DNA of 61,831 nucleotides from Candidatus Hermodarchaeum yapensis (GTDB lineage Archaea > Asgardarchaeota > Hermodarchaeia > Hermodarchaeales > Hermodarchaeaceae), in NCBI GenBank assembly GCA_016840405.1, contig JAEOSK010000015.1:1-61831 (forward strand). Direction: 5' to 3'. The position numbers and the translations under genes are program-made. Shown piece after piece: positions 1 through 61,831 of this stretch. The notes beneath the pieces are model-generated. The model was not told the origin of the DNA. It did not search any database and saw only the letters and a list, made by a program, of their open reading frames with translations. Numbering within the stretch: position 1 is the first letter of the stretch; the number at the start of each line of letters is the position of its first letter.

Positions 1-2
1 TA

Positions 3-458
3 TCAGAAGAAGACTACTGGGCAAGATTAGCTCTTGAAGCAAAAAACATGGAAACCGAGGAACCTTCCTTCCAACCTGTCCAAGGCGATTTACGACGCTG
101 GCAGGGATTCATTTTGGGGACGGGTATCTACGACAAGGGTGTCTTCGTTCTTCAAATCAGTGTGCCCCGTTCCTTTCCGTATGAACCACCAAAGGTGCGA
201 TTTATCACGAAAATCTGGCATCCTAATATTTATCGAGGTCGTGTATGCGTCGGGATTTTAGGAAAAGAATGGTTACCCAGTATGTCACTTACAGGAATTG
301 TCGAAACAATTCGAAATCTTCTCAATTTTCCAAATCCAGATGATCCTTTGAATCAACAAGCTTCTCGTCAAGCTAAACGACAACCTATGAAATTTGAACA
401 GACTGCCCGGGATTGGGTTCAACGTCATGCCGGATGGGACCAAATTCAACGAAGGTGA
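3..458 (+). CDS. Ubiquitin-conjugating enzyme E2 (UBC fold), 5' end truncated by window edge
   Basis: FPYEPPKVRFITKIWHPNI-x4-VC-x2-IL-x3-WLPS: HPN motif and catalytic Cys. The frame is open from position 3 (SEEDYWARLALEAKNM...), giving the N-terminal RL..E helix. Confidence 0.93.
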   Translation, partial: SEEDYWARLALEAKNMETEEPSFQPVQGDLRRWQGFILGTGIYDKGVFVLQISVPRSFPYEPPKVRFITKIWHPNIYRGRVCVGILGKEWLPSMSLTGIVETIRNLLNFPNPDDPLNQQASRQAKRQPMKFEQTARDWVQRHAGWDQIQRR

Positions 459-466
459 GGAAAGGC

Positions 467-1498
467 GTGGTAGACCAGATTCCCGATGAGAAGAAAAAAG
501 GACCGGTATATTTGGGAACTGAACGCTATGCCCGGCAATTACTGCTCACTGAGTGGAATCAAGAGAAACTTGCAAAGTCCAATGTGATTGTGGCTGGTAT
601 GGGAGCTTTGGGAACTATTGTTGCCTTAGACTTAGTATTGACAGGAATTGGAAAAGTTGTGGTTATCGATTTTGACACCATTGAACTCTCGAACCTAAGC
701 CGTCAATTCCTGTATACTGATGAAGATGTGGGAAAACCTAAAGCGGTCATCGCAGGAAAACGCCTACGTGAACTAAACCCCGATGTTCAAGTGTTAGCCT
801 TGAACAGTTCAATTCAAGAGATCCATCATTCAATCTATGAAGAAGCAGATCTGATTATCGACGGCTTAGACACATTCGAAGCTCGACGATGGCTGAATTC
901 TCTTTGTGTCGATAAGAACAAGGTTATGATTCATGGTGGTATGTATGGTTGGTGGGGGAATGTTCAACGTGTTGTTCCATTTGAGACTCCTTGTATGGAA
1001 TGTCAACCCCTAGTTCCCGCTGAACGTTTACAAAAGGCTTGTACACCACCGGGGCAACGCAGAAAAACCGAGGAACCCCCTCCTAAATTTCCGGCGCTTC
1101 TGAGTATTGCTACCATTATTGCGGGAATCCAATTCCAAGAAGCGTTGAAACACCTGCTTAATGTCGGAACTCCCCTGAACAACTATTTGTTTTATGATGG
1201 GCTACACCAGCAGTTCACTACACTTGAACTTGCCCGTAACCCGAATTGTTTCTTATGTAGTGATCGCTTCCGAATTGAAGGAGAAATCTATGCTCTTGAT
1301 AAAAAGGAAACAGTCGCTGAATTGAAGAACCGTCTGATTATGACCTTTGGATTGCAAGCACCGAAAATAATTCTTCGGGGTAAAATTCTAGCAGATGACA
1401 AGGTTCTTGGGAAAATTCGTCTAAAAGAAAAAGAACCACTTTTCATCATTGATGCAGCTATCGCCCTACCACTGAAACTCTTTGCTGTATTCAAATAA
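467..1498 (+). CDS. Ubiquitin-activating enzyme E1-like (ThiF/MoeB adenylation domain, Zn site, putative catalytic Cys, C-terminal ubiquitin-fold domain)
   Basis: RYARQ, GMGALG, DFDTIELSNLSRQFLY, GKPKA, DTFEARRWLN, two CxxC (CMEC, CFLC), ACT in crossover loop, C-terminal beta-grasp-like TVAELKNRL..KIILRGKIL. Likely GTG start at 467 after GGTGAGG. Confidence 0.9.
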   Translation: MVDQIPDEKKKGPVYLGTERYARQLLLTEWNQEKLAKSNVIVAGMGALGTIVALDLVLTGIGKVVVIDFDTIELSNLSRQFLYTDEDVGKPKAVIAGKRLRELNPDVQVLALNSSIQEIHHSIYEEADLIIDGLDTFEARRWLNSLCVDKNKVMIHGGMYGWWGNVQRVVPFETPCMECQPLVPAERLQKACTPPGQRRKTEEPPPKFPALLSIATIIAGIQFQEALKHLLNVGTPLNNYLFYDGLHQQFTTLELARNPNCFLCSDRFRIEGEIYALDKKETVAELKNRLIMTFGLQAPKIILRGKILADDKVLGKIRLKEKEPLFIIDAAIALPLKLFAVFK

Positions 1499-2252
1499 GG
1501 GGAATTACCGTCAGTCGCACCAATAACACAGTGATGACGACGAACAGCGTAACGCTTAATGTAGATATCAAGGCGATGGTCGTGGATATACGATGTCTTT
1601 CTCGGAGACCCATTGAGAGAAGAATCGCACCCCACAGCAATGCAGCACAGGCAAGTCCATACACAACTAACCAAATTGGATGAAGATAGAGGAGAGCCAG
1701 TGAGGATATGTCAGTGTTGGGAAGGAAGGCCATAAGCAGCCCGAGGGAGAGCAGGTTCACAAGAAGAAATGGGAGAAGAGCGTACTGACCCATAAGGTAT
1801 GTTATTGAAAACGGTTCATCGCGGTTTCCTGAGTATTGAGCGATAATATGGATAACGCCGAAATAGAAGATGTTCAGGAGCATGTAAAGCAGAGCAAGAA
1901 CAAGGAGGACTCCTAAGAAGCTAAACACTAGATTAACTGTCGCTCCCAAAATTTTCGAGGCCATTGCGACATACCAGAGAGAAATCACAACTAGATTGGC
2001 AAGAAAAAGTAACAGAGGACCTCTTGTGTCTGGTTCATGAGCAATATCCCAAAAAGTAATTGAAGGGATCCGTAGGACACCCCACAGCCGTTGTCGGAAA
2101 GAAAGCCGACTTTCCCATTGTTTTTCAGGACGCCGCATAAAGGGAAGAATGCGTTCGAATTGTTCTACTCGGAACCGATATCCACATTGGGGACAAACAG
2201 CGTCCTTGGAATCTACACGAATCAAACATTCAGGACACCGCAATGAGGACAT
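1491..2252 (-). CDS. Zinc-ribbon + Yip1-like multi-pass membrane protein
   Basis: N-terminal CPEC..CPQCG, then LWGVLRIPSITFWDI (Yip1-like P..F motif) and about 5 hydrophobic helices. Confidence 0.7.
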   Translation of the reverse strand: MSSLRCPECLIRVDSKDAVCPQCGYRFRVEQFERILPFMRRPEKQWESRLSFRQRLWGVLRIPSITFWDIAHEPDTRGPLLLFLANLVVISLWYVAMASKILGATVNLVFSFLGVLLVLALLYMLLNIFYFGVIHIIAQYSGNRDEPFSITYLMGQYALLPFLLVNLLSLGLLMAFLPNTDISSLALLYLHPIWLVVYGLACAALLWGAILLSMGLRERHRISTTIALISTLSVTLFVVITVLLVRLTVIPLI

Positions 2253-2504
2253 GCTAGAACCACACTCGATATCAGGAAATTGGAGACGGGCTTTATTTGC
2301 TTTCGGTTTTCAAGCACTGACGAAAGGTTTAAGTTCGAAATCCGCACATCCCCATCTCGAAGTGATCCCTATGGGGTATGACTTTCTCACAAACAATTGA
2401 TCATTTTCGTAAACCGACTCGTTACCCCAGGTTTAGGAGGGGATCGCAACGAATAACAACCGTTTTCATAGCGACTTTTTTCAATACAGTGGAGGTTCGA
2501 TTCC

Positions 2505-5399
2505 ATGATTGATCCAAAAGAAATAGAACCAAAATGGCAAATGCGATGGCGTGAAGCACAAGCTTTTGAAGCAGATCCTGACTCACAACGACCCAAATTC
2601 TATTTGACGGTACCATATCCATATGCTAATGCGCCCATGCACGTAGGCCATGGTCGAACCTACACGCTTGGTGATATCATCGCGCGGTACAAGCGCATGA
2701 GTGGATACAATGTACTGTGGCCCATGGCAGCCCATGTCACAGGTACTCCAGTAGCAGGCGTAGCTAACCGGATTCGGGCAAAGGATCCAGAGATTCTAAA
2801 AGATTACCGCATCAATATTGGATATTGGCGACCAAAGAAAGATATTGACTCGGTACTAGCAACATTTACTGACCCCAAGGCAATAGCCCAGTTCTTTGTC
2901 AACGTTTTCGAAGGCGACTTCAGAAAACTAGGATATTCAATCGATTGGCGACGAAAATTCACCACTAACGATCCCGAATACCATGCCTTTGTTACATGGC
3001 AGTTTATCAATCTACAACGACTAGGCTACATCACCAAAGGAAATTATCCAATCTTGTACTGTGTCAACTGCGGAAACGCAGTTGGCGAAGACGATCTTCT
3101 AGTGGGTGAACATGCAAAAGTCGCAGAATTTGTTGCCATCAAATTCCCATACGAGGATGGTTACTTAATTGCAGCCACTCTCAGACCAGAAACCGTTTAT
3201 GGAGTAACAAATGTCTGGATAAATCCGACCGTCACCTACATGAAACTCCAAGTAGGTGAAGAAATCTGGTATACCGCCCAGCCAGCAGCACGAAAACTAG
3301 TCAACCAAGGACACAAATCGAAACGAATAGAAGAAATTCCTGGCACTGAGTTCATTGGAAAAACCTGTAAATCCCCAGTTGAAGATCGGGATTTACCGAT
3401 TTTGCCCGCTGAGTTTGTGGATCCAGAAAATGCAACAGGTATAGTTTACAGTGTGCCTTCACACGCGCCTTTTGATTGGGCGGCTCTCCGAGACCTCCAA
3501 AAGTCGAAAAAAGCCGTTCAAGGGTTCAAACTTGACTTTGAAGCCGTTAAGGCAATCCAGCCAATTTCAATCATAGCGGTGGAAGGCTACGGTGAACATC
3601 CGGCTATTGAATTGATAGACCAAATGAAGATTAAAAGTCAGAAAGCTACAGCAAAACTGGATGAAGCCACTGAAACCCTCTATCGAGTAGAATTTTACCA
3701 AGGGGTAATGAAGGACAACACCGGACCCTTCGTAGGACGCAAAGTCAGCGAAATTAAAGAAGACGTCATCACTCATTTACAAGAAGAAAATCGCGGATTT
3801 CGCTTTTACCAACCCGATCAAAAACCAGTCACCTGCAGATGTGGAAATGAAATCGTTGTCGCAGTATTACCTGATCAATGGTTCATCAATTATGGTAACG
3901 CTGAGTGGAAAGCCAAAGCTTCGAAAGCTTTAGAACAAATGCTCATCTTCCCTGAGATGTACCGTAAACTTTTCGAATCAACGTTTGATTGGCTGAAAGA
4001 GCGCCCTGCAGCGCGGAAACGTGGACTAGGAACACGTCTTCCATTCGACCGAAATTGGGTCATTGAATCCCTTTCCGACTCAACTATCTACATGGCATTC
4101 TACCTCATTATCAATCACATTCGAAGCAATCAGATTAACCCACGACAACTGGACCTATCATTCTTCGATTACGTGCTATTAGGCAAAGGTGACATAAATC
4201 AAGTAGCAGAGAAAACGGACATCCCGACCGATTTACTCCAGAAGATGCGAAACGAAGTTGATTACTGGTACCCTAATGACGAACGACACACAGCCGTAGG
4301 TCACATTCCAAATCACCTCTCCTTCTTCATCTTTCATCATGCAGCACTCTTTCCTGAACGTTACTGGCCCAAAGCAATTACTCTTAACGAATTTGTAATT
4401 CGAGACGGAGAAAAGATGAGTAAGAGTAAAGGGAATTTCATTCCAATGTCGGAGATACCCCGACGATATGGCGCAGACCTTTACCGCCTTTACATCAGTC
4501 AAATCGGAGACTTACAATCTCTCGTCGATTGGAAGGAAAAAGACGTAAACACCGTACAACGACGTATCAAACGACTCATTCGGATATTAGATGAAGCATC
4601 TAAGATACCTGACATCCCTCTAAATGATACTAAGCTCAGTATGATGAGCCGTTGGATTCTCTCTAAAATTAACACCACTATCAGAGATGCCACGGATTCA
4701 ATCGAACATTTCCGTTTCCGAACCTTCATCCTGCAATCCTTCTTTCAACTACAAAGCCACGTTGAGTTCTATTTACGTCAAATAAAGAAAGATAACCCAG
4801 AGCGCAATTCTGTCCTTAGATACATCATCACACGCTGGAACAAACTTCTCGCCCCAGTAATGCCCCATTTATGCGAAGAAGTATGGGAACGACTTGGAAG
4901 CATCTCCTTTGTCTCATTAGAGAACTGGCCTACACCAGATGAGAAGTATATTGATGAAAAAATTGAGAAGGCAATGGAGGTCGTCTCTCACACCATTGCT
5001 GACATCAAAGAGATCAAAGGACTTCTCAAAGGCAAGAAGATAGAGACGGTCCACATCTACGTTAGTCCCACATGGAAGTACGGTGCGTTCAATAAGCTAG
5101 CAAAAGCTGATGTTCCCCCCACCGTGAAGGACCTAATGCCCATTTTGATGAAGGACGCCAAACTGCGAAAACGAGGAAAAGAAGTCAATGAACTTGTCCA
5201 AGTGGTCGCAAAAGCGGGAGGCTATTGGACTTTTGTCGACAAAAAGACAGAAATTAATGCCTTAAAAGAAAACAGCAGCCTCATCCAAGCCGAAACCGGT
5301 TTAACAATAGATGTCCAAGATGGCGACAACCCCACAAATGATCCGGAAAAACGGGCGCCTAAAGCGTTACCCGGTCGCCCTGCGCTATTCTTAGAATAA
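2505..5399 (+). CDS. leuS: Leucyl-tRNA synthetase (archaeal type)
   Basis: PYPYANAPMHVGH (HIGH), DWRRKF, ATLRPET editing domain, SVPSHAPFD, ESLSDSTIYMA, KMSKSKGN, C-terminal ALPGRPA; GGAGG upstream. Confidence 0.97.
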   Translation: MIDPKEIEPKWQMRWREAQAFEADPDSQRPKFYLTVPYPYANAPMHVGHGRTYTLGDIIARYKRMSGYNVLWPMAAHVTGTPVAGVANRIRAKDPEILKDYRINIGYWRPKKDIDSVLATFTDPKAIAQFFVNVFEGDFRKLGYSIDWRRKFTTNDPEYHAFVTWQFINLQRLGYITKGNYPILYCVNCGNAVGEDDLLVGEHAKVAEFVAIKFPYEDGYLIAATLRPETVYGVTNVWINPTVTYMKLQVGEEIWYTAQPAARKLVNQGHKSKRIEEIPGTEFIGKTCKSPVEDRDLPILPAEFVDPENATGIVYSVPSHAPFDWAALRDLQKSKKAVQGFKLDFEAVKAIQPISIIAVEGYGEHPAIELIDQMKIKSQKATAKLDEATETLYRVEFYQGVMKDNTGPFVGRKVSEIKEDVITHLQEENRGFRFYQPDQKPVTCRCGNEIVVAVLPDQWFINYGNAEWKAKASKALEQMLIFPEMYRKLFESTFDWLKERPAARKRGLGTRLPFDRNWVIESLSDSTIYMAFYLIINHIRSNQINPRQLDLSFFDYVLLGKGDINQVAEKTDIPTDLLQKMRNEVDYWYPNDERHTAVGHIPNHLSFFIFHHAALFPERYWPKAITLNEFVIRDGEKMSKSKGNFIPMSEIPRRYGADLYRLYISQIGDLQSLVDWKEKDVNTVQRRIKRLIRILDEASKIPDIPLNDTKLSMMSRWILSKINTTIRDATDSIEHFRFRTFILQSFFQLQSHVEFYLRQIKKDNPERNSVLRYIITRWNKLLAPVMPHLCEEVWERLGSISFVSLENWPTPDEKYIDEKIEKAMEVVSHTIADIKEIKGLLKGKKIETVHIYVSPTWKYGAFNKLAKADVPPTVKDLMPILMKDAKLRKRGKEVNELVQVVAKAGGYWTFVDKKTEINALKENSSLIQAETGLTIDVQDGDNPTNDPEKRAPKALPGRPALFLE

Positions 5400-5403
5400 G
5401 AAC

Positions 5404-5595
5404 TTAAGCAACTCGTCGACCATATTGCTGTGTCTCAGTACTAGGTTGTCCAATTGGAAATTCATGTTCACACTTTGGACATTTCGCATGCCCACAGTTC
5501 CCCATCGTTGCTGAGGGACAATCACCACATGCCATGATGCGCCCATAACTAGTATCAAATCGAAAGCCACATTGAGGGCAGACAACGAGGGTCAT
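5404..5595 (-). CDS. Small Cys-rich zinc-finger protein (CPxCG type)
   Basis: 63 aa with CPQCG, CGDC, C, CPKC; GGAGTGA RBS-like motif upstream. Confidence 0.7.
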   Translation of the reverse strand: MTLVVCPQCGFRFDTSYGRIMACGDCPSATMGNCGHAKCPKCEHEFPIGQPSTETQQYGRRVA

Positions 5596-5652
5596 TTAGT
5601 GAATCACTCCGGTGCCTTCCTTCCGGCGCCGCGTAAAAAGCATTTCGGACGG

Positions 5653-6729
5653 TTAATCTCGTACACGTGTATAACGGATTAGAAGCACCAATTCAATGAC
5701 AGCAATTCCCCCAAGAATGGCAGCGATTATAATAACAGGCATACTGATGATAAGGAAATCAGAGACAGAAGGAATTCCACCACCCACCCCGGTTGCTACT
5801 ACACCCGTATTGTAAGCCATTATTCCGATGTAATCCTCGAGCGCAGAGAAGATTATACGAAGCCACACCAGTGGAACCCCCGAGTCAGCTGACAATTGTT
5901 GGGCAAACTCCCCGGCTGCCTGAAGCCTTGCGACATCGGAAGCCAAAATTAAATTGACTGACCGATTCCGGAGTGCCTGTTCCACTGCAAATAACTCAGG
6001 TCCAGAAATGAAGATATTCTCTCCTTCCGACAGAAGAGCTACCACGTCGAGCCCAAGAGCTTCAGTGACATAGGCCTCTGCAGGGAAAGTAATGACTACA
6101 CGTTTTCCTGAAAATCCATGAAGCTGACTCTGCTCAGCGATGAAATCCTCTAATTCTGTAACTTCGAGCACGAATTCATTGAACCGCCCTTGCCAATATT
6201 GAGTAAAGGTTGCATTCAATGAAGAGCACATAATGCGGGTTGCATTAGCTATTGCGATAGCATTCTGTGGTAGTAACCAGTAACCGTGGAGATTATCATT
6301 ATGATCATGCTGGTGTGTGATTCGACTTGAAATTTCAGAATATCCAACAAGTGGAAGAAGTTCTGCACCCATTGCTTCGTAGTCTTCGAGTGTAATGTAA
6401 GGCTTACCCGTCTGATTTGCAAGTTCTTCTTCCCAAGTGAAATGCCCAGTCAGTACCAAGAAATCCGCAGAATTGGCTTCAGCGATTACTGCAGGAGTGA
6501 GTGTAAAAGTATGAGGTTCTATGCCTTCAGGGAGTAATACGGAAATTGAAGTGTATATTCCCCCAACTTCGCGAACAACGCCAGCTAAGGGCTGAATCGA
6601 GACGCCAATAGTTAATGCAGGAGTTGTCTGTGCGAAGGTTTTTGGAAAAACACCAACCGCACCAAAAATCAAACACGCCATTACTGCACTTGCAAGAAAT
6701 TGGATTCTTCGCATTCTTATCATCTTCAC
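5653..6729 (-). CDS. Zn/Mn/Ni ABC transporter substrate-binding protein (ZnuA/TroA family) with C-terminal TM anchor
   Basis: Signal peptide, LLPEGIEPHTF, His-rich loop HQHDHND, NLHGYWL, C-terminal hydrophobic helix. Confidence 0.88.
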   Translation of the reverse strand: MKMIRMRRIQFLASAVMACLIFGAVGVFPKTFAQTTPALTIGVSIQPLAGVVREVGGIYTSISVLLPEGIEPHTFTLTPAVIAEANSADFLVLTGHFTWEEELANQTGKPYITLEDYEAMGAELLPLVGYSEISSRITHQHDHNDNLHGYWLLPQNAIAIANATRIMCSSLNATFTQYWQGRFNEFVLEVTELEDFIAEQSQLHGFSGKRVVITFPAEAYVTEALGLDVVALLSEGENIFISGPELFAVEQALRNRSVNLILASDVARLQAAGEFAQQLSADSGVPLVWLRIIFSALEDYIGIMAYNTGVVATGVGGGIPSVSDFLIISMPVIIIAAILGGIAVIELVLLIRYTRVRD

Positions 6730-6747
6730 ACTGGGCTTGAGCCCTCA

Positions 6748-6815
6748 TTATTAACTTTTAACAAGTTTGTTAATAACTCCCGAATATTAATAACATTTCT
6801 GTTCTTTTTATTAAC
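6748..6815. promoter_or_regulatory. Candidate NikR-type operator between divergent znuA and nikR-znuCB
   Basis: TTATTAAC(6748)-N13-GTTAATAA inverted repeat, and TTAATA(6787)-N16-TATTAA(6809). Confidence 0.5.
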
Positions 6816-6840
6816 ACAATACTCAAGCGTGGTGTACCCA

Positions 6841-7245
6841 TTGCCTATCGTCAGCATTTCCATAAGCGATGAAGACCTTCGAGTACTAAACCAGCTCCAA
6901 ACAGAAAGCGGATTCACAAACCGCTCCGAACTTCTCCGTCGAGCTCTTCGAACGCTAGCAAATGAAGTTCAAGAACTTGATAAATTATCGGGCGAAATTT
7001 CAGCTGTGCTAACTATTGTCTACGGAAAAAAAGGCAAGGGAATGGAGAGCAACTTTCTACTTCATCGCCAAGCCCAACTCATCGATGCATTGCTGCACTC
7101 TCACACCGTTAACGGAGAATGTATTGAAGTCATTGTAGTTAATGGCCCAGCAAATGATGTGCGTAAATTGATAAAAACACTGAAAGGCAACCGCAAAATC
7201 CATACTATAAAAGTCGCTATAATTGGAGGGGAAACACCTGACTAA
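6841..7245 (+). CDS. NikR/CopG-family metal-responsive transcriptional regulator
   Basis: Ribbon-helix-helix N-terminus (IVSISI..NRSELLRRALR) and ACT domain with HxH-x5-CIE; likely TTG start at 6841. Confidence 0.85.
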   Translation: MPIVSISISDEDLRVLNQLQTESGFTNRSELLRRALRTLANEVQELDKLSGEISAVLTIVYGKKGKGMESNFLLHRQAQLIDALLHSHTVNGECIEVIVVNGPANDVRKLIKTLKGNRKIHTIKVAIIGGETPD

Positions 7246-8047
7246 CCACCCACATTTAATTGAAGCAGAGAGCCTTTCAGTAAAATATCCAAACGGCGAA
7301 CTAGCCCTCGAAGATGTGACTTTTACAACGGATGCATCAACCTTTCTAGCAATAATTGGACCTAACGGATCAGGAAAGACAACTCTTGTCAAAACAATGC
7401 TAGGGCTTCTCAAGCCTTGCAGTGGTTCAATAAAGGTTCTTGGTTATGATGCGAAACGGGAGTACAATGCCATTCGACGGTTAGTCCGGTACGTTCCTCA
7501 GCGAGACCACATCCAGCATAATGTACCCATGAAAGTTAAGGACATTGTTTTAATGGGACGGTTGCTGAAGAAATCTCCGCCACGATTTGCGTCCGATAAA
7601 GATGTTGATTATGCTCGTGATGCACTTCGCCGAGTGGATTTGGAAGAGCTATGGAATCAACCGTTTCCCGAATTGTCAGGCGGTCAACGTCAACGAGTTC
7701 TTGTAGCCCGCGCGTTAGCGGGTGAAGGTCCAATCTTAATGCTAGATGAACCCATGTCCGGTGCTGACCATGATAGTCAAGTTCGGATAGTTGACGCACT
7801 GCACGAATATCACGAAGAAAGCCAGGCGAACATCATTATGGTCACTCATGACCTCAATCCCATTCACATAGTCGTGAAAGACGTTCTAATGTTGAACCGG
7901 ACCGTGATGGGAATTGGCCACCCCTGTGAGATAATGGACACAGAACTAGTCAAACAAGTGTATGGTCCCACCGCGTACATCGTCGAGTTAGACGGTCACA
8001 AGTATTGCATTACACACGATTCAGGAATCGACGATCATGATCGCTAG
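7223..8047 (+). CDS. Metal ABC transporter ATP-binding protein (ZnuC/MntA family)
   Basis: GPNGSGKT, YVPQ, LSGGQRQRV, LDEP, VTHD; His/Cys-rich tail. Confidence 0.92.
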   Translation: MEGKHLTNHPHLIEAESLSVKYPNGELALEDVTFTTDASTFLAIIGPNGSGKTTLVKTMLGLLKPCSGSIKVLGYDAKREYNAIRRLVRYVPQRDHIQHNVPMKVKDIVLMGRLLKKSPPRFASDKDVDYARDALRRVDLEELWNQPFPELSGGQRQRVLVARALAGEGPILMLDEPMSGADHDSQVRIVDALHEYHEESQANIIMVTHDLNPIHIVVKDVLMLNRTVMGIGHPCEIMDTELVKQVYGPTAYIVELDGHKYCITHDSGIDDHDR

Positions 8048-8882
8048 TATATTCGATTTAATTCTGACCTCACCAATCCTCCAGCGAGCGCTAGTCGCTT
8101 CTTTGTTTGTTGCATTCATTGCAGCCACTAGTGGTTCATTCATGGTGTTTAGGGGATTATCATTCCTTACAGCAGGCGTCGCCCATGCGGCTTTAGCTGG
8201 AGCAGCACTCGGTCTATTACTTCAAGCAAGCGGCTTTGCACCATGGTTTAGTCCCGTCCTTGGTGCTGTGATTTTCGCCGTGCTAATGGCAGTGTTAACC
8301 GCGTATGCTGGAGAACGTGGAATTGCACAGAAGATGGAAGTTGCAGTTGGAGTCGCCTTTGCCCTTTCAATGAGTATTGCTGTGTTCCTTATGTATTACC
8401 TGCCCCCTGCGATGATTCCACAAATATGGGGCTACCTATTTGGCGACCTCCTTTTGCTAGATAACCTTGATATCGTACTTTTGGCAGGAACTGCACTTTC
8501 CCTTATACTGATCGTCATTCTCTTCAAGAAAGAGTTTGTCTATGTTAGCATCGATATGGAAGGCTCAACAGCCCATGGTATGAGCGCTCGTGGGTACCAT
8601 TATCTCATGATCATTGTTGCAGCCATTGCCATCGCCCTTACCGCAAAGGCTGTTGGTGCAGTGCTTGTTTATGCAATCCTTGTTGCTCCTGCTGCGGCTT
8701 CAAATGAGGTATTAAAAACGGTCAATGGAGTGATTATTGGGTGCTTTGTGTTAGCATTACTTGCGATGCTCATTGGATTGGCGAGTTCCTTTGCAATTTT
8801 AGCCTCACCCAGCGCTATTGCAGGAATTGTTGCAGCGCTAATGTATGTCGCTGCGATTCAAGTGAAGCGATTGAGGCGCTAA
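8037..8882 (+). CDS. Metal ABC transporter permease (ZnuB/ABC-3 family)
   Basis: GVAHAALAG, YLFGDLL, VGAVLV..LVAPAA; multi-TM; overlaps the ATPase stop. Confidence 0.92.
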   Translation: MIASIFDLILTSPILQRALVASLFVAFIAATSGSFMVFRGLSFLTAGVAHAALAGAALGLLLQASGFAPWFSPVLGAVIFAVLMAVLTAYAGERGIAQKMEVAVGVAFALSMSIAVFLMYYLPPAMIPQIWGYLFGDLLLLDNLDIVLLAGTALSLILIVILFKKEFVYVSIDMEGSTAHGMSARGYHYLMIIVAAIAIALTAKAVGAVLVYAILVAPAAASNEVLKTVNGVIIGCFVLALLAMLIGLASSFAILASPSAIAGIVAALMYVAAIQVKRLRR

Positions 8883-8970
8883 AATTAACTTTTTTTGATT
8901 TACGTTAAAAAGCGGTTTTACCACATTTAATAAGCGTCCGTGTGTGTCCGTATTCTGGAGAGATGAGACC

Positions 8971-9750
8971 ATGTCAGCGGGATCTGAATATGCTAAGGGA
9001 CTTATTCTAATTAATGGTCGGGCATACCCGGCGAATGAGGTCTTACAAGCATTGGAACGACAAGCTATGACCTCAGTACGAGCAGTTAACGATGAGCTTT
9101 GGATTGGCAAACAGCGAGTCCACCCACTCGCAAAGATTACACCAGAACAGGCAATGAAGCTGACCTGTTTTGGAAGTTTAGCCTATTGTTGTGATTTGAA
9201 CCGTGAATGCCATCTCCGCGATGAGGCAATTCGTTTACTGGGAATATCTAAGGAAGAATTCAGAGCAATCCAGCTCGAATGTCATCAACAATTCCTACGC
9301 TACGGGGAACGTCGTTGGCCTCAGGAGCAAATGAGGTCGACTAGTTCTGAGGTCTCACACTCTCCATCATTTTCAAGAAGCGCATCTCAATCAGATCAGT
9401 ATGAGGCGTGGCGTGAGCCCGCAGCTTCAGGGCGTTACGATACTAGTCGAAGCACATCCCAGGCTTCTCGGTCGGGAGCAAGCAGCACGGTGGATCTTGG
9501 TGGACTTTTTGGGACTCCGGAGGAGTATAAGTCACGTTCGTTTACAGAACCCGACCCCTTTTCGAGTTCGTCTTCAAGGTTAGGAAGTGAATCAAGGGGC
9601 TTTTCTTCTGGGGAATGGAGCTCTTCAGGTTCAACAATAGCCGCCTCACCCTCGTCGCATTCATCAACACAAGGGTTCTGTATCTACTGTGGACAGGATT
9701 TACAAGAGGATAGTGAATTCTGTAGTCGTTGTGGACGCAACCAAAAGTAA
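8971..9750 (+). CDS. Hypothetical protein: Cys-cluster domain resembling methanogenesis marker 9, Ser-rich disordered linker, C-terminal zinc ribbon
   Basis: TCFGSLAYCC-x5-C-x-LRD..LGISKEEF; long S/G-rich low-complexity region; FCIYCG..FCSRCG. Confidence 0.65.
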   Translation: MSAGSEYAKGLILINGRAYPANEVLQALERQAMTSVRAVNDELWIGKQRVHPLAKITPEQAMKLTCFGSLAYCCDLNRECHLRDEAIRLLGISKEEFRAIQLECHQQFLRYGERRWPQEQMRSTSSEVSHSPSFSRSASQSDQYEAWREPAASGRYDTSRSTSQASRSGASSTVDLGGLFGTPEEYKSRSFTEPDPFSSSSSRLGSESRGFSSGEWSSSGSTIAASPSSHSSTQGFCIYCGQDLQEDSEFCSRCGRNQK

Positions 9751-9808
9751 GTGGTACTGACACATTTGATGGAAATCAACAACCACATCAATTTTGATTA
9801 TACAACAT

Positions 9809-10486
9809 CTAACCCTTTTTGGCGAGTTTGCGTAAGGTTTCGATTTGCTTGGTAAGCTTCTGAAGAGCTTGTTTCCAACCTTCAATTTTTTCTTGATCAG
9901 CTTCGGTTTTATCCCCACTCGACGCTTCAAAATCAGCAATCCGTCGTTCAAATTCCAAGGCCCTACTACTTAGGCCCGCAATCCGAGCATGAACTTCAGG
10001 TGTGGGTGAAACGATCTCCAAAAGCGTTTTAACAGTAACCCGAATTTCCTCAACCACTGCCGCTAATTGTGTGATAGTCTGCTGAGTTGAGTAGAGACTT
10101 TCACTTACTAAAGTACTCGATTCTTCCGTGGGTCCTTTATGACGAATCAGGAAGAGACGAACTTTGGAAAGAATGTCGAAATAAAGTTGAACAAGTTCTT
10201 CTTCGTCTCGGAACCAGGCACTAAGGGGATTCCACTTGGAAACCATTTTGTAAAGAGTTTCCATTTCTTGACCTAGTTCTTGAGCCTCAGGTGTATCCTG
10301 AGCTTGTATGAAGGCTTTAAGTTGGGGGAGCAGTGATATGATTTCAGCCTTTGCTTTAACCTCTTGGGGTGTAGCAATATCAGAGCCCATGAGCTGTCGA
10401 TAGAGCTCTTCAAGCCGTTGAATGCGTTCTGTTTCATTCAACTTTGTTTCAAATCCCCAATTGTTTTTTTGAGCTGAACATATCAA
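9809..10486 (-). CDS. Hypothetical helical/coiled-coil protein
   Basis: 225-aa ORF with heptad-rich halves, co-oriented 9 bp after the upstream gene; true start may be TTG at 10441. Confidence 0.7.
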   Translation of the reverse strand: MICSAQKNNWGFETKLNETERIQRLEELYRQLMGSDIATPQEVKAKAEIISLLPQLKAFIQAQDTPEAQELGQEMETLYKMVSKWNPLSAWFRDEEELVQLYFDILSKVRLFLIRHKGPTEESSTLVSESLYSTQQTITQLAAVVEEIRVTVKTLLEIVSPTPEVHARIAGLSSRALEFERRIADFEASSGDKTEADQEKIEGWKQALQKLTKQIETLRKLAKKG

Positions 10487-10495
10487 ATTTATTAT

Positions 10496-11515
10496 TTAGG
10501 TTCCTAGCCCCAACCGAATTTCACGAATGGATTGGTACCGATTTGGATACCCGAGCATCGTGTAAATTTCTGTGATTTTAACAGCCTCTGCAAGGGCTCT
10601 CGCAAGATTATATTCACTTTCATCTTCGAGAATCCAGTGATTCATTGTGAAATCAATACCTAGCTTCTTTAGAGAGCCAATAAAGGAAAGATTCTCGATG
10701 AAATCTGTGAAATCCTTTGACCCAATATCAGGTAGGATGGGTGTCCAAGGATAAACTTCAATTGCTAAGCTTTTGTCCATCTTCGCAAGAGCATCAAGAT
10801 CTAGGCCTTGATTTGTCCGAGTGCCTGCTACATATCCACTTTCAGAATCGATGGGGTATGTGGGAAAGACTTTGAGAGAGGGCTTCACTTCTTTAGCCGC
10901 TGTTATGAGTTGTTGAATGATGGCAGTCATTTTAGCAACACGCCACTCAATCCATTGATTGTACAAGGCAGGATTTGCTGCAGGATCAGCAATTTGGAAG
11001 GTGTGACGGAGGTCAGCATATTTGGTAAATTCTTCCCGACAATCTGTACAATAACAATATTGTGCATGCGGATAGCCAAGATTACCCAAAATCAGAGCCT
11101 GTATTGGTGTTTCAGCGACCTCTTTCACAACCGTTATCATGTGTTCAATAAACGCAGGTTTATTCGGACAAACCATGCTTTCGATGGATTGCCCTTCGGC
11201 TGTGTAAGTTTTGAATGCCGGATCTGCAGCAAAGAACGCATCAGCAAAGACATTGACAAACGCACCAGAACGAATGCCAACTGCATCAGTTGTATCAAGA
11301 GCCTCACTGAAAAACGTGGGGTATTCTTCATCAGCGGGCGCAACCTTGCTAGAGTAAAATACGCGTCCCGAAACATCCTTCGCGACGGCAATAACGTATT
11401 CCAAGTATCCGCCATAATTGGCAAAGAAGTCATCTAAACTGGTAGTAAGATTCCGAGGATCCACGATGAGCGTGACTCCCCGTGTGAGTAGGTCCCGTAT
11501 CTCCACAATTTCCAC
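10496..11515 (-). CDS. Putative glycoside-hydrolase-like TIM-barrel protein with Zn motif
   Basis: VCPN, CYCTDCREEF, WIEWR pattern typical of GH42/GHL-like barrels. Confidence 0.6.
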   Translation of the reverse strand: MEIVEIRDLLTRGVTLIVDPRNLTTSLDDFFANYGGYLEYVIAVAKDVSGRVFYSSKVAPADEEYPTFFSEALDTTDAVGIRSGAFVNVFADAFFAADPAFKTYTAEGQSIESMVCPNKPAFIEHMITVVKEVAETPIQALILGNLGYPHAQYCYCTDCREEFTKYADLRHTFQIADPAANPALYNQWIEWRVAKMTAIIQQLITAAKEVKPSLKVFPTYPIDSESGYVAGTRTNQGLDLDALAKMDKSLAIEVYPWTPILPDIGSKDFTDFIENLSFIGSLKKLGIDFTMNHWILEDESEYNLARALAEAVKITEIYTMLGYPNRYQSIREIRLGLGT

Positions 11516-11569
11516 CTACTAGAGTAACTGTACACACTGTGATAAAAGAAGGAATAAACTTGTCGCCAG

Positions 11570-14500
11570 CTAACCGAAAAACGTGTCTAATCTACGCATT
11601 CCTATTGTATCTAACCATTCAATTCCTAACGCATCCAACACCTGCTCAAAGGTACTTTTAACGAGATCCTTGTACTTTGCGATATCAATATCCTGTGCCG
11701 TGGCTTGTTCAACAGGTTTTACGCCACCGGTCGTTTTAACATATGCAATAATATCTCCTGCGACAACTTCCTTACCTGCCTTTTGAAGCTGACGAGCCGC
11801 TTTCACATGTTGCGGTGTTGTCTTGACATACGCATTCAAGTTCTTCGTTATTTGCACGCGAATTGCCAAATCTTCCACCTGAAATTCCCGACGCTCCAAC
11901 ATCGTAAGTTTCTCTCGGGCAAGTTTGAGAATCCGGTTTTTCGCAGTCGTGAAATCATCAGGGTTACGAACCTGGCGAAGAATATTAATCATCTGCATAA
12001 ACGCCACTTGGAGAAAAGCGGGAGTATTGCGTTTCTTTCCTGTCAGTCCTTTGATGTCCACCTGCCCGTCTTTCGAAACCCCAAGGTAGTTCTTCTTGCG
12101 ACTGGATAAAGCAACATATCGATACTCTTTTTCAACATCTAATTCAACACGAAGTTCCTTCTCGCTAAAATCAATTAGTTGTTGTAATTGTTCTTTGGTC
12201 GGATTATCCAAAAATAGACTATCCGTATCACCATACAACACGGTTACGCCAATTTCCTTTGCTTTATCAATTGTCTGCGTAATCGCAAACCGGCCGACCG
12301 CTGTTATACTCTCAGCAGCAGGAGCACAGTAGAGAGGGAAATGTGAAGCCCCAAGCACACCATAGCTATTATGTGTTACAATGCCATTTGTTGTAACAAA
12401 CCACCCATTTCCTGTTTCTATATCAAATACAGGTTGAGGATTTGGTTCAGTAGTAATAGATTTAACACGAGCAAGATTGGTGCCGTTATATTCTATTATT
12501 CCGCGGTATTTTCGTCGATATTGTCGTCCATCAGTTTCGACAATACGGGTGATAATTGGATTAATATGAACGGAAGAGAATCTCCCAATTCCGCTTAGGA
12601 GAGTAAGAAGATCCCGAACTAACTGGGAGCTGATAGTGCTGTATCGACGTTTTCCTCTCCGATTAAAAATACCATCGCCCTTGAAGTAACTTTCAATTAA
12701 TGATAAGGCACGATCTTTGTTTAATAAATGGAGAGGGATGCGTTTATTACTAGCATGCGTTCCACAAAGAGCACCCATCATGGCGGCTAGAACATTAGAG
12801 CGGATAGTAATTGATTTGCCTCCATAGCTAGCAAAGGGCCAGGACAACCGTTCTAAGAGATGAATGATTTCTTGATAGTTTTCCGGATTTTTTCTCTTAG
12901 ACTGTGTAATTACAATGCGATTTTTCTGGCCGTTTCCCTCAGCTATATACCAACCCATAAGTTCGAAGAATTCAGAACTAAGTGGGATGGAAATATTCTG
13001 CCAAAAGCCAGGATCTCGCGTTTTTCGAGAAATTTTAATGAGTAGATCAGCTTTTGCCCTTCGAATAATGTCCTTTTCTTTGTGAGAAAGTTCCTCCCAT
13101 TTTAGTCTGTACATTTCTTGAGCTTTGTTATATTGAGATTTCTGATTAAATAGTTGGATAAGCGGATGCTTGGTAGTTTGTGATGTTCTATAGGAAAATC
13201 GCTTGTAAGTGGTACGTCTCATTCCGATGAGTAATGGGTTAGAGCTGATCAAATCTGGAATGAAAATACGTTTGGGAGGTGATGAGGATAGAGGGATTCG
13301 ATTGCAGAGGAGGAGTTCATCTCCTATATTTAATTCATCAGCTGGAACCTCTGAAATACTAAATTCCCTACCATACCGTCTTCCTTTATGAGTTGAAAAA
13401 ACAGGAACAACATGGTTGGAAGTACATCTTAATTCTCTACCATCAGCTAATTTTATTTTCAAAATTTTATTGGTTCCAGTTTCTGCCAATCCAAGAATAG
13501 GAACAAAAAATGGAGTACCAAAACTTCCATTATTTGAATCACTATTTACAGACAGTATTTCATAGTTTGACCAATCATTTTGAAGAGAACTGATTTTCCT
13601 TTTTAATATTTGACCCTCTGAATTTCTAACAAAAACCTCTTCGTCATAGGGTAAACAGGCATTGAGGAATACTTTGAGGGCTTGTTCGACGACGCTGAAC
13701 CAGTTGCGTTGGGAGGGAGATATGGTTTTGTCGTTGGCGCGGGGTTTGAAGTGTTCGACGCGGACATCGCGGATGAGTCCGATGAGTTGGCTGGTGATAC
13801 CCTCTCGTCTAGTACATACCCAATGGGGGGTTTCGGGGACGAGGTTGTTTTTGCATTCTGGGTGATCGCATCGAACGGTTTCGTAACTAAGGTTGTAAGC
13901 CTTCATGATACTTGGATAGAGGCTGTTTCCTGTCACTGATGGTTTTCCATTTCTACGAGCGATTATCGTTCCATTAGGGACAGAAACACACCATACGAGT
14001 CCTCGATAAGGGAGTTTATTTATCCGTGGATGTTGTTTGCTGAAAACATTAATCCGGTTGTAACTAACAAAAGCCCGGTAGCTGGTATGATTCTCGTAAA
14101 ATTTTCCATCAATTTTACAGTTTCGGATTTCTTGGGAAACCTGACAACCATACCCAAGTTTAAGAACCAGTTCTTGAAAATCATCAACAAGTTTTTTCAC
14201 AGTTGAGGTGAAGGAATAGCATTTCCCGTTATTCCAACTTCCATCTCCTAGAATCATGCTTTCAAAAAGCAACATTAGATATTTTTTCTCAAGATTAAGG
14301 ATAGAACGAGGAATTCCCTTTTGATTTTCACCTAGTTCGGCGGTTAACCATTTTCGAAGTTCATTAGTAAATTTCAAGTTATTTATGGCAAAAGTGTGGT
14401 ATTTCCGACCTTGACCACTCTCATATTCATGTTCGTAGAATTTCAATCCAAGAAGGGTTAGAGCTTTTCGAATTTGTTGAAAGTTTCGTTTCTTCGATTG

Positions 14501-16570
14501 ATAAATATGAACACTACGTTCTCTGATTGATCCGTCGGTAATTAGCCACCCGAAGAATGGTAGAAATTGTTCAGGTGAATATGTGAAGTCTCCAAACGTT
14601 ATAGGTTGGGAAATTCCGTTCCAAATACCAAAATGAGGAATTCTAAACCAATAACGGTCATAGAGGGTTTGTGCTTCTTCAAATTCGAAACTTTCTCTCC
14701 AACTCATAGAACTCCTTTGATTGTCCCTTCTATGATATACCATTCTATGATTGGGAGTAACTAGTAAGTCAATACCTTTAGTTGAAAAATGGTACATATT
14801 TCCTTCATAGTGATATTCATGTAGTTTATCAAGTGATTGGTATTCAACCTCGTTAGATATGGGGTTGACAGTAGCAATGGTTAATGGAATTTCTTGATTC
14901 AGCAAGGATTTGATTGAATTGAGGGAGTGCCAGCCATAGTTGGTTAGAATTTCGGAATCATCTGATACACAAGCGAAGTCCATGACCATGACGTTGAAGT
15001 GAACGCCTTCTTTGGGTTCGACGACGATGGCACCCATGTATTTTTTGCCTTTTATGATGGCTTCAGTGACGGCTTCACCCTTGAAGGCGGAGATTTCATC
15101 TTGGCGGGGGATCAGGTAGTTGTTTTGTCGATGTGCATAGTACAGGAGACTTCGAATCCAATTGGAAACTGCTGTTCGAGTGAAATCATGCAAGCCTTGA
15201 TGAGAAAGCCGCATAAGCAGAAGAATCAGGTTCATGACTAAGTCGTTGTCGAATTGAGAAAGGCGCATAGTGAGATGGGAGTCCTGCCAGTTGTATTCCG
15301 CCAGAAGATGAGCAGGTATTTTGCTTATCTGGTCTGGTAGCTGAAGTTTGCCTTCACCGAGAAGGGCTTGACTGAGATTTTCTAATCGAACTTCCTGGTA
15401 TCGATTGCGAAACGCGTATATCTGGATAGACCGGTTGTGGAAGAACCGATACAGATCGATATGGACGCCGTATTCTAGGCTAGCTTCAGGGTTTCCACGA
15501 AAGCCGCCTCGCATTCGAATGGGAACATCCGAGGCAGGGATATCTAGTTTCTTTGCTCGATTGACAAGATACCGTAAATCAAAGTTATCGCCATTAAAGG
15601 TTATCAAAAGCGGTGTTCGCCAGATAACTCGAAAAACAGTTTCAAGGAGAATCCGTTCTTCATCTAAGAATTCGATTTTAACCGTTTTGGGGAGTTTTAA
15701 TTCACTGAGGTCGTCTGCATTCCGACGCAGCATATAGACCCGTCCAGTTCCAGTGTCGTCGACGATTGACACCGAAATAACGGGTTGAGGAGCGGTTTCA
15801 GGGTCGGGAATACGGTCTATGAATTCAGATTCCACTTCAATGTCCAAGGCGAGGCGGGGCAGATAGGTTGCCTGGGTAAGGAAGAGGGGGAGATATTCTT
15901 CGATGAGTTTTGACAGCTCCTTGTCCTTCGCGAACAGTTCCCGAATTTTTGTTGCATCTTCGGTAGAGAATTCCTGTGGAACTGGAACTAACCCTTTGTC
16001 CTGGACGCGGTAAAGGAGACCGGGTGTAAGATTTCGGTCCATCGTATAACACTGGGTATAACGGATGTCTGCTTCCCAACTATGATCCCGCCCTAACTTT
16101 TCTCGAATAGAGTCGTGTCGACCACCGATGGCCAGGGGGTCTTTGGCCACAATCACCGTATATTGTTGCTCTTTATCTAACAGCAGGTTATATTTTGTAC
16201 TCTCTTCAAGTTTTAAGAACCCTGAGTGACCAACGACAGCGTTGTGCTGTGAAACATCTTCTCGTGTTAAATCAGTCAAACAGTAAGGATGGTGCCCAGT
16301 GTTATCCAACCATTCATAGATTTCGCCTTTTACCGTATCGTAGATTTTTATTTTGGCTAAGCCTACATCGCCTTGATAGTCGATGTTTACCAAGACACCC
16401 GGAGGTCCAGACTCAGGAACTTTTGGATAGTCTGATGGGCGAATAGGCTTATCCTTACTTTCTATGAGGATTTGTGTTAGTAAGGAGAACATTTCTTGCT
16501 TTTTTGGACTAGAACTAGCACGGGAATTTGCTTTTGAAGATTTCATCCAGTCCGAGAGATTTGATGGCAC
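11570..16570 (-). CDS. polB1: DNA polymerase B1 precursor with two inteins (mature ~887 aa)
   Basis: DNTGHHPY, KDPLAI, WEADIRY (B1 signatures), exonuclease DIE and TFNGDNFD, DFA|SLYPS, KVFLNA|SYG, YGDTDS, KKNY, C-terminal PIP-like LDTFF. Confidence 0.95.
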   Translation of the reverse strand: MPSNLSDWMKSSKANSRASSSPKKQEMFSLLTQILIESKDKPIRPSDYPKVPESGPPGVLVNIDYQGDVGLAKIKIYDTVKGEIYEWLDNTGHHPYCLTDLTREDVSQHNAVVGHSGFLKLEESTKYNLLLDKEQQYTVIVAKDPLAIGGRHDSIREKLGRDHSWEADIRYTQCYTMDRNLTPGLLYRVQDKGLVPVPQEFSTEDATKIRELFAKDKELSKLIEEYLPLFLTQATYLPRLALDIEVESEFIDRIPDPETAPQPVISVSIVDDTGTGRVYMLRRNADDLSELKLPKTVKIEFLDEERILLETVFRVIWRTPLLITFNGDNFDLRYLVNRAKKLDIPASDVPIRMRGGFRGNPEASLEYGVHIDLYRFFHNRSIQIYAFRNRYQEVRLENLSQALLGEGKLQLPDQISKIPAHLLAEYNWQDSHLTMRLSQFDNDLVMNLILLLMRLSHQGLHDFTRTAVSNWIRSLLYYAHRQNNYLIPRQDEISAFKGEAVTEAIIKGKKYMGAIVVEPKEGVHFNVMVMDFACVSDDSEILTNYGWHSLNSIKSLLNQEIPLTIATVNPISNEVEYQSLDKLHEYHYEGNMYHFSTKGIDLLVTPNHRMVYHRRDNQRSSMSWRESFEFEEAQTLYDRYWFRIPHFGIWNGISQPITFGDFTYSPEQFLPFFGWLITDGSIRERSVHIYQSKKRNFQQIRKALTLLGLKFYEHEYESGQGRKYHTFAINNLKFTNELRKWLTAELGENQKGIPRSILNLEKKYLMLLFESMILGDGSWNNGKCYSFTSTVKKLVDDFQELVLKLGYGCQVSQEIRNCKIDGKFYENHTSYRAFVSYNRINVFSKQHPRINKLPYRGLVWCVSVPNGTIIARRNGKPSVTGNSLYPSIMKAYNLSYETVRCDHPECKNNLVPETPHWVCTRREGITSQLIGLIRDVRVEHFKPRANDKTISPSQRNWFSVVEQALKVFLNACLPYDEEVFVRNSEGQILKRKISSLQNDWSNYEILSVNSDSNNGSFGTPFFVPILGLAETGTNKILKIKLADGRELRCTSNHVVPVFSTHKGRRYGREFSISEVPADELNIGDELLLCNRIPLSSSPPKRIFIPDLISSNPLLIGMRRTTYKRFSYRTSQTTKHPLIQLFNQKSQYNKAQEMYRLKWEELSHKEKDIIRRAKADLLIKISRKTRDPGFWQNISIPLSSEFFELMGWYIAEGNGQKNRIVITQSKRKNPENYQEIIHLLERLSWPFASYGGKSITIRSNVLAAMMGALCGTHASNKRIPLHLLNKDRALSLIESYFKGDGIFNRRGKRRYSTISSQLVRDLLTLLSGIGRFSSVHINPIITRIVETDGRQYRRKYRGIIEYNGTNLARVKSITTEPNPQPVFDIETGNGWFVTTNGIVTHNSYGVLGASHFPLYCAPAAESITAVGRFAITQTIDKAKEIGVTVLYGDTDSLFLDNPTKEQLQQLIDFSEKELRVELDVEKEYRYVALSSRKKNYLGVSKDGQVDIKGLTGKKRNTPAFLQVAFMQMINILRQVRNPDDFTTAKNRILKLAREKLTMLERREFQVEDLAIRVQITKNLNAYVKTTPQHVKAARQLQKAGKEVVAGDIIAYVKTTGGVKPVEQATAQDIDIAKYKDLVKSTFEQVLDALGIEWLDTIGMRRLDTFFG
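12368..13657 (-). mobile_element. Intein 2 (430 aa) with LAGLIDADG homing endonuclease, in PolB motif B
   Basis: Starts CLPYDEEV after KVFLNA; block B CTSNH; MGWYIAEG and YFKGDG; ends VFDIET..VTHN followed by SYG. Confidence 0.92.
13925..14971 (-). mobile_element. Intein 1 (349 aa) with LAGLIDADG homing endonuclease, in PolB motif A
   Basis: Starts CVSDDSEILT after DFA; block B VTPNHR; FGWLITDGS and MILGDGS; ends VTGN followed by Ser of SLYPS. Confidence 0.92.
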
Positions 16571-16658
16571 GCAATATCACTTCTGAATCGATTAAGGACC
16601 CTCCTACTTTTTAGGATTTAGCCCTCTGATAGATTAGTCACATAATGAGGTATTACAG

Positions 16659-17105
16659 ATGCGTTCGTGTTCTTTTCCGCTTAAAGAAATTGTTGTAGCA
16701 CGATTTGAAGTTGGTGAAGACCTTCTCCTCGGCATCCAGCAGGTTGCTATTCAACATGATGTCAAAGCTGGTATGTTTACGGTGATAGGAGCAGTAGATC
16801 AAGCCCATTATGGGTTCTATGATCCTAGAAAGAAATCATATACTACCCTTAAATGGAAACCCAATACGGACTCCTCGCCAGCATTAGAAATCCTTAGCTG
16901 TGTAGGTAATATTGCACGATTGGATGAGGAGGTAGTTGTACATGCCCACATAACATTGTCAGGCGAGAAGGGTGAAATAATGGGTGGACATTTACTCGAA
17001 GGGTGTCGCGTCAACCCCACGGCCGAACTCACTTTGCTCATCGGAGAAGGAGTACTGACACGAAAAAGGAACGAGTCTCTTAACCTCGCCCTTCTTTCGA
17101 TTTAA
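16659..17105 (+). CDS. PPC/DUF296 domain protein
   Basis: RFEVGEDLL, IGAV, EILSCVGNI, HAHI, GGHL, TAE. Confidence 0.88.
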   Translation: MRSCSFPLKEIVVARFEVGEDLLLGIQQVAIQHDVKAGMFTVIGAVDQAHYGFYDPRKKSYTTLKWKPNTDSSPALEILSCVGNIARLDEEVVVHAHITLSGEKGEIMGGHLLEGCRVNPTAELTLLIGEGVLTRKRNESLNLALLSI

Positions 17106-17144
17106 CCATCAATCAATCAACTTCAGAAGGCTTCACGAAAGACA

Positions 17145-18520
17145 GTGAACTGCCCCTACATGAGTGCAAGGGCTTCCATCGAGTCCACTCCCAAGGGAAC
17201 TTTGGGGAGGGCTGTGTGTCGATGCAAGCCATTCCAAAATGTTTGTAATGGCTCCCCGTTCACAGGGGATTGCTGCAATAGGAACCGCACCATCAGGTTA
17301 ACCGCGGCATTCTGGTCTCGGTCAAATGAGGTTCCACAATCGCATTGAATAACTCGCTCCGATAACAGCCGATTTCTTATCTTGCCGCAAACACAACATC
17401 GCTTAGTAGTTTGCGCCTCGTCAATTCTTATTACTCTTTTACCTACTTTTTTAGCTTTGTAGGTTAAGAATTGGGCGAACCGTCCCAAGAATCCAGTATT
17501 TTGTAGTGAATGGTGTAATGTTCGAGTGGCCGCATCCTGTCGCTGACATCCTGAAGCTGACTTTTTCTGCGCCATACTTTTCACCGCCAAATCACCGATG
17601 ATGATAGTGCGGGCTCGTGTATTCATCACGACAACCTTAGAAATCTTATGCTGGAAATCTCGCAGCTGGTTGACAAGTTTATGTCGCATCTTCACCCATT
17701 TACGCTGATAAGACCACCATCGATTACTGTACTTCTTACAATGATCTCGCCGAGATTGAAGCTCCCGTAGTTTGTCTTTCCAGTATCGGCCTGGTCGGTG
17801 ATTGGGAATTTGAACAAACCTTCCCTTCAGGTTCACGGCTGTTATCAGATTAATTACTCCCAAGCCTATGGCTTGATACTGACCATTATCCTCAAATGGA
17901 GGGACTGATACCTCGCAGGTGATGGCGACAAACCAACTATTTCGTCGATTCTGAAAGAGTTCAACCTGCTTGATCCGGTCGTTGAGTGGCGGCAACCATG
18001 ATAATGCAAACTCTAGTACAACGCCAGAGGGGTGTCGGTGAGCAAAGCGAATCCGTTGGTTCTTTAAATCCAGAGAGAATCCGGATTGATTGAAGCAAAG
18101 AGTGGTGAAGTAGCGATTGCCTTTAAAACGTGGAGATCGAGCTTTAGTGTCACCATTGCGTCAGCGGGCAAAGAATGATTTGAAATCAGCATCAAGGCGA
18201 CGCAACGTCATTTGAAGTACTTTGGAGTAGACCTAAGCATATTCTGGATATTGGACTTTGAGGGCTGGGAGGGAGTTTTGTTGCTGCACATAGGTGATGT
18301 GGATGCGCTCTACAGGTGGCTTTTCGCGATTTATTGTCCACTGATGGAGCCTTTCAGCAAGGGCAAAGTTATAAAGAAGGCGACATTTTTCAGCGAGAAT
18401 CCAAAGAATTTGGGCTTGAGCTTTTGTAGGAGCGATAGAGATTTTGTATGTCAATAGCATCTGAGTCATACTGAGATGCGGAAAGTCATGATGGTTTTTC
18501 TATTTAGGGGAGGGGAATAG
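17145..18520 (-). mobile_element. Solo tnpB element (IS200/IS605 family, IS1341-like) copy 1
   Basis: Left boundary GTTAT|CTA; right end GCCCTTGC-N6-GTAGGGGC-AGTTCAC hairpin; no tnpA. Confidence 0.75.
17156..18469 (-). pseudogene. tnpB: tnpB pseudogene (two in-frame stops, RuvC-I Asp to Gly)
   Basis: LLTYKI..CRLLYNFAL start, stops at EYA*VYSK and FAR*RNG in one frame, AIGLG instead of AIDLG, CCVCG/CDCG Zn finger, DRDQNAA. Confidence 0.88.
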
Positions 18521-18620
18521 ATAACTGTAGATTCATTATCAATGAGATAGAAGGAAACTTCTCGACAGATAATTTAAATCATCGAAAGAGTATCTAATTT
18601 GTGCAAGGTGTGATGGAACT

Positions 18621-20366
18621 TTGGCCTCGGCACAGCCTCCAGCAGGGTTGACTATTTCAATCAAGGAACACGAACATACTCTTCTCAACTCGGATAACAC
18701 TATTACCCGATTTGATCCCCGTGGGCAGGTTTTCGTGAAAAATCAATCACGCAAATTTGCTGTGTGGGATGCAGAACTCGAACTAAACCCACAGAACCGA
18801 ACAACACTGGGACTTTCCGCACTTGATATTGGGCGGTTAGACCCAATGTGTGAGTGGGAAAAAGACTTCATTGTAAAAGAAATCGAAGCACCAATGCTCC
18901 TACTTACTGAAGCAATTGATACATTCTCAGAACGGGTGGGTGTAAATCATGCCCTTGTGTTTGAATACAAAATGCCCGTCGAAATTAGCTTGAATATACG
19001 AAACCATTCAGGATCACCCATTCAAGATATTGTTGTAACAAAAGAGATGCCACCTATCTTCAAAGATATTGATCTCCAAAAATCACAGATAGGTAAAGTG
19101 GAATATGATTCACGAGAAGGACAAGTTGTGTGGAAAATCAAGGAGTTGCCTCCCGAACAAATGGCGGTTCAACGGATTCGGGCAAGTATCACAGCGGAAG
19201 ACCCAGAGCCTAAATCCGGTGGAAAAGTTCACGTTACCTATAAAATACCAGATGTTGTTCGGAGCACTCTTGTTCCAACCCTTAATGCTTCAACCGAGAC
19301 AGAAATCAACGTCGAAAAAGAAGAAAATTCAATGCAAGTGGGCAATTGGCGATGTAAAGCTTCACTAACTAATTCTAGTGAATTTCCGATTCGGATTAAA
19401 CGCGTGCAAGTAGTCCTTACAGCACCTGATAACGAACTTCTCTATGAAGGAACACCTAACCATCGACTAGAATCTGGTGAGGTCTGGGGCCATGAATTTG
19501 AAGTCCAGGCTGAACAACCGGAATTTGATATCATTGCCCTTTCCTCAGTTGAAGCGCCCATCAACCAAGAAATCGTGGGAACTATCGAAAAGGCTGAAAC
19601 AATTTTTCCAGTGCTCCGTATTGAAGCTAATAAACGTGTTGAACCCCTTGAATTATTGGCTTGGGAACCAGCACCTGTAGCTGTTACATTACAAGTCAGG
19701 AACACTGGCAGCATAGAGTGTGACGAAATTACATTCAATGACACACTTCCTCCTGGGTTCGAACCTCCCGATAATACTCAAATTCGCGTAAGAGTCGGCG
19801 AGAAGCCCATAACTCGAAGCCTAAAAGTCAGTATCCGGCCCAAAGATCGAGACGTGAAACTTCCTCACACATTAACAATTCAACTCCATGACTTAACTGA
19901 GAATCATACACCCATTAAGCCAGGAGATACCGTAACAGCGAATTATATCACAGTTGCTCGAGCACCGAAGCCGAATCATGAACATCCATTACCAGCAGTT
20001 ATCGAAGCGAATACTTTTCCACCCGGACCAAATGCTAGGACTGATATCCCTGAAATTATGGCCCCAGTGATAAAAGTGCGATCAGTGGTTCGAAAGCTTC
20101 GAAAGACCCGAACCGTTACGCCAACTTCTGAAGTTGGTGAATTATTAGTCACCGTCACTTTTGTTAATGAAGGAGAAACAAGCCTTCAAGACCCAGAACT
20201 ACAAGACCTCATACCACCAAACTTTGAATATGTAGGAGTACCTTCTGGTACGCCCGAACCCACGCTTCGAGATACACCGAATGGCACCGTTGTAACCTGG
20301 GTACTACCGGCTATGATGAGTCGAGAAAGCTTCGTGGGTCGATACAAATATCGCCCCAAAGAATAG
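18621..20366 (+). CDS. Cytoplasmic multi beta-sandwich protein; N-terminal part resembles mu-homology domain (mu-adaptin/delta-COP), C-terminal DUF11-like Ig repeats
   Basis: GLTISIKEHEHTLLNSDNT..GQVFVKN and IQDIVVTKEMP..GKVEYDSREGQVVWKI patterns; VxNxG..DxLPPGF repeats; no signal peptide or TM. Confidence 0.5.
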   Translation: MASAQPPAGLTISIKEHEHTLLNSDNTITRFDPRGQVFVKNQSRKFAVWDAELELNPQNRTTLGLSALDIGRLDPMCEWEKDFIVKEIEAPMLLLTEAIDTFSERVGVNHALVFEYKMPVEISLNIRNHSGSPIQDIVVTKEMPPIFKDIDLQKSQIGKVEYDSREGQVVWKIKELPPEQMAVQRIRASITAEDPEPKSGGKVHVTYKIPDVVRSTLVPTLNASTETEINVEKEENSMQVGNWRCKASLTNSSEFPIRIKRVQVVLTAPDNELLYEGTPNHRLESGEVWGHEFEVQAEQPEFDIIALSSVEAPINQEIVGTIEKAETIFPVLRIEANKRVEPLELLAWEPAPVAVTLQVRNTGSIECDEITFNDTLPPGFEPPDNTQIRVRVGEKPITRSLKVSIRPKDRDVKLPHTLTIQLHDLTENHTPIKPGDTVTANYITVARAPKPNHEHPLPAVIEANTFPPGPNARTDIPEIMAPVIKVRSVVRKLRKTRTVTPTSEVGELLVTVTFVNEGETSLQDPELQDLIPPNFEYVGVPSGTPEPTLRDTPNGTVVTWVLPAMMSRESFVGRYKYRPKE

Positions 20367-20376
20367 GGTGTGCAGC

Positions 20377-21417
20377 TTAGTAATACCAAGTTTCCAGTTT
20401 CGGTTCGACCAAAGCCCGTTGGCGGTCTTTTTCATAAGCTAAACAAACTGAGTTCAGAGGACACACACCATGACAGGGAACCTTGAGCAGATGAGTGCTT
20501 ACATAACATTTCGATGTACACCCTGTAACACAAATAGGATCATCGAGTAAACAGCATTGTCGACCGAAATGCCAGAAAAAATCATCCAACTCTAATACTG
20601 AACGTCTTGCGTACTCTCCAACTATTGAGAAAGCCCTACTTATTTTTCGACGAAGTGCAATATCGGTTTCTGGTACCACAGGTGAACGTTTTCGAAGGGC
20701 ATTCGCAAGAACTGACGATACTGTTACTATCCCTGTACGAAGAGCAATTCGTGTTAGATGGTTATCCACAGGGATTTGAACATGGTCGTTATCTGTAATC
20801 TCCCATAAGTTTCGACGGAGAAGGAATTTGAGAAACAGAAAACTCTTCTTATTGGCGGGATCTTCATAGGCCTTGAATTCCGAGAGTAACTGAAGAAGCC
20901 CTGGATGGTGTGTTTTAGGTTCTGTAGTGATCCGGTGATTCGCAACCTGGAGAAGCGTATGTACAGAACCATGATATTTTTCAGTCAACAGTTGCCCACA
21001 GTTACGCAAAAGAATCGCGCGTTCCTCAGGATTGCGAATTGTTACCCGTTTTGGATGGTTAACCGTAAACCAGTTTTTAACTTTCTTTGTTGTAATATTT
21101 GCCATTTCTTGAGGATGAAAAAGATGGGAGTCTTGTTGAAACATTCGTAAGCTGAGGTGCCAAAGGAGGTCCGCGCCTTGAAAATATTCGTCACCAACAG
21201 ACCCTTCAAAACTCTGATCAGGGGGGCTAGTGCGATGATCGATACTTGTTACAAAGAAAAAGAAACGAGCTACTTCTTCAGGATCCGCATTTAGGGGTGG
21301 AAAAAGATGTGGATTGAGAAAATCTTCAATTCCTGGTTGAATTTCTTGAAGGAGCCGTCCAAGTTTCTGACTTTGGACCGTTGAAATTTCCACTAAATTA
21401 TCCACAGAAATGGGCAC
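20377..21417 (-). CDS. HhH-GPD/endonuclease III superfamily glycosylase-like protein with Cys-rich (Fe-S) C-terminus
   Basis: IPVDNHLTRIALRTG, LDDFFWHFGRQCC, C-terminal C..C..CPL..C. Confidence 0.7.
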   Translation of the reverse strand: MPISVDNLVEISTVQSQKLGRLLQEIQPGIEDFLNPHLFPPLNADPEEVARFFFFVTSIDHRTSPPDQSFEGSVGDEYFQGADLLWHLSLRMFQQDSHLFHPQEMANITTKKVKNWFTVNHPKRVTIRNPEERAILLRNCGQLLTEKYHGSVHTLLQVANHRITTEPKTHHPGLLQLLSEFKAYEDPANKKSFLFLKFLLRRNLWEITDNDHVQIPVDNHLTRIALRTGIVTVSSVLANALRKRSPVVPETDIALRRKISRAFSIVGEYARRSVLELDDFFWHFGRQCCLLDDPICVTGCTSKCYVSTHLLKVPCHGVCPLNSVCLAYEKDRQRALVEPKLETWYY

Positions 21418-21476
21418 CCCTTACCTCTTGCAAATAGGAAGGAATAAAAGTCTTTGTCAGAAGAAACCTATGAACA

Positions 21477-22049
21477 GTGATGCCTGGATCAAAAGACGCC
21501 AATATCGATGATGTTTTCCGACAAATGACTGAAATCCTCGAGAAATCGCTAACACGAATTAATGAGGTTGAACAGCATATCTCGAAGGACTTAGAAAGTA
21601 TTCGTCGCCAGTTAGATGCAGTTGGGGTTCTCAAAGATAACATTGCGAATCTGAATAACCGCATTGATTCATTGAGTAAGAAACTAACTGAACTCAGCAA
21701 ATCAGAACCACAGGAACTTAACCGAATGATGCTAAAAGCCATCAGCGAACTAGACAAGCGAATGCAAATGTTCACTGTGTCTGAAGTGTTGTCCCGACTT
21801 GAATCCGGAACAAATTATTCTCCACGACCAAGAACTAGTGCACCTATAGTAGCGCCAGTTCCCACTGAAAAACCCAAGAAAAACGTATCAGAACCACCAG
21901 CAGAAGCCCCAAACACTCCTGTCTCTGAACCCGTTCCTGCAACACCAGCCAAAGCGGATGCAGTGTCAGAGACCGTTGGATCTGATCAGCCTTGGCGTGA
22001 ACGAATGCGAGAAAAGTATGGATTGAAAAAGAAGCCCGGAAAGGTTTGA
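21477..22049 (+). CDS. Coiled-coil protein with Pro-rich linker and basic C-terminal helix
   Basis: Heptads over ~aa 10-110, P/A/E/T-rich linker, terminal PWRERMREKYGLKKK. Confidence 0.75.
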   Translation: MMPGSKDANIDDVFRQMTEILEKSLTRINEVEQHISKDLESIRRQLDAVGVLKDNIANLNNRIDSLSKKLTELSKSEPQELNRMMLKAISELDKRMQMFTVSEVLSRLESGTNYSPRPRTSAPIVAPVPTEKPKKNVSEPPAEAPNTPVSEPVPATPAKADAVSETVGSDQPWRERMREKYGLKKKPGKV

Positions 22050-22062
22050 TTTCTGGTTTGGA

Positions 22063-22551
22063 TTACTTCTTTGATTTGGTGGCAGGGGATGGATTGTTCT
22101 TCTGCAGCGCAAGGTAACGCCTTATGAGACGCTCCATTCGTAAGCAGTATAATGCGTCTTGAGCAGCTTGGAGAGTTTCTGAGAGTAATTCTAGTGTTTG
22201 TGCATCGGCGGAAGAAGATCTGAGATCACCTAAGGATTCAAACCCTTGAGCAATAGTAGCCGCTAGTTGAGAATAATGTGTTACACTGCTGCGGCGTTGT
22301 TCCCTTAGGTTGGAAAGTAGTTCTTGGAATTGTGGTTCAATAGTTTCTAAACGCCCTTTAACTAGTTGGTCGATTTGGATGATTGTGTCTTTGAGCGTTG
22401 AGACTTCTTGAGTGAGCTCTGTGATACGGTTGAAAAGGTTATTGAAAGCTTGAGTGACAAAGGGAATCAAAGATTCGTCTCTGGAAGTGGCAGCCGGTGG
22501 ACCTGCTTCAGGCGGCGATGGGGGTGGAGTTGGAGGGGGTTGTTGAGTCAC
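22063..22551 (-). CDS. Coiled-coil protein with N-terminal polyproline tract
   Basis: QQPPPTPPPSPP then heptads; GGTGA RBS before GTG; 14 bp after upstream gene. Confidence 0.8.
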   Translation of the reverse strand: MTQQPPPTPPPSPPEAGPPAATSRDESLIPFVTQAFNNLFNRITELTQEVSTLKDTIIQIDQLVKGRLETIEPQFQELLSNLREQRRSSVTHYSQLAATIAQGFESLGDLRSSSADAQTLELLSETLQAAQDALYCLRMERLIRRYLALQKNNPSPATKSKK

Positions 22552-22565
22552 GTTAAATCACCTTG

Positions 22566-22955
22566 TTAGGTTCCTCCCTTTTGTGAAGTTTCAAGCTGTT
22601 TTACTGCTTCGAGCACTTCATCTAGGTTAATTTTGTTGGTTAATTCATCCACGATTTCGATTACGACACGAATAGCTTCTTCGATATCTTTGAGATTGCT
22701 GAGCTCCTTGGCACGATCAACTTCTGCAATGAGTTGCGTTTCAACAAGTTGTCGCTGTTCTCTGAATGTCGTGACATCACGATGAATTTCTTTAGCCGCT
22801 GAATTGGCTTGTTTCACCGTTTTTTCCATCTGCTCCACTAAATCTTGTGATAGTTGCTCCATAGCCGTTCGAGTGGCCGTTAATTGTTCAGCAAGATCTT
22901 CAATACCCTTTTCGACCTTCGCGATTGCTTCTTTCACTGTAGCAGCGTCTGTCAT
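22566..22955 (-). CDS. Small all-helical coiled-coil protein (129 aa)
   Basis: Continuous heptads; ATG at 22955 with purine-rich RBS, 14 bp after the actin-like gene stop. Confidence 0.8.
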   Translation of the reverse strand: MTDAATVKEAIAKVEKGIEDLAEQLTATRTAMEQLSQDLVEQMEKTVKQANSAAKEIHRDVTTFREQRQLVETQLIAEVDRAKELSNLKDIEEAIRVVIEIVDELTNKINLDEVLEAVKQLETSQKGGT

Positions 22956-22969
22956 TCTTTTTCCCCTAA

Positions 22970-23989
22970 TTACATTTTTGCGGCACCTAACCAACTACTG
23001 TAAACTGGGTGTTCCAATTCATAAACCTTGACGGTAAGATGTGGCATTTGATCTTTTATCTCGTTTTCAAGCCGTGATTTCAATCCAGGTAGCATAGATC
23101 CTCCACCAGAGAGCACAATATTTGCTGCGAGTTCAGCGCGTACACTAGTATCTACACGTCGTAATACCTCGATAATAGCATCAGTTAAGCCTTTGTCTCC
23201 AACACCTAAAAGCGTTGGTTGGAATAGAACCTCTGGTGCCTGCCAGGGTAAAGAGCCAATAGAGAGCTCTGTTCCCTCGTAAGAGAAATTACTTGTTTCA
23301 CTGAAATTTTCGTCTACCGCAACAGGATACACTTTGCATAAGGATTGTTTAATTTTACTAATTGCCTCTCCGTTTTTCGCGATTTCTGAATAGATTGCTG
23401 CGTAATTAGAAATGCCGGCCTCAGCTTGATGGAGTAGGAGCTTTCGAATTTCAGCAGATACAAAGAAACTACCCGTAATGAGGGACAAAATGTGTTCTTC
23501 TAAGAGGAATCCCCGATAAATTGGAGTGACAAATGTCACTGTATAGCCAATATCGATAATCAATCCTGTTTTTCGCCCAAAATAGCCCCAAGTTAGGACT
23601 TGTTGAATTGCGGCATCGACATGCAAGCATGCAAGGGATTGTTGGAGTGTTTCACAAAGTGCTGTAACTAGCCCTGGTTTTGATTGGGGGAAAATCAAGA
23701 GTGTTAATTCTAAGTTTGCACGGTTTTGGTTGAGTTGTGGAAATTTCTCAATGGCATAATTACACAGTTCACTCACCATGAAGAAGTCTTTGTGTACCAT
23801 CCCATCTTCAAAGGGAAAATGCCAGGCGCTTCTTCCGGGGTCAAGGTTGTGAAAAACCGGGTTACCACTGCTGCGTGTGGTGCTTTTGAGTGCAGCAGGC
23901 ATGACTAAGGGCGTAGGATGTTGTGGTGGACCACATTTCAGGTAGCCACTGCCCAGGTCAATGATTACATTCAATGGTGGTTTATTCAC
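22970..23989 (-). CDS. Divergent actin-related protein 2 of pair
   Basis: IIDLGSGYLKCG, FPFEDG, IQQVL, TGLIIDIG..VTFVTPIYRG, IKQSLC, APEVLFQPTLLG, DTSVRAELAANIVLSGGGSMLPGL, YSSWLG. Confidence 0.9.
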   Translation of the reverse strand: MNKPPLNVIIDLGSGYLKCGPPQHPTPLVMPAALKSTTRSSGNPVFHNLDPGRSAWHFPFEDGMVHKDFFMVSELCNYAIEKFPQLNQNRANLELTLLIFPQSKPGLVTALCETLQQSLACLHVDAAIQQVLTWGYFGRKTGLIIDIGYTVTFVTPIYRGFLLEEHILSLITGSFFVSAEIRKLLLHQAEAGISNYAAIYSEIAKNGEAISKIKQSLCKVYPVAVDENFSETSNFSYEGTELSIGSLPWQAPEVLFQPTLLGVGDKGLTDAIIEVLRRVDTSVRAELAANIVLSGGGSMLPGLKSRLENEIKDQMPHLTVKVYELEHPVYSSWLGAAKM

Positions 23990-24103
23990 AAGAAAGTCTA
24001 GGAATGATGTTTGAAAACAGTTTCTATCACTTTGAGCCCAGCTTGTGAGTTTTTCGGGAATATGTACTTCTCAATTTACTTTCAGAGTCGTGGTGATATT
24101 CGT

Positions 24104-25129
24104 TTATTTCTGCTTAGACACCGGTTCGACGAGGTGAACGGCACATTGCCAAGCAAAAGAAAGGGCGTCCTCTAGACCATATACGTTGATTGGTAAATGC
24201 GGGAGTTTTCGTTGAAGCTCCAATTCTAACCGCTCTCGGAGCCCTAGGATCATTGATCCTCCGCCTATGAGCACGATATCGTTTGAGAGTTCCCGTCTTA
24301 TTGTGATATCGACTTGTTCAATCGATTCGATAACCGCATCGACAATCCCGGTATCACTTATGCCGATTAATGATGGATCGAAAAGAACTTCGGGTGCTCG
24401 CCATGTAACGGTTCCCAAAGGGATATTGAGATTCTTCCGCCGGTAGTTCCATTCTCTGGGCGTGGTCTTATCACGAGGATCATGACGAACCTGACAGAAG
24501 TTACGTTTGACATATTCAACTGCCTTTACATCTGTGGCAAGTTTAGCATAGTCGGAATACCGAGTTGATTCTTTTGCCATTTCCTCAAGAAGTCGACGTA
24601 GCGCAGCTGAAACATACAGCCCTCCTACTGCCGTATCGATGATATGTTCACGAAGTAAGAACCCCTGATAGATAGGAGTTACTAGCGTAACTGAATGACC
24701 AATATCAACGACCAGTCCTGTGTGTTTTTTCAGGAAGAGAAGTGCAAGCAGTTGTTGATACGCTGCAAGTAATTTTCGGCATCCGAGTAGCGCACGAAGG
24801 TCGTCACACACTTGATAGACATGGTTTGGATCAACTGGAGAAAAGACAAGAAGTTGTACTTCAGTGGCAACCCGTTGATGGCCTCCAAGACCTAAACGAT
24901 CGAAGATACCGAGAATTAACGGTTTTAAAACATCAGCTTCCGGAAGATTCCCATTTTCAAGGGGAAAGAACTTCCCCGCACGTGTAGGATCCAACATGGT
25001 AAGGTATTGATCACCCATCTTATCGTCCGTGGCTTTCAGATAAGCTGGCATGATTTGAGGTTTAGATTGGTTGGGGTAACCGTATTTGAGAAATCCAGTG
25101 CCCAAGTCGATGATCAATTGATTTTGCAT
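24104..25129 (-). CDS. Divergent actin-related protein 1 of pair
   Basis: IIDLGTGFLKYG, FPLENG, YQQLLAL, TGLVVDIGHSVTLVTPIYQG, VKRNFC, RAPEVLFDPSLIG, DITIRRELSNDIVLIGGGSM, FAW. Confidence 0.9.
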   Translation of the reverse strand: MQNQLIIDLGTGFLKYGYPNQSKPQIMPAYLKATDDKMGDQYLTMLDPTRAGKFFPLENGNLPEADVLKPLILGIFDRLGLGGHQRVATEVQLLVFSPVDPNHVYQVCDDLRALLGCRKLLAAYQQLLALLFLKKHTGLVVDIGHSVTLVTPIYQGFLLREHIIDTAVGGLYVSAALRRLLEEMAKESTRYSDYAKLATDVKAVEYVKRNFCQVRHDPRDKTTPREWNYRRKNLNIPLGTVTWRAPEVLFDPSLIGISDTGIVDAVIESIEQVDITIRRELSNDIVLIGGGSMILGLRERLELELQRKLPHLPINVYGLEDALSFAWQCAVHLVEPVSKQK

Positions 25130-25161
25130 GTTGGTTCCTCGATATCTCGAAGTCAGGGAAA

Positions 25162-25977
25162 TCAGGGTTGTGTAAGTAGTGTGGAATAGGGTAATGAGGG
25201 CTCAAGGAAATTAAATGTAACTTTAGGCTGTTCAACTCGCAGGATTTGTGTCAACCGACTCATTCCGGGAATCTCAGTGGCGACCTGGGGAAGGGCAACC
25301 AGTTTCACTTTGAGTTGACTTGCTTGCGTTGCTAGTTCATGGGTAATGTGACCAGTGAGATAGGTATCATATCCATGCTCCCATGCTAGATGTAGCCATT
25401 CAGAATTGATGCCTTGACCGGATACGATTACAAGGTGTTTTACTTCATCTTCAAGGTTTCCCACATAATCAACTGAAGTTACTTTCAGACGCTTTGAGAC
25501 ATATTGAATGAACGCCTTAAAGCTAGTATCCTTAGGCACTGAACAGACGCGCCCCAAGGGCATAGCCGTCCCCTTTATTGGCGTTTTGAACACATCGTTT
25601 ACCTTGAATCCTAAGGTATGTGCCAAAACGTCATTCATACCTCCATCGACCATGGCCCAATTATAGTGAGCAATATACACAGTCATATTTCGCTTCAACA
25701 ACTGTTGAAGGAGTAGTTGTGGTAGCCCAGTGAATCGAGTTGTAGATGATAGAAATGGAGATCGATGGGCAATAAGAAGACTAGCTCCCTGTTCACCGCA
25801 TTGAATGACAACTGGAATGGTGATATCAACGCAAACCGCCACTGATGAGAGGCGTACTCGTTTCTGTTTTGCCACATCACTCACACCAAGAATAACACCA
25901 TTAGCATCACCATCGGGAACAAATATTGTTGGTGCTAATTTTTCCAAGTTAGCAATAACAGCCCGCAATGTACCCAT
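25162..25977 (-). CDS. Nif3/YbgI-like protein with degenerate metal ligands
   Basis: LEKLAP..D.NG, LLIAHRSP, YIAHYNW..GGMND, LGRV, YLTG, ATE.PGM. Confidence 0.8.
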   Translation of the reverse strand: MGTLRAVIANLEKLAPTIFVPDGDANGVILGVSDVAKQKRVRLSSVAVCVDITIPVVIQCGEQGASLLIAHRSPFLSSTTRFTGLPQLLLQQLLKRNMTVYIAHYNWAMVDGGMNDVLAHTLGFKVNDVFKTPIKGTAMPLGRVCSVPKDTSFKAFIQYVSKRLKVTSVDYVGNLEDEVKHLVIVSGQGINSEWLHLAWEHGYDTYLTGHITHELATQASQLKVKLVALPQVATEIPGMSRLTQILRVEQPKVTFNFLEPSLPYSTLLTQP

Positions 25978-26113
25978 TTCAGCCCAACCTCGTTAATGAT
26001 TGTACCCATGACATGTAATCTATTTCTTTAGTCTTTTGCGGAGCAGTGGATACCAAAACTTCAATAGTTTCGTAATCCATCATTTTCCAGACAACGCGCG
26101 GAGAAGCAGGAAA

Positions 26114-27487
26114 GTGACCAAAGAGTCCCATCGGAAAGAAATAAGCCGAGAAGAGGCAGCAGCGGAGGTTCTATCCCTTTGGGAAGAAAACCAGTACTCA
26201 CTTCGAACTGCCATGGGACAACTGGTAAAAAAGTGGGAAATTAGTCAATGGCAAATCCAAACCGCAATCCACAGTCTTGTTTTTGAAACTATGCGACGAT
26301 TGAATACTATCGACTTTGTACTAAACCAAGTTCTTGAAAAATCAACCATTAAAGAGTTAGACCCACTAACGCGTAACACTTTGCGCGTAGCAGCCTACCT
26401 TATTCTGTACAGGGAAGAAGTTCCTGCCCTCGTTACCAACGAGGCTGTCTCGATTATTAAACGGCGTCGGAATAAACGACTAGCAGGATTTTGTAATGCT
26501 GTACTTCGAAAGGTTCAGCAGAGTAACCTAGAAGATACCATAACATCCTCCATCAAGCAAGGTAACCGAGAATACGAATATTGCGTACCCCAATGGCTTC
26601 TCAAATCTATTAAACAACTACTCGAACCCGAAGAAGCCAAGGCATTCCTTTCAACAAGTCTTCAAAACCCATCAGTGTATATTCGAGTGAATACTTTGAA
26701 GGATAATGCTGAACAAGCCATCCCTAGCCTGGAGAAAGAGCGGTTCCGGTGTACTCCTACACCCAAACTATCTGAAGTCTTTAAACTTGAACATGGAAAT
26801 CAACCTGTGGTACATACTACCACCTATCAGCAGCACCTAATCTATTTACAAAGCCTCGCGAGTGCATTAGTATCACGAGTTCTAAACCCACAACCACACG
26901 ATCTCGTACTAGACATATGCGCAGCTCCGGGCAGCAAAACATCACATTTAGCCCAATTAATGAGTAACCAAGGCAACATCTTCGCAATTGATAATATGCT
27001 CCCCCGCGTTCAAGAGCTAGAGCGCAATCTCAACCGGTTAGGCGTTCAAAATACTCATATCATTTTTTCCAATAGTTTTCAGCTTCCATTCAGAGAGGGT
27101 TTTCAGGTAGACTCGGTTCTAATCGATCCACCATGTAGTAACACAGGTGTAATTCAAACACGCCCTGAGGTTAAATGGATAATGACAGCTGACAAGATAC
27201 GACGTCTCCAGAAAGTCCAAGCTAGTTTACTCCGGGAGGGCATTCAGAGACTAGCTCCAGGTGGGTTTGCCGTCTATTCAACTTGTTCAGTGTCTCTTGA
27301 AGAAAATGAACACCTGATTCGTAATTTTCTGGCATCAAATTCAGATTTTGAACTTGTCTTCACAGAACCTTTTCTGGGTTCAGAAGCGTTTGAGGGGATG
27401 ACATTGTGTCAACGACTTTTTCCGCATACAGACGACACTGAAGGGTTCTTCATTGCGAAATTACGTCGGAAAATCAGCTCTAAATGA
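26114..27487 (+). CDS. rsmB: RsmB/Fmu-type RNA m5C methyltransferase with N-terminal NusB domain
   Basis: NusB-like NEAV..GFCNAVLR, IRVNTLK, DICAAPGSKT, DPPCS, YSTCS..EENE, EGFFIAKL; likely GTG start at 26114 (ORF from 26036). Confidence 0.88.
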   Translation: MTKESHRKEISREEAAAEVLSLWEENQYSLRTAMGQLVKKWEISQWQIQTAIHSLVFETMRRLNTIDFVLNQVLEKSTIKELDPLTRNTLRVAAYLILYREEVPALVTNEAVSIIKRRRNKRLAGFCNAVLRKVQQSNLEDTITSSIKQGNREYEYCVPQWLLKSIKQLLEPEEAKAFLSTSLQNPSVYIRVNTLKDNAEQAIPSLEKERFRCTPTPKLSEVFKLEHGNQPVVHTTTYQQHLIYLQSLASALVSRVLNPQPHDLVLDICAAPGSKTSHLAQLMSNQGNIFAIDNMLPRVQELERNLNRLGVQNTHIIFSNSFQLPFREGFQVDSVLIDPPCSNTGVIQTRPEVKWIMTADKIRRLQKVQASLLREGIQRLAPGGFAVYSTCSVSLEENEHLIRNFLASNSDFELVFTEPFLGSEAFEGMTLCQRLFPHTDDTEGFFIAKLRRKISSK

Positions 27488-28901
27488 AAATTGGCCACAT
27501 TGAAATATTCTTAGGCAACGACAGCTGGCTGAATGGTTTTTCTTCACTGACCTTCTGGATGATTTTTATTAGATCATTGGGGTTCATTGATTTAGTCCTG
27601 GCTTTCTTCTTCGTTGACTGTTCCCGAATTGTAACTGGAAAAGTGTCCGACTCGAGTTCTTTATCTCCAATAACGACTACAAACGGAATCCATTGCTTCC
27701 CAGCGTTTCGGACCTTCCAGCCCACCGTTTTTCCACGATCATCCACTATCGCCCGTACATTATTCGCCCGAAGTTCGTCGGCAATTTTGGTGGCATGTTT
27801 CACATGTCGATCAGCGACTGGAATTACGATTGTTTGTACTGGTGATAGCCAGATTGGCAGCATAGGAAGTTGTCCCTGTAGTCCACGTTTTGCAGCACTT
27901 TCTAATAGACCGTAGATAAGCCGTTCTAAACTGCTTATACTCGTGTGCACAATGATGCAGCCCACTTCTTCTCCAGCTTCATTTACGTAAGTAATGCCGT
28001 ATCGTTCAGCGTCGCTCACATCTAACTGCACAGTACTGAGTTGTCCAGAACCTTCAACCGCATCTACGAATTGAAACTCGTTTTTCACATTCCAATAGTG
28101 ACTCATCTCAGGAAGCAATTCAATGAGAATAGGTTTCTTGAGATCCTTGGCTAACCCAACAAGGAGGTCCTTCGTCTGTTCATAATACTCTTCGACAACA
28201 CGGAATACGAGCAGATACTGAATACCAAGTCCTTCGATAAGACGGTCATAGTGTTTGGTAATCCTGGCGAATTCTTCTTTCCCCTGTTCATAGTCAGCAC
28301 AGAAGCAATGAATATCTGGCATCGTGAATGCCCGAAGTCGTCGGAGACCCACAGTTTCTCCGCGTTTTTCTAATCGAAAAGAGGGAGATAATTCGAAGAC
28401 ACGAACAGGTAATTGGCGTTTGGACATCTGAGCATTTTTCATTGTAGAAAAGAGTCCGAAGTCACCAGCAAACCGGAGGATGAGTTCCTTATCTTTGCTC
28501 AGTTTGATTCGATAGTCCTTTTCAAGGAATTTTGCTGCTTGCTCTGCAATGTCTTTTTGACTTAACCGATACATAAGGGGCGTCTCAATACGCATTGCCC
28601 CGATTAAATCGACAGCGATTGATGTTACATAGTCTTCAAGCAATTCTTTCACTAACGCACCCTTAGGATAAAACCGGAAATGCCCGACATCAGACGCGGG
28701 TTCATAGTCGATTAACTCCAGTTGTCGCATAATTTGAATATGAGGTGGCTCACCCTTGGCGGCACGTCCTAGCTCTTCTGTCTCGATGAAGGTGCGAAAA
28801 TCCCCCTTGATAGCAGCATGGCTATCCAAATCATCCAAGTCAAGCGGCTTTACAACACCTTTTGAGTCGATAATCAAATACTTAGGCAAGGGCAGTGCCA
28901 A
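27480..28901 (-). CDS. thrS: Threonyl-tRNA synthetase (archaeal type, catalytic + anticodon domains only)
   Basis: DYEPASDVGHFRFYPKG, SFRLEKRGE.VGLRRLRAFTMPDIH, QLSTVQLD, ERLIY, LPIWLSPVQ, WIPFVVVIGDKE. Confidence 0.93.
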   Translation of the reverse strand: MALPLPKYLIIDSKGVVKPLDLDDLDSHAAIKGDFRTFIETEELGRAAKGEPPHIQIMRQLELIDYEPASDVGHFRFYPKGALVKELLEDYVTSIAVDLIGAMRIETPLMYRLSQKDIAEQAAKFLEKDYRIKLSKDKELILRFAGDFGLFSTMKNAQMSKRQLPVRVFELSPSFRLEKRGETVGLRRLRAFTMPDIHCFCADYEQGKEEFARITKHYDRLIEGLGIQYLLVFRVVEEYYEQTKDLLVGLAKDLKKPILIELLPEMSHYWNVKNEFQFVDAVEGSGQLSTVQLDVSDAERYGITYVNEAGEEVGCIIVHTSISSLERLIYGLLESAAKRGLQGQLPMLPIWLSPVQTIVIPVADRHVKHATKIADELRANNVRAIVDDRGKTVGWKVRNAGKQWIPFVVVIGDKELESDTFPVTIREQSTKKKARTKSMNPNDLIKIIQKVSEEKPFSQLSLPKNISMWPIFI

Positions 28902-29018
28902 CCTTCTAAATACATCTTAGTACTCTGCCAAACCTCGTTTCAATAGGAATAAAAGGTTTCTAGGTTATCGAAAATCGTGAATTATAACTATTTTCATTTA
29001 ATTCTGTCACCGATTTCA

Positions 29019-30206
29019 TCAAACGGTCACCGAATATGGGTGTAACCCCACACCCTTTATCCCGTCCACCACGAAAGCTTCCGGGACTGCTTTACGCCCA
29101 ATATTATAAGCTCCATTCACATCTGCATTGATGTGGACTCCCTGCGGTGAGCGGAACAATCCACGTACCAGTCGCTTGCCCATATAGGTCTGGTGATGTT
29201 TAATCGGTTCTGTGTCGAGGAAGCTCACGTTCGATGTATGGCTCTCATCCACTACCGTCACCTCTATCCCTACCAAAGCAGCCTTGTATTGAATTTGTTT
29301 TACTAGCATCAAGAACGGAATACTCACGAAATTCTGGTTAGTGCGCCTACCCATCTTTAGTTGTTGTTTCCATGTTCTGTTATATCAAATCACGATTTGA
29401 TCAAAATCGAAATTCAGGCAATAATTGATGACTCGCCTTGATACCTTGTGAAAGAAATCAGTAATTTTGTTTGATCGCTTCAGCCGCAAGCACTGAAGCC
29501 ATATAGTTGGACCAACAAGACTCTGTTGATTCAGAAGGGATGTGAGCCGGGCGCGTTCCTTGTTATAGTATCGATTGATGGATTTGACAACCCCGCCTTT
29601 TACGCGCCAGGGGGGCAAACCTGCATTGTTGACCACAGTTATGAAGTTATTCAATCCTAAATCAATGCTAATGACATGACGCGAATCTAGTTTGAAATTA
29701 ACAGGTGTCTTTTCATATACGATTTCTAGGAGATAATGATTACCTCGCGGCAAGAGTCTGATCTGACGGAATCGTCCGACGATGCGAGTCTTGATAGGTG
29801 GTACTTGGGCTTTTTTTGGAAAAATCAGGAATCCGTTTCTAATACGACATTGCTGATTCGTAAATATCACAATTGATTCGCCGTTTTTAGGTTTGTATCT
29901 TGGTAACCGTGGGCGACCAAGATACTTCTCGGGATGAGCCCACCAATCTTTGATCGTGATGAAGAAAGCGTTCCAGTTCTGATCCAGTAATCGAAGCACC
30001 TGTTGAGCAGCGTGGGCAGGAAGATTCTGGTACGCTTTGGTGGTCTTAAGGAGGTTGTACAAGTCCTTATACCGTGTCCATCGTCCTTCTTTGATAAACT
30101 TCTGACGGATGTGATAATTGGCTAAGTTATAGAGATTCTTCGCTAAATGGCAGAGTCGAGAGAGCTGAGGGGAGGGTCGAAGTTGAATTCGTTCTGTAAG
30201 CTGCTT
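29019..30206 (-). pseudogene. tnpB: tnpB pseudogene copy 2 (GYN..WKQ-type clade; start codon ATG>AAG, internal TGA)
   Basis: AGGAGG RBS then AAG-QLTERIQ..LCHLAKNLYNLANY; SIDLGLNN; IVI*YNRTWKQ; VDESHTS; RGLF; INADVNGAYNI. Confidence 0.87.
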
Positions 30207-30502
30207 GGGACTTCCTCCTACAAGTTAGTCAGATCGTTGAGGACTAATCGAAGTAGTTTATTGAGTCGTGATGGATGATACATTGTGATTTTTGCCACTA
30301 AGGCAACTTCCTCTCTAGGAAATCTGTAATTACTGGGAAATGAAGGTTGTAAATTATAAGAGTAGGAGAGGTGGCGAAAAGTGGTGCTGTAGCAGTGGCC
30401 TTCTTCGAGTTACAATCTGCTTCAACTGTTATTATGTCATAATCTACTTGACACATAATGACAATCAAAATTATTTACTAGCTATAACAAACCTTGCAGT
30501 AA

Positions 30503-31705
30503 ATGGGTGTACAAATCATGTGTCCAAGTCTTATCCAAGAAAAAAGCCAGCAAGCTAATACAATTCTCGAAGAACTTGATGTGGATGCCTGGATGATATG
30601 GGTTCGCGAAACCAAACAGATGGCGGATCCAGTACTCTCTCTTGTTTTAGAAGGCGATTTAGTGTGGCAATCTGCTTTAATCTATACGAAAAGGGGAGAT
30701 CGCATCGCCATTGTAGGTAACCTTGATGCATCAGGCGTTGAACCCTTGAACGTGTTTGATGAAGTTATCCCTTACACGGAAAGCATTCGGGATGTCTTGA
30801 GAAATACACTTGACCGACTGAAGCCCCAGCAAATCGGATTAAACTTTAGTCGTGATGATGTTTCATCTGATGGTTTATCATATGGTATGTATAACCTGCT
30901 CAATGAATACCTCGAAGGAACCACATATCCAGAACGTTTTGTAAGCGCAGAACCCATAATCACTCGACTAAGAGGAAGGAAGACCTCAGAAGAGTTAAAA
31001 CGGATTACAAAAGCCGTGGAAATCACAGAAAAAATCTACAAAGAAGCAAGCCAATTTGTGGACGTAAACCAAACAGAACTGGATATCTACCACTTCTTTC
31101 ATCAACGAATGAAGGAACATGGAGTCTCATTTGCTTGGGGAGTAGCCCATAACCCAGCGGTAGATGCGGGTCCGAACAAACAATTTGGCCATGCGGGGCC
31201 AACTAAGAATAAAACAAAGGCGGGACATCTACTCCATTTCGATTTTGGCATCCGATATCAGGACTACTGTTCTGATCTTCAACGAATGTTTTTCTTCGGG
31301 TCACCGTCAGATATCCCCGAAGAAGTCCAACACGCTTTTGAAACCGTGCGCGATGCAATCCAAAAAGCAGCAGAATTTGTTAAGCCCGGTGTTAAAGGAT
31401 ACGAAGTTGATGAAATCACGCGAACCTTCGTTCAACAACGAGGTTACGAAGAGTACAAACATGCCCTTGGTCACCAAGTCGGACAAGAAGCCCATGACGG
31501 GGGTACGTTGTTGGGTCCTCTTTGGGACAGATATGGATCAAGTCCTAAAGGTATTGTTGAGGAAGGAAACGTGTTCACGCTTGAACTCTATGTGACCACG
31601 AAGAATTTTGGTCAGGTTAGCCTTGAGGAGGATATTGTTGTCACGAAGAATGGTTGCCGATTTCTGTCAACTCCTCAAGAAGAGCTGGTCTGTATCTCCA
31701 AGTAA
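30503..31705 (+). CDS. Xaa-Pro aminopeptidase / M24 peptidase (intact metal site)
   Basis: HFDFG, YCSDLQR, HALGHQVG, HDGG, FTLE, LEEDI: all five metal ligands present. Confidence 0.9.
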   Translation: MGVQIMCPSLIQEKSQQANTILEELDVDAWMIWVRETKQMADPVLSLVLEGDLVWQSALIYTKRGDRIAIVGNLDASGVEPLNVFDEVIPYTESIRDVLRNTLDRLKPQQIGLNFSRDDVSSDGLSYGMYNLLNEYLEGTTYPERFVSAEPIITRLRGRKTSEELKRITKAVEITEKIYKEASQFVDVNQTELDIYHFFHQRMKEHGVSFAWGVAHNPAVDAGPNKQFGHAGPTKNKTKAGHLLHFDFGIRYQDYCSDLQRMFFFGSPSDIPEEVQHAFETVRDAIQKAAEFVKPGVKGYEVDEITRTFVQQRGYEEYKHALGHQVGQEAHDGGTLLGPLWDRYGSSPKGIVEEGNVFTLELYVTTKNFGQVSLEEDIVVTKNGCRFLSTPQEELVCISK

Positions 31706-31710
31706 AATAG

Positions 31711-31788
31711 TGGCGGGCCCGCAGGGATTTGAACCCCGGATCCCCAGATCCGCAATCTGGTGCCCTATCCAGTCTAGGCCACGGGCCC
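31711..31788 (-). tRNA. tRNA-Arg(GCG), CCA encoded
   Basis: GGGCCCG acceptor, CCAGA-TTGCGGA-TCTGG anticodon arm, GGTTCAAATCC T arm, ends GCCA. Confidence 0.96.
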
Positions 31789-31883
31789 AACTTGTGATGT
31801 CTTTTGTAGGGTGTAAAAATTGCCTTTAAAGACTTTGCTTCACAACATTACAGATACCAAAAAAGTAGTAGCCTTGATGAAGA

Positions 31884-32390
31884 TTACCGTTTACCAAGGA
31901 GAAGTATACGAATCGAATTGACATCACTGAGGAGGTTTTCCCGATGCTTGTCACTGATATCTTGGTTGATTTTATACGATTCAAACGTTCGAATCCACTT
32001 GTCAAAAATTTTTGTCAACCTTTGATCATGACCTACAAGGCGATGGGATAAATCACGACGTTTCCGTATAGCGTTCATGATATCCTCCGCACGTTGAAGG
32101 TTTTCAATTTCGCGTCGCATCGCATCGATTTCATCGAGGGCAGGGTTAGTTCCATATTGGTTCGAGTCTGCTGTGAATCGGTCAAGGATGGCTTCGACTT
32201 CGCTAGGCTGCAGAGATGCTGAACGTATCGCATCATCAGTGACCATAAGGGCCTTCTCAAGAATTGATGTAATCACAATCAATTTGTTTTGGGCGATGAC
32301 ATTGGGAGGCTGCTCCAGTGTCTTGCGACAATCGTTGAGAAGGTTTTCAATTGTCTTCTTGTGGTTCCGGAGCTCTTTTTCAAATGACAT
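31884..32390 (-). CDS. Hypothetical helical protein
   Basis: 168-aa ORF, GAGG before ATG, amphipathic helices. Confidence 0.7.
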   Translation of the reverse strand: MSFEKELRNHKKTIENLLNDCRKTLEQPPNVIAQNKLIVITSILEKALMVTDDAIRSASLQPSEVEAILDRFTADSNQYGTNPALDEIDAMRREIENLQRAEDIMNAIRKRRDLSHRLVGHDQRLTKIFDKWIRTFESYKINQDISDKHRENLLSDVNSIRILLLGKR

Positions 32391-32521
32391 TAGCCTCGAC
32401 CTTATGGAAAAGACGCCGTGCTACCCTGGGAGTCTAGAAAACAATACGAGATGAGGTGTTAAAATCTTTTCTCGTTCCAAAGGGTTTGAAAGCGTCCATT
32501 GAAATAAAATTAGTAGGGAAG

Positions 32522-33625
32522 TTAAATGAGGTCAAGGGCGATTTGATTGAGGGTGGTATAGACTCCACCTTTTTGGCACAGAATCATGTCTCCGAGATGA
32601 ACACCACCAAGGTTAGGATCAAAAAAGCCAGTTTCTATGGTAAAAACCATTCCTGGGAGTAAAGGGGTTTCATTGGAAGTTGAAACATGCGGAGGCTCAT
32701 GGGGTTGAAGTCCAACACCAGTACCCATTTGTTGACTTAAGACTTCTATATACCCTTTATCCTCTGCGATCCGCCGAATGCTGAGCGCTATGTCCCGAAC
32801 ATGTGTTTCAGGATTTAGTTGGCTTCGAGCAGCAGAAACCGCATCAAAGGTGCATTTGAAGAGGGCTTGTTGTTTCTTACTTGGTTTCCCAGTTACTATC
32901 GTGCGGGTGATTTTAGAACAATAATCATCGTTAATTGCAGAAATGGAAATTACTACCAGTTCATCAGCACCAATTTCTCTTCGACTTGCAGGAATATAGG
33001 GACAGGTTGCGCGAGTGCCTGAAGCAATGACTGTTGGATAGCCAGTGTTGGTTGCCCCTGCTCTACGTAATGTTCGTTCAACTTCGGCTGCAACCTCAAT
33101 TTCAGAAATTCCTGGTTGGATAAATTCAAGCGCTGCAAGCAGACCATTTTCTGCAGTTTGAACTGCGCCCTGGATTTTTTCAATTTCAATATCGTCTTTC
33201 ACCATCCGTAATTCGTTCATGGGCACAGTGATGTTCTTGAATCCAGCATCAGGAAAGAGGCGTTTCAAATCTTCAAAGCGTCGTGCAGAAATGAAATCTA
33301 ACTCTATGCCAATATCGACGGCTTGAAGATTATGTTGATTAATAGCATCATGGATACAACCAAAGAACGGCGAGTGTATCTCTTCCTTTTTTTGGGGAGA
33401 ATAGCTCAAAACGTTTCGAAACCACGAATTTGCCTTCGCCAATTCATATTCTTCGTGGGGAACTATTAACAAAGGTTCGTTATCTGGTGCTAGAACCGCA
33501 ACAGAACTCCCGGCAACACATGTGGGTTTATACCCTGTAAGGTACCGAATATTGAAAGGATCAAAAAGGAGAATCCCATTAATTTCTGCACGCGTCATCA
33601 TTCGATGAACTCGGTCACCACGCAT
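32522..33625 (-). CDS. M24/creatinase-fold protein lacking most metal ligands (probable pseudo-peptidase)
   Basis: NIRYLTG, LRMVKDDIEIEKI, PGISE.EVAA, YCSKITRT, MGTGVGL.PHEPP, GMVFTIETG, GVHLGD. Confidence 0.85.
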   Translation of the reverse strand: MRGDRVHRMMTRAEINGILLFDPFNIRYLTGYKPTCVAGSSVAVLAPDNEPLLIVPHEEYELAKANSWFRNVLSYSPQKKEEIHSPFFGCIHDAINQHNLQAVDIGIELDFISARRFEDLKRLFPDAGFKNITVPMNELRMVKDDIEIEKIQGAVQTAENGLLAALEFIQPGISEIEVAAEVERTLRRAGATNTGYPTVIASGTRATCPYIPASRREIGADELVVISISAINDDYCSKITRTIVTGKPSKKQQALFKCTFDAVSAARSQLNPETHVRDIALSIRRIAEDKGYIEVLSQQMGTGVGLQPHEPPHVSTSNETPLLPGMVFTIETGFFDPNLGGVHLGDMILCQKGGVYTTLNQIALDLI

Positions 33626-33694
33626 TCATGCAACACCGCGCTATCATCCTGTACAGCGGAATTAAATCTCTATCGTAAATGAATCTTAGAAGTA

Positions 33695-33850
33695 AAAAAT
33701 GCTCTAAAATCTCTGTGAACTACTCTGCCTTGGTAGACAGAGCTTCCTGCTTCGACGCTTCAGCCATTGCTGACAACTCCACAGGCACTTCCCTAGGTTC
33801 CCTCGGTGTATTGAAGGACTGAAATCCCATCAACTTGATATTTTTGCAGC
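33695..33850 (-). ncRNA. Putative omegaRNA (reRNA) scaffold + flanking guide of tnpB copy 3 (boundaries approximate)
   Basis: 3' region strongly conserved with copy 4 (CCGAGGGAACCT.GGGAAG.GCCTGTGGAGTTGTCAGC..GCTGAAGC..GAAGCAGGAA) with a covarying terminal hairpin before TTCAC. Confidence 0.6.
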
Positions 33851-35003
33851 ATTCAGATCCCGATCGAGTGACATAGAACAAGCAGGGCAGGTCCAGACGC
33901 GGTTGGTCAACGAAAGCTCATAATTGATATAGCTACAGCCATGACAGCACTTCGACGTTGGCACAAACCGTCCCACTTCAACTAAGGTGACACCATACCA
34001 CTCCGCTTTATACCGTAGCATTTGAAGAAACTGAGACCAAGCCACATCAGCAATCGACTTAGCCAGATGTCTGATACGCATCATGCTGCTGACATTGAGA
34101 CTCTCCACCATGATTGCTTGGTTCTCGCGAATCAATCGGGTTGAGAGTTTATGTTGAAAGTCCATCCGCTGGTTTACGACCCGTTCATAGCAGCAAGCTA
34201 GTCGCTGTCGCGCTTTCTCCCGGTTACAACTCCCCTTCATTTTCTTGCTCAACCTTCGATGTAGACACTGGAGACGCTTCAGTGCGTTTCGGAGATGACG
34301 CGGATTTCCCACCTTCTCACCTGTGGACAAGGTGATATAGGTCGTCAAGCCAACATCAACCCCAACGGATGTCTGACTCGAAGTTTGTAGTTTTGGAGGT
34401 GGACGTTTTCCATCGTCAACCACAATCGAGATGAAAAACTTACCTGAATGAGTCGAAATGATTGAACACGTTCTTGGTTTACCAGTGAAACGTCGATGGA
34501 AGATAGTCTTAACCATCCCAATCTTAGGAAGTTTTACACATCGGGCAAAAAAGTTGACTATAAAAAACTGAGGTACATCAAAGGAGTGCCTGTACGCCTT
34601 GCGCCGCTTAAACTTCGGATAGCCGGGCTGTTCATTGCCCTGGGCAACCCAGCGAAAGAAGTGTTGGAAGGCTAGGTGGAGCCGCTTAATCGCCTGCTGA
34701 AGAGATTGGGAGTAGGCTTCTTTGAGAAAAGGGTAGTCCTCCTTCAGATTTACGAGACGGTTATTCAGGTCAAACCAGCTTAGGGTCTTTCTCGTTGTCT
34801 CATAGGTAATCTTCATGGTTTCCAGAGCCCAGTTGTAGAAAAAGCGACAAGCGTCGACAGTTTTCCGAATCATCGCTTGTTGTGCTTGGTTCGGGTAGAG
34901 GCGATACCGGAAGGCCCTGAGCATACCCTAGATTTAACAACGAGATATTTGAAGTCCGTGATTCATCTCCACCCTGTAAGACAAGATCTTCTCGGAGAAT
35001 TAG
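33715..35003 (-). mobile_element. Solo tnpB element copy 3
   Basis: Left boundary TTTAT|CTAATTCTCCGAGAAG; right end CTCTGTC-N6-GGCAGAG-TAGTTCAC; homologous to copy 4. Confidence 0.82.
33830..34924 (-). CDS. tnpB: TnpB RNA-guided endonuclease (RuvC D-E-D intact; 1-nt deletion near C-terminus)
   Basis: MLRAFRYRLYP, GVDVG, VESL, PTSKCCHGC..WTCPAC, DRDLNAA; frameshift at AAK(N)I relative to copy 4. Confidence 0.9.
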   Translation of the reverse strand: MLRAFRYRLYPNQAQQAMIRKTVDACRFFYNWALETMKITYETTRKTLSWFDLNNRLVNLKEDYPFLKEAYSQSLQQAIKRLHLAFQHFFRWVAQGNEQPGYPKFKRRKAYRHSFDVPQFFIVNFFARCVKLPKIGMVKTIFHRRFTGKPRTCSIISTHSGKFFISIVVDDGKRPPPKLQTSSQTSVGVDVGLTTYITLSTGEKVGNPRHLRNALKRLQCLHRRLSKKMKGSCNREKARQRLACCYERVVNQRMDFQHKLSTRLIRENQAIMVESLNVSSMMRIRHLAKSIADVAWSQFLQMLRYKAEWYGVTLVEVGRFVPTSKCCHGCSYINYELSLTNRVWTCPACSMSLDRDLNAAKISS

Positions 35004-35045
35004 ATAAATAGTACTTTGGAATCATTCTCAACATCACCGATGCAG

Positions 35046-35123
35046 GGGCCCTTGGCCTAGTATGGATAGGGCGACAGGTTCCGGACCTGTAGATCCCGCG
35101 TTCAAATCGCGGAGGGCCCGCCA
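35046..35123 (+). tRNA. tRNA-Arg(CCG), CCA encoded
   Basis: GGGCCCT/AGGGCCC acceptor, ACAGG-TTCCGGA-CCTGT anticodon arm, CCGCG-TTCAAAT-CGCGG T arm. Confidence 0.96.
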
Positions 35124-35220
35124 CGATTCTTTTGGGTTCATATCGCGTGTGTAGCGTAACTAAAAGGCTTATAGCTCATTCTTTCGCAGAAACAGACCTC
35201 AAGCTTGGAGGATTAAATTA

Positions 35221-36147
35221 GTGCAAATCCAATCTCGGTGTGTAAGTTGTCTCATTTCTCGAGGATTCCAAGAAGCACAGTTATCAACTACGGATCTTGA
35301 ACTGCAATTAGCAGCGATCACTGAAGTGGTTGGAATCTTAAACAATTCCTTGACAAAGGGTGGTCGACTGGAAAATATTCCAGCTTATGTTGGAACGCTT
35401 CGGGACCAGGCAATTCAACGAATAACCGGCTGCTCCGATCCGTATGCTTCATGGAAACAGGAATCCAATGAAATCGCATTGAAGTTAGTTCCCTCCCTCG
35501 AACGCTTCGTTGAAAAGGTTAAGAACTCCAAACAGCGATTTCGACGAGCATGTTTGGCTGCGTCTCTTGGAAATGTGATTGAATATGGAGTGGCGGGTCA
35601 TGAGATTCCTTGGGACAATTTGAAGAATCTGATTTCTCAAACTGATGCTGAACTCGCTATCGATCACATTCCAACACTTTATCAGTTAGCCCAAAAGGCA
35701 AATACTGTCCTCTATCTCACAGATAATGCCGGTGAGGTCGTGTTTGATCGGCTTCTCGTTAAAGCCTTGACCGAGATGGAATCTAGGGTCATCGTTGCTG
35801 TTAAGGGTGCTCCCGTGCTGAATGATGCAATGCTTGCTGATGCGAAGGTTGCTGGTTTGATGGATATCGCTGAAGTCATAACAACAGGTGGGGGAGCCGT
35901 GGGGGTATTGCCCCAGTGGTGTTCGAAAAAGTTCTTGAAACACTTTAGAGACGTAGATTTAGTCTTAGCAAAAGGCATGGGACATCATGAAACTCTTCCT
36001 GAGTTTACGTTACCAACACCGAGTGCTCACCTGCTGCGAACCAAGTGTGAACCTGTGGCAAGTTCTTTAAATGTAGCAAAGGACCGGAACGTTGTAAATG
36101 TCTTAGTCAACCATCAAGGTCCCTTAGGCCCATTGGTGAAAAACTAG
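35221..36147 (+). CDS. ARMT1/DUF89 damage-control phosphatase
   Basis: N-terminal CxxC, DPY..K..SN, GNVIE, LTDNAGE..FD, PVLNDA, AKGMGH.E, KC. Confidence 0.9.
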   Translation: MQIQSRCVSCLISRGFQEAQLSTTDLELQLAAITEVVGILNNSLTKGGRLENIPAYVGTLRDQAIQRITGCSDPYASWKQESNEIALKLVPSLERFVEKVKNSKQRFRRACLAASLGNVIEYGVAGHEIPWDNLKNLISQTDAELAIDHIPTLYQLAQKANTVLYLTDNAGEVVFDRLLVKALTEMESRVIVAVKGAPVLNDAMLADAKVAGLMDIAEVITTGGGAVGVLPQWCSKKFLKHFRDVDLVLAKGMGHHETLPEFTLPTPSAHLLRTKCEPVASSLNVAKDRNVVNVLVNHQGPLGPLVKN

Positions 36148-36187
36148 CAGCCAGTAATTTACTTCAAATAGTTTGGGCTAAGAATGA

Positions 36188-46806: not shown

Positions 46807-48098
46807 GTGAACTACTCCGTCCGAACTGACGGAGTTTCCTGCTTCAAGGCTTCAGCTAACGCTGACAACTCCACAGGCCCTTCCCGAGGTTCCCTCGGTG
46901 CATTGAGAGACCAAAGTCCCATCAGCTTAATATTCTTTGCAGCATTGATATCCCGATCCAATGAAAGACCACAGGTGGGACAAATCCAAACCCGGTCTGA
47001 CAACGAGAGATTCTCGTTGAGATTTCCACAACAATTGCAGCGCTTCGTTGTCGGTGCAGACTACCCCACTGCAATCAGTGTCACGCCATACCTAGCAGCC
47101 TTATAACGTAACATCTCAAGAAACTGGAACCAAGCCGCATCAGCAACTAACTTTGCAAGACGCCTGTTGCGAATCATACCGTGAATATTAGGACTTTCGA
47201 CCATAATCGCTTGGTTCTCGCGAATCAATATGGTTGAGAGCTTATGCTGAAAATCCATCCGTTGGTTGGCTAAGCGCTCATAGCAGCAAGCCAGCCTGTG
47301 TCGTGCTTTTTCCCGGTTTCGACTTCCCTGTGCTTTTTTGCTTAGTCTTTGATGCAGACATTGAAGGCCTTTCAATGTTTTTTGATAGTGTCGCGGATTC
47401 TTTATTTTCTCACCCGTGGACAAGGTGACATAAGTCGTCAAACCCAAGTCAACTCCAACTGACGCCTTATCTGTCGCTAGTGGTTTCGGTGGTGGAGATT
47501 TTCCGTCGTCGACCACAATTGATATGAAGAATTTACCAGTGATGGTCGAAACAATTGTACACATTCTTGGTTTACCAGTGAACTGGCGATGAAATACGAT
47601 CTTAACTGCTCCAATCTTAGGAAGATGAACTCGTCGAGTAACAAAATCAACACTGAAGAATTGGGGCACATCAAATGACTGTCGATGTGCTTTGCGCCGT
47701 TTGAACCTCGGATAGCCTGGTTATTCTTTTCTTTGGACAACACGACGAAAGAAGTGTTGGAAGGACATGGGGAGTCGCTTAATTGCCTGTTGCAGGGATT
47801 GAGAGTATGCATCTTTGAGAAAAGGATGGTCTCGTTTCAGTTCGACAAGGCGTTTATTCAGGTCGTACCAGCTTAAGCTGGTTTTATCCTTCTCAAAGGC
47901 TGTTTTCTTGGATTCTAACGCCCAGTTATAGACAAATCGACAAGCATCGATATTTTCCCTTATGCGTTCACGTTGGGCTTGATTGGGATAAAGGCGATAC
48001 CGGAAAGTTCTGAGCATACCGCTAGTTTTGACACAAAGAGATATTTGAAGACTCAATTCTTCCCCAATCTGAAAGACCGAATCCTTTTGCAGTCATAG
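46807..48098 (-). mobile_element. Solo tnpB element copy 4
   Basis: Left boundary TTTAT|CTATG, 13 bp from the rad50 stop; right end CTCCGTC-N6-GACGGAG-TAGTTCAC. Confidence 0.82.
46812..48017 (-). pseudogene. tnpB: tnpB pseudogene (two in-frame stops), paralog of copy 3
   Basis: MLRTFRYRLYP, RKE*PGYPRFK, GVDLG, AVG*SAPTTKRC, WICPTC, DRDINAA, all in one frame. Confidence 0.9.
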
Positions 48099-48111
48099 AT
48101 AAAGGCAACAC

Positions 48112-50478
48112 CTATTCCGAATGGATAAGTTGTCCATTGACCATTCGAAACTGATGTTCAGACGCTGATAAAACCGCTGATTGATGGCTAACCACGATAA
48201 TTTGTTGGAAGGTCTTAGATAATTCATCTTGGAGGAGACGAATGATGTTATCACGGCGTTGAATATCAGAGCCACCAAATGGTTCGTCAAGCAGAAGAAA
48301 CTGAGGTGTTGCACCCCGACCTTGGGGAAGAAGAGCGATGGCAAAGCCTAGTCGAAGGGCAAGGAGAAACTGATCTTCGGTACCGCCACTATAGAGATTA
48401 GCATCTACATATTCTCCGGCTTCAGCAGAGTACACCTTGAGACTGTAATCTTCAGAAAGTTTGGGGAATCGATATTTTCCATCTGTAATTGCAGCCAATA
48501 ACCGTTCCATGACGTACACTACTCTAGGACGAACCTGTTCACGACCACGTTCGGCCACTTCTCGGATTAATTCAATCGTAAGTTGTCCGACTTTGATATT
48601 GTCGTTTAGCTTTGTAACTTCACGTTCTTTTTTCGTAAACTCTTCCAAAATGCCTTCATTCTGTTTTAGAAGAGCAAATAACTCATCAAGACGTTCTTTG
48701 GTGTTTTTTCGATTTGCTTGCAATGTTGCTTTCTCTTCGCCAATTGTACGGATTTGCCTGTCCAAGTCTTCATACAGTTTCTCTGAATATTTTCCGATTT
48801 CTTCAGGAAGCTCTGGGAAAGTGAGGGCGGTAAGCCGTTCCTGTAGTGAACTGATATCTGTTTCAGTTTGAGTAAGATCGTCCTCAACAGCTGCGATTTC
48901 TGCTAATTGCCCTTCGATGCTTTGCAGTTGGTCATCTATTGTTTTTTGACTGGCTTTGAGCTCCATTAGCCTCTGCTCGGCTTCCTTTACGGTGTTTTGA
49001 AGAGCAGATGTATCAGATTTCTCAGGTATGTTAATTCCTTCCAGAACAGGTTCAGAGAGAGTATCAAGTTGATCGTGAACTTGTACAGATAATTTTGTAA
49101 TTTGATCTGCTAACACTTTATTTCGATCGATGTTTTCTTGGAGTTGGTCTTCATAGGTCATTTTCGCGTGATATTGAACCACCTGTTCATTGAGTTCTTC
49201 TTCTCGCTTCCTTAGCTCATCGAGTTGGGGTCCAACTCGACTGAAAGAAATGTATGTCTTAGCTAAATAGCCCAAGAAGGGAAGAGCTGCAATCAGGAGG
49301 ACAATGCCGATTATGAGATTGAAGAAAAATACACCAATTCCTGCAGATAAAAGGCCAATTGAAGGAATATAGAGCCACGGTGAAAAGAGGCGCCGTTGAT
49401 TCGTCTCTGCATCTAAGCGTTTTGCCTTAACTTGCTCATACTCAGTGGCGACATCTTCGAGGGGAGCTAGCTCATCGACTTGGCTCTTCAAACGGTCAAT
49501 GGTTTCTGTTGTCATTTGTTGTTCGTCAACTGTGGTTCTTAGTTTTTCTGTGATGGTTAGTAGCGTTTTGAAGTTCTTTTCGTCTTTTTTGAGATAGTCC
49601 GTTTGTTTCTGTTGAGTGAGAAGTTTCTTTTGTTGGGATTTGAGTTTTCCAAGGCTTCCTAATTGTTTCTTCAACCGCCTTTGTGTTTCTTTTCGGAATT
49701 GAATTTGTTGTTGTAAATTTTCTTGTTCATCTTTGACCGTTTTGAATGCCTTCACAGCGTTGTAACTCTTCTCGGTCTGAGCGAAAACCTGGCTTGTTTG
49801 CTTGAGTTGTTTTTCGATTTGGGCCAAGGCTTTCTGTTTTATTTCATATTCCTTGGTGTGCTCAAGGAAGTCTTCTTTGCTTCGGCGCAATTGATCAAGC
49901 AGTTGGTTTTCTGGATCTAACGCTTTCTTTAGGGGCCTTAATTCATTAGTGAGTTTATCGTCGACACGTGTAAAGCATTCGCGTCCCATCATGGCATTGA
50001 TAACGTGACGTCGTTCCATCTTAGCCATTTGAGCTAGGCGATCTAAGTCCTTCTGGAGGACGATATTGCTGGCGAGTAAATCACTCAAGTCAATTCCGTT
50101 GAGAAGACTATTGACTTCTTGATCTACATTCTTGACGCCAGTGGCTAGTAAGGAGGTTTGACCTGATGGAGAGAGCTTATGAAGCTGAGCAGTGCTGGGT
50201 CGTTTTCGGTGAATTTGTCGGGTAATCCGGTAGTGGGTGTTTTCAATTTCGAAATTAAGGCGGACATAGAGCTGCTCGGCATCATAGTTGATCAGGCGAT
50301 CCTTTTGTCCCAAGGGTGCTTTGTGGGTTTTTCCGAAGAAAGCGAAGAGTATTGCTTCAAAGATGGATGATTTACCAGATTCATTGGGTCCACTAATGGC
50401 GAGAATACCATGGGGGAAGGTCATGTCAACATCTAGATGTTTGAAATCCCGGGTTTCGAGTTGACGGAGGACGACCAT
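48112..50478 (-). CDS. rad50: Rad50/SbcC-family SMC-like ATPase with central transmembrane hairpin and no zinc hook
   Basis: GPNESGKSS Walker A, Q-loop VLQ, long coiled coils, YSGGTEDQ signature, LLDEPFG Walker B/D-loop, VSH; in mre11 operon. Confidence 0.88.
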   Translation of the reverse strand: MVVLRQLETRDFKHLDVDMTFPHGILAISGPNESGKSSIFEAILFAFFGKTHKAPLGQKDRLINYDAEQLYVRLNFEIENTHYRITRQIHRKRPSTAQLHKLSPSGQTSLLATGVKNVDQEVNSLLNGIDLSDLLASNIVLQKDLDRLAQMAKMERRHVINAMMGRECFTRVDDKLTNELRPLKKALDPENQLLDQLRRSKEDFLEHTKEYEIKQKALAQIEKQLKQTSQVFAQTEKSYNAVKAFKTVKDEQENLQQQIQFRKETQRRLKKQLGSLGKLKSQQKKLLTQQKQTDYLKKDEKNFKTLLTITEKLRTTVDEQQMTTETIDRLKSQVDELAPLEDVATEYEQVKAKRLDAETNQRRLFSPWLYIPSIGLLSAGIGVFFFNLIIGIVLLIAALPFLGYLAKTYISFSRVGPQLDELRKREEELNEQVVQYHAKMTYEDQLQENIDRNKVLADQITKLSVQVHDQLDTLSEPVLEGINIPEKSDTSALQNTVKEAEQRLMELKASQKTIDDQLQSIEGQLAEIAAVEDDLTQTETDISSLQERLTALTFPELPEEIGKYSEKLYEDLDRQIRTIGEEKATLQANRKNTKERLDELFALLKQNEGILEEFTKKEREVTKLNDNIKVGQLTIELIREVAERGREQVRPRVVYVMERLLAAITDGKYRFPKLSEDYSLKVYSAEAGEYVDANLYSGGTEDQFLLALRLGFAIALLPQGRGATPQFLLLDEPFGGSDIQRRDNIIRLLQDELSKTFQQIIVVSHQSAVLSASEHQFRMVNGQLIHSE

Positions 50479-50482
50479 TTCC

Positions 50483-51646
50483 CTACCAGCCTCCCAATTC
50501 TTCGAGGAGCCCGAGACCTCGTTCTAAAGCCCGTTGTAACTGTTTATTCTTTTCTGGGTCCTTCTCCTGTTTTATTCGGGCATTAAGATAGTCTTGGTAT
50601 TCAGTGATTGGTGGTTTGAGTTCCGATTCAGGGGTTAGAAGATCGGGTTCGGGACTAACGTATTCTAATTCGTCAATGATTTCTGTAGAGAAACATTTGG
50701 CAAATCCATGGCGTACGACTTCAGCGCGACGGTATTTTTCTGCAGATTTAATGGTCATCATACCTTTCAAGCGAAATCGGAGAATGAGTTGTGGGTTTCG
50801 CAGGCGAGTAATTTCTTTGATGAGCATTTGGTTGATGTTTGCGTCTTTGGGAATTGTCACTTCAATAGTTTGCATTGGGCGTGTGTCAATAGGAATGAAT
50901 TTCAGGTCTTGAACGCCATCGCTGTCTAATTCGAGCCAGACGAAGCCTTTCTTTTGTCCTTCTTCTGCGAAGGTGACATGTTCAGTGCTACCGGGTGTAC
51001 AAATGGTTGTGTTGCCTACTTTTTGTTTTTGGAATTCGTGGTTATGTCCGGCGGCGAGATATGTAAGATTCCTGGGAATTGATTTGAGCATAATATCGGG
51101 TTCATGAGGGTATGTTCCACGAAGCCCTTCCACGTTATAGTGGGCGAGAAGGAGGTTTACATCACCTTTTCCTGGAATCGATAGCTGGCTTAGGGGATCT
51201 TCAGAGGGTAGCAGGGTGGGATTAAATGAGATGCCTGAGATCTCGACTTTCAGATTTTTGAGTTCGATAGTTTCGGATTGCATAGTTTCCCAGTCTTGAA
51301 AGAAGGTGACGAAGCCTGTTCTAGCGTATTCCAGTAGGGGGGCTACTCCATGGCGTCGGGCCCGAGGGACATCATGGTTTCCGCTAATGATGAAAATGGG
51401 GATATTCTTTTCGTGGAGTTTGCGGAAGGCGTCCATCACACGAGCCCGAACTGGATTTCGTGGGTTCAGACCATCAAAGAGATCACCGGAATGGAGAAAG
51501 AGGTCAGGTTTCTTTTCTAGCGCGTATTCAATTACGGTGTCGAACGAGTTCATGAAATCTTTTTTTCGTTCGTAGCGTCGGGCTTGAAATTTAACGGCCG
51601 GGATGTCTAAGTGGGAGTCGGATGTGTGGAGAATAGTGATTGGCAC
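50483..51646 (-). CDS. mre11: Mre11/SbcD nuclease
   Basis: SDSH, SGDLFD, SGNHD, LAH, AGHNH, PGSTE. Confidence 0.93.
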   Translation of the reverse strand: MPITILHTSDSHLDIPAVKFQARRYERKKDFMNSFDTVIEYALEKKPDLFLHSGDLFDGLNPRNPVRARVMDAFRKLHEKNIPIFIISGNHDVPRARRHGVAPLLEYARTGFVTFFQDWETMQSETIELKNLKVEISGISFNPTLLPSEDPLSQLSIPGKGDVNLLLAHYNVEGLRGTYPHEPDIMLKSIPRNLTYLAAGHNHEFQKQKVGNTTICTPGSTEHVTFAEEGQKKGFVWLELDSDGVQDLKFIPIDTRPMQTIEVTIPKDANINQMLIKEITRLRNPQLILRFRLKGMMTIKSAEKYRRAEVVRHGFAKCFSTEIIDELEYVSPEPDLLTPESELKPPITEYQDYLNARIKQEKDPEKNKQLQRALERGLGLLEELGGW

Positions 51647-51652
51647 GTGTGA

Positions 51653-53284
51653 TCAAACCTCAGAGAATGCTCCTTTGAGTTTCTTTTCTTGCCGTTTTTC
51701 TTCGACAAGTTGTTGGTCTATTCCCGCGGCTTTTCGGGCTTTTTTAAGTCGTGAAACTACATCAATGTCAGCTCCACCTTCCCGTGTTATTCGGGGTCGA
51801 ACCTTAATCATCACGGGAGTACGCGTAATGTCACCCACGCATACGGCTTCACCGACGTTCAGCCCAGGTAGATCATTGATGAGATCCGCGCTTAACCGTT
51901 CTGACGATTGTTCGATTGCGGTTTGATCACGCGGATTTGTGATTTTTAGGACGATTTGGCTGTTACATTGACTTAGGCTATCGGGGTGAATCCGTCCTGG
52001 TCGTTGGCTAATTAAGAGTAAAAATACTCCAAACTTTCGACCCTCTTGGGCAATACGTCGGATAATGGTTTCAGAATAGGTTCGGCTTTCAGGGGGTACA
52101 AAAGTGTGGGCTTCTTCGACAACCGCAAAAACTGGATAGGGAAAATCTCCAGACGTAACAGCATCGAATGTATCTTTTAACAAGCGGCTAACGATGTAGT
52201 CAGTACTAAGATTTCCCAACCCTGAAAGATCAATGACGGACGCATGATATGGTTTGATGATGTTGGTGATGGGTACACCACTCCGGGAAAACACCCGGAG
52301 CCGCCGTAGGCGTCGAATATATTTTACAGCATTAAGAGCACCCAATTTAATGGATTTATCCAACCCTTCGATGTTAGCCACTGTGTGTAATTCATTTTCA
52401 ATGTCCTCAGTAAGGTAGACAACATCCCGATCTTTTAGCTGTTGGAGAGCCGTGGTTAGACCTGCTCGAATGTTGGTGTACTGGCTACCGATTCCACAAA
52501 TTGAGCACAATTCTTCAAAATCGAGATCAGCTAAGCGTACCGTGTATGGTTCGACGCGACCAATATCTTTCTTGCTATAACGCCCCGTGCTTTCTGGATT
52601 TTGAAACACTGTGACACGATTTGAGAAACTGTGTTTATCACCCTTCTCTTTTTGGCTAAGAAAGACATAGTCTGCGTGTGGATCGATAATGATGATGGTG
52701 GCTCCCCGCTCCATGAGTTCTTCAATTAGCACGCCGGTGAGATAGCTTTTTCCTGCTCCAGTTTGTGCAAGAATGGCGACATGTCGTCTAAAGCCATTTA
52801 TGCGAAGATGAACTGGGATTTGCGGGCGGGAGATGAGATTCCCAACATAGACACTGGCATCTTGTGGGTATTCGTAGAATTTCGCCAGAAGATGGTTAGG
52901 GGCAATGTAGATGGGGTTCCCGGGAGTTACCGCTCGTCGAGGTAATAGTATCTGGGGAGGATGACCTTTCTTGGAGGGAACTAGATAACCTAGAACCCGG
53001 GCAATTCCCCATGTCTTAACGTCATCAATGCCAGCATCTTTGATGCGATAAATTGCCTCAATATCTAAATTACGTCGAAGAGCAAGGCTTTGCGAAGTTA
53101 TTCTTTCTACTTGGGCGAGGACCTCAACCGGTTTTAGAATTCCATCCACGAGCTCTTCCGAGTTAACTGTGAGATATTCAAACTTTGGTGGATACCGTTT
53201 TCGATCACTAGCAAATAGAAATTCTGTGGCCCGGGCTTCTTCGACAATGAATCCGACGGGTTCTTCGTTTTGTCCTTTAGCCAT
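51653..53284 (-). CDS. herA: HerA DNA translocase/helicase
   Basis: HAS barrel N-terminus, RHVAILAQTGAGKS, DPHADY, EEAH, EGRKFG, SQRP, LSQCN. Confidence 0.95.
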   Translation of the reverse strand: MAKGQNEEPVGFIVEEARATEFLFASDRKRYPPKFEYLTVNSEELVDGILKPVEVLAQVERITSQSLALRRNLDIEAIYRIKDAGIDDVKTWGIARVLGYLVPSKKGHPPQILLPRRAVTPGNPIYIAPNHLLAKFYEYPQDASVYVGNLISRPQIPVHLRINGFRRHVAILAQTGAGKSYLTGVLIEELMERGATIIIIDPHADYVFLSQKEKGDKHSFSNRVTVFQNPESTGRYSKKDIGRVEPYTVRLADLDFEELCSICGIGSQYTNIRAGLTTALQQLKDRDVVYLTEDIENELHTVANIEGLDKSIKLGALNAVKYIRRLRRLRVFSRSGVPITNIIKPYHASVIDLSGLGNLSTDYIVSRLLKDTFDAVTSGDFPYPVFAVVEEAHTFVPPESRTYSETIIRRIAQEGRKFGVFLLLISQRPGRIHPDSLSQCNSQIVLKITNPRDQTAIEQSSERLSADLINDLPGLNVGEAVCVGDITRTPVMIKVRPRITREGGADIDVVSRLKKARKAAGIDQQLVEEKRQEKKLKGAFSEV

Positions 53285-54632
53285 GTCTTAACCTCCTTTC
53301 TCTACGCCTAGGAATTAACGATATTTTCAATTCCTTTTCTACTAGGGGTTCATAAAGTGTTGTTACATCTTTTAGAGGTAATCGTGCTTCTCGATCGGCG
53401 TGCACCAAGAACACATTATACAACTCTGGACCACCATACTCTCCAAGAAGTGTCTCTAAGATTGTTTGCACACGACTGGGTGGAGGATCAAGCATTCGTG
53501 ATGCTGACACCTGTGAAAGGCGTGTTGGTATTCCAACGTTAAAGGCGGGCATATCTATGCGCATGGGTGTATCATTGTGTGCAAGTTTTGCACAAACAGT
53601 TACGAATGTCGGAAGTTGGAAAGTATCCTTCATCACGGGTACTGCCCATTTTTCAAAATCCTCATCACTTTGATAATCAACATAAACATTAGCAAAACGG
53701 CGTTGAACATAATCCGCGGGGTTCTTGGATTCATATTTGAATAAGGGAACGTCCGGGTAGGGTTCAATCGGTGTTGTGTAACCTGCTGTTTCTCCCCAGG
53801 CATGAATGAGAGCAAAATCTGGTCGCGGTCGGCGAAGTTCATAAAGTAGATCCCAAATCAGCTCATGTTGGCTTTTACTCAGGGGTAATTCTCGAAGAAA
53901 CCGGATGGCGGCTATGGCTGGCTTTTTCTCAGCCTCTAATGATTGGGCAACCTGACTGAAATCTTCAGAAGACAGTACTTTTTCCAAATCCTGTAAAACT
54001 TTGTCTCTTACTGAATCAAGGAGGAGCCGAGTAAGATGACGGGCGACGGAATCTTTACTAATTCCTAATATCAAGATTTTCCGTTTTCGACACTCCTCGA
54101 GAAGTTGGATAAAGGTCTGCATATAGCGTAGGTAGAGCTCACGTTCACCAGCATAGTTGAATGCAATTGGAACATGAGTAATTCGTCCATACAAAGATCC
54201 ATCCAAAAGTACTAAATCGACATCTGACGCGGATTGGACAGCCTCAAGAGCGACTTGATGTTCAATGTGTTCGGATCGCAAGCTCACAAGGTCAACGAGT
54301 TGTTCACGAGGAGAGGCAATCATATGTGCATTAGAAGTCACTTTGCGGTGTGATTCCCCCCAAGAGGTGTACGCGCTAGCCCGACAAATATACATGAAAG
54401 CCCCCGGAGCATACTCTCGTGTTGAACGACCACTATCCACAGCAATAACACGAAGGTCCTGCTTTTGGGGGGCAGGAAGCTTCCGCCATTCTTTTTGAAA
54501 AGCAGCCTTCAGGAGTCCATCTAGTTCAGTGGACTCTTCACCGGTTAGTCTCCGACGGAAAACGTCTCGTTTTTCCTGCAATTCATTGAGGAATAAATCA
54601 AGAAAATTTGGCATATGACCATCGCCCAACAA
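53277..54632 (-). CDS. nurA: NurA 5'-3' nuclease
   Basis: IAVDSG, E, LLDGSLYG, GISKDS, C-terminal LVHADREAR; overlaps herA start. Confidence 0.9.
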   Translation of the reverse strand: MLGDGHMPNFLDLFLNELQEKRDVFRRRLTGEESTELDGLLKAAFQKEWRKLPAPQKQDLRVIAVDSGRSTREYAPGAFMYICRASAYTSWGESHRKVTSNAHMIASPREQLVDLVSLRSEHIEHQVALEAVQSASDVDLVLLDGSLYGRITHVPIAFNYAGERELYLRYMQTFIQLLEECRKRKILILGISKDSVARHLTRLLLDSVRDKVLQDLEKVLSSEDFSQVAQSLEAEKKPAIAAIRFLRELPLSKSQHELIWDLLYELRRPRPDFALIHAWGETAGYTTPIEPYPDVPLFKYESKNPADYVQRRFANVYVDYQSDEDFEKWAVPVMKDTFQLPTFVTVCAKLAHNDTPMRIDMPAFNVGIPTRLSQVSASRMLDPPPSRVQTILETLLGEYGGPELYNVFLVHADREARLPLKDVTTLYEPLVEKELKISLIPRRRERRLRHG

Positions 54633-54808
54633 TCTATGTCACAGACCAAGTCTAGCCCCTTTAAACCTAACTCACACAAATCGATAAGTAAAATCAAAAA
54701 AACCGTAAAGCCCTTAGAATGTAACTCGCTAGCGAACACATAGAAGAGAAGTTTTTTGGGCAACCACTATCCTATGAGTTTACTATTAGATTGTGAGGAG
54801 ATTAGGTA

Positions 54809-55195
54809 ATGCAAATTGCACCAGTTCTATTCTTCGTGTCGGGAACCATCGTAGCTTTTCTTATCAGATTCTTTGCTCTGACATTCGCGATATTCTTTTC
54901 TGGCCGAATTATGGGGGGAGAAATTGTCACTTTAAGAGATGCCTTCATTGGTGCTTCAATTGTAGTAGTGGCTCAGGAAATTGTCTGGTGGATTATGTTT
55001 TTCATTTTCCCTATCGCTGCAGATCTTCTTGTTGTTGTAGTTGGTATTCTCGCGCTTATTATGACTATCATCAAATTCTATGACTTCGGATTTTTTGGTG
55101 CAACAGCCCTCGTAATGTTGGCACTGGTTATGTTTTCGGCTGTCGAGGTTATGAGCATTGCATTCTACTACATCTTCTTCGTCCCATTGCCCTAG
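54809..55195 (+). CDS. Small 4-TM membrane protein
   Basis: Almost wholly hydrophobic; IIKFYDFGFFGA motif shared with the next gene. Confidence 0.75.
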   Translation: MQIAPVLFFVSGTIVAFLIRFFALTFAIFFSGRIMGGEIVTLRDAFIGASIVVVAQEIVWWIMFFIFPIAADLLVVVVGILALIMTIIKFYDFGFFGATALVMLALVMFSAVEVMSIAFYYIFFVPLP

Positions 55196-55361
55196 CCTCA
55201 AGATTTCCTTAGAATTACTTAGAGCCAAGCAGAGTGAAGGCAGATTGTGTCATTGCGTGTTGGACACAACTAGTTCTAATCTAGACACTTGAATGACAGA
55301 ATTATAAAGGTAGAAATTCAGAAGCAGGATACACCACACCAACGAGAGTGATATTTTCACA

Positions 55362-55778
55362 ATGCAATTTGCTGAATTGATTATACTTGGACTCTCATTC
55401 CTAGTGATTTGGTTAGTAACCTCGTTCATTCTCTGGATAGTTGGTCGGATTGCCTGGGGTAAAGACGTCCAGTACACCGATGCACTACTAATCATCCTTA
55501 TCGGAAATATCATCAACTTCATTCTACTCTACTTCTTTCAATACTTCATCGAACCATACCTGCTCCCCCTAGGACTAATCGGCGTGATCCTCATTATTTC
55601 AATTCCCTGGTTGATTGTGCTAGTTGGTTACATCTTTCTGATTATGAAATTCTTCGATACCGAAATTCTGGGCGCAATTGGGGTTGGATTGCTGGTCGTT
55701 ATGATTTCAATCGCTATTGGCGTCATCTTTGTTGCCTATGGCCTCATTCTCCTCGCACTTCTTGGCTTAGCCCCTTAA
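55362..55778 (+). CDS. Small 4-TM membrane protein (paralog of preceding)
   Basis: Hydrophobic; GRI..G..V...DA and IMKFFDTEILGA motifs. Confidence 0.75.
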   Translation: MQFAELIILGLSFLVIWLVTSFILWIVGRIAWGKDVQYTDALLIILIGNIINFILLYFFQYFIEPYLLPLGLIGVILIISIPWLIVLVGYIFLIMKFFDTEILGAIGVGLLVVMISIAIGVIFVAYGLILLALLGLAP

Positions 55779-55835
55779 AGAAGGGAACTCAGTAAAAGCA
55801 GGGATTTCTCCTCCTCTACATCCTTTTTCGAAATT

Positions 55836-56555
55836 CTAGACCCTTTCAGATGTGGCTATTATCCACCAGATAGGCGTATAGATGAACTTGGGTGCAACCC
55901 AGTGAATACCTAGTTCCTCCAGTAAATCAGCTTCATCAGTAATCTCAGCTTTCATCACATCCGCATCAAATTGCCATGAAAGAATTCCTGAACGGATGTT
56001 GTGAAATCCGAGTTTTTCCAGTTCTGAAGGCAATTGGGACCCAGTATACGGGTCGGCACCTAATTTCTGTAAGGCTTCAATTATGGGATAAGTCGCATCG
56101 GGTAGAGGTTCAGTTTGTCCTTCAGAAATTTCAATCCGTTCAGTATAATCGGGTTCTATGGAGGCGAATACTCCCTTTGGACGTAGAACATATCGAATTT
56201 CTTTGAGTGCCTGTATCCGGTCAATGATCCACATCATGGTGAAATGGCTTAGGCAGAAGCTGACGACTGACTGACGGAGTGGAAGGTATGTGGCATCCGC
56301 TAGTAAAAAATGGAGAGCGCTGTGTTGTGAATGCATTCGAACAGCCTTTGATAGTAAAATTGGATCAATGTCTAGACCGATTGCGGTTACGGCAGGGTCT
56401 TCGCTGGACAATTCTGGAGTGATAGCACCAGTTCCACAACCAATATCAATGCAAATTGGTGCCTCGCTCCATTTGATGTGTTGGTAGAAGAATTGTCGTG
56501 TTGGTGTGGTTCGTTGGGCTTGTTCTTTGAGAAATGTAGAGGTATAGGGTTGCAC
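55836..56555 (-). CDS. Class I SAM-dependent methyltransferase
   Basis: DIGCGTG, GLDID, ADATYLP, VLRPKG, EPDY. Confidence 0.9.
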   Translation of the reverse strand: MQPYTSTFLKEQAQRTTPTRQFFYQHIKWSEAPICIDIGCGTGAITPELSSEDPAVTAIGLDIDPILLSKAVRMHSQHSALHFLLADATYLPLRQSVVSFCLSHFTMMWIIDRIQALKEIRYVLRPKGVFASIEPDYTERIEISEGQTEPLPDATYPIIEALQKLGADPYTGSQLPSELEKLGFHNIRSGILSWQFDADVMKAEITDEADLLEELGIHWVAPKFIYTPIWWIIATSERV

Positions 56556-56610
56556 TTGGTGTGCCTCCCATCTTCTGTTAAGCTGAGAAGGGGGATTCGG
56601 ATCTCAATTA

Positions 56611-57936
56611 TCACCCTACGTTATGGTGGCAACAGACTTCTTTATATTCGGTGAAGAGTGGGCAGCCTCCACCGCACGCTTTGAGGAGCTCACATGAAAG
56701 GCATTCTTCAGCGAGTTTAGTATGTCCTCGTAGTGCCTTTGCTGTTGGATGGTTCCAAATTGCATCCCAAGAGTCTTTGAGAATGTTTCCCAAGGGTTCA
56801 AAGTAGCTTTGACAGGGGAGAACATTTGCATTAGGTTCAATTGCAAGGCTTGAGTAAGCTGCGCTGCAGCGTCGTGGACCCAGCCCATATTCAGTAGGAT
56901 CGAAGTGACAGTACATGGTGGGTGAATACCAAATGAGTCGCATGTCGTGTTCACTGGCCTCGGCGAGGATATCGGTGATGATTTCATCAAGTTCTTCTTC
57001 CGGAATGGCTTGTTTATCTGCCACATCGCGTCCGCTACCTGAATAGATAAGGCCGTTCATGGCAAATGGCTTCTGACCCAATTTTGCCAAGAATGCAACA
57101 GTATCGGTGATTGTCGGTCGGTTTAGCTGTGTGAGGGTCGTGTTGGTGATGGTATAGATATCGGTGGCGATGAAACGCTTGAGCCCAGCAACAGTTTCTT
57201 CCCAGGCTCCTTGAACACCTACCATTTGGTCGTGAATTTCGGGTAGATGTGATTCCAAGGTGATTTGCACGTAATCTATCCCAGCTTTCACCAAATCATC
57301 AACCAGATCCTGTGTCAGGTGCCGCCCATTGGTGACAAGTCCTGCGATAATACCGATTTCCTCAGCATATTGCACAAGTTCGACAAGATCATCACGAAGT
57401 GTCGGTTCGCCACCTGTGAAAGTAACATGAGGAACAGCTACACCGAGGAGGGCATCAAGGACCTGCTTCCATTTACTGGTTTCAATTTCTTTGGTAGCAT
57501 CCCAGCTGCGACGTTCTGGAGGTACATAACAATGTGAACACGCATTATTACAACGGTAGGTGAGTGCAAGGTCAACCCGGTATGGGGCAGAGGGCTCATG
57601 GGAGAAAGGCTCGACTTCACCAAAGTCAAAGGTTTCAATAGGCGAAACATCGGGCTCCGCAATGAAAGACAAGATCTTATCCTTTAATTCATTGTAATCC
57701 GCTCGAATCGCATCAGGTTTTGCACCCCTATATTTCTCACGGATGAAAGAAATGACCTCATCCTCCGATTTCCCTTCCACCGCAGCAATAGCATAATCAT
57801 AACCAGTTTCATTTAAGAAAAGTAAACGTGAGGCATCGACAACGATTGTACCACCTTTAGGCTCCTTCCGGAGATGAAACCGGTGGCCCTCTAATTCGCC
57901 TTTACCAAAAATGATTTTTCCAGTTTGAGACTCCAT
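56611..57936 (-). CDS. Radical SAM/SPASM protein with N-terminal PqqD/RRE-like domain
   Basis: CNNACSHC, TGGEP, TNG; SPASM CSAA..PC..CLSC..CGGGC; N-terminal LNETG..I..Y..D winged-helix pattern. Confidence 0.88.
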   Translation of the reverse strand: MESQTGKIIFGKGELEGHRFHLRKEPKGGTIVVDASRLLFLNETGYDYAIAAVEGKSEDEVISFIREKYRGAKPDAIRADYNELKDKILSFIAEPDVSPIETFDFGEVEPFSHEPSAPYRVDLALTYRCNNACSHCYVPPERRSWDATKEIETSKWKQVLDALLGVAVPHVTFTGGEPTLRDDLVELVQYAEEIGIIAGLVTNGRHLTQDLVDDLVKAGIDYVQITLESHLPEIHDQMVGVQGAWEETVAGLKRFIATDIYTITNTTLTQLNRPTITDTVAFLAKLGQKPFAMNGLIYSGSGRDVADKQAIPEEELDEIITDILAEASEHDMRLIWYSPTMYCHFDPTEYGLGPRRCSAAYSSLAIEPNANVLPCQSYFEPLGNILKDSWDAIWNHPTAKALRGHTKLAEECLSCELLKACGGGCPLFTEYKEVCCHHNVG

Positions 57937-58104
57937 TCATGACGCTCCTTACCAGAGATATGTCTTCCTTTTCGTATCATCAAGAAAAGTCTATCGAAGA
58001 CTGAGTACTTATCGAAAAATTAAGGATATGTGAAGGAATTAAGTTGGTTCGTAATGCTTTTCGGGTTATATTATAATGATGAATATTGGAAGTTGTCCAC
58101 CACA

Positions 58105-58701
58105 ATGTCGCGAATTGAAGAAATGGAACAATTAGCCGCAATTTCGAACCTTGGACCTATTGCGCGACGATATTTTGCGATGAATGCCTTTGATGGAACC
58201 TTAACCATCATGGGAATTATTTTAGCATCGCATTTTGCCCTCCATCATGATGCGAGGGCAATTGTAACCGCAGGAATCGGTGCATGCCTAGCCATGATGT
58301 TTTCTGGATTAGCCGGCACTTATCTAGCAGAAAAAGCAGAAAGAGAACGCGAATTCAAAGAAATGGAACGAGCTATGCTACGAAAATTAGACCAAACCAT
58401 CGTTAAAAAAGCGTCACGGTTTGCGATTATTGTCTCATCAATTGTAGACGGATTTGCACCATTTTTAGCGGGATTGATTCTTCTTACCCCGTTCATTCTA
58501 ATTGTCGCTAGTATACCCTTAGCATGGGACGTCGCTGTCTGGATTTCTGGAGGCGTAGGATTTTTGATGCTTTTCTTATTGGGAATCTTTCTTGGGCGGG
58601 TCTCTGAACAAAATCCGTGGTTCTATGGTCTACAGACACTTGGAGCAGGAGTAGCTACGGCCGTAGCGATTATTATGTTAGAATTATTTCTCACTGTGTA
58701 G
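58105..58701 (+). CDS. VIT1/CCC1-family membrane protein
   Basis: RRYFAMNAFDG, GTYLAEKAER, multi-TM; ORF from 58030, likely ATG at 58105. Confidence 0.82.
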   Translation: MSRIEEMEQLAAISNLGPIARRYFAMNAFDGTLTIMGIILASHFALHHDARAIVTAGIGACLAMMFSGLAGTYLAEKAEREREFKEMERAMLRKLDQTIVKKASRFAIIVSSIVDGFAPFLAGLILLTPFILIVASIPLAWDVAVWISGGVGFLMLFLLGIFLGRVSEQNPWFYGLQTLGAGVATAVAIIMLELFLTV

Positions 58702-59514
58702 TATAGAACTCTGTATAGATTCAGGGAGCCGTAAGGCCTGCTTTTCTGCCAAGTATGCGTTCAATTGACAAAGTTGTGGCGCCGTGTTCTCGAAATCCTT
58801 GAGGCTATGGCTGTCTGACCCAACGAAAAACTTCGCACCAGACAGGATAAGTTCATCAATTATCTGAGGATCTGGATGCATTCGACCCCAAGGATGATTT
58901 AGCCCACGCAAATTTACTTCAATGAGGACACCTTGCTCTTGACAAAGTAATCCCAATTCCTTTGTCCGTTGTTTCCAAAGTGAATTTACTTCGGGACTTC
59001 CCGGAAAAAGCGGTAAAAAGCGCATCACTCCATCAATATGAGCAATTCCGGAGAAAAGTTGTGACCGAATAGCAGACTCCACTTCATCAAAGTAGCGTTC
59101 CAGAATTTCGCGAAGACCAATCGTCTTCACGAGTTCTTCCATTTCTTCGACGATTGTCAGTGCCAACCGATCAATAGTGTGGACTACACCTATGAAATAG
59201 TCAAAGTCTTTCTTATAATCGTCACAGAACTCAGCGAGCTGAGGTGCTAAGTCAGTGTAATAATCGACTTCTAACCCGAGCGATGTGTAAGGATACTGGG
59301 AATGAACTCGATCATACTCTTCAAGTAAACGCGGGAAACGGTTAGGATTCAAGTAGTCAATCCGGTCAAGAAAGGCGAGTTCGAAATGATCGAGAAACCC
59401 AATATGGATGGCAAGTTGGTTTGCACATCGAGCATAGGCTTCAAGTGGTGTCGAAGAATCCGGACTGAATTCGGTGTGTAAGTGCAAATCATAGCTTGAT
59501 GGTGTATTTGTCAT
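58684..59514 (-). CDS. PHP-family phosphoesterase (histidinol-phosphatase-like)
   Basis: DLHLHTEFSPDS, LDH, GLEVD, GVVH, AHID, EVN, GSDSH. Confidence 0.88.
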   Translation of the reverse strand: MTNTPSSYDLHLHTEFSPDSSTPLEAYARCANQLAIHIGFLDHFELAFLDRIDYLNPNRFPRLLEEYDRVHSQYPYTSLGLEVDYYTDLAPQLAEFCDDYKKDFDYFIGVVHTIDRLALTIVEEMEELVKTIGLREILERYFDEVESAIRSQLFSGIAHIDGVMRFLPLFPGSPEVNSLWKQRTKELGLLCQEQGVLIEVNLRGLNHPWGRMHPDPQIIDELILSGAKFFVGSDSHSLKDFENTAPQLCQLNAYLAEKQALRLPESIQSSILHSEK

Positions 59515-60042
59515 TCTATGGTCACGGAAGAAATGTAGTAGTTGTGACAAAGCGTTTTCGTCGTTGATATAGTATTCGAAACCGTTTGGTGCATAAGATG
59601 TGAGTTTTACTTCTTGTATGATGCCACAGTTTTTGATCATGCTCCAAAGAGGAATGCGCCAGGAACCGTAGCAATGTATTGTGCTGACATTATGAATCCA
59701 AGGTAAACTTCAGGTTGAGGATCAAGACTAAATTCAGCACCTATTGGACCAACTAAGAATTGATCAAAGTAAGCCCAATGGTGTCATATGCCCAGCCGAG
59801 AGCTCAGGCAAAGAAGACATTGATTTTTTCTTTTCGAGTGAAGGGGTTGATATCCAAAAAGTTGCCTCCAAATGCGATGGAGAAAGTGGAAAATCAAGTA
59901 ACCAGGCCTATGACTTGTTTTTTCCATAAAGGGCTTTTGACAGGCTAGAATTATCGTGTTTAAGACAGATTGAGTCATCTAGAAATTGAAATGAATATCG
60001 AGATTTCGAAGATATTACAAAGCAGTAAATTGCAGTTACATG

Positions 60043-60945
60043 CTAGTAAATTGCCCGTCCGATATCTTCAATGAAAGCAGACCTGTATTCAAGGAGAACT
60101 TGTGGATCCTCAACGAAAATTGTGAATGCGTATGTAAAAGCTACATGAGAAATTGATGTAAGCGCATATACGGGTTCAAAACCGAATTTTTTCTTCCACC
60201 GTTTGCATACTTCGCTTAGGATTGGCTCATATTTTTCATGTGATTCCTTTACTGGAAACCTTAGTTCGAGAGTATACTGGATGAGATTGGTAGTATCCAT
60301 TACCTCGCTAATGACCTCCCAAATTCGCCGTGGTAAAGAAGTCCCTTCAACTGATTCTTCCTGCGATTCGGCAGAGGACTTTGGTTTGCGTTTGTGTTTA
60401 AAACGGAAGTTGGTAACCGATGAGTTCATGACGTTATTATTGGGAATGAGCGTGATGGATCCATCAATCTGGCGTAGTTTCGTATAATTCAAACTGATTT
60501 CAAGGACAATTCCTTCGTTGGAACCGATTCGAACATAATCACCAATATCAAAGGGGTCAGATATCATGATATAAAGACCAGCAACGAAGTTCCGCATTGC
60601 TAGACTAATTGCAAGACCTCCCGCTAACCCGATGATTACAGATGCACTACCCACGATTTCTAGGGCATAGCCCCACAATAGAGGCACATTCGTTGCAAGT
60701 GCCACGATGCCAAGCCAGATAAAGAGCAACCGTATTGCAAGAACGAGTCCATTAATTGCATCTGGTGGGATTCCACCGCGTGATACCCTTCGGCGAAGAA
60801 AACTGGTTAAAAGACTAGCAATGATAGCCAGAACAATCCAGGTGAGTATTAATACAATGATAGGTACGATCCAAGGCCACCACGTATTCCAGAATTCAAT
60901 TAATCCTTGGATTAAGGCTTGAATGGGGTCGGTTGGGATCTGCAT
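60043..60945 (-). CDS. MscS-family mechanosensitive channel
   Basis: TM helices, NFVAG..PFDIGDYV..G.V.EI.L.YT..IPN..V.N. Confidence 0.88.
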   Translation of the reverse strand: MQIPTDPIQALIQGLIEFWNTWWPWIVPIIVLILTWIVLAIIASLLTSFLRRRVSRGGIPPDAINGLVLAIRLLFIWLGIVALATNVPLLWGYALEIVGSASVIIGLAGGLAISLAMRNFVAGLYIMISDPFDIGDYVRIGSNEGIVLEISLNYTKLRQIDGSITLIPNNNVMNSSVTNFRFKHKRKPKSSAESQEESVEGTSLPRRIWEVISEVMDTTNLIQYTLELRFPVKESHEKYEPILSEVCKRWKKKFGFEPVYALTSISHVAFTYAFTIFVEDPQVLLEYRSAFIEDIGRAIY

Positions 60946-61006
60946 ATTCGTAACGCCTCAAACTGTGGGATAGAAAATGCCCTTCAGTATTATTTCAGCC
61001 TTTGGC

Positions 61007-61738
61007 TCATTGATTATTCGTCATTTTTGATAAGATACGGAGACCCTGTGAGGCGGAATAACAACCCGATACAAGAAGTATGGTCCCAATCCCAAAGAAG
61101 AGGTACGCGTATGGTGCATAAGCACCTGCATAGTTAAGCACAAACTCAGTCCTGTTTTGCCTAACTAGAATCCAACTGCGAAACTCGACATCGCCAGTTT
61201 CCCGTATGATTTCAATTATTGTATCATTAGTTGTGTAACACTCAAAGGTTTGATATCCTGGATACTGCGAGTTGACATAATTCCACGTCTGATTTACAGA
61301 ACCATCTCGAGTGTAAGCCATGACGGTAACCGAGGAATGATTGACGAAGAACGTTCGAAGCTCAATTGTACTATCCTCAATATTCAATAGGGTTCTATTT
61401 ACACGAGGAACAGATTGGCTAACTATGCCTGAAAATTCACCGAAATCGGTATATTCCTGAGGATGATAGCAAAGAAAATAGTGAGATCTTGTGAGTGAAG
61501 GATAACTCAGACTGAGAAAAAGGATGCCAAGACTACAAAATATCAAGGCTCGTCTCCATAGTCGATTCTGGATAAACAGTTTTTCGAAGCGGTATTTACT
61601 CAACCCAATGAGAATAAGTAGGATTCCAAAAACGAGCAAAATGATATCTAAAGGAAATCTCAAAGATATTAGAGGTGATGGAGGAAGTGGGAGTGAACCG
61701 TTCACTAAGACCCAAAAGGAAAAATTTGCTGGAGCCAT
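61007..61738 (-). CDS. Hypothetical membrane protein
   Basis: 243-aa ORF with N- and C-terminal TM helices and a loop rich in N-x-S/T sequons. Confidence 0.6.
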   Translation of the reverse strand: MAPANFSFWVLVNGSLPLPPSPLISLRFPLDIILLVFGILLILIGLSKYRFEKLFIQNRLWRRALIFCSLGILFLSLSYPSLTRSHYFLCYHPQEYTDFGEFSGIVSQSVPRVNRTLLNIEDSTIELRTFFVNHSSVTVMAYTRDGSVNQTWNYVNSQYPGYQTFECYTTNDTIIEIIRETGDVEFRSWILVRQNRTEFVLNYAGAYAPYAYLFFGIGTILLVSGCYSASQGLRILSKMTNNQ

Positions 61739-61831
61739 ATCGTATTGAATGATAAGAGAAAAATCAGAATGCCATACATAGAATTCACGATTGATTGGTT
61801 CATTTGTAAGATTATAGAAATTTGGAACGGT

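Follow-up and report, generated by a model that had tools for sequence, protein, structure and literature searches.

A five-gene cluster in a Hermodarchaeial genome

The window that we analyzed, 61,831 nucleotides of a contig from an Asgard archaeon of the class Hermodarchaeia, holds a compact cluster of five genes, four on the reverse strand and the fifth facing them. The series begins with ArpA (24104..25129, reverse strand), a divergent actin-family protein of 341 aa, followed by ArpB (22970..23989, reverse strand; 339 aa), a paralog with the same deletions, and by two small helical proteins: cc1 (22566..22955, reverse strand), an all-helical protein of 129 aa and no known family with its ATG at 22955, and cc2 (22063..22551, reverse strand; 162 aa), in which a structure model places helices at residues 28-109 and 114-152 after a proline-rich N-terminus. 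On the forward strand, cc3 (21477..22049; 190 aa) combines a helical N-terminal portion of about 110 aa with a variable Pro/Ala/Ser linker and a conserved C-terminal motif (21993..22040, forward strand), an amphipathic helix followed by GLK, and ends a few mostly basic residues beyond it. The open reading frames and the successive gaps of 114, 14, 14, and 13 bp, the last one convergent, agree with the initial annotation, which described two tandem Arp genes and two coiled-coil genes converging on a third. Its “polyproline” label for cc2 fits the composition of the N-terminus (11 prolines in the first 30 aa) but not the runs, the longest of which is only 3 residues, and up to 6 in relatives.

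All five genes are intact and under purifying selection, with dN/dS of 0.05-0.17 in each against a close relative. A NIF3/DUF34 housekeeping gene (25162..25977, reverse strand; Pfam DUF34_NIF3, 136 bits), 32 bp upstream of ArpA, is probably the first gene of a transcript shared with ArpA; a promoter and terminator scan of the locus, which applied a bacterial consensus to an archaeal host, gave no signal above the shuffle level. The cluster is real and, as first proposed, seems to be undescribed: literature and in-text searches, of incomplete coverage, found no account of it.

Trimmed actins of a single archaeal class

Both Arps are members of the actin family, as the initial annotation held, rather than relatives of MreB or ParM. 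They score 113.8 (ArpA) and 121.7 bits (ArpB) against Pfam Actin, with a curated cut-off of 27, match the MreB profile only below cut-off, and contain the four actin motifs PxExG, TPIYxG, PE.LF.P..G, and D...R..L..IVL.GG. In a fold search, the AlphaFold2 model of ArpA (pLDDT 91.5, pTM 0.90) is closest to actin (Z 35.3, rmsd 3.2, 313 residues aligned), with Z of 28-32 for Arps and crenactin, 25.6 for MreB, and 20.2 for ParM. By profile and by predicted structure, then, the two proteins have the actin fold and are nearer to actin than to MreB or ParM; they are also paralogs (38% identity over 333 aa, E 2e-82), again as claimed. An ESM Atlas search with ArpB returned generic actin clusters only.

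With Lokiactin and the divergent Asgard ARPs (PF00022), the Arps share the actin fold, phosphate-1, Gln137, and the adenosine motifs (compared with 17 Lokiactins, Lys18 and the adenosine GG are likewise retained), and they differ from Lokiactin in their identity of only 21-30%, shortened subdomain 2, missing tail, and tandem duplication. The subdomain-2 stretch has 29 aa against 41 aa in the 17 Lokiactins, that is, 12 aa fewer, and the C-terminal tail is down to 6-23 residues from 34; ArpB stops 6 residues past the conserved Trp and is without some of the cleft to which WH2 and HSA bind (around actin residues 349-355). Among the other Asgard ARPs in our set, most of those that stop at the actin domain carry a tail of 20-35 aa, which is largely lost here. 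Against the same Lokiactins, the equivalents of Asp157, Gly158, and His161 are replaced, leaving the DSGDG..H phosphate-2 loop degenerate, as are those of Arg183 and Glu214, and ArpA carries an insertion of about 8-9 aa in subdomain 4.

In F-actin, the long-pitch contact is made by the D-loop and the C-terminal segment. Because MreB and ParM polymerize even though they lack the D-loop and the tail, that the Arps do not polymerize is something we only infer. Prokaryotic actins of this trimmed type lend some color to the idea that ArpA and ArpB, or the single Arp of related lineages, form a minimal filament or alternating co-polymer of their own in the manner of MreB, with the coiled-coil genes as unrelated neighbors or simple anchors, and such a filament would suit the intact fold and the retention of the hydrophobic plug, of Gln137, and of the phosphate-1 loop. 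However, the degenerate phosphate-2 loop, the loss of His161, the extra residues in subdomain 4 where filament contacts form, and the faster evolution of the Arps relative to Lokiactin all tell against it, and we consider this scenario improbable.

In a quick IQ-TREE run, with eukaryotic Arps left out, the Hermodarchaeial Arps form a single clade (SH-aLRT 100, stem 2.15), separate from Lokiactin, with the A and B clades nested inside. This clade is confined to Hermodarchaeia, long-branched, and fast-evolving, mean Arp identity within the one class being 60-67% against 77% for Lokiactin phylum-wide; the genome's true Lokiactin lies elsewhere, on contig C30. Lineage-specific extra actin paralogs, arising via gain, loss, and duplication, are known to be common in Asgard genomes (PMC9834061, PMC8850707), and the passages searched name no Hermodarchaeial clade. 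A single Arp occupies the same place in four sister-genus genomes and two metagenomic lineages, and in one genome a 288-aa gene is inserted between ArpA and ArpB. The Arp heterodimer that had been suggested is therefore not obligate.

A coiled-coil module shared across Asgard archaea

On profile comparison, cc1, cc2, and cc3 are paralogs of one another: cc1 and cc2 match with an HH probability of 96% over 135 colinear columns, and cc3 matches cc2 at 78%. The three-chain helical bundle envisaged initially is plausible, given the paralogy of these helical proteins and their co-occurrence. Assembly of the trio is a prediction from paralogy and gene set. Modelled alone, cc2, the best-conserved of the three, forms two long helices (pTM 0.37); a complex prediction of cc1, cc2, and cc3, with cc3 as the partner, own alignments, and no controls, scored 0.01 against a mark of 0.32 and yielded no call either way.

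Searches of cc1-3 against PDB and Pfam profiles recovered nothing beyond coiled-coil noise of the kind given by apolipoproteins and designed bundles, with no HSA domain and none of the families WAVE, Abi, BRK1, or WASH among the matches listed, and the ESM Atlas matches of cc2 were generic helical proteins, all under 0.9. A SNARE identity was rejected, given that no aligned homolog has a hydrophobic C-terminal anchor and that the syntaxin matches are at coiled-coil noise level. A WH2 reading of the cc3 tail drew no support from Pfam, whose WH2 profile gave no match up to E 10, although motifs this short are easily missed and the spacing resembles helix-LKK; the motif is confined to Hermodarchaeia. 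BORC and BLOC-1 consist of small paralogous helical subunits, and the trio resembles them by analogy, with roadblock-like or small-GTPase genes adjoining it in some lineages; the BLOC1_2 Pfam match is at noise level (E 0.08), the others being generic coiled-coil matches.

Of 301 Asgard genomes, 114 gave a match to the cc2 family, and no match came from the 29 Heimdallarchaeaceae genomes searched. The convergent cc1>cc2><cc3 arrangement without an actin gene recurs in families f7, f18 (Freyarchaeum deiterrae), f2 (Odinarchaeum), f20, and f30 and in two further assemblies; Helarchaeota-type genomes have co-directional cc3>cc1>cc2 operons (gaps of 14-28 bp), Loki-type genomes have the cc genes as a pair with no actin gene nearby, and the spread of the module includes a single-contig, 4.4-Mb genome of family f23. 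In five genomes, G053 (single contig, 100% complete), G024, G030, G019, and G066, the trio coexists with exactly one actin gene, a distant Lokiactin. A weak cc1-profile match beside Lokiactin in family f3 was discarded; the protein is short and the rest of the trio is absent around it. In total, at least six other Asgard families have the trio without a neighboring actin gene, some of these genomes being near-complete with Lokiactin as the sole actin, which speaks against the notion of the coiled coils as dedicated Arp partners. Judging from gene distribution, the trio is a module older than the Arp pair.

Gene order and a possible Arp-rod partnership

The cluster is kept in all Hermodarchaeia examined, and to that extent the conservation expected of a functional unit is observed. 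Synteny is nevertheless weak evidence of partnership because the unrelated housekeeping genes that surround the cluster, from PolB to the peptidase, are conserved to the same degree. NIF3, next to the Arp wherever the contig extends that far, serves as a control: its spacing of 32 bp means that tight packing is no proof of partnership.

Several features nonetheless make it possible, if doubtful, that the Hermodarchaeial Arp, single or A/B, grips a helix or the tail motif of the trio in its barbed-end cleft and joins the rod to the ends of Lokiactin filaments, in a dedicated complex that would follow Arp7/9 or actin/Arp4 on the HSA helix, or Arp11 with the dynactin shoulder. The Arp lies immediately upstream of cc1 at all Hermodarchaeia loci examined, mostly at 13-21 bp or overlapping, single-Arp lineages included (21-bp gap or overlap), and the sole insertion within the cluster separates ArpA from ArpB, not ArpB from cc1. 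The cc2 and cc3 tails were acquired within Hermodarchaeia only: the C-terminal motif of cc3 is invariant across this class, and only where an Arp is present, with different conserved motifs at that position in other lineages, and the proline-rich head of cc2, restricted to part of the class, tracks the ArpB-type lineages. Profilin-like and gelsolin-like genes are also present in the genome. Conversely, apart from the equally conserved housekeeping block and the proximity of NIF3, the Arp-cc1 gap widens to 109-280 bp in the sister genus; in other lineages, the slot upstream of cc1 is filled by unrelated genes, for roadblock-like, small GTPase, sulfur-relay, or membrane proteins; the tail features are of single origin and hence carry no statistical weight; and ArpB lacks part of the cleft concerned.

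Comparison with eukaryotic Arp complexes

If Arp-rod binding is real, the best functional analogy may be Arp7/Arp9 and actin/Arp4 on the HSA helix (SWI/SNF, RSC, INO80, NuA4), likewise divergent, non-polymerizing pairs with degenerate phosphate-2 loops and a long-helix partner, to whose structures the ArpA model aligns with Z of 31.4-31.6. Those proteins, however, function in nuclear chromatin remodelling, keep the C-terminal segment, carry large insertions, and originated independently, and no HSA similarity was detected here. Dynactin, with its Arp1 mini-filament, Arp11 cap, and p50/p24 shoulder, also has small helical partners, and Arp11, the capping subunit at the filament end, whose subdomain 2 is reduced, matches the ArpA model with Z 28.1; but cc1-3 have no sequence link to p50, p24, or p150, and the locus has no Arp1-like conserved polymerizing subunit.

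It is very unlikely that the locus represents an archaeal precursor or homolog of Arp2/3 with WAVE/WASH-type nucleation factors. The outline is similar: there are two tandem Arps, a paralogous helical trio recalling the WAVE/Abi/BRK1 bundle, and in cc3 the order coiled coil, proline-rich linker, helix-LKK, and the top PDB sequence matches of ArpB are to Arp2 (96 bits; an Asgard actin scores 95 and yeast actin 88). Yet, for both ArpA and ArpB, Arp2 and actin scores are nearly tied, and ArpA groups with ArpB, in the tree without eukaryotic Arps, rather than the two being anciently diverged Arp2-like and Arp3-like subunits. The duplication is limited to one Asgard class in which single-Arp relatives exist; Arp2 and Arp3 retain the C-terminal segment, unlike the Arps here; Pfam detects no ARPC-like gene at the locus; and cc3 has no WH2 match, VCA, or central helix with an acidic, Trp-containing C-terminus as in WASP, WAVE, and WASH. 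Together with the missing WAVE, Abi, BRK1, and WASH matches, the very long stem of the Hermodarchaeia-only clade, and the lack of cc2-family matches in the Heimdallarchaeaceae searched, these findings speak against the nucleator or capper precursor suggested initially.

A proposed two-layer origin of the locus

The account that we somewhat favor is that of a locus in two layers, an ancient coiled-coil trio and a lineage-specific, probably non-polymerizing Arp that was placed upstream of it and later duplicated. In the first layer, a paralogous long-helix set has been maintained over a large part of the Asgard archaea; it most likely assembles as a coiled-coil rod, parallel and hetero-oligomeric, on which the disordered cc3 tail and its terminal motif would dock a lineage-specific partner. 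Where no Arp is present, this rod would have to function by itself, together with Lokiactin, or with other partners. In the second layer, an actin copy in the hermodarchaeial ancestor would have shed the surfaces for actin-type filament growth, as the clade and its deletions suggest, been inserted between NIF3 and cc1, where the Arps lie today, and then been duplicated into ArpA and ArpB. The Arps are most likely ATP-binding, non-polymerizing scaffold or end-binding subunits, acting as a monomer or an A/B pair, and are probably co-transcribed with cc1 and cc2. The five proteins are neither an obligate unit nor an ancestral Arp2/3.

The unbroken Arp-cc1 adjacency and the Hermodarchaeia-only tails of cc2 and cc3, which count against the two-layer account, could signal a dedicated partnership. 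A more speculative extension, to which we give still less credence than to Arp-rod binding as such, is that an ancient and undescribed heterotrimeric coiled coil of Asgard archaea took on the trimmed, non-polymerizing Arp, which later became an A/B heterodimer, with lineage-specific tails of the coiled coil engaging Lokiactin and profilin. If true, Hermodarchaeia would have arrived independently, by convergence, at an archaeal counterpart of dynactin or of the Arp-HSA modules.

The cluster is probably not ancestral to the Arp2/3 machinery of eukaryotes because the rod genes are older and are present in many Asgard archaea without such an actin nearby. Rather, the Arp clade is an actin stripped of filament surfaces and duplicated within one archaeal class, in parallel to the rise of the eukaryotic Arps. 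The genes of this locus are small enough for joint expression. Binding of the Arps to the rod, if real, would make this the first Arp complex in archaea to have helical subunits dedicated to it; the broader result is an unannotated coiled-coil module kept in Asgard archaea of the Hermod, Jord, Odin, and Hel types and, in the form of a pair, in those of the Loki type.

The Arp and coiled-coil locus

ORF calling in the window re-derives the five genes of the initial annotation, with the same orientation and gaps (114, 14, 14 and 13 bp): the actin-like ArpA (24104-25129, minus strand, 341 aa) and ArpB (22970-23989, minus, 339 aa), followed by the coiled-coil genes cc1 (22566-22955, minus, 129 aa; ATG start at 22955) and cc2 (22063-22551, minus, 162 aa), which converge on a third, cc3 (21477-22049, plus, 190 aa). 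Purifying selection acts on all five (dN/dS 0.05-0.17), and close homologs were found in assemblies labelled Hermodarchaeota. Of the three actin genes in the host genome (2.7 Mb, 86% complete), the one outside this pair is a true Lokiactin, the conventional Asgard actin, on contig C30; one profilin-like and two gelsolin-like genes also lie elsewhere. We lean, without great confidence, towards a layered history in which an ancient coiled-coil rod module would have been the starting layer; a trimmed, non-polymerising Arp would have joined its locus in Hermodarchaeia and later duplicated into ArpA and ArpB, the Arps being probably co-transcribed with cc1 and cc2 and the five proteins forming no obligate unit.

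An ancient coiled-coil trio

The proteins cc1 and cc2 can be aligned over their full length (HH probability 96%, 135 columns), and cc3 is a shorter paralog (78%). Modelled alone, cc2 lacks a globular core: a helix of 82 residues is followed, after a short break, by one of 39 residues. Profile and structure-database searches retrieved no known family accounting for any of the three. Because three paralogous long helices have stayed together as a set of genes in different classes, in some as operons, the trio probably forms a hetero-oligomeric rod.

In every lineage, a disordered linker leads to a short conserved motif at the end of cc3, and this motif is lineage-specific. The Hermodarchaeial motif (21993-22040, plus) resembles WH2 in spacing, with no WH2 profile match and no acidic-Trp tail. 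Over 13 residues, it also resembles the final part of the central helix of complexin (Synaphin), below significance (E 0.08-0.14); conceivably, this likeness reflects convergence on a bundle-binding helix. The proposed polyproline partner survives in part: a Pro-rich cc2 head exists, but is limited to part of Hermodarchaeia. By analogy, this head might recruit profilin, since Heimdall and Thor profilins reportedly bind polyproline, though others did not (PMC8410842).

Of 301 Asgard genomes, 114 encode relatives of cc2 according to iterated profiles (E 1e-5 or better); the profile was built from the families it detects, with gene order as an independent check. The convergent arrangement is also found in Odinarchaeum yellowstonii, in families f20 and f30, and in two Jord-type families (among them that of Freyarchaeum deiterrae), whereas Helarchaeota-type genomes carry co-directional cc3-cc1-cc2 operons and Loki-type families a two-gene version. 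The Odinarchaeum cc2 (locus L091, 8251-8652, minus) apparently has an ATT start codon and is overlooked by standard ORF calling. Searches of 29 Heimdallarchaeaceae (f4), 76 f6, 21 f21, 11 f13 and 11 f27 genomes recovered no member of the cc2 family, although coiled coils that have diverged far can escape detection.

Around the trio or pair loci inspected in the Jord-, Odin-, f20, f30, Helarchaeota- and Loki-type genomes, no actin gene was seen, and five trio-bearing genomes, 91-100% complete, encode exactly one actin each, a Lokiactin far from the trio. This does not support the coiled coils as the dedicated Arp partners envisaged originally; the trio is older than its association with Arps. 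The slot upstream of cc1, filled by an Arp in Hermodarchaeia, holds sulfur-relay or membrane proteins in some other lineages, a 220-235 aa roadblock-like and winged-helix protein in Jord-type genomes (Robl_LC7 at E 0.12 only; L082, 6801-7469; L090, 9218-9907), and, in GCA_048940975 (L170, 1748-3679), a Ras/Rab-like small GTPase 57 bp upstream of the trio.

Synteny in Hermodarchaeia

Inside Hermodarchaeia, an Arp lies directly upstream of cc1 at every locus examined. The main rival to a layered history is a dedicated complex of Arp and rod, analogous in function to Arp7/9-HSA or to dynactin's cap and shoulder. The cluster is indeed conserved, but so, equally, is the entire block of PolB, mu-homology gene, queuosine-salvage-like gene, cc3, cc2, cc1, Arp(s), NIF3, RsmB, ThrRS and peptidase; the housekeeping gene NIF3 (25162-25977, minus) is 32 bp from ArpA, and the Arp-cc1 gap varies from 13-21 bp in the host's genus and one other lineage to 109-280 bp in the sister genus. 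Synteny therefore says little about partnership, and we consider such a complex rather doubtful.

The protein with an adaptin mu-homology match (18621-20366, plus; 581 aa; PF00928, 39.5 bits, with DUF11/Ig-like repeats), encoded two genes from cc3, is kept in all Hermodarchaeial loci reaching that far and was not observed next to the trio outside Hermodarchaeia. PolB (11570-16570, minus) carries intein and LAGLIDADG inserts that differ between relatives, and fragmented TnpB-like elements occupy 17156-18469 and 29019-30062 (both minus); similar insertions interrupt the block at other positions in genomes G010 and G012. The E2 and E1 genes at 48-1498 form the terminal part of a ubiquitin-ESCRT cluster; in genome G001, this cluster (UEV-Vps23, Vps28, Vps22, Vps25, probable Vps4; L093, 4319-11745) shares a contig with the Arp locus, ~20 kb away. 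Directly upstream of UEV-Vps23, a 178-187 aa coiled-coil gene (L093, 6722-7258, plus; L094, 6494-7057, plus) gives a weak match to the cc3 profile (E ~1e-7 locally), possibly as a distant paralog, a Vps37-like partner or coiled-coil noise.

Trimmed and duplicated actins

ArpA and ArpB are, as proposed, actin-family proteins (Pfam 114 and 122 bits) and paralogs (38% identical). The confident AlphaFold2 model of ArpA (pLDDT 91.5) matches actin best (Z 35.3), then Arps and crenactin (Z 28-32), then MreB (25.6). Compared with 17 Lokiactins, 13 ArpA, 12 ArpB and 4 other single-copy sequences retain the phosphate-1 loop, with Asp11, Gly13, Gly15 and Lys18 equivalents, along with Gln137, Asp154/Gly156, the hydrophobic plug and the adenosine GG. 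The subdomain-2 stretch has 29 residues against 41, so that the D-loop is absent; 6-23 residues, against 34, follow the conserved Trp; the equivalents of Asp157, Gly158, His161, Arg183 and Glu214 are substituted; and subdomain 4 carries an ~8-9-residue insertion. By actin structure, such changes eliminate the long-pitch filament contact as well as some of the surface for profilin/WH2. From them, the Arps appear to be non-polymerising, probably ATP-binding and weakly hydrolysing proteins. A minimal filament made by the Arps themselves, notwithstanding their actin fold, is improbable, less likely than either the layered history or the Arp-rod complex.

All Hermodarchaeial Arps group together (SH-aLRT 100) in a quick maximum-likelihood analysis of 70 Asgard actin-family sequences; the stem of this clade measures 2.15 changes per site, and the ArpA and ArpB clades are nested inside it. 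The pair is present in 15 of 15 genomes of the host's genus (split over contig ends in three) and in two metagenomic lineages, whereas all four sister-genus genomes (truncated at a contig end in one case) and another two lineages carry just one Arp at this position; the duplication is thus internal to the class, and the heterodimer suggested initially is not obligate. That the locus is an Arp2/3 precursor, as its paired actin-like genes might suggest, is very unlikely, again less likely than the layered history or the Arp-rod complex. In genome G006, one of the 15, ArpA and ArpB are separated by a 288-aa gene (L035, 7695-8561, plus) whose product has a CxxC near its N-terminus and lacks any Pfam match. 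The other Asgard families searched yielded no Arp ortholog. Long C-terminal extensions also mark other Asgard actin-family ORFs, of 696-754 aa and with a hydrophobic C-terminus in family f3 (L149, L152; genome G020), and of 777-853 aa in Helarchaeota-type genomes (L136, L137; G296, G239).

Divergent, patchily distributed Asgard ARPs are already known (PMC9834061), and five asgardactin clades have been described (PMC8850707); in the material that literature searches returned, neither the truncated Arp clade nor the trio was found described. The Arps extend the known diversity of Asgard ARPs, and the coiled-coil trio constitutes an unassigned module.

What the first reader, a model, noticed from the sequence alone, without database searches (positions are those of the whole stretch)
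22970..25129. Both actin paralogs lack a D-loop-sized segment, the C-terminal tail and His161
From the phosphate-1 Asp to the PxExG Gly is 53 aa in both, versus 64 in actin (D11-G74), a D-loop-sized loss. Both end within ~15 aa of the W340-equivalent. The H161 position is L or F (VTLVTP, VTFVTP), while the Q137 equivalent and phosphate loops persist. This predicts nucleotide-binding but poorly hydrolysing, non-polymerising proteins, like the subdomain-2-reduced filament capper Arp11.
Basis: partly seen in the sequence, partly recalled or inferred. Interest (0 to 1): 0.7.

Follow-up and report, generated by a model that had tools for sequence, protein, structure and literature searches.

The report
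Stripped-down actin paralog pair, Asgard archaeon
Two neighbouring genes of an Asgard archaeon encode real, selected but trimmed-down relatives of actin that lack the loop, tail and histidine normal actin uses to stack into filaments and burn ATP; the family is confined to one small archaeal lineage and what it does is untested.

Summary
Window 22970-23989(-) (ArpA, 339 aa) and 24104-25129(-) (ArpB, 341 aa) are Pfam Actin proteins, 38% identical. Phosphate-1 Asp to PxExG Gly is 53 residues (64 in actin) in every complete family member. The chains end 6 (A) or 8-14 (B) residues after the W340 equivalent. The His161 position is F/Y (A) or L/M/I (B). Gln137, Lys18, phosphate-1 and the adenosine loop are invariant. 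Phosphate-2 is not canonical: DIG[YH][TS] instead of DSGDG.

Both genes are under purifying selection (dN/dS 0.08-0.14). The family is a long-branched clade. In 301 Asgard genomes it was found only in the window's own family (18/18), probably Hermodarchaeia. It is set NIF3-ArpB-ArpA-cc1-cc2, with cc3 convergent. The cc2 helical protein, and in the outside loci read the whole trio, also occurs in Asgard families without these Arps.

My reading: ATP-binding, probably slow-hydrolysing structural Arps, insulated from the lokiactin/profilin/gelsolin system. "Non-polymerising" is not shown, and no specific likeness to Arp11 was seen. I found no paper describing the family. This scan has already met the same family on DNA of several other genomes, with the same verdict.

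The parts
24104..25129 (-). ArpB, 341-aa minimal actin-related protein (upstream paralog)
   Evidence: ORF. Pfam Actin 113.8 bits. AF2 pLDDT 89.9. Actin Z 36, rmsd 2.4-3.0 A over about 315 residues. dN/dS 0.08.
22970..23989 (-). ArpA, 339-aa minimal actin-related protein (downstream paralog, GTG start)
   Evidence: ORF. Pfam Actin 121.7 bits. AF2 pLDDT 79.8. 38% identical to ArpB. Orthologues begin MNKPPLN with ATG. dN/dS 0.135.
24965..25048 (-). ArpB shortened subdomain 2 (residues 28-55): 26 residues where actin has 36, with the D-loop reduced to a tight turn
   Evidence: Profile alignment gaps against Arp1. AF2 secondary structure. Alignment to own lokiactin.
23816..23899 (-). ArpA shortened subdomain 2 (residues 31-58), with the family signature LDPGR in place of actin GDEA
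24683..24706 (-). ArpB phosphate-2 loop DIGHSVTL (actin DSGDGVTH): D157>H, G158>S, H161>L
23531..23554 (-). ArpA phosphate-2 loop DIGYTVTF: D157>Y (invariant), G158>T, H161>F
24104..24157 (-). ArpB clipped C-terminus: ends 14 residues after the W340 equivalent, at about actin 354
22970..23002 (-). ArpA clipped C-terminus YSSWLGAAKM-stop: ends 6 residues after the W340 equivalent, at about actin 346. The end is conserved in 24/30 orthologues.
22566..22955 (-). cc1, 129-aa helical protein, starts 14 nt after ArpA
   Evidence: 72-96% identical within genus g1. No known family.
22063..22551 (-). cc2, 162-aa helical protein with a Pro-rich N-terminus, starts 14 nt after cc1
   Evidence: dN/dS 0.03. 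Homologues in other Asgard families lack the Pro-rich extension.
21477..22049 (+). cc3, 190-aa convergent gene: coiled coil, hypervariable Pro/Ala-rich linker, conserved basic tail PWRE[KR]M[RK][ER]KYGLK
25162..25977 (-). NIF3/DUF34 gene 32 nt upstream of ArpB; a conserved neighbour, probably unrelated in function
   Evidence: Pfam 136.5 bits. Synteny in all loci that reach it.

Best explanation
ArpA and ArpB are functional members of a lineage-restricted, minimal branch of the eukaryote-type actin family. A duplication produced the two paralogs.

Shown: they have the four-subdomain actin fold and keep the ATP-binding core. That core is phosphate-1, Lys18, Gln137, Asp154, Lys213, the GGG[ST] adenosine loop, and a phosphate-2 loop DIG[YH][TS]. 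Its Thr/Ser resembles the ParM and sugar-kinase version (my knowledge).

Shown: they have lost together three things. These are most of the D-loop, the last 21-29 residues (the helices that wall the barbed-end groove and carry the profilin site in actin), and His161/His73.

Inferred: they bind ATP and hydrolyse it slowly or not at all. They cannot make the actin-type D-loop-in-groove contact, so they neither co-polymerise with the cell's lokiactin nor are handled by its profilin and gelsolins. They work as a heteromeric A-B structural unit, co-expressed with the helical proteins cc1-cc2 (and cc3). That helical module is older and was joined to these Arps in this lineage. Whether the unit is a cap, a small complex or its own kind of polymer is open.
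For: Fold and family: Pfam Actin; AF2 models at pLDDT 80 and 90; actin Z 36 over about 315 residues.

Motifs kept and lost at family scale.

Deletions located.

Functional genes: dN/dS 0.08 and 0.135. Lengths are fixed at 335-345 aa in about 50 sequence clusters.

Isolation: family members score 455-513 bits, and the next single-domain actins score 147 bits or less among 1.84 billion representatives. Clade support is 100, with a stem of about 3 substitutions per site (quick tree).

Restriction: strong hits in 18/18 genomes of family f1 and only lokiactin-level hits elsewhere among 301 Asgard genomes.

Pairing: both paralogs are present in every one of the 14 other genus-g1 genomes searched. 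They are tandem wherever one contig holds both, except G110, where they lie about 1.5 kb apart.

Operon-like spacing with cc1 and cc2, 14 nt each, is conserved in both genera.

The genome also has a lokiactin, a profilin and two gelsolins, so the ordinary actin system is present alongside.
Against: No biochemical or expression data exist. Nucleotide binding is inferred from motifs only, and an invariant Tyr at the Asp157 position in ArpA could block the gamma-phosphate site.

The heteromer idea rests on tandem duplication and co-retention. Genus g2 manages with one copy.

The cc2 family occurs in at least ten other Asgard families that lack these Arps. The helical proteins therefore do not need the Arps, and adjacency may reflect co-expression only.

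The ArpA model has a low-confidence stretch at residues 250-265.
Confidence: 0.5

Rival explanations
1. The pair, or each protein, polymerises into its own non-actin-type filament and forms a second cytoskeleton. This would resemble ParM, MreB, AlfA or crenactin, with cc1-cc3 as arcadin-like regulators or anchors.
For: Nearly all prokaryotic actin-fold cytoskeletal proteins polymerise, and several do so without a D-loop (my knowledge). The segment equivalent to actin's hydrophobic plug (QPTLLGVGDKGLT in A, DPSLIGI.D.G in B) and the subdomain-2 signature LDP.R are nearly invariant, as expected of contact surfaces. The operon with small helical proteins recalls the crenactin-arcadin cluster (the arcadins are my knowledge).
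Against: Both longitudinal faces differ from lokiactin: subdomain 2 and subdomain 4 carry indels, and the groove is truncated. His161 is lost and Glu214 replaced, whereas cytomotive actins normally hydrolyse ATP. NCBIfam models of crenactin, MamK, salactin and syringactin score far below their cut-offs.
Confidence: 0.3
2. The pair is an Arp2/3-like seed or an Arp11-like cap acting on lokiactin filaments. In this reading cc3 (coiled coil, Pro-rich linker, basic LKKK tail) and Pro-rich cc2 are the activator arms that recruit profilin-lokiactin.
For: There are two different Arps in tandem. Best PDB sequence hits include Arp2 and Arp1. The Pro-rich N-terminus of cc2 and the WRE.M..KYGLKK tail of cc3 are seen only in the lineage that has the Arps; the homologues read in two other families, f7 and f18, lack both. 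The genome has lokiactin and profilin.
Against: The barbed-end face that a seed or pointed-end cap must offer to actin is the truncated part. No ARPC4 was found in an 86%-complete genome; that search is inconclusive, since its controls did not ring either. The tail gives no Pfam WH2 match, and its Gly-LKK spacing differs from WH2 (my reading). The family is a separate long branch, not sister to any Arp tested. Genus g2 has a single Arp.
Confidence: 0.12
3. They are not cytoskeletal at all. In this reading they are actin-fold ATPases or kinase-like or chaperone-like proteins that reuse the ASKHA core for another task.
For: Phosphate-2 with Thr/Ser at the second-glycine position resembles ParM and sugar kinases (comparison from my knowledge). 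The actin-specific interaction elements are lost.
Against: Overall similarity is to actin proper (Z 36, 25% identity), not to kinases or Hsp70. Actin-family-specific blocks such as PEVLFQP are kept. No substrate-binding insertions are present.
Confidence: 0.06
4. They are decaying pseudogenes or assembly or gene-calling artefacts of a normal actin.
For: Their short length and missing catalytic His could suggest decay.
Against: Intact ORFs of fixed length occur in about 50 clusters from independent assemblies. The stop position is conserved. dN/dS is 0.08-0.135. A separate lokiactin gene exists in the same genome.
Confidence: 0.01

Closest known systems
Lokiactin and eukaryotic actin (Pfam PF00022; PDB 9wc4 HC1 actin; rabbit actin)
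   Same: Same fold: Z 36, about 315 of 341 residues superpose at 2.4-3.0 A. Same phosphate-1, Gln137, adenosine loop and PEVLFxP block. About 25% identity.
   Different: Subdomain 2 is 11-14 residues shorter. The last 21-29 residues are absent. His161, His73, Asp157, Gly158, Glu214, Tyr306 and Lys336 are replaced. There is an insertion of about 9 residues and a deletion of about 5 in subdomain 4. The family sits on a very long branch and is confined to one Asgard family.
Eukaryotic Arp1 and Arp2
   Same: They are the top sequence-profile matches: Arp1 8e-35, Arp2 6e-33. Like Arp2/Arp3, two different Arps are kept together.
   Different: Their scores are no better than those of lokiactin or actin. 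No ARPC or dynactin partners were found (inconclusive). The barbed-end face is truncated, whereas Arp1 and Arp2 keep the C-terminal helices (alignment ends at Arp1 residue 343-349 of 370-376).
Arp11/Arp10, the pointed-end capper of dynactin
   Same: Both are divergent Arps with an altered pointed-end face that are not expected to elongate a filament.
   Different: No specific sequence or structural similarity was seen in the lists returned. Here both end faces are altered. There is no dynactin context. Published trees place some other Asgard Arps near ARP10 (PMC8850707), but whether this family is among them was not tested.
Divergent Asgard ARPs ('asgardactins 02-05', PMC8850707; the three non-lokiactin homologues of Lokiarchaeum ossiferum, PMC9834061)
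   Same: They are extra actin-family paralogs in Asgard genomes with patchy distribution and unknown function.
   Different: In the papers I could search I found no description of a 340-aa form without D-loop and tail, nor of this tandem pair and its helical neighbours.
Crenactin-arcadin cluster and bacterial minimal actins (ParM, AlfA)
   Same: A prokaryotic actin-fold gene sits in an operon-like cluster with small helical proteins. The size is close to the ASKHA minimum.
   Different: NCBIfam crenactin, MamK, salactin and syringactin models score far below their cut-offs. By sequence these proteins are eukaryote-type actins, not ParM or MreB types.

Membership tests
Actin family (Pfam PF00022) | Profile score above the curated cut-off | tested here: met
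   121.7 and 113.8 bits against 27.
Actin family (Pfam PF00022) | Four-subdomain actin/ASKHA fold | tested here: met
   AF2 pLDDT 79.8 and 89.9. Actin Z 36, TM about 0.8.
Actin family (Pfam PF00022) | Phosphate-1 (DxGxG), adenosine loop (GG[ST]) and connect-1 Gln137 | tested here: met
   Invariant in 30 + 24 sequences.
Actin family (Pfam PF00022) | Canonical phosphate-2 loop DxGxGxxH | tested here: not met
   The loop is DIG[YH][TS]xx[FYLMI]. Asp154 and Gly156 are kept.
Conventional actin / lokiactin | D-loop of about 12 residues in subdomain 2 | tested here: not met
   11 residues shorter than actin and about 14 shorter than the lineage's own lokiactin.
Conventional actin / lokiactin | C-terminal helices (actin about 349-375) closing the barbed-end groove | tested here: not met
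   The chains end at about actin 346 (A) and 354 (B).
Conventional actin / lokiactin | Catalytic His161 and sensor His73 | tested here: not met
   His161 position: F/Y in A, with H in 2 of 30; L/M/I/F in B. His73 position: N/D.
Arp2/3 complex Arps | Orthology to Arp2 or Arp3 | tested here: inconclusive
   The family is a separate long-branched clade against the nearest actins and lokiactins in a quick tree. Named Arp2 and Arp3 sequences were not in that tree.
Arp2/3 complex Arps | ARPC subunits encoded in the genome | tested here: inconclusive
   ARPC4 PF05856 was not found in an 86%-complete genome, and the controls did not ring either.
Arp10/Arp11 (dynactin pointed-end Arp) | Orthology to Arp10/11 and a dynactin context | not tested
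   No Arp10/11 chain is in the top-50/60 lists, and lower ranks are not shown. No reference sequence was available for a tree.
Prokaryotic actin-like families (crenactin, MamK, salactin, syringactin) | NCBIfam equivalog score above the cut-off | tested here: not met
   Best scores are 38.5 against 300 and 30.1 against 630.

The most novel reading that the evidence does not exclude
The Arp pair is the core of an archaeal, independently evolved actin-nucleating or capping machine. In this one lineage an older helical trio acquired a Pro-rich arm (cc2 N-terminus) and a basic helix-LKKK tail (cc3 C-terminus), together with two minimal Arps. The Pro-rich arm would recruit profilin and the tail G-actin. 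The whole would parallel Arp2/3 plus a nucleation-promoting factor acting on lokiactin.
Probability: 0.1. Interest if true: 0.9.

Novelty: new variant of a known kind. Interest (0 to 1): 0.55.

Why it matters
[quoted passage not shown] How the single ancestral actin diversified into actin plus many Arps is an open question.

This family is a natural minimal eukaryote-type actin. The D-loop, the C-terminal groove helices and the catalytic histidine were removed together and the result was kept under selection for a long time.

It offers a clean test of which actin elements are needed for polymerisation, for ATPase activity and for binding of profilin and gelsolin. It also shows that Arp-style sub-functionalisation by duplication happened inside an archaeal lineage, independently of eukaryotes.

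If the pair works with the neighbouring helical proteins, it would define a new cytoskeletal module. If it does not, it is still an undescribed branch of a very well studied protein family.

Tried and rejected
1. Complex prediction of cc1 + cc2 + ArpA gave no verdict (score 0.00 in both runs, controls not run). It says nothing for or against binding.

3. The ESM Atlas fold search was not carried out by the server.

4. Long proteins of 541-895 aa scored second in the representative search and looked like possible ArpB-ArpA fusions. Pfam shows they are double canonical actins at 330-666 bits, so their scores are sums of two domains. They are not fusions of this family.

5. WH2 reading of the cc3 tail: no Pfam WH2 match even at E 10. 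For such a short motif this is inconclusive.

6. cc1 and cc2 profiles against PDB sequences gave only generic coiled coils. Pfam and NCBIfam gave nothing above cut-off. The protein-atlas feature search for cc2 gave only scores of 0.85 or below.

7. The gene of about 225 aa that precedes the helical trio in other Asgard families was not found in the window's genome with one protein query. That search is inconclusive.

8. The careful maximum-likelihood tree did not finish in the time allowed. The quick tree (SH-aLRT only) is reported. It leaves the order of the A, B and single-copy g2 clades unresolved, so I cannot say whether g2 never had the duplication or lost one copy.

9. Programmed read-through joining ArpB to ArpA: the two ORFs share a frame in this genome, but the frame relation is not kept in relatives (coordinates) and a second stop follows 10 codons later. 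Rejected.
Full report
WHAT IS THERE

The flagged interval holds two minus-strand ORFs. I call the downstream one ArpA (window 22970-23989, 339 aa, GTG start). The upstream one is ArpB (24104-25129, 341 aa). Both pass Pfam Actin PF00022 with 121.7 and 113.8 bits against a cut-off of 27. They are 38% identical to each other.

Their best solved-structure relatives by sequence are Arp2, the Hodarchaeal 'HC1' lokiactin (9wc4), Arp1 and ordinary actins, at about 25-30% identity.

AlphaFold2 models built from family alignments have mean pLDDT 79.8 (ArpA, weak at residues 250-265) and 89.9 (ArpB). They superpose on actin with Foldseek TM about 0.8. VIA-align gives Z 36 and rmsd 2.4-3.0 A over about 315 residues. 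ArpB 1-341 covers actin 4-354.

CHECK OF THE OBSERVATION

The count from the phosphate-1 Asp to the PxExG Gly is 53 in both proteins. It is 53 in all 28 complete ArpA-family and all 24 ArpB-family sequences. In actin it is 64.

A profile alignment to Arp1 splits the 11 missing residues into 1 + 7 + 3. The block of seven lies in the D-loop. Against the lokiactin of the same lineage the loss is about 14 residues.

ArpA stops six residues after the Trp340 equivalent, with the conserved end YSSWLGAAKM, in 24 of 30 orthologues. ArpB-family members stop 8-14 residues after it. In actin numbering the chains end at about 346 and 354. Actin's last three short helices are therefore absent. The next gene starts 14 nt (after ArpA) or 114 nt (after ArpB) downstream, so nothing is hidden by a frameshift.

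The His161 position is F/Y in the ArpA family, with His in two orthologues and Ile in one. It is L/M/I/F in the ArpB family.

Asp11, Gly13, Gly15, Lys18, Gln137, Asp154, Gly156, Lys213 and Gly301/302 equivalents are invariant.

One correction is needed. The phosphate-2 loop is DIGYT in ArpA (Tyr invariant) and DIGH[ST] in ArpB, not DSGDG. Glu214, Tyr306, Lys336 and His73 are also replaced. A Thr at the second-glycine position is what ParM and sugar kinases have (my knowledge). The loop may therefore still hold phosphate, but it is not the actin loop.

The alignment with the own lokiactin also shows an insertion of about nine residues and a deletion of about five in subdomain 4. The pointed-end face as a whole is remodelled.

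ARE THE GENES REAL AND FUNCTIONAL?

Yes. Each paralog has about 25-50 sequence clusters in public data, all from Asgard assemblies, with lengths tightly at 335-345 aa. Against the closest relative genome, dN/dS is 0.08 (ArpB) and 0.135 (ArpA).

HOW ISOLATED IS THE FAMILY?

I ran a profile of both paralogs against 1.84 billion representative proteins. Four representatives of the family score 455-513 bits. The next single-domain actins score 147 bits or less.

The intermediate hits of 143-204 bits are 541-895-aa proteins made of two canonical actin domains. They are not fusions of this family.

In a quick maximum-likelihood tree the family is one clade (support 100) on a stem of about three substitutions per site. 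ArpA (97), ArpB (99) and a single-copy group (100) form an unresolved trichotomy.

Among 301 Asgard genomes, strong matches occur only in the window's own GTDB family: 18 of 18 genomes. All 14 other genomes of the window's genus carry both paralogs, and the four genomes of a second genus carry one copy. Every other family gives only lokiactin-level matches, 1e-21 to 1e-30.

Names given by the sources disagree (Hermod-, Thor-, Odin-, Hod-, Promethearchaeota). Two independent submissions say Hermodarchaeia/-ota, as do earlier notes of this scan.

NEIGHBOURHOOD

The order NIF3, ArpB, ArpA, cc1 (129 aa), cc2 (about 150-162 aa), then convergent cc3 (about 185 aa) is kept in every related locus long enough to show it. 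The single-Arp genus has NIF3, Arp, cc1, cc2, cc3.

Gaps of 14 nt separate ArpA from cc1 and cc1 from cc2. cc2 is better conserved than the Arps: 88-93% identity where ArpA is 60-70%, and dN/dS 0.03. None of the three helical proteins matches a known family.

Prompted by earlier notes of this scan, I tested whether the helical genes are older than the Arps. They are. A cc2 profile finds homologues in two further Asgard families. A widened profile finds them in 76 of 301 genomes, across at least ten families outside the window's own.

In the three such loci I read, the order cc1-like, cc2, convergent cc3-like is kept. The gene in front is an unrelated 222-245-aa ORF, not an actin. So the Arps were placed beside a pre-existing module.

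Two add-ons are seen only where the Arps are: the Pro-rich N-terminus of cc2 and the cc3 tail PWRE[KR]M[RK][ER]KYGLK[KE]. Outside, cc2 starts directly at the IIPLxTQAL motif and cc3 ends ...PSDLF[RG]RGY.

The same genome has a lokiactin (cut by a contig end), a profilin and two two-domain gelsolins. ARPC4 was not found; that search is inconclusive.

HOW IT MOST LIKELY WORKS

Shown: an actin fold with the nucleotide-binding core kept. The D-loop, the C-terminal groove helices and the catalytic and sensor histidines are removed. Selection is purifying, the lineage is restricted, and the position beside helical genes is fixed.

Inferred: in F-actin the D-loop of one subunit sits in the groove that is partly built by the C-terminal helices of the next (established knowledge). 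Losing both partners of that contact together suggests that this contact was given up as a unit.

The same groove and tail bind profilin, gelsolin and WH2 helices in actin. The pair is therefore probably invisible to the cell's lokiactin regulators and cannot join lokiactin filaments in the normal register.

With Gln137 kept but His161 gone, I expect ATP to be bound and turned over slowly, as in several eukaryotic Arps.

Two diverged copies are kept in tandem in every genome of the genus. This suggests an A-B heteromer, although the sister genus has only one copy.

I put about 0.5 on this 'insulated, ATP-bound structural Arp unit' reading. I put 0.3 on the pair forming filaments of its own kind and about 0.1 on an Arp2/3-like or capping role on lokiactin.

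Bacterial actins polymerise without a D-loop (my knowledge). The plug-equivalent segment and the LDP.R signature in subdomain 2 are nearly invariant, as contact surfaces would be.

COMPARISON WITH WHAT IS KNOWN

Asgard genomes are known to carry lokiactin plus several divergent Arps of unknown function. These Arps fall into about five clades, some of which group with ARP10 (PMC9834061; PMC8850707).

In six full-text searches I found no description of a 340-aa form lacking D-loop and tail, of this tandem pair, or of its helical neighbours.

The proteins are members of the actin family. They fail the defining features of conventional actin and lokiactin, and they are not crenactin, MamK or salactin-type proteins. 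Orthology to any named eukaryotic Arp was not tested, for lack of reference sequences. I class the family as a new variant of a known kind.

STANDING IN THIS SCAN

The same family has already been reported from several other genomes by earlier readers and follow-up agents, with the same verdict: observation confirmed, interpretation partly supported. This report adds family-wide residue counts, the phosphate-2 correction, the exact end points in actin numbering, the selection figures, the isolation gap in the 1.84-billion-protein search, and the lineage-specific add-ons of cc2 and cc3.

Noticed in passing
window 18621-20366 (+): A 581-aa protein with a mu-homology (adaptor complex medium subunit) match at 5.4e-10 and a DUF11 match at 2.9e-10. 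It lies 2.6 kb from the Arp pair and is a eukaryote-signature-like protein.
   Followed up: no
window 20377-21417 (-): A 346-aa protein with a queuosine-salvage (PF10343) match at 4e-9 and a weak DUF2400 match, lying between the mu-homology gene and cc3.
   Followed up: no
L038:4801-7201, L039:5304-7907, L040:4943-7383: In other Asgard families the helical trio (cc1-like, cc2, convergent cc3-like) follows an unannotated 222-245-aa ORF with no Pfam or NCBIfam match. There cc3 ends in a conserved ERL[IV][RK]PSDLF[RG]RGY tail instead of the WRE.M..KYGLKK tail.
   Followed up: partly
window 22470-22551 (-), N-terminus of cc2: The Pro-rich stretch (QQPPPTPPPSPPEAGPP) is present only in the lineage that has the short Arps. 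cc2 homologues elsewhere start at the IIPLxTQAL motif.
   Followed up: partly
G110:C3:47377-50875 and G043 (contigs C42, C49): There are two exceptions to strict adjacency of the pair. In G110 about 1.5 kb separates ArpB from ArpA. In G043 the two lie on different contigs.
   Followed up: no
P0008, P0009 (ArpA orthologues): These two orthologues carry His at the His161 position (TVTHITP), unlike the rest of the family.
   Followed up: no
G000:C30:2-787 (L001): The genome's lokiactin gene is cut by a contig end. Only the N-terminal 300 residues or so are assembled.
   Followed up: no

Follow-up and report, generated by a model that had tools for sequence, protein, structure and literature searches.

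To our knowledge, the zinc hook is regarded as a defining and universally conserved element of Rad50. The rad50 gene in a nurA-herA-mre11-rad50 operon of Candidatus Hermodarchaeum yapensis, a Hermodarchaeota-type Asgard archaeon, encodes a protein without one, which raises the questions of whether the operon still encodes a genuine Mre11-Rad50 machine, what occupies the apex of the coiled coil and where in the cell such a machine might work. We examined these questions in the window, the whole 61,831-nt stretch of DNA analysed here (GCA_016840405.1 JAEOSK010000015.1:1-61831), and among homologous loci. The original prediction for this locus was that a transmembrane hairpin replaces the zinc hook within this operon.

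An intact Mre11-Rad50 operon

The Pfam and NCBIfam domains of all four products bear out the predicted operon (Table 1), the NCBIfam NurA_Pyro and NurA_Sulf matches to the nurA product being weak. The gene junctions are tight: nurA and herA overlap by 8 nt, and gaps of 6 and 4 nt separate herA from mre11 and mre11 from rad50, respectively. The locus shows the clustered four-gene arrangement of the archaeal NurA-HerA-Mre11-Rad50 end-resection operon, NurA and HerA domains included, and, with mre11 lying just before rad50, the adjacent and presumably co-transcribed Mre11/SbcD nuclease of the Rad50/SbcC family. HerA carries Walker A (GAGKS at aa 176) and Walker B (VEEAH at aa 389) motifs, and the phosphoesterase motifs of Mre11 are intact (SDSH 9, GDLFD 54, GNHD 89, GHNH 200). 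A conserved 450-aa protein is encoded downstream; its predicted fold (pLDDT 49.9) was too poor for a fold search.

Table 1. Features of the operon and domains of its Rad50, with positions counted from the first base of the window
Feature	Length or residues	Position	Strand	Evidence and remarks
nurA	451 aa	53277..54632	(-)	TTG start, first operon gene; Pfam NurA PF09376 E 3.3e-18
herA	543 aa	51653..53284	(-)	FtsK/HerA-type hexameric translocase; Pfam DUF87/HerA E 4.6e-38; NCBIfam helicase_HerA E 1.8e-62
mre11	387 aa	50483..51646	(-)	GTG start; Pfam Metallophos E 9.5e-16; NCBIfam Mre11_Sulfo E 3.5e-30
rad50	788 aa	48112..50478	(-)	Hookless Rad50-family ATPase; one Cys, no CxxC
Rad50 head, N lobe	aa 1-166	49981..50478	(-)	Walker A GPNESGKS aa 30-37, Q-loop Q142; invariant alignment columns; strand/helix pattern of model
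Ascending coiled-coil arm	aa 167-363	49390..49980	(-)	AF2 helices 167-291, 295-364
Apical hydrophobic hairpin	aa 364-406	49261..49389	(-)	43 residues, uncharged, exactly at coiled-coil apex
Hairpin helix 1	aa 367-384	49327-49380	(-)	AF2 helix
Hairpin turn	aa 385-387		(-)	FFN, three uncharged residues
Hairpin helix 2	aa 388-406	49261-49317	(-)	Runs straight into descending arm (AF2 helix 388-471)
Descending coiled-coil arm	aa 407-665	48484..49260	(-)	AF2 helices 388-471, 490-550, 566-606, 610-665
Rad50 head, C lobe	aa 666-788	48115..48483	(-)	SGGTEDQ 697, Walker B LLLDEP 728, D-loop SD 737, H-loop H765; invariant columns

All ABC/Rad50 catalytic motifs of the Rad50 head are invariant across 83 homologues and are split between the N and C termini, as is characteristic of the family. 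The AF2 model of the protein (mean pLDDT 82.7) contains the long antiparallel intramolecular coiled coil of Rad50 and SbcC, running up through aa 167-364 and down through aa 388-665. Foldseek searches with this model returned Rad50 as the best matches, and the look-alikes in the ESM Atlas were 'AAA_23/AAA_27 SMC-like' clusters only. The best PDB profile matches were the Rad50 proteins of M. jannaschii (E 6e-46) and P. furiosus (E 1e-37), with that of T. maritima also among the best. Archaeal Rad50 models ranked first in NCBIfam (E 1e-37), ahead of SbcC (7e-16) and SMC (3e-15); the protein itself is not an equivalog and falls far below the cut-offs of the archaeal Rad50 equivalog models NF003034 and NF041034 (129 bits vs 700 and 117 vs 1000). 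The operon encodes a genuine Mre11-Rad50 nuclease-ATPase machine with its own NurA nuclease and HerA translocase.

A charge-free hairpin at the apex

Translation of the open reading frame confirmed a hookless Rad50: its single cysteine is C168, the CxxC of the Rad50/SbcC zinc hook is absent, and the hook model PF04423 had no match within the gene. The apex peptide that the original prediction had singled out is present at aa 367-407 (nt 49258-49380). The hairpin begins at a conserved Ser-Pro kink in the AF2 model (S366-P367; P367 is found in 72 of 83 sequences), and prolines inside both helices are conserved as well (P372 and P400, each in 44/83). In the 83-sequence alignment, which spans 20-92% identity, columns 364-406 contain essentially no D, E, K or R, in a protein that is 29% charged as a whole, and this block is bracketed by K/R-rich columns at 362-363 and 407. 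No amphipathic alternation was seen in the hairpin columns.

With a 19-residue window, the Kyte-Doolittle maximum of the protein is 2.83 and falls within aa 364-413. Maxima among hairpin types range from 2.2 to 3.1, whereas 20 control Rad50 proteins from Asgard hook-type operons do not exceed 1.59. The two helices differ, helix 1 being marginal (1.49) and helix 2 strongly hydrophobic (2.61); a rough sum on the Hessa scale gave about +5 kcal/mol for helix 1 and about -1.6 for helix 2. On inspection, Mre11, HerA and NurA of the operon showed no comparable hydrophobic segment. Across 135 relatives of 608-1392 aa, the uncharged block tracks the protein midpoint (median ratio of centre to length 0.49, r 0.93).

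An assembly artefact was rejected because the hairpin is kept throughout the family and because contigs from four public metagenome runs cover the apex DNA unchanged, with no indel or joint. The two membrane-length helices with a tight turn that had been proposed for the apex are a conserved, charge-free hairpin flanked by K/R, and judged by sequence the hairpin looks like a membrane hairpin.

A separate Rad50 clade

The hydrophobic mid-protein block and the absence of CxxC go together in all 70 full-length relatives from the genome loci that we fetched, and in 135/135 full-length proteins among the top matches in a library of 1.84 billion proteins. In a phylogeny built on head-domain columns only, hairpin-type Rad50 proteins form one clade that excludes hook-type Rad50 (UFBoot 99, SH-aLRT 94). 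All 33 Mre11 proteins adjoining a hairpin-type Rad50 likewise form one clade (support 99), and HerA proteins of hairpin-type and hook-type operons fall on opposite sides of a branch with support 97. Mre11 lies directly upstream of hairpin-type Rad50 in every locus with enough sequence; about half of the related loci show the complete nurA-herA-mre11-rad50 order. The hairpin is the hallmark of a large and old clade of Rad50 proteins that evolves separately, has Mre11 and HerA lineages of its own and is found in many archaea and some bacteria. The hookless apex of the original prediction stands, but replacement of the hook locally, within this operon, does not.

The distribution of the module is patchy, extending over Asgard archaea, Thermoproteota, Bathyarchaeia, Korarchaeia and a few bacteria; taxonomy is not reflected in the gene trees. 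One hairpin-type locus is assigned to 'Tenericutes', and another member, of 971 aa, comes from the cultured Dictyoglomus turgidum. Our literature search found no paper describing a hairpin-type Rad50 in archaea.

The only Rad50 found in the lineage

All 19 genomes of the Ca. Hermodarchaeum yapensis family carry the hairpin type, and a hook-type query recovered only this gene in 19/19. The search for a second, hook-type Rad50 that the original prediction had called for thus found none in the genome itself or in its 18 sister genomes. Three candidates within the genome were set aside. The best PF04423 match (21.9 bits) falls on glycyl-tRNA synthetase, where a CPVC knuckle rather than a Rad50 hook accounts for it, a 1187-aa gene on C18 encodes an SMC adjoining ScpA, and the product of a 976-aa gene on C41 is SMC-like, resembles a hinge in its middle and lacks both CxxC and a hydrophobic block. 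Since no hook type was found in these family genomes, the housekeeping processing of double-strand-break ends in Hermodarchaeota most likely falls to the hairpin-type operon. Against this count the incompleteness of the genomes, which are metagenome-assembled and 72-91% complete, and the fact that Mre11-Rad50 is dispensable in some archaea.

Alternatively, a module of the same architecture might serve another, specialised role. Its substrate would not be chromosomal breaks but DNA that crosses the membrane or lies there, as in uptake, in conjugation or with virus genomes, and Hermodarchaeota would have lost the canonical complex. This alternative concerns function and is compatible with membrane insertion. 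It would fit the patchy distribution and the gene trees that depart from taxonomy. Most other Asgard genomes sampled have a CxxC-type Rad50 in a herA-mre11-rad50 operon, and in at least two Asgard genomes the hairpin module coexists with such a complete hook-type operon (loci L061 and L108 in G142, L089 and L109 in G029), as a specialised module might. HerA-family ATPases are DNA pumps that also occur in defence systems, and SbcE of Bacillus, which resembles this Rad50 by description (see below), takes part in transformation and is located at the pole where DNA is taken up (PMC2811018). Nevertheless, we consider a special role unlikely, given that the hairpin type is the only Mre11-Rad50 found in 19/19 family genomes and that the flanking genes are ordinary (a methyltransferase, a radical SAM protein and an amidohydrolase) and form no defence island. 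Matches to PADLOC models were generic (SMC, HerA) and weaker than those to repair families, and there were none for Mre11 or NurA. Identity with a known defence system in PADLOC-DB (Lamassu, Wadjet, PARIS or HerA-associated) was accordingly rejected, as only generic matches to LmuB (88 bits) and HerA (167 bits) were obtained.

Comparison with known systems

The canonical archaeal NurA-HerA-Mre11-Rad50 systems of Pyrococcus furiosus, Methanocaldococcus jannaschii and the Sulfolobales share with this operon the same four families, a tight operon, intact Rad50 and Mre11 motifs and a long coiled coil, but have a zinc hook where the operon studied here has a charge-free two-helix hairpin. Relative to the hook-type operons of other Asgard archaea, its Rad50 head, Mre11 and HerA each belong to a separate lineage. 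E. coli SbcCD and eukaryotic Mre11-Rad50 (PDB 6s6v, 7zr1) have the same architecture of head and coiled coil, with a ring/rod mechanism, and use the apex as a stable dimeriser; in these complexes, which are not bound to a membrane but free in the cytoplasm or nucleus, a soluble zinc hook forms the apex, whereas the apex of the Hermodarchaeum protein would lie in the bilayer. The hook itself is an exchangeable constitutive dimeriser, which the MukB hinge can replace in yeast (PMC6969161).

A parallel to a hookless apex is SbcE (YhaN) of B. subtilis, an SMC/SbcC-like ATPase without CxxC that is paired with an Mre11/SbcD-like nuclease, SbcF (YhaO), and functions in transformation and the repair of breaks (PMC2811018). 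Its central domain, which is hydrophobic in the first half and bears a proline of high conservation, proved insoluble on overproduction; it is not described as transmembrane (Krishnamurthy et al. 2009, PMC2811018). The published description (no CxxC, hydrophobic central domain, conserved proline) also fits aa 364-406 and P367 of the Hermodarchaeum protein, a comparison with that description only (PMC2811018). Unlike the latter, SbcE is a bacterial protein of about 960 aa that lacks NurA and HerA partners and occurs alongside SbcCD (PMC2811018). The one sequence link to YhaN, a match to Pfam AAA_27 (28 bits, over the cut-off), was rejected as a marker for lack of specificity, since 12 of 14 control genomes also have matches over the cut-off of this model. 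Starting from the Dictyoglomus member, a search for homologues yielded no protein of Bacillus.

A putative membrane tether

The four-gene DNA-end-processing machine is probably tethered to the cell membrane, because the apex of its Rad50 is a hairpin of membrane type instead of a zinc hook. Taken as a whole, a hookless Rad50 branch whose hairpin lies in the membrane and whose machine works there is the best explanation of these observations, and we consider it reasonably probable. The hairpin would be inserted in the cytoplasmic membrane while both arms stay on the cytoplasmic side, which would place the Mre11-Rad50 heads roughly 25-30 nm beneath the bilayer. Two hairpins may associate within the bilayer, a packing that the small-residue pattern of helix 1 (S-I-G-L-L-S/A-A-G) and the Gly and Pro conserved in helix 2 would suit, and such pairing could supply the constitutive apex dimerisation that the zinc hook provides in canonical Rad50. 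ATP-driven engagement of the heads and zipping of the arms would then clamp DNA ends, Mre11 would cut, and 5'-3' resection by HerA-NurA would supply homologous recombination, with every step taking place at the membrane.

Several points complicate insertion. Given its marginal hydrophobicity, helix 1 would need helix 2 to insert, and a hairpin 365 residues into a cytoplasmic protein needs an insertase route, here a presumed one, which counts against insertion. In B. subtilis, SbcE-YFP forms mobile foci on nucleoids and at the poles (PMC2811018), behaviour that one would not obviously expect of an integral membrane protein, although SbcE is likened to the Hermodarchaeum protein by description only.

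Given the three-residue turn and the length of the helices, the sequence fits a half-spanning (monotopic) hairpin just as well as two full crossings. The hairpin might therefore dip into the cytoplasmic leaflet only, as in reticulons or caveolin, or bind some other hydrophobic surface, so that association would be peripheral and possibly reversible. Helices of 18-19 residues joined by the uncharged FFN turn, the conserved prolines P372 and P400 within them, the marginal hydrophobicity estimated for helix 1 and the movement of SbcE foci within a minute (PMC2811018) would all accord with such a wedge. However, helix 2 has a strongly membrane-spanning character (KD 2.61), a 43-residue block suits two crossings and the amphipathic pattern is not seen, so we give this arrangement little credence. 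Very improbable is a soluble, greasy dimerisation or oligomerisation module in which four or more apolar helices from at least two Rad50 proteins bury each other as a cytosolic substitute for the hook: Rad50 does need a dimeriser at its apex, one that another module can replace (PMC6969161), helix 1 has only moderate hydrophobicity and many Gly, Ser and Pro residues, and the tight two-helix hairpin of the AF2 model could pack on a second one, but 43 consecutive columns are essentially uncharged in 83 diverged homologues and lack amphipathic alternation, a four-helix bundle of such helices would still have an entirely apolar exterior, basic residues flank the block on both sides as they do at the cytoplasmic ends of membrane helices, and both the central domain and the whole of B. 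subtilis SbcE were completely insoluble in E. coli (PMC2811018).

If the machine is indeed tethered to the membrane, a more far-reaching proposal can be made, which we regard as possible rather than probable. The only Mre11-Rad50/NurA-HerA machine of Hermodarchaeota would be an integral membrane complex in which pairing of hairpins in the bilayer closes the ring in place of the zinc hook, and break processing or gatekeeping of DNA entry would be coupled to the membrane. This design might have gone unnoticed in archaeal and bacterial lineages that number hundreds to thousands, and Bacillus SbcE may be one example of it.

A large clade with a membrane-type hairpin in place of the hook shows that the Rad50 apex is a replaceable module. 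It points to membrane-tethered DNA-end processing, undescribed for archaea, in the prokaryotes closest to eukaryotes, and offers a testable handle on the cellular site of break repair or foreign-DNA processing as well as on the nature of the insoluble central domain of Bacillus SbcE. Annotation is affected too: hairpin-type genes now carry labels such as 'AAA family ATPase' or 'exonuclease SbcC', so that a survey of genomes relying on the hook would mistakenly count Hermodarchaeota among the lineages without Rad50.

A Rad50-type ATPase without a zinc hook

The four genes predicted to form a nurA-herA-mre11-rad50 operon are indeed tightly packed on the minus strand, and the identities assigned to them by Pfam and NCBIfam agree. 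Catalytic motifs are complete in all four proteins, as judged by a motif scan. The best NCBIfam model for the 788-aa ATPase was archaeal Rad50 (E = 1e-37), followed by SbcC (7e-16) and SMC (3e-15), with all three scores far under the equivalog cut-offs. A family profile ranked the solved structures of M. jannaschii, P. furiosus and T. maritima Rad50 best (E from 6e-46 to 4e-33), with E. coli SbcC and then SMC next, and the top Foldseek matches were Rad50 from the C. thermophilum MRN complex and from M. jannaschii. The hook is the only defining feature of Rad50 that this protein lacks.

Features of the operon and of the DNA downstream of rad50
Feature	Position	Strand	Remarks
nurA	53277-54632	minus	NurA
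herA	51653-53284	minus	HerA (DUF87); 8-nt overlap with nurA
mre11	50483-51646	minus	calcineurin-type phosphoesterase, nearest archaeal Mre11; 6-nt gap from herA
rad50 (788-aa ATPase)	48112-50478	minus	SMC/Rad50-type ATPase; 4-nt gap from mre11
insertion	46807-48083		1,277 bp
HTH_OrfB_IS605 ORF	47721-48056		within insertion
OrfB_IS605 ORF	47061-47669		within insertion
450-aa gene	45388-46740	minus	downstream of rad50
147-aa gene	44863-45306	minus	downstream of rad50; two predicted membrane helices, then CxxC...CxxC zinc ribbon

As originally predicted, the ATPase has no CxxC and a single cysteine (C168), and its hydrophobic peptide spans aa 367-407 (nt 49258-49380). One outstanding block (aa 364-413, maximum 2.83) emerged from a Kyte-Doolittle (KD, 19-residue maximum) scan, with nothing comparable in Mre11, HerA or NurA. 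In an alignment of 83 homologues (20-92% identity), D, E, K and R are essentially absent from columns 364-406, compared with 29% charged residues in the whole ATPase, and K or R occurs at columns 362-363 and 407 in two-thirds of the sequences. The AlphaFold2 model (mean pLDDT 82.7) has the expected split head and long antiparallel coiled coil; at its apex, a helix break at S366-P367 precedes a helix (aa 367-384), a three-residue turn (FFN) and a second helix that starts at aa 388 and continues into the descending arm. P367 is kept in 72 of the 83 sequences, helix 1 carries a small-residue pattern and helix 2 is strongly hydrophobic (KD 2.61). Contigs of four public metagenome runs match the apex DNA without change, indel or joint. 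The hookless apex with its hydrophobic block is real and far beyond chance.

Distribution and origin of the hairpin type

A word-indexed search recovered about 100 clusters that share the central block and lack CxxC. Identity is 46-92% for those of Asgard archaea and about 29% for those of Bathyarchaeia and Thermoprotei, and a small number are bacterial; CxxC occurred in just a few matches, and these all lacked the block. At E ≤ 1e-30, a profile search of 1.84 billion representatives matched 3,973 clusters, a number that may include hook-type heads and is therefore an upper bound. Among the best 146 of these, the block was present and CxxC absent in all 135 full-length proteins (608-1392 aa). 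Block centre relative to protein length had a median of 0.49 and followed the protein midpoint across these lengths (r = 0.93), placing it at the coiled-coil apex regardless of arm length.

In 80 loci from species-representative genomes, the hairpin type occurred in Hermodarchaeota (the window's family), single Thor-, Heimdall- and Baldrarchaeota MAGs, Bathyarchaeia, Thermofilaceae, a Korarchaeia-type MAG, Nitrososphaeria, and MAGs labelled Caldisericota, Tenericutes and Dormiibacterota. The block was present, and CxxC absent, in each of the 70 full-length Rad50 ORFs; Mre11 lay directly upstream wherever the contig extended far enough, and about half of the loci had the full nurA-herA-mre11-rad50 order. 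The cultured bacterium Dictyoglomus turgidum has one hairpin-type member. The operons of the Tenericutes- and Caldisericota-labelled MAGs (loci L083 and L073) nest among archaeal sequences, L083 very near a Bathyarchaeia locus, which suggests recent inter-domain transfer or mis-binning. The label of another locus, L020, titled Odinarchaeota, is doubtful because it is 93% identical to the Hermod-type gene of the window.

Within a 150-genome phylum sample, every one of the 18 genomes of the window's family had the hairpin type. It was sporadic in the rest, and the other Asgard archaea had proteins of about 700-900 aa that matched in the head only. Of 20 such proteins fetched, 19 had a central CxxC and none had the block (KD maximum ≤ 1.59); they lie in herA-mre11-rad50 operons, some with nurA ahead. 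A different Asgard family has a herA-mre11-rad50 operon whose 789-aa Rad50-like gene (L124:1904-4273, genome G138) has neither CxxC nor block, sits on a long branch in trees and may represent a third kind of apex.

A hook-type Rad50 query of the 19 family genomes, including the window's own (86% complete), recovered the hairpin-type gene alone. No zinc hook was found in the window's own genome: glycyl-tRNA synthetase is the best PF04423 match there, and besides SMC-ScpA the genome has one more SMC-like gene, for a 976-aa protein with a hinge. The two types are not simply interchangeable, since they occur together in two Asgard genomes: a genome of a Thor-like family (G142; L061 and L108) and a Baldrarchaeota MAG (G029; L089 and L109) each pair a full hairpin-type nurA-herA-mre11-rad50 operon with a hook-type herA-mre11-rad50 one.

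The original prediction that a hairpin had replaced the hook within the operon did not hold. In a tree of head-domain residues that left out the apex (72 rows in its quick version, rooted on the genome's SMC), all 32 block-bearing Rad50 proteins formed one clade (ultrafast bootstrap 99, SH-aLRT 94, recovered in 99% of bootstrap trees) and the 22 hook-type proteins fell outside. The neighbouring Mre11 proteins formed a matching clade (support 99), a branch with support 97 split HerA of the two operon types, and the Hermodarchaeota sequences nested among Thermoproteota and Bathyarchaeia rather than Asgard hook types. These separate lineages show that no in-place swap happened in this operon; judged from these trees, the whole hairpin-type module is a distinct, co-inherited lineage that became the sole one in Hermodarchaeota through either displacement or differential loss.

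Proposed membrane model and possible role

The apex sequence fits a hairpin in the membrane whose arms both lie in the cytoplasm, given its 43 charge-free residues, basic flanks at both ends, strongly hydrophobic helix 2 and a hydrophobic character kept family-wide despite sequence turnover. Since the head lobes must share one side of any membrane, the helices span the bilayer as a pair or not at all. The very tight FFN turn makes a monotopic hairpin an equally possible reading of the sequence. A further weak point of the membrane model is helix 1, which is only moderately hydrophobic and, by a rough Hessa-type estimate, unfavourable alone.

If the membrane hairpin is correct, and each arm is taken as about 200 residues long, the heads would be suspended some 25-30 nm under the membrane. 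Canonical Rad50 requires a stable apex dimer, and the MukB hinge can stand in for the hook (PMC6969161); we therefore propose that two hairpins might pair within the bilayer and close the Rad50 ring. The known ATP-driven clamp, Mre11 cut and HerA-NurA resection would then follow, all at the membrane.

Most simply, the hairpin-type complex is a housekeeping end-processing system, because it is the only Mre11-Rad50 found in all 19 family genomes, its flanking genes are ordinary and defence-system models gave no specific match to the operon components. It may instead be specialised for DNA that lies at the membrane or passes through it, in line with its patchy spread over phyla and domains, the presence of hook-type operons alongside it in some genomes, and the precedent of B. 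subtilis SbcE (YhaN), which is associated with the competence pole and a transformation defect (PMC2811018). In SbcE, which resembles SbcC and has no CxxC, the central domain is hydrophobic and insoluble and has a conserved proline; the authors did not term it transmembrane (PMC2811018). Compared by description only, it resembles the hairpin type in all three respects (no CxxC, hydrophobic centre, conserved proline). No paper on an archaeal Rad50 of hookless or membrane type came up in full-text literature searches, and a 2026 review on Asgard NurA mentions none. The hairpin-type complex can be classed within the Rad50/SbcC family, as a form whose apex differs and is of membrane type.

Other genes

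The insertion, defined relative to L020 (here 92% identical), starts 28 bp past the rad50 stop, is flanked by a match of about 12 bp on both sides and holds a frame-broken IS605-family TnpB. The 450-aa and 147-aa genes follow rad50 on its strand in each of the 17 Hermodarchaeota loci examined; no family match was obtained for the 450-aa protein, whose AlphaFold2 model is unusable (pLDDT 49.9). This pair is probably a unit separate from the rad50 operon, because a convergent 303-aa gene lies between it and rad50 in most relatives. On contig C41 of the window's own genome (L018:2517-7337), the 976-aa SMC-like ATPase has a globular, hinge-like middle and is followed by three small same-strand genes (265, 213 and 152 aa) of no clear families; this set is a candidate Asgard module of condensin-like or Wadjet/Mks-like kind.
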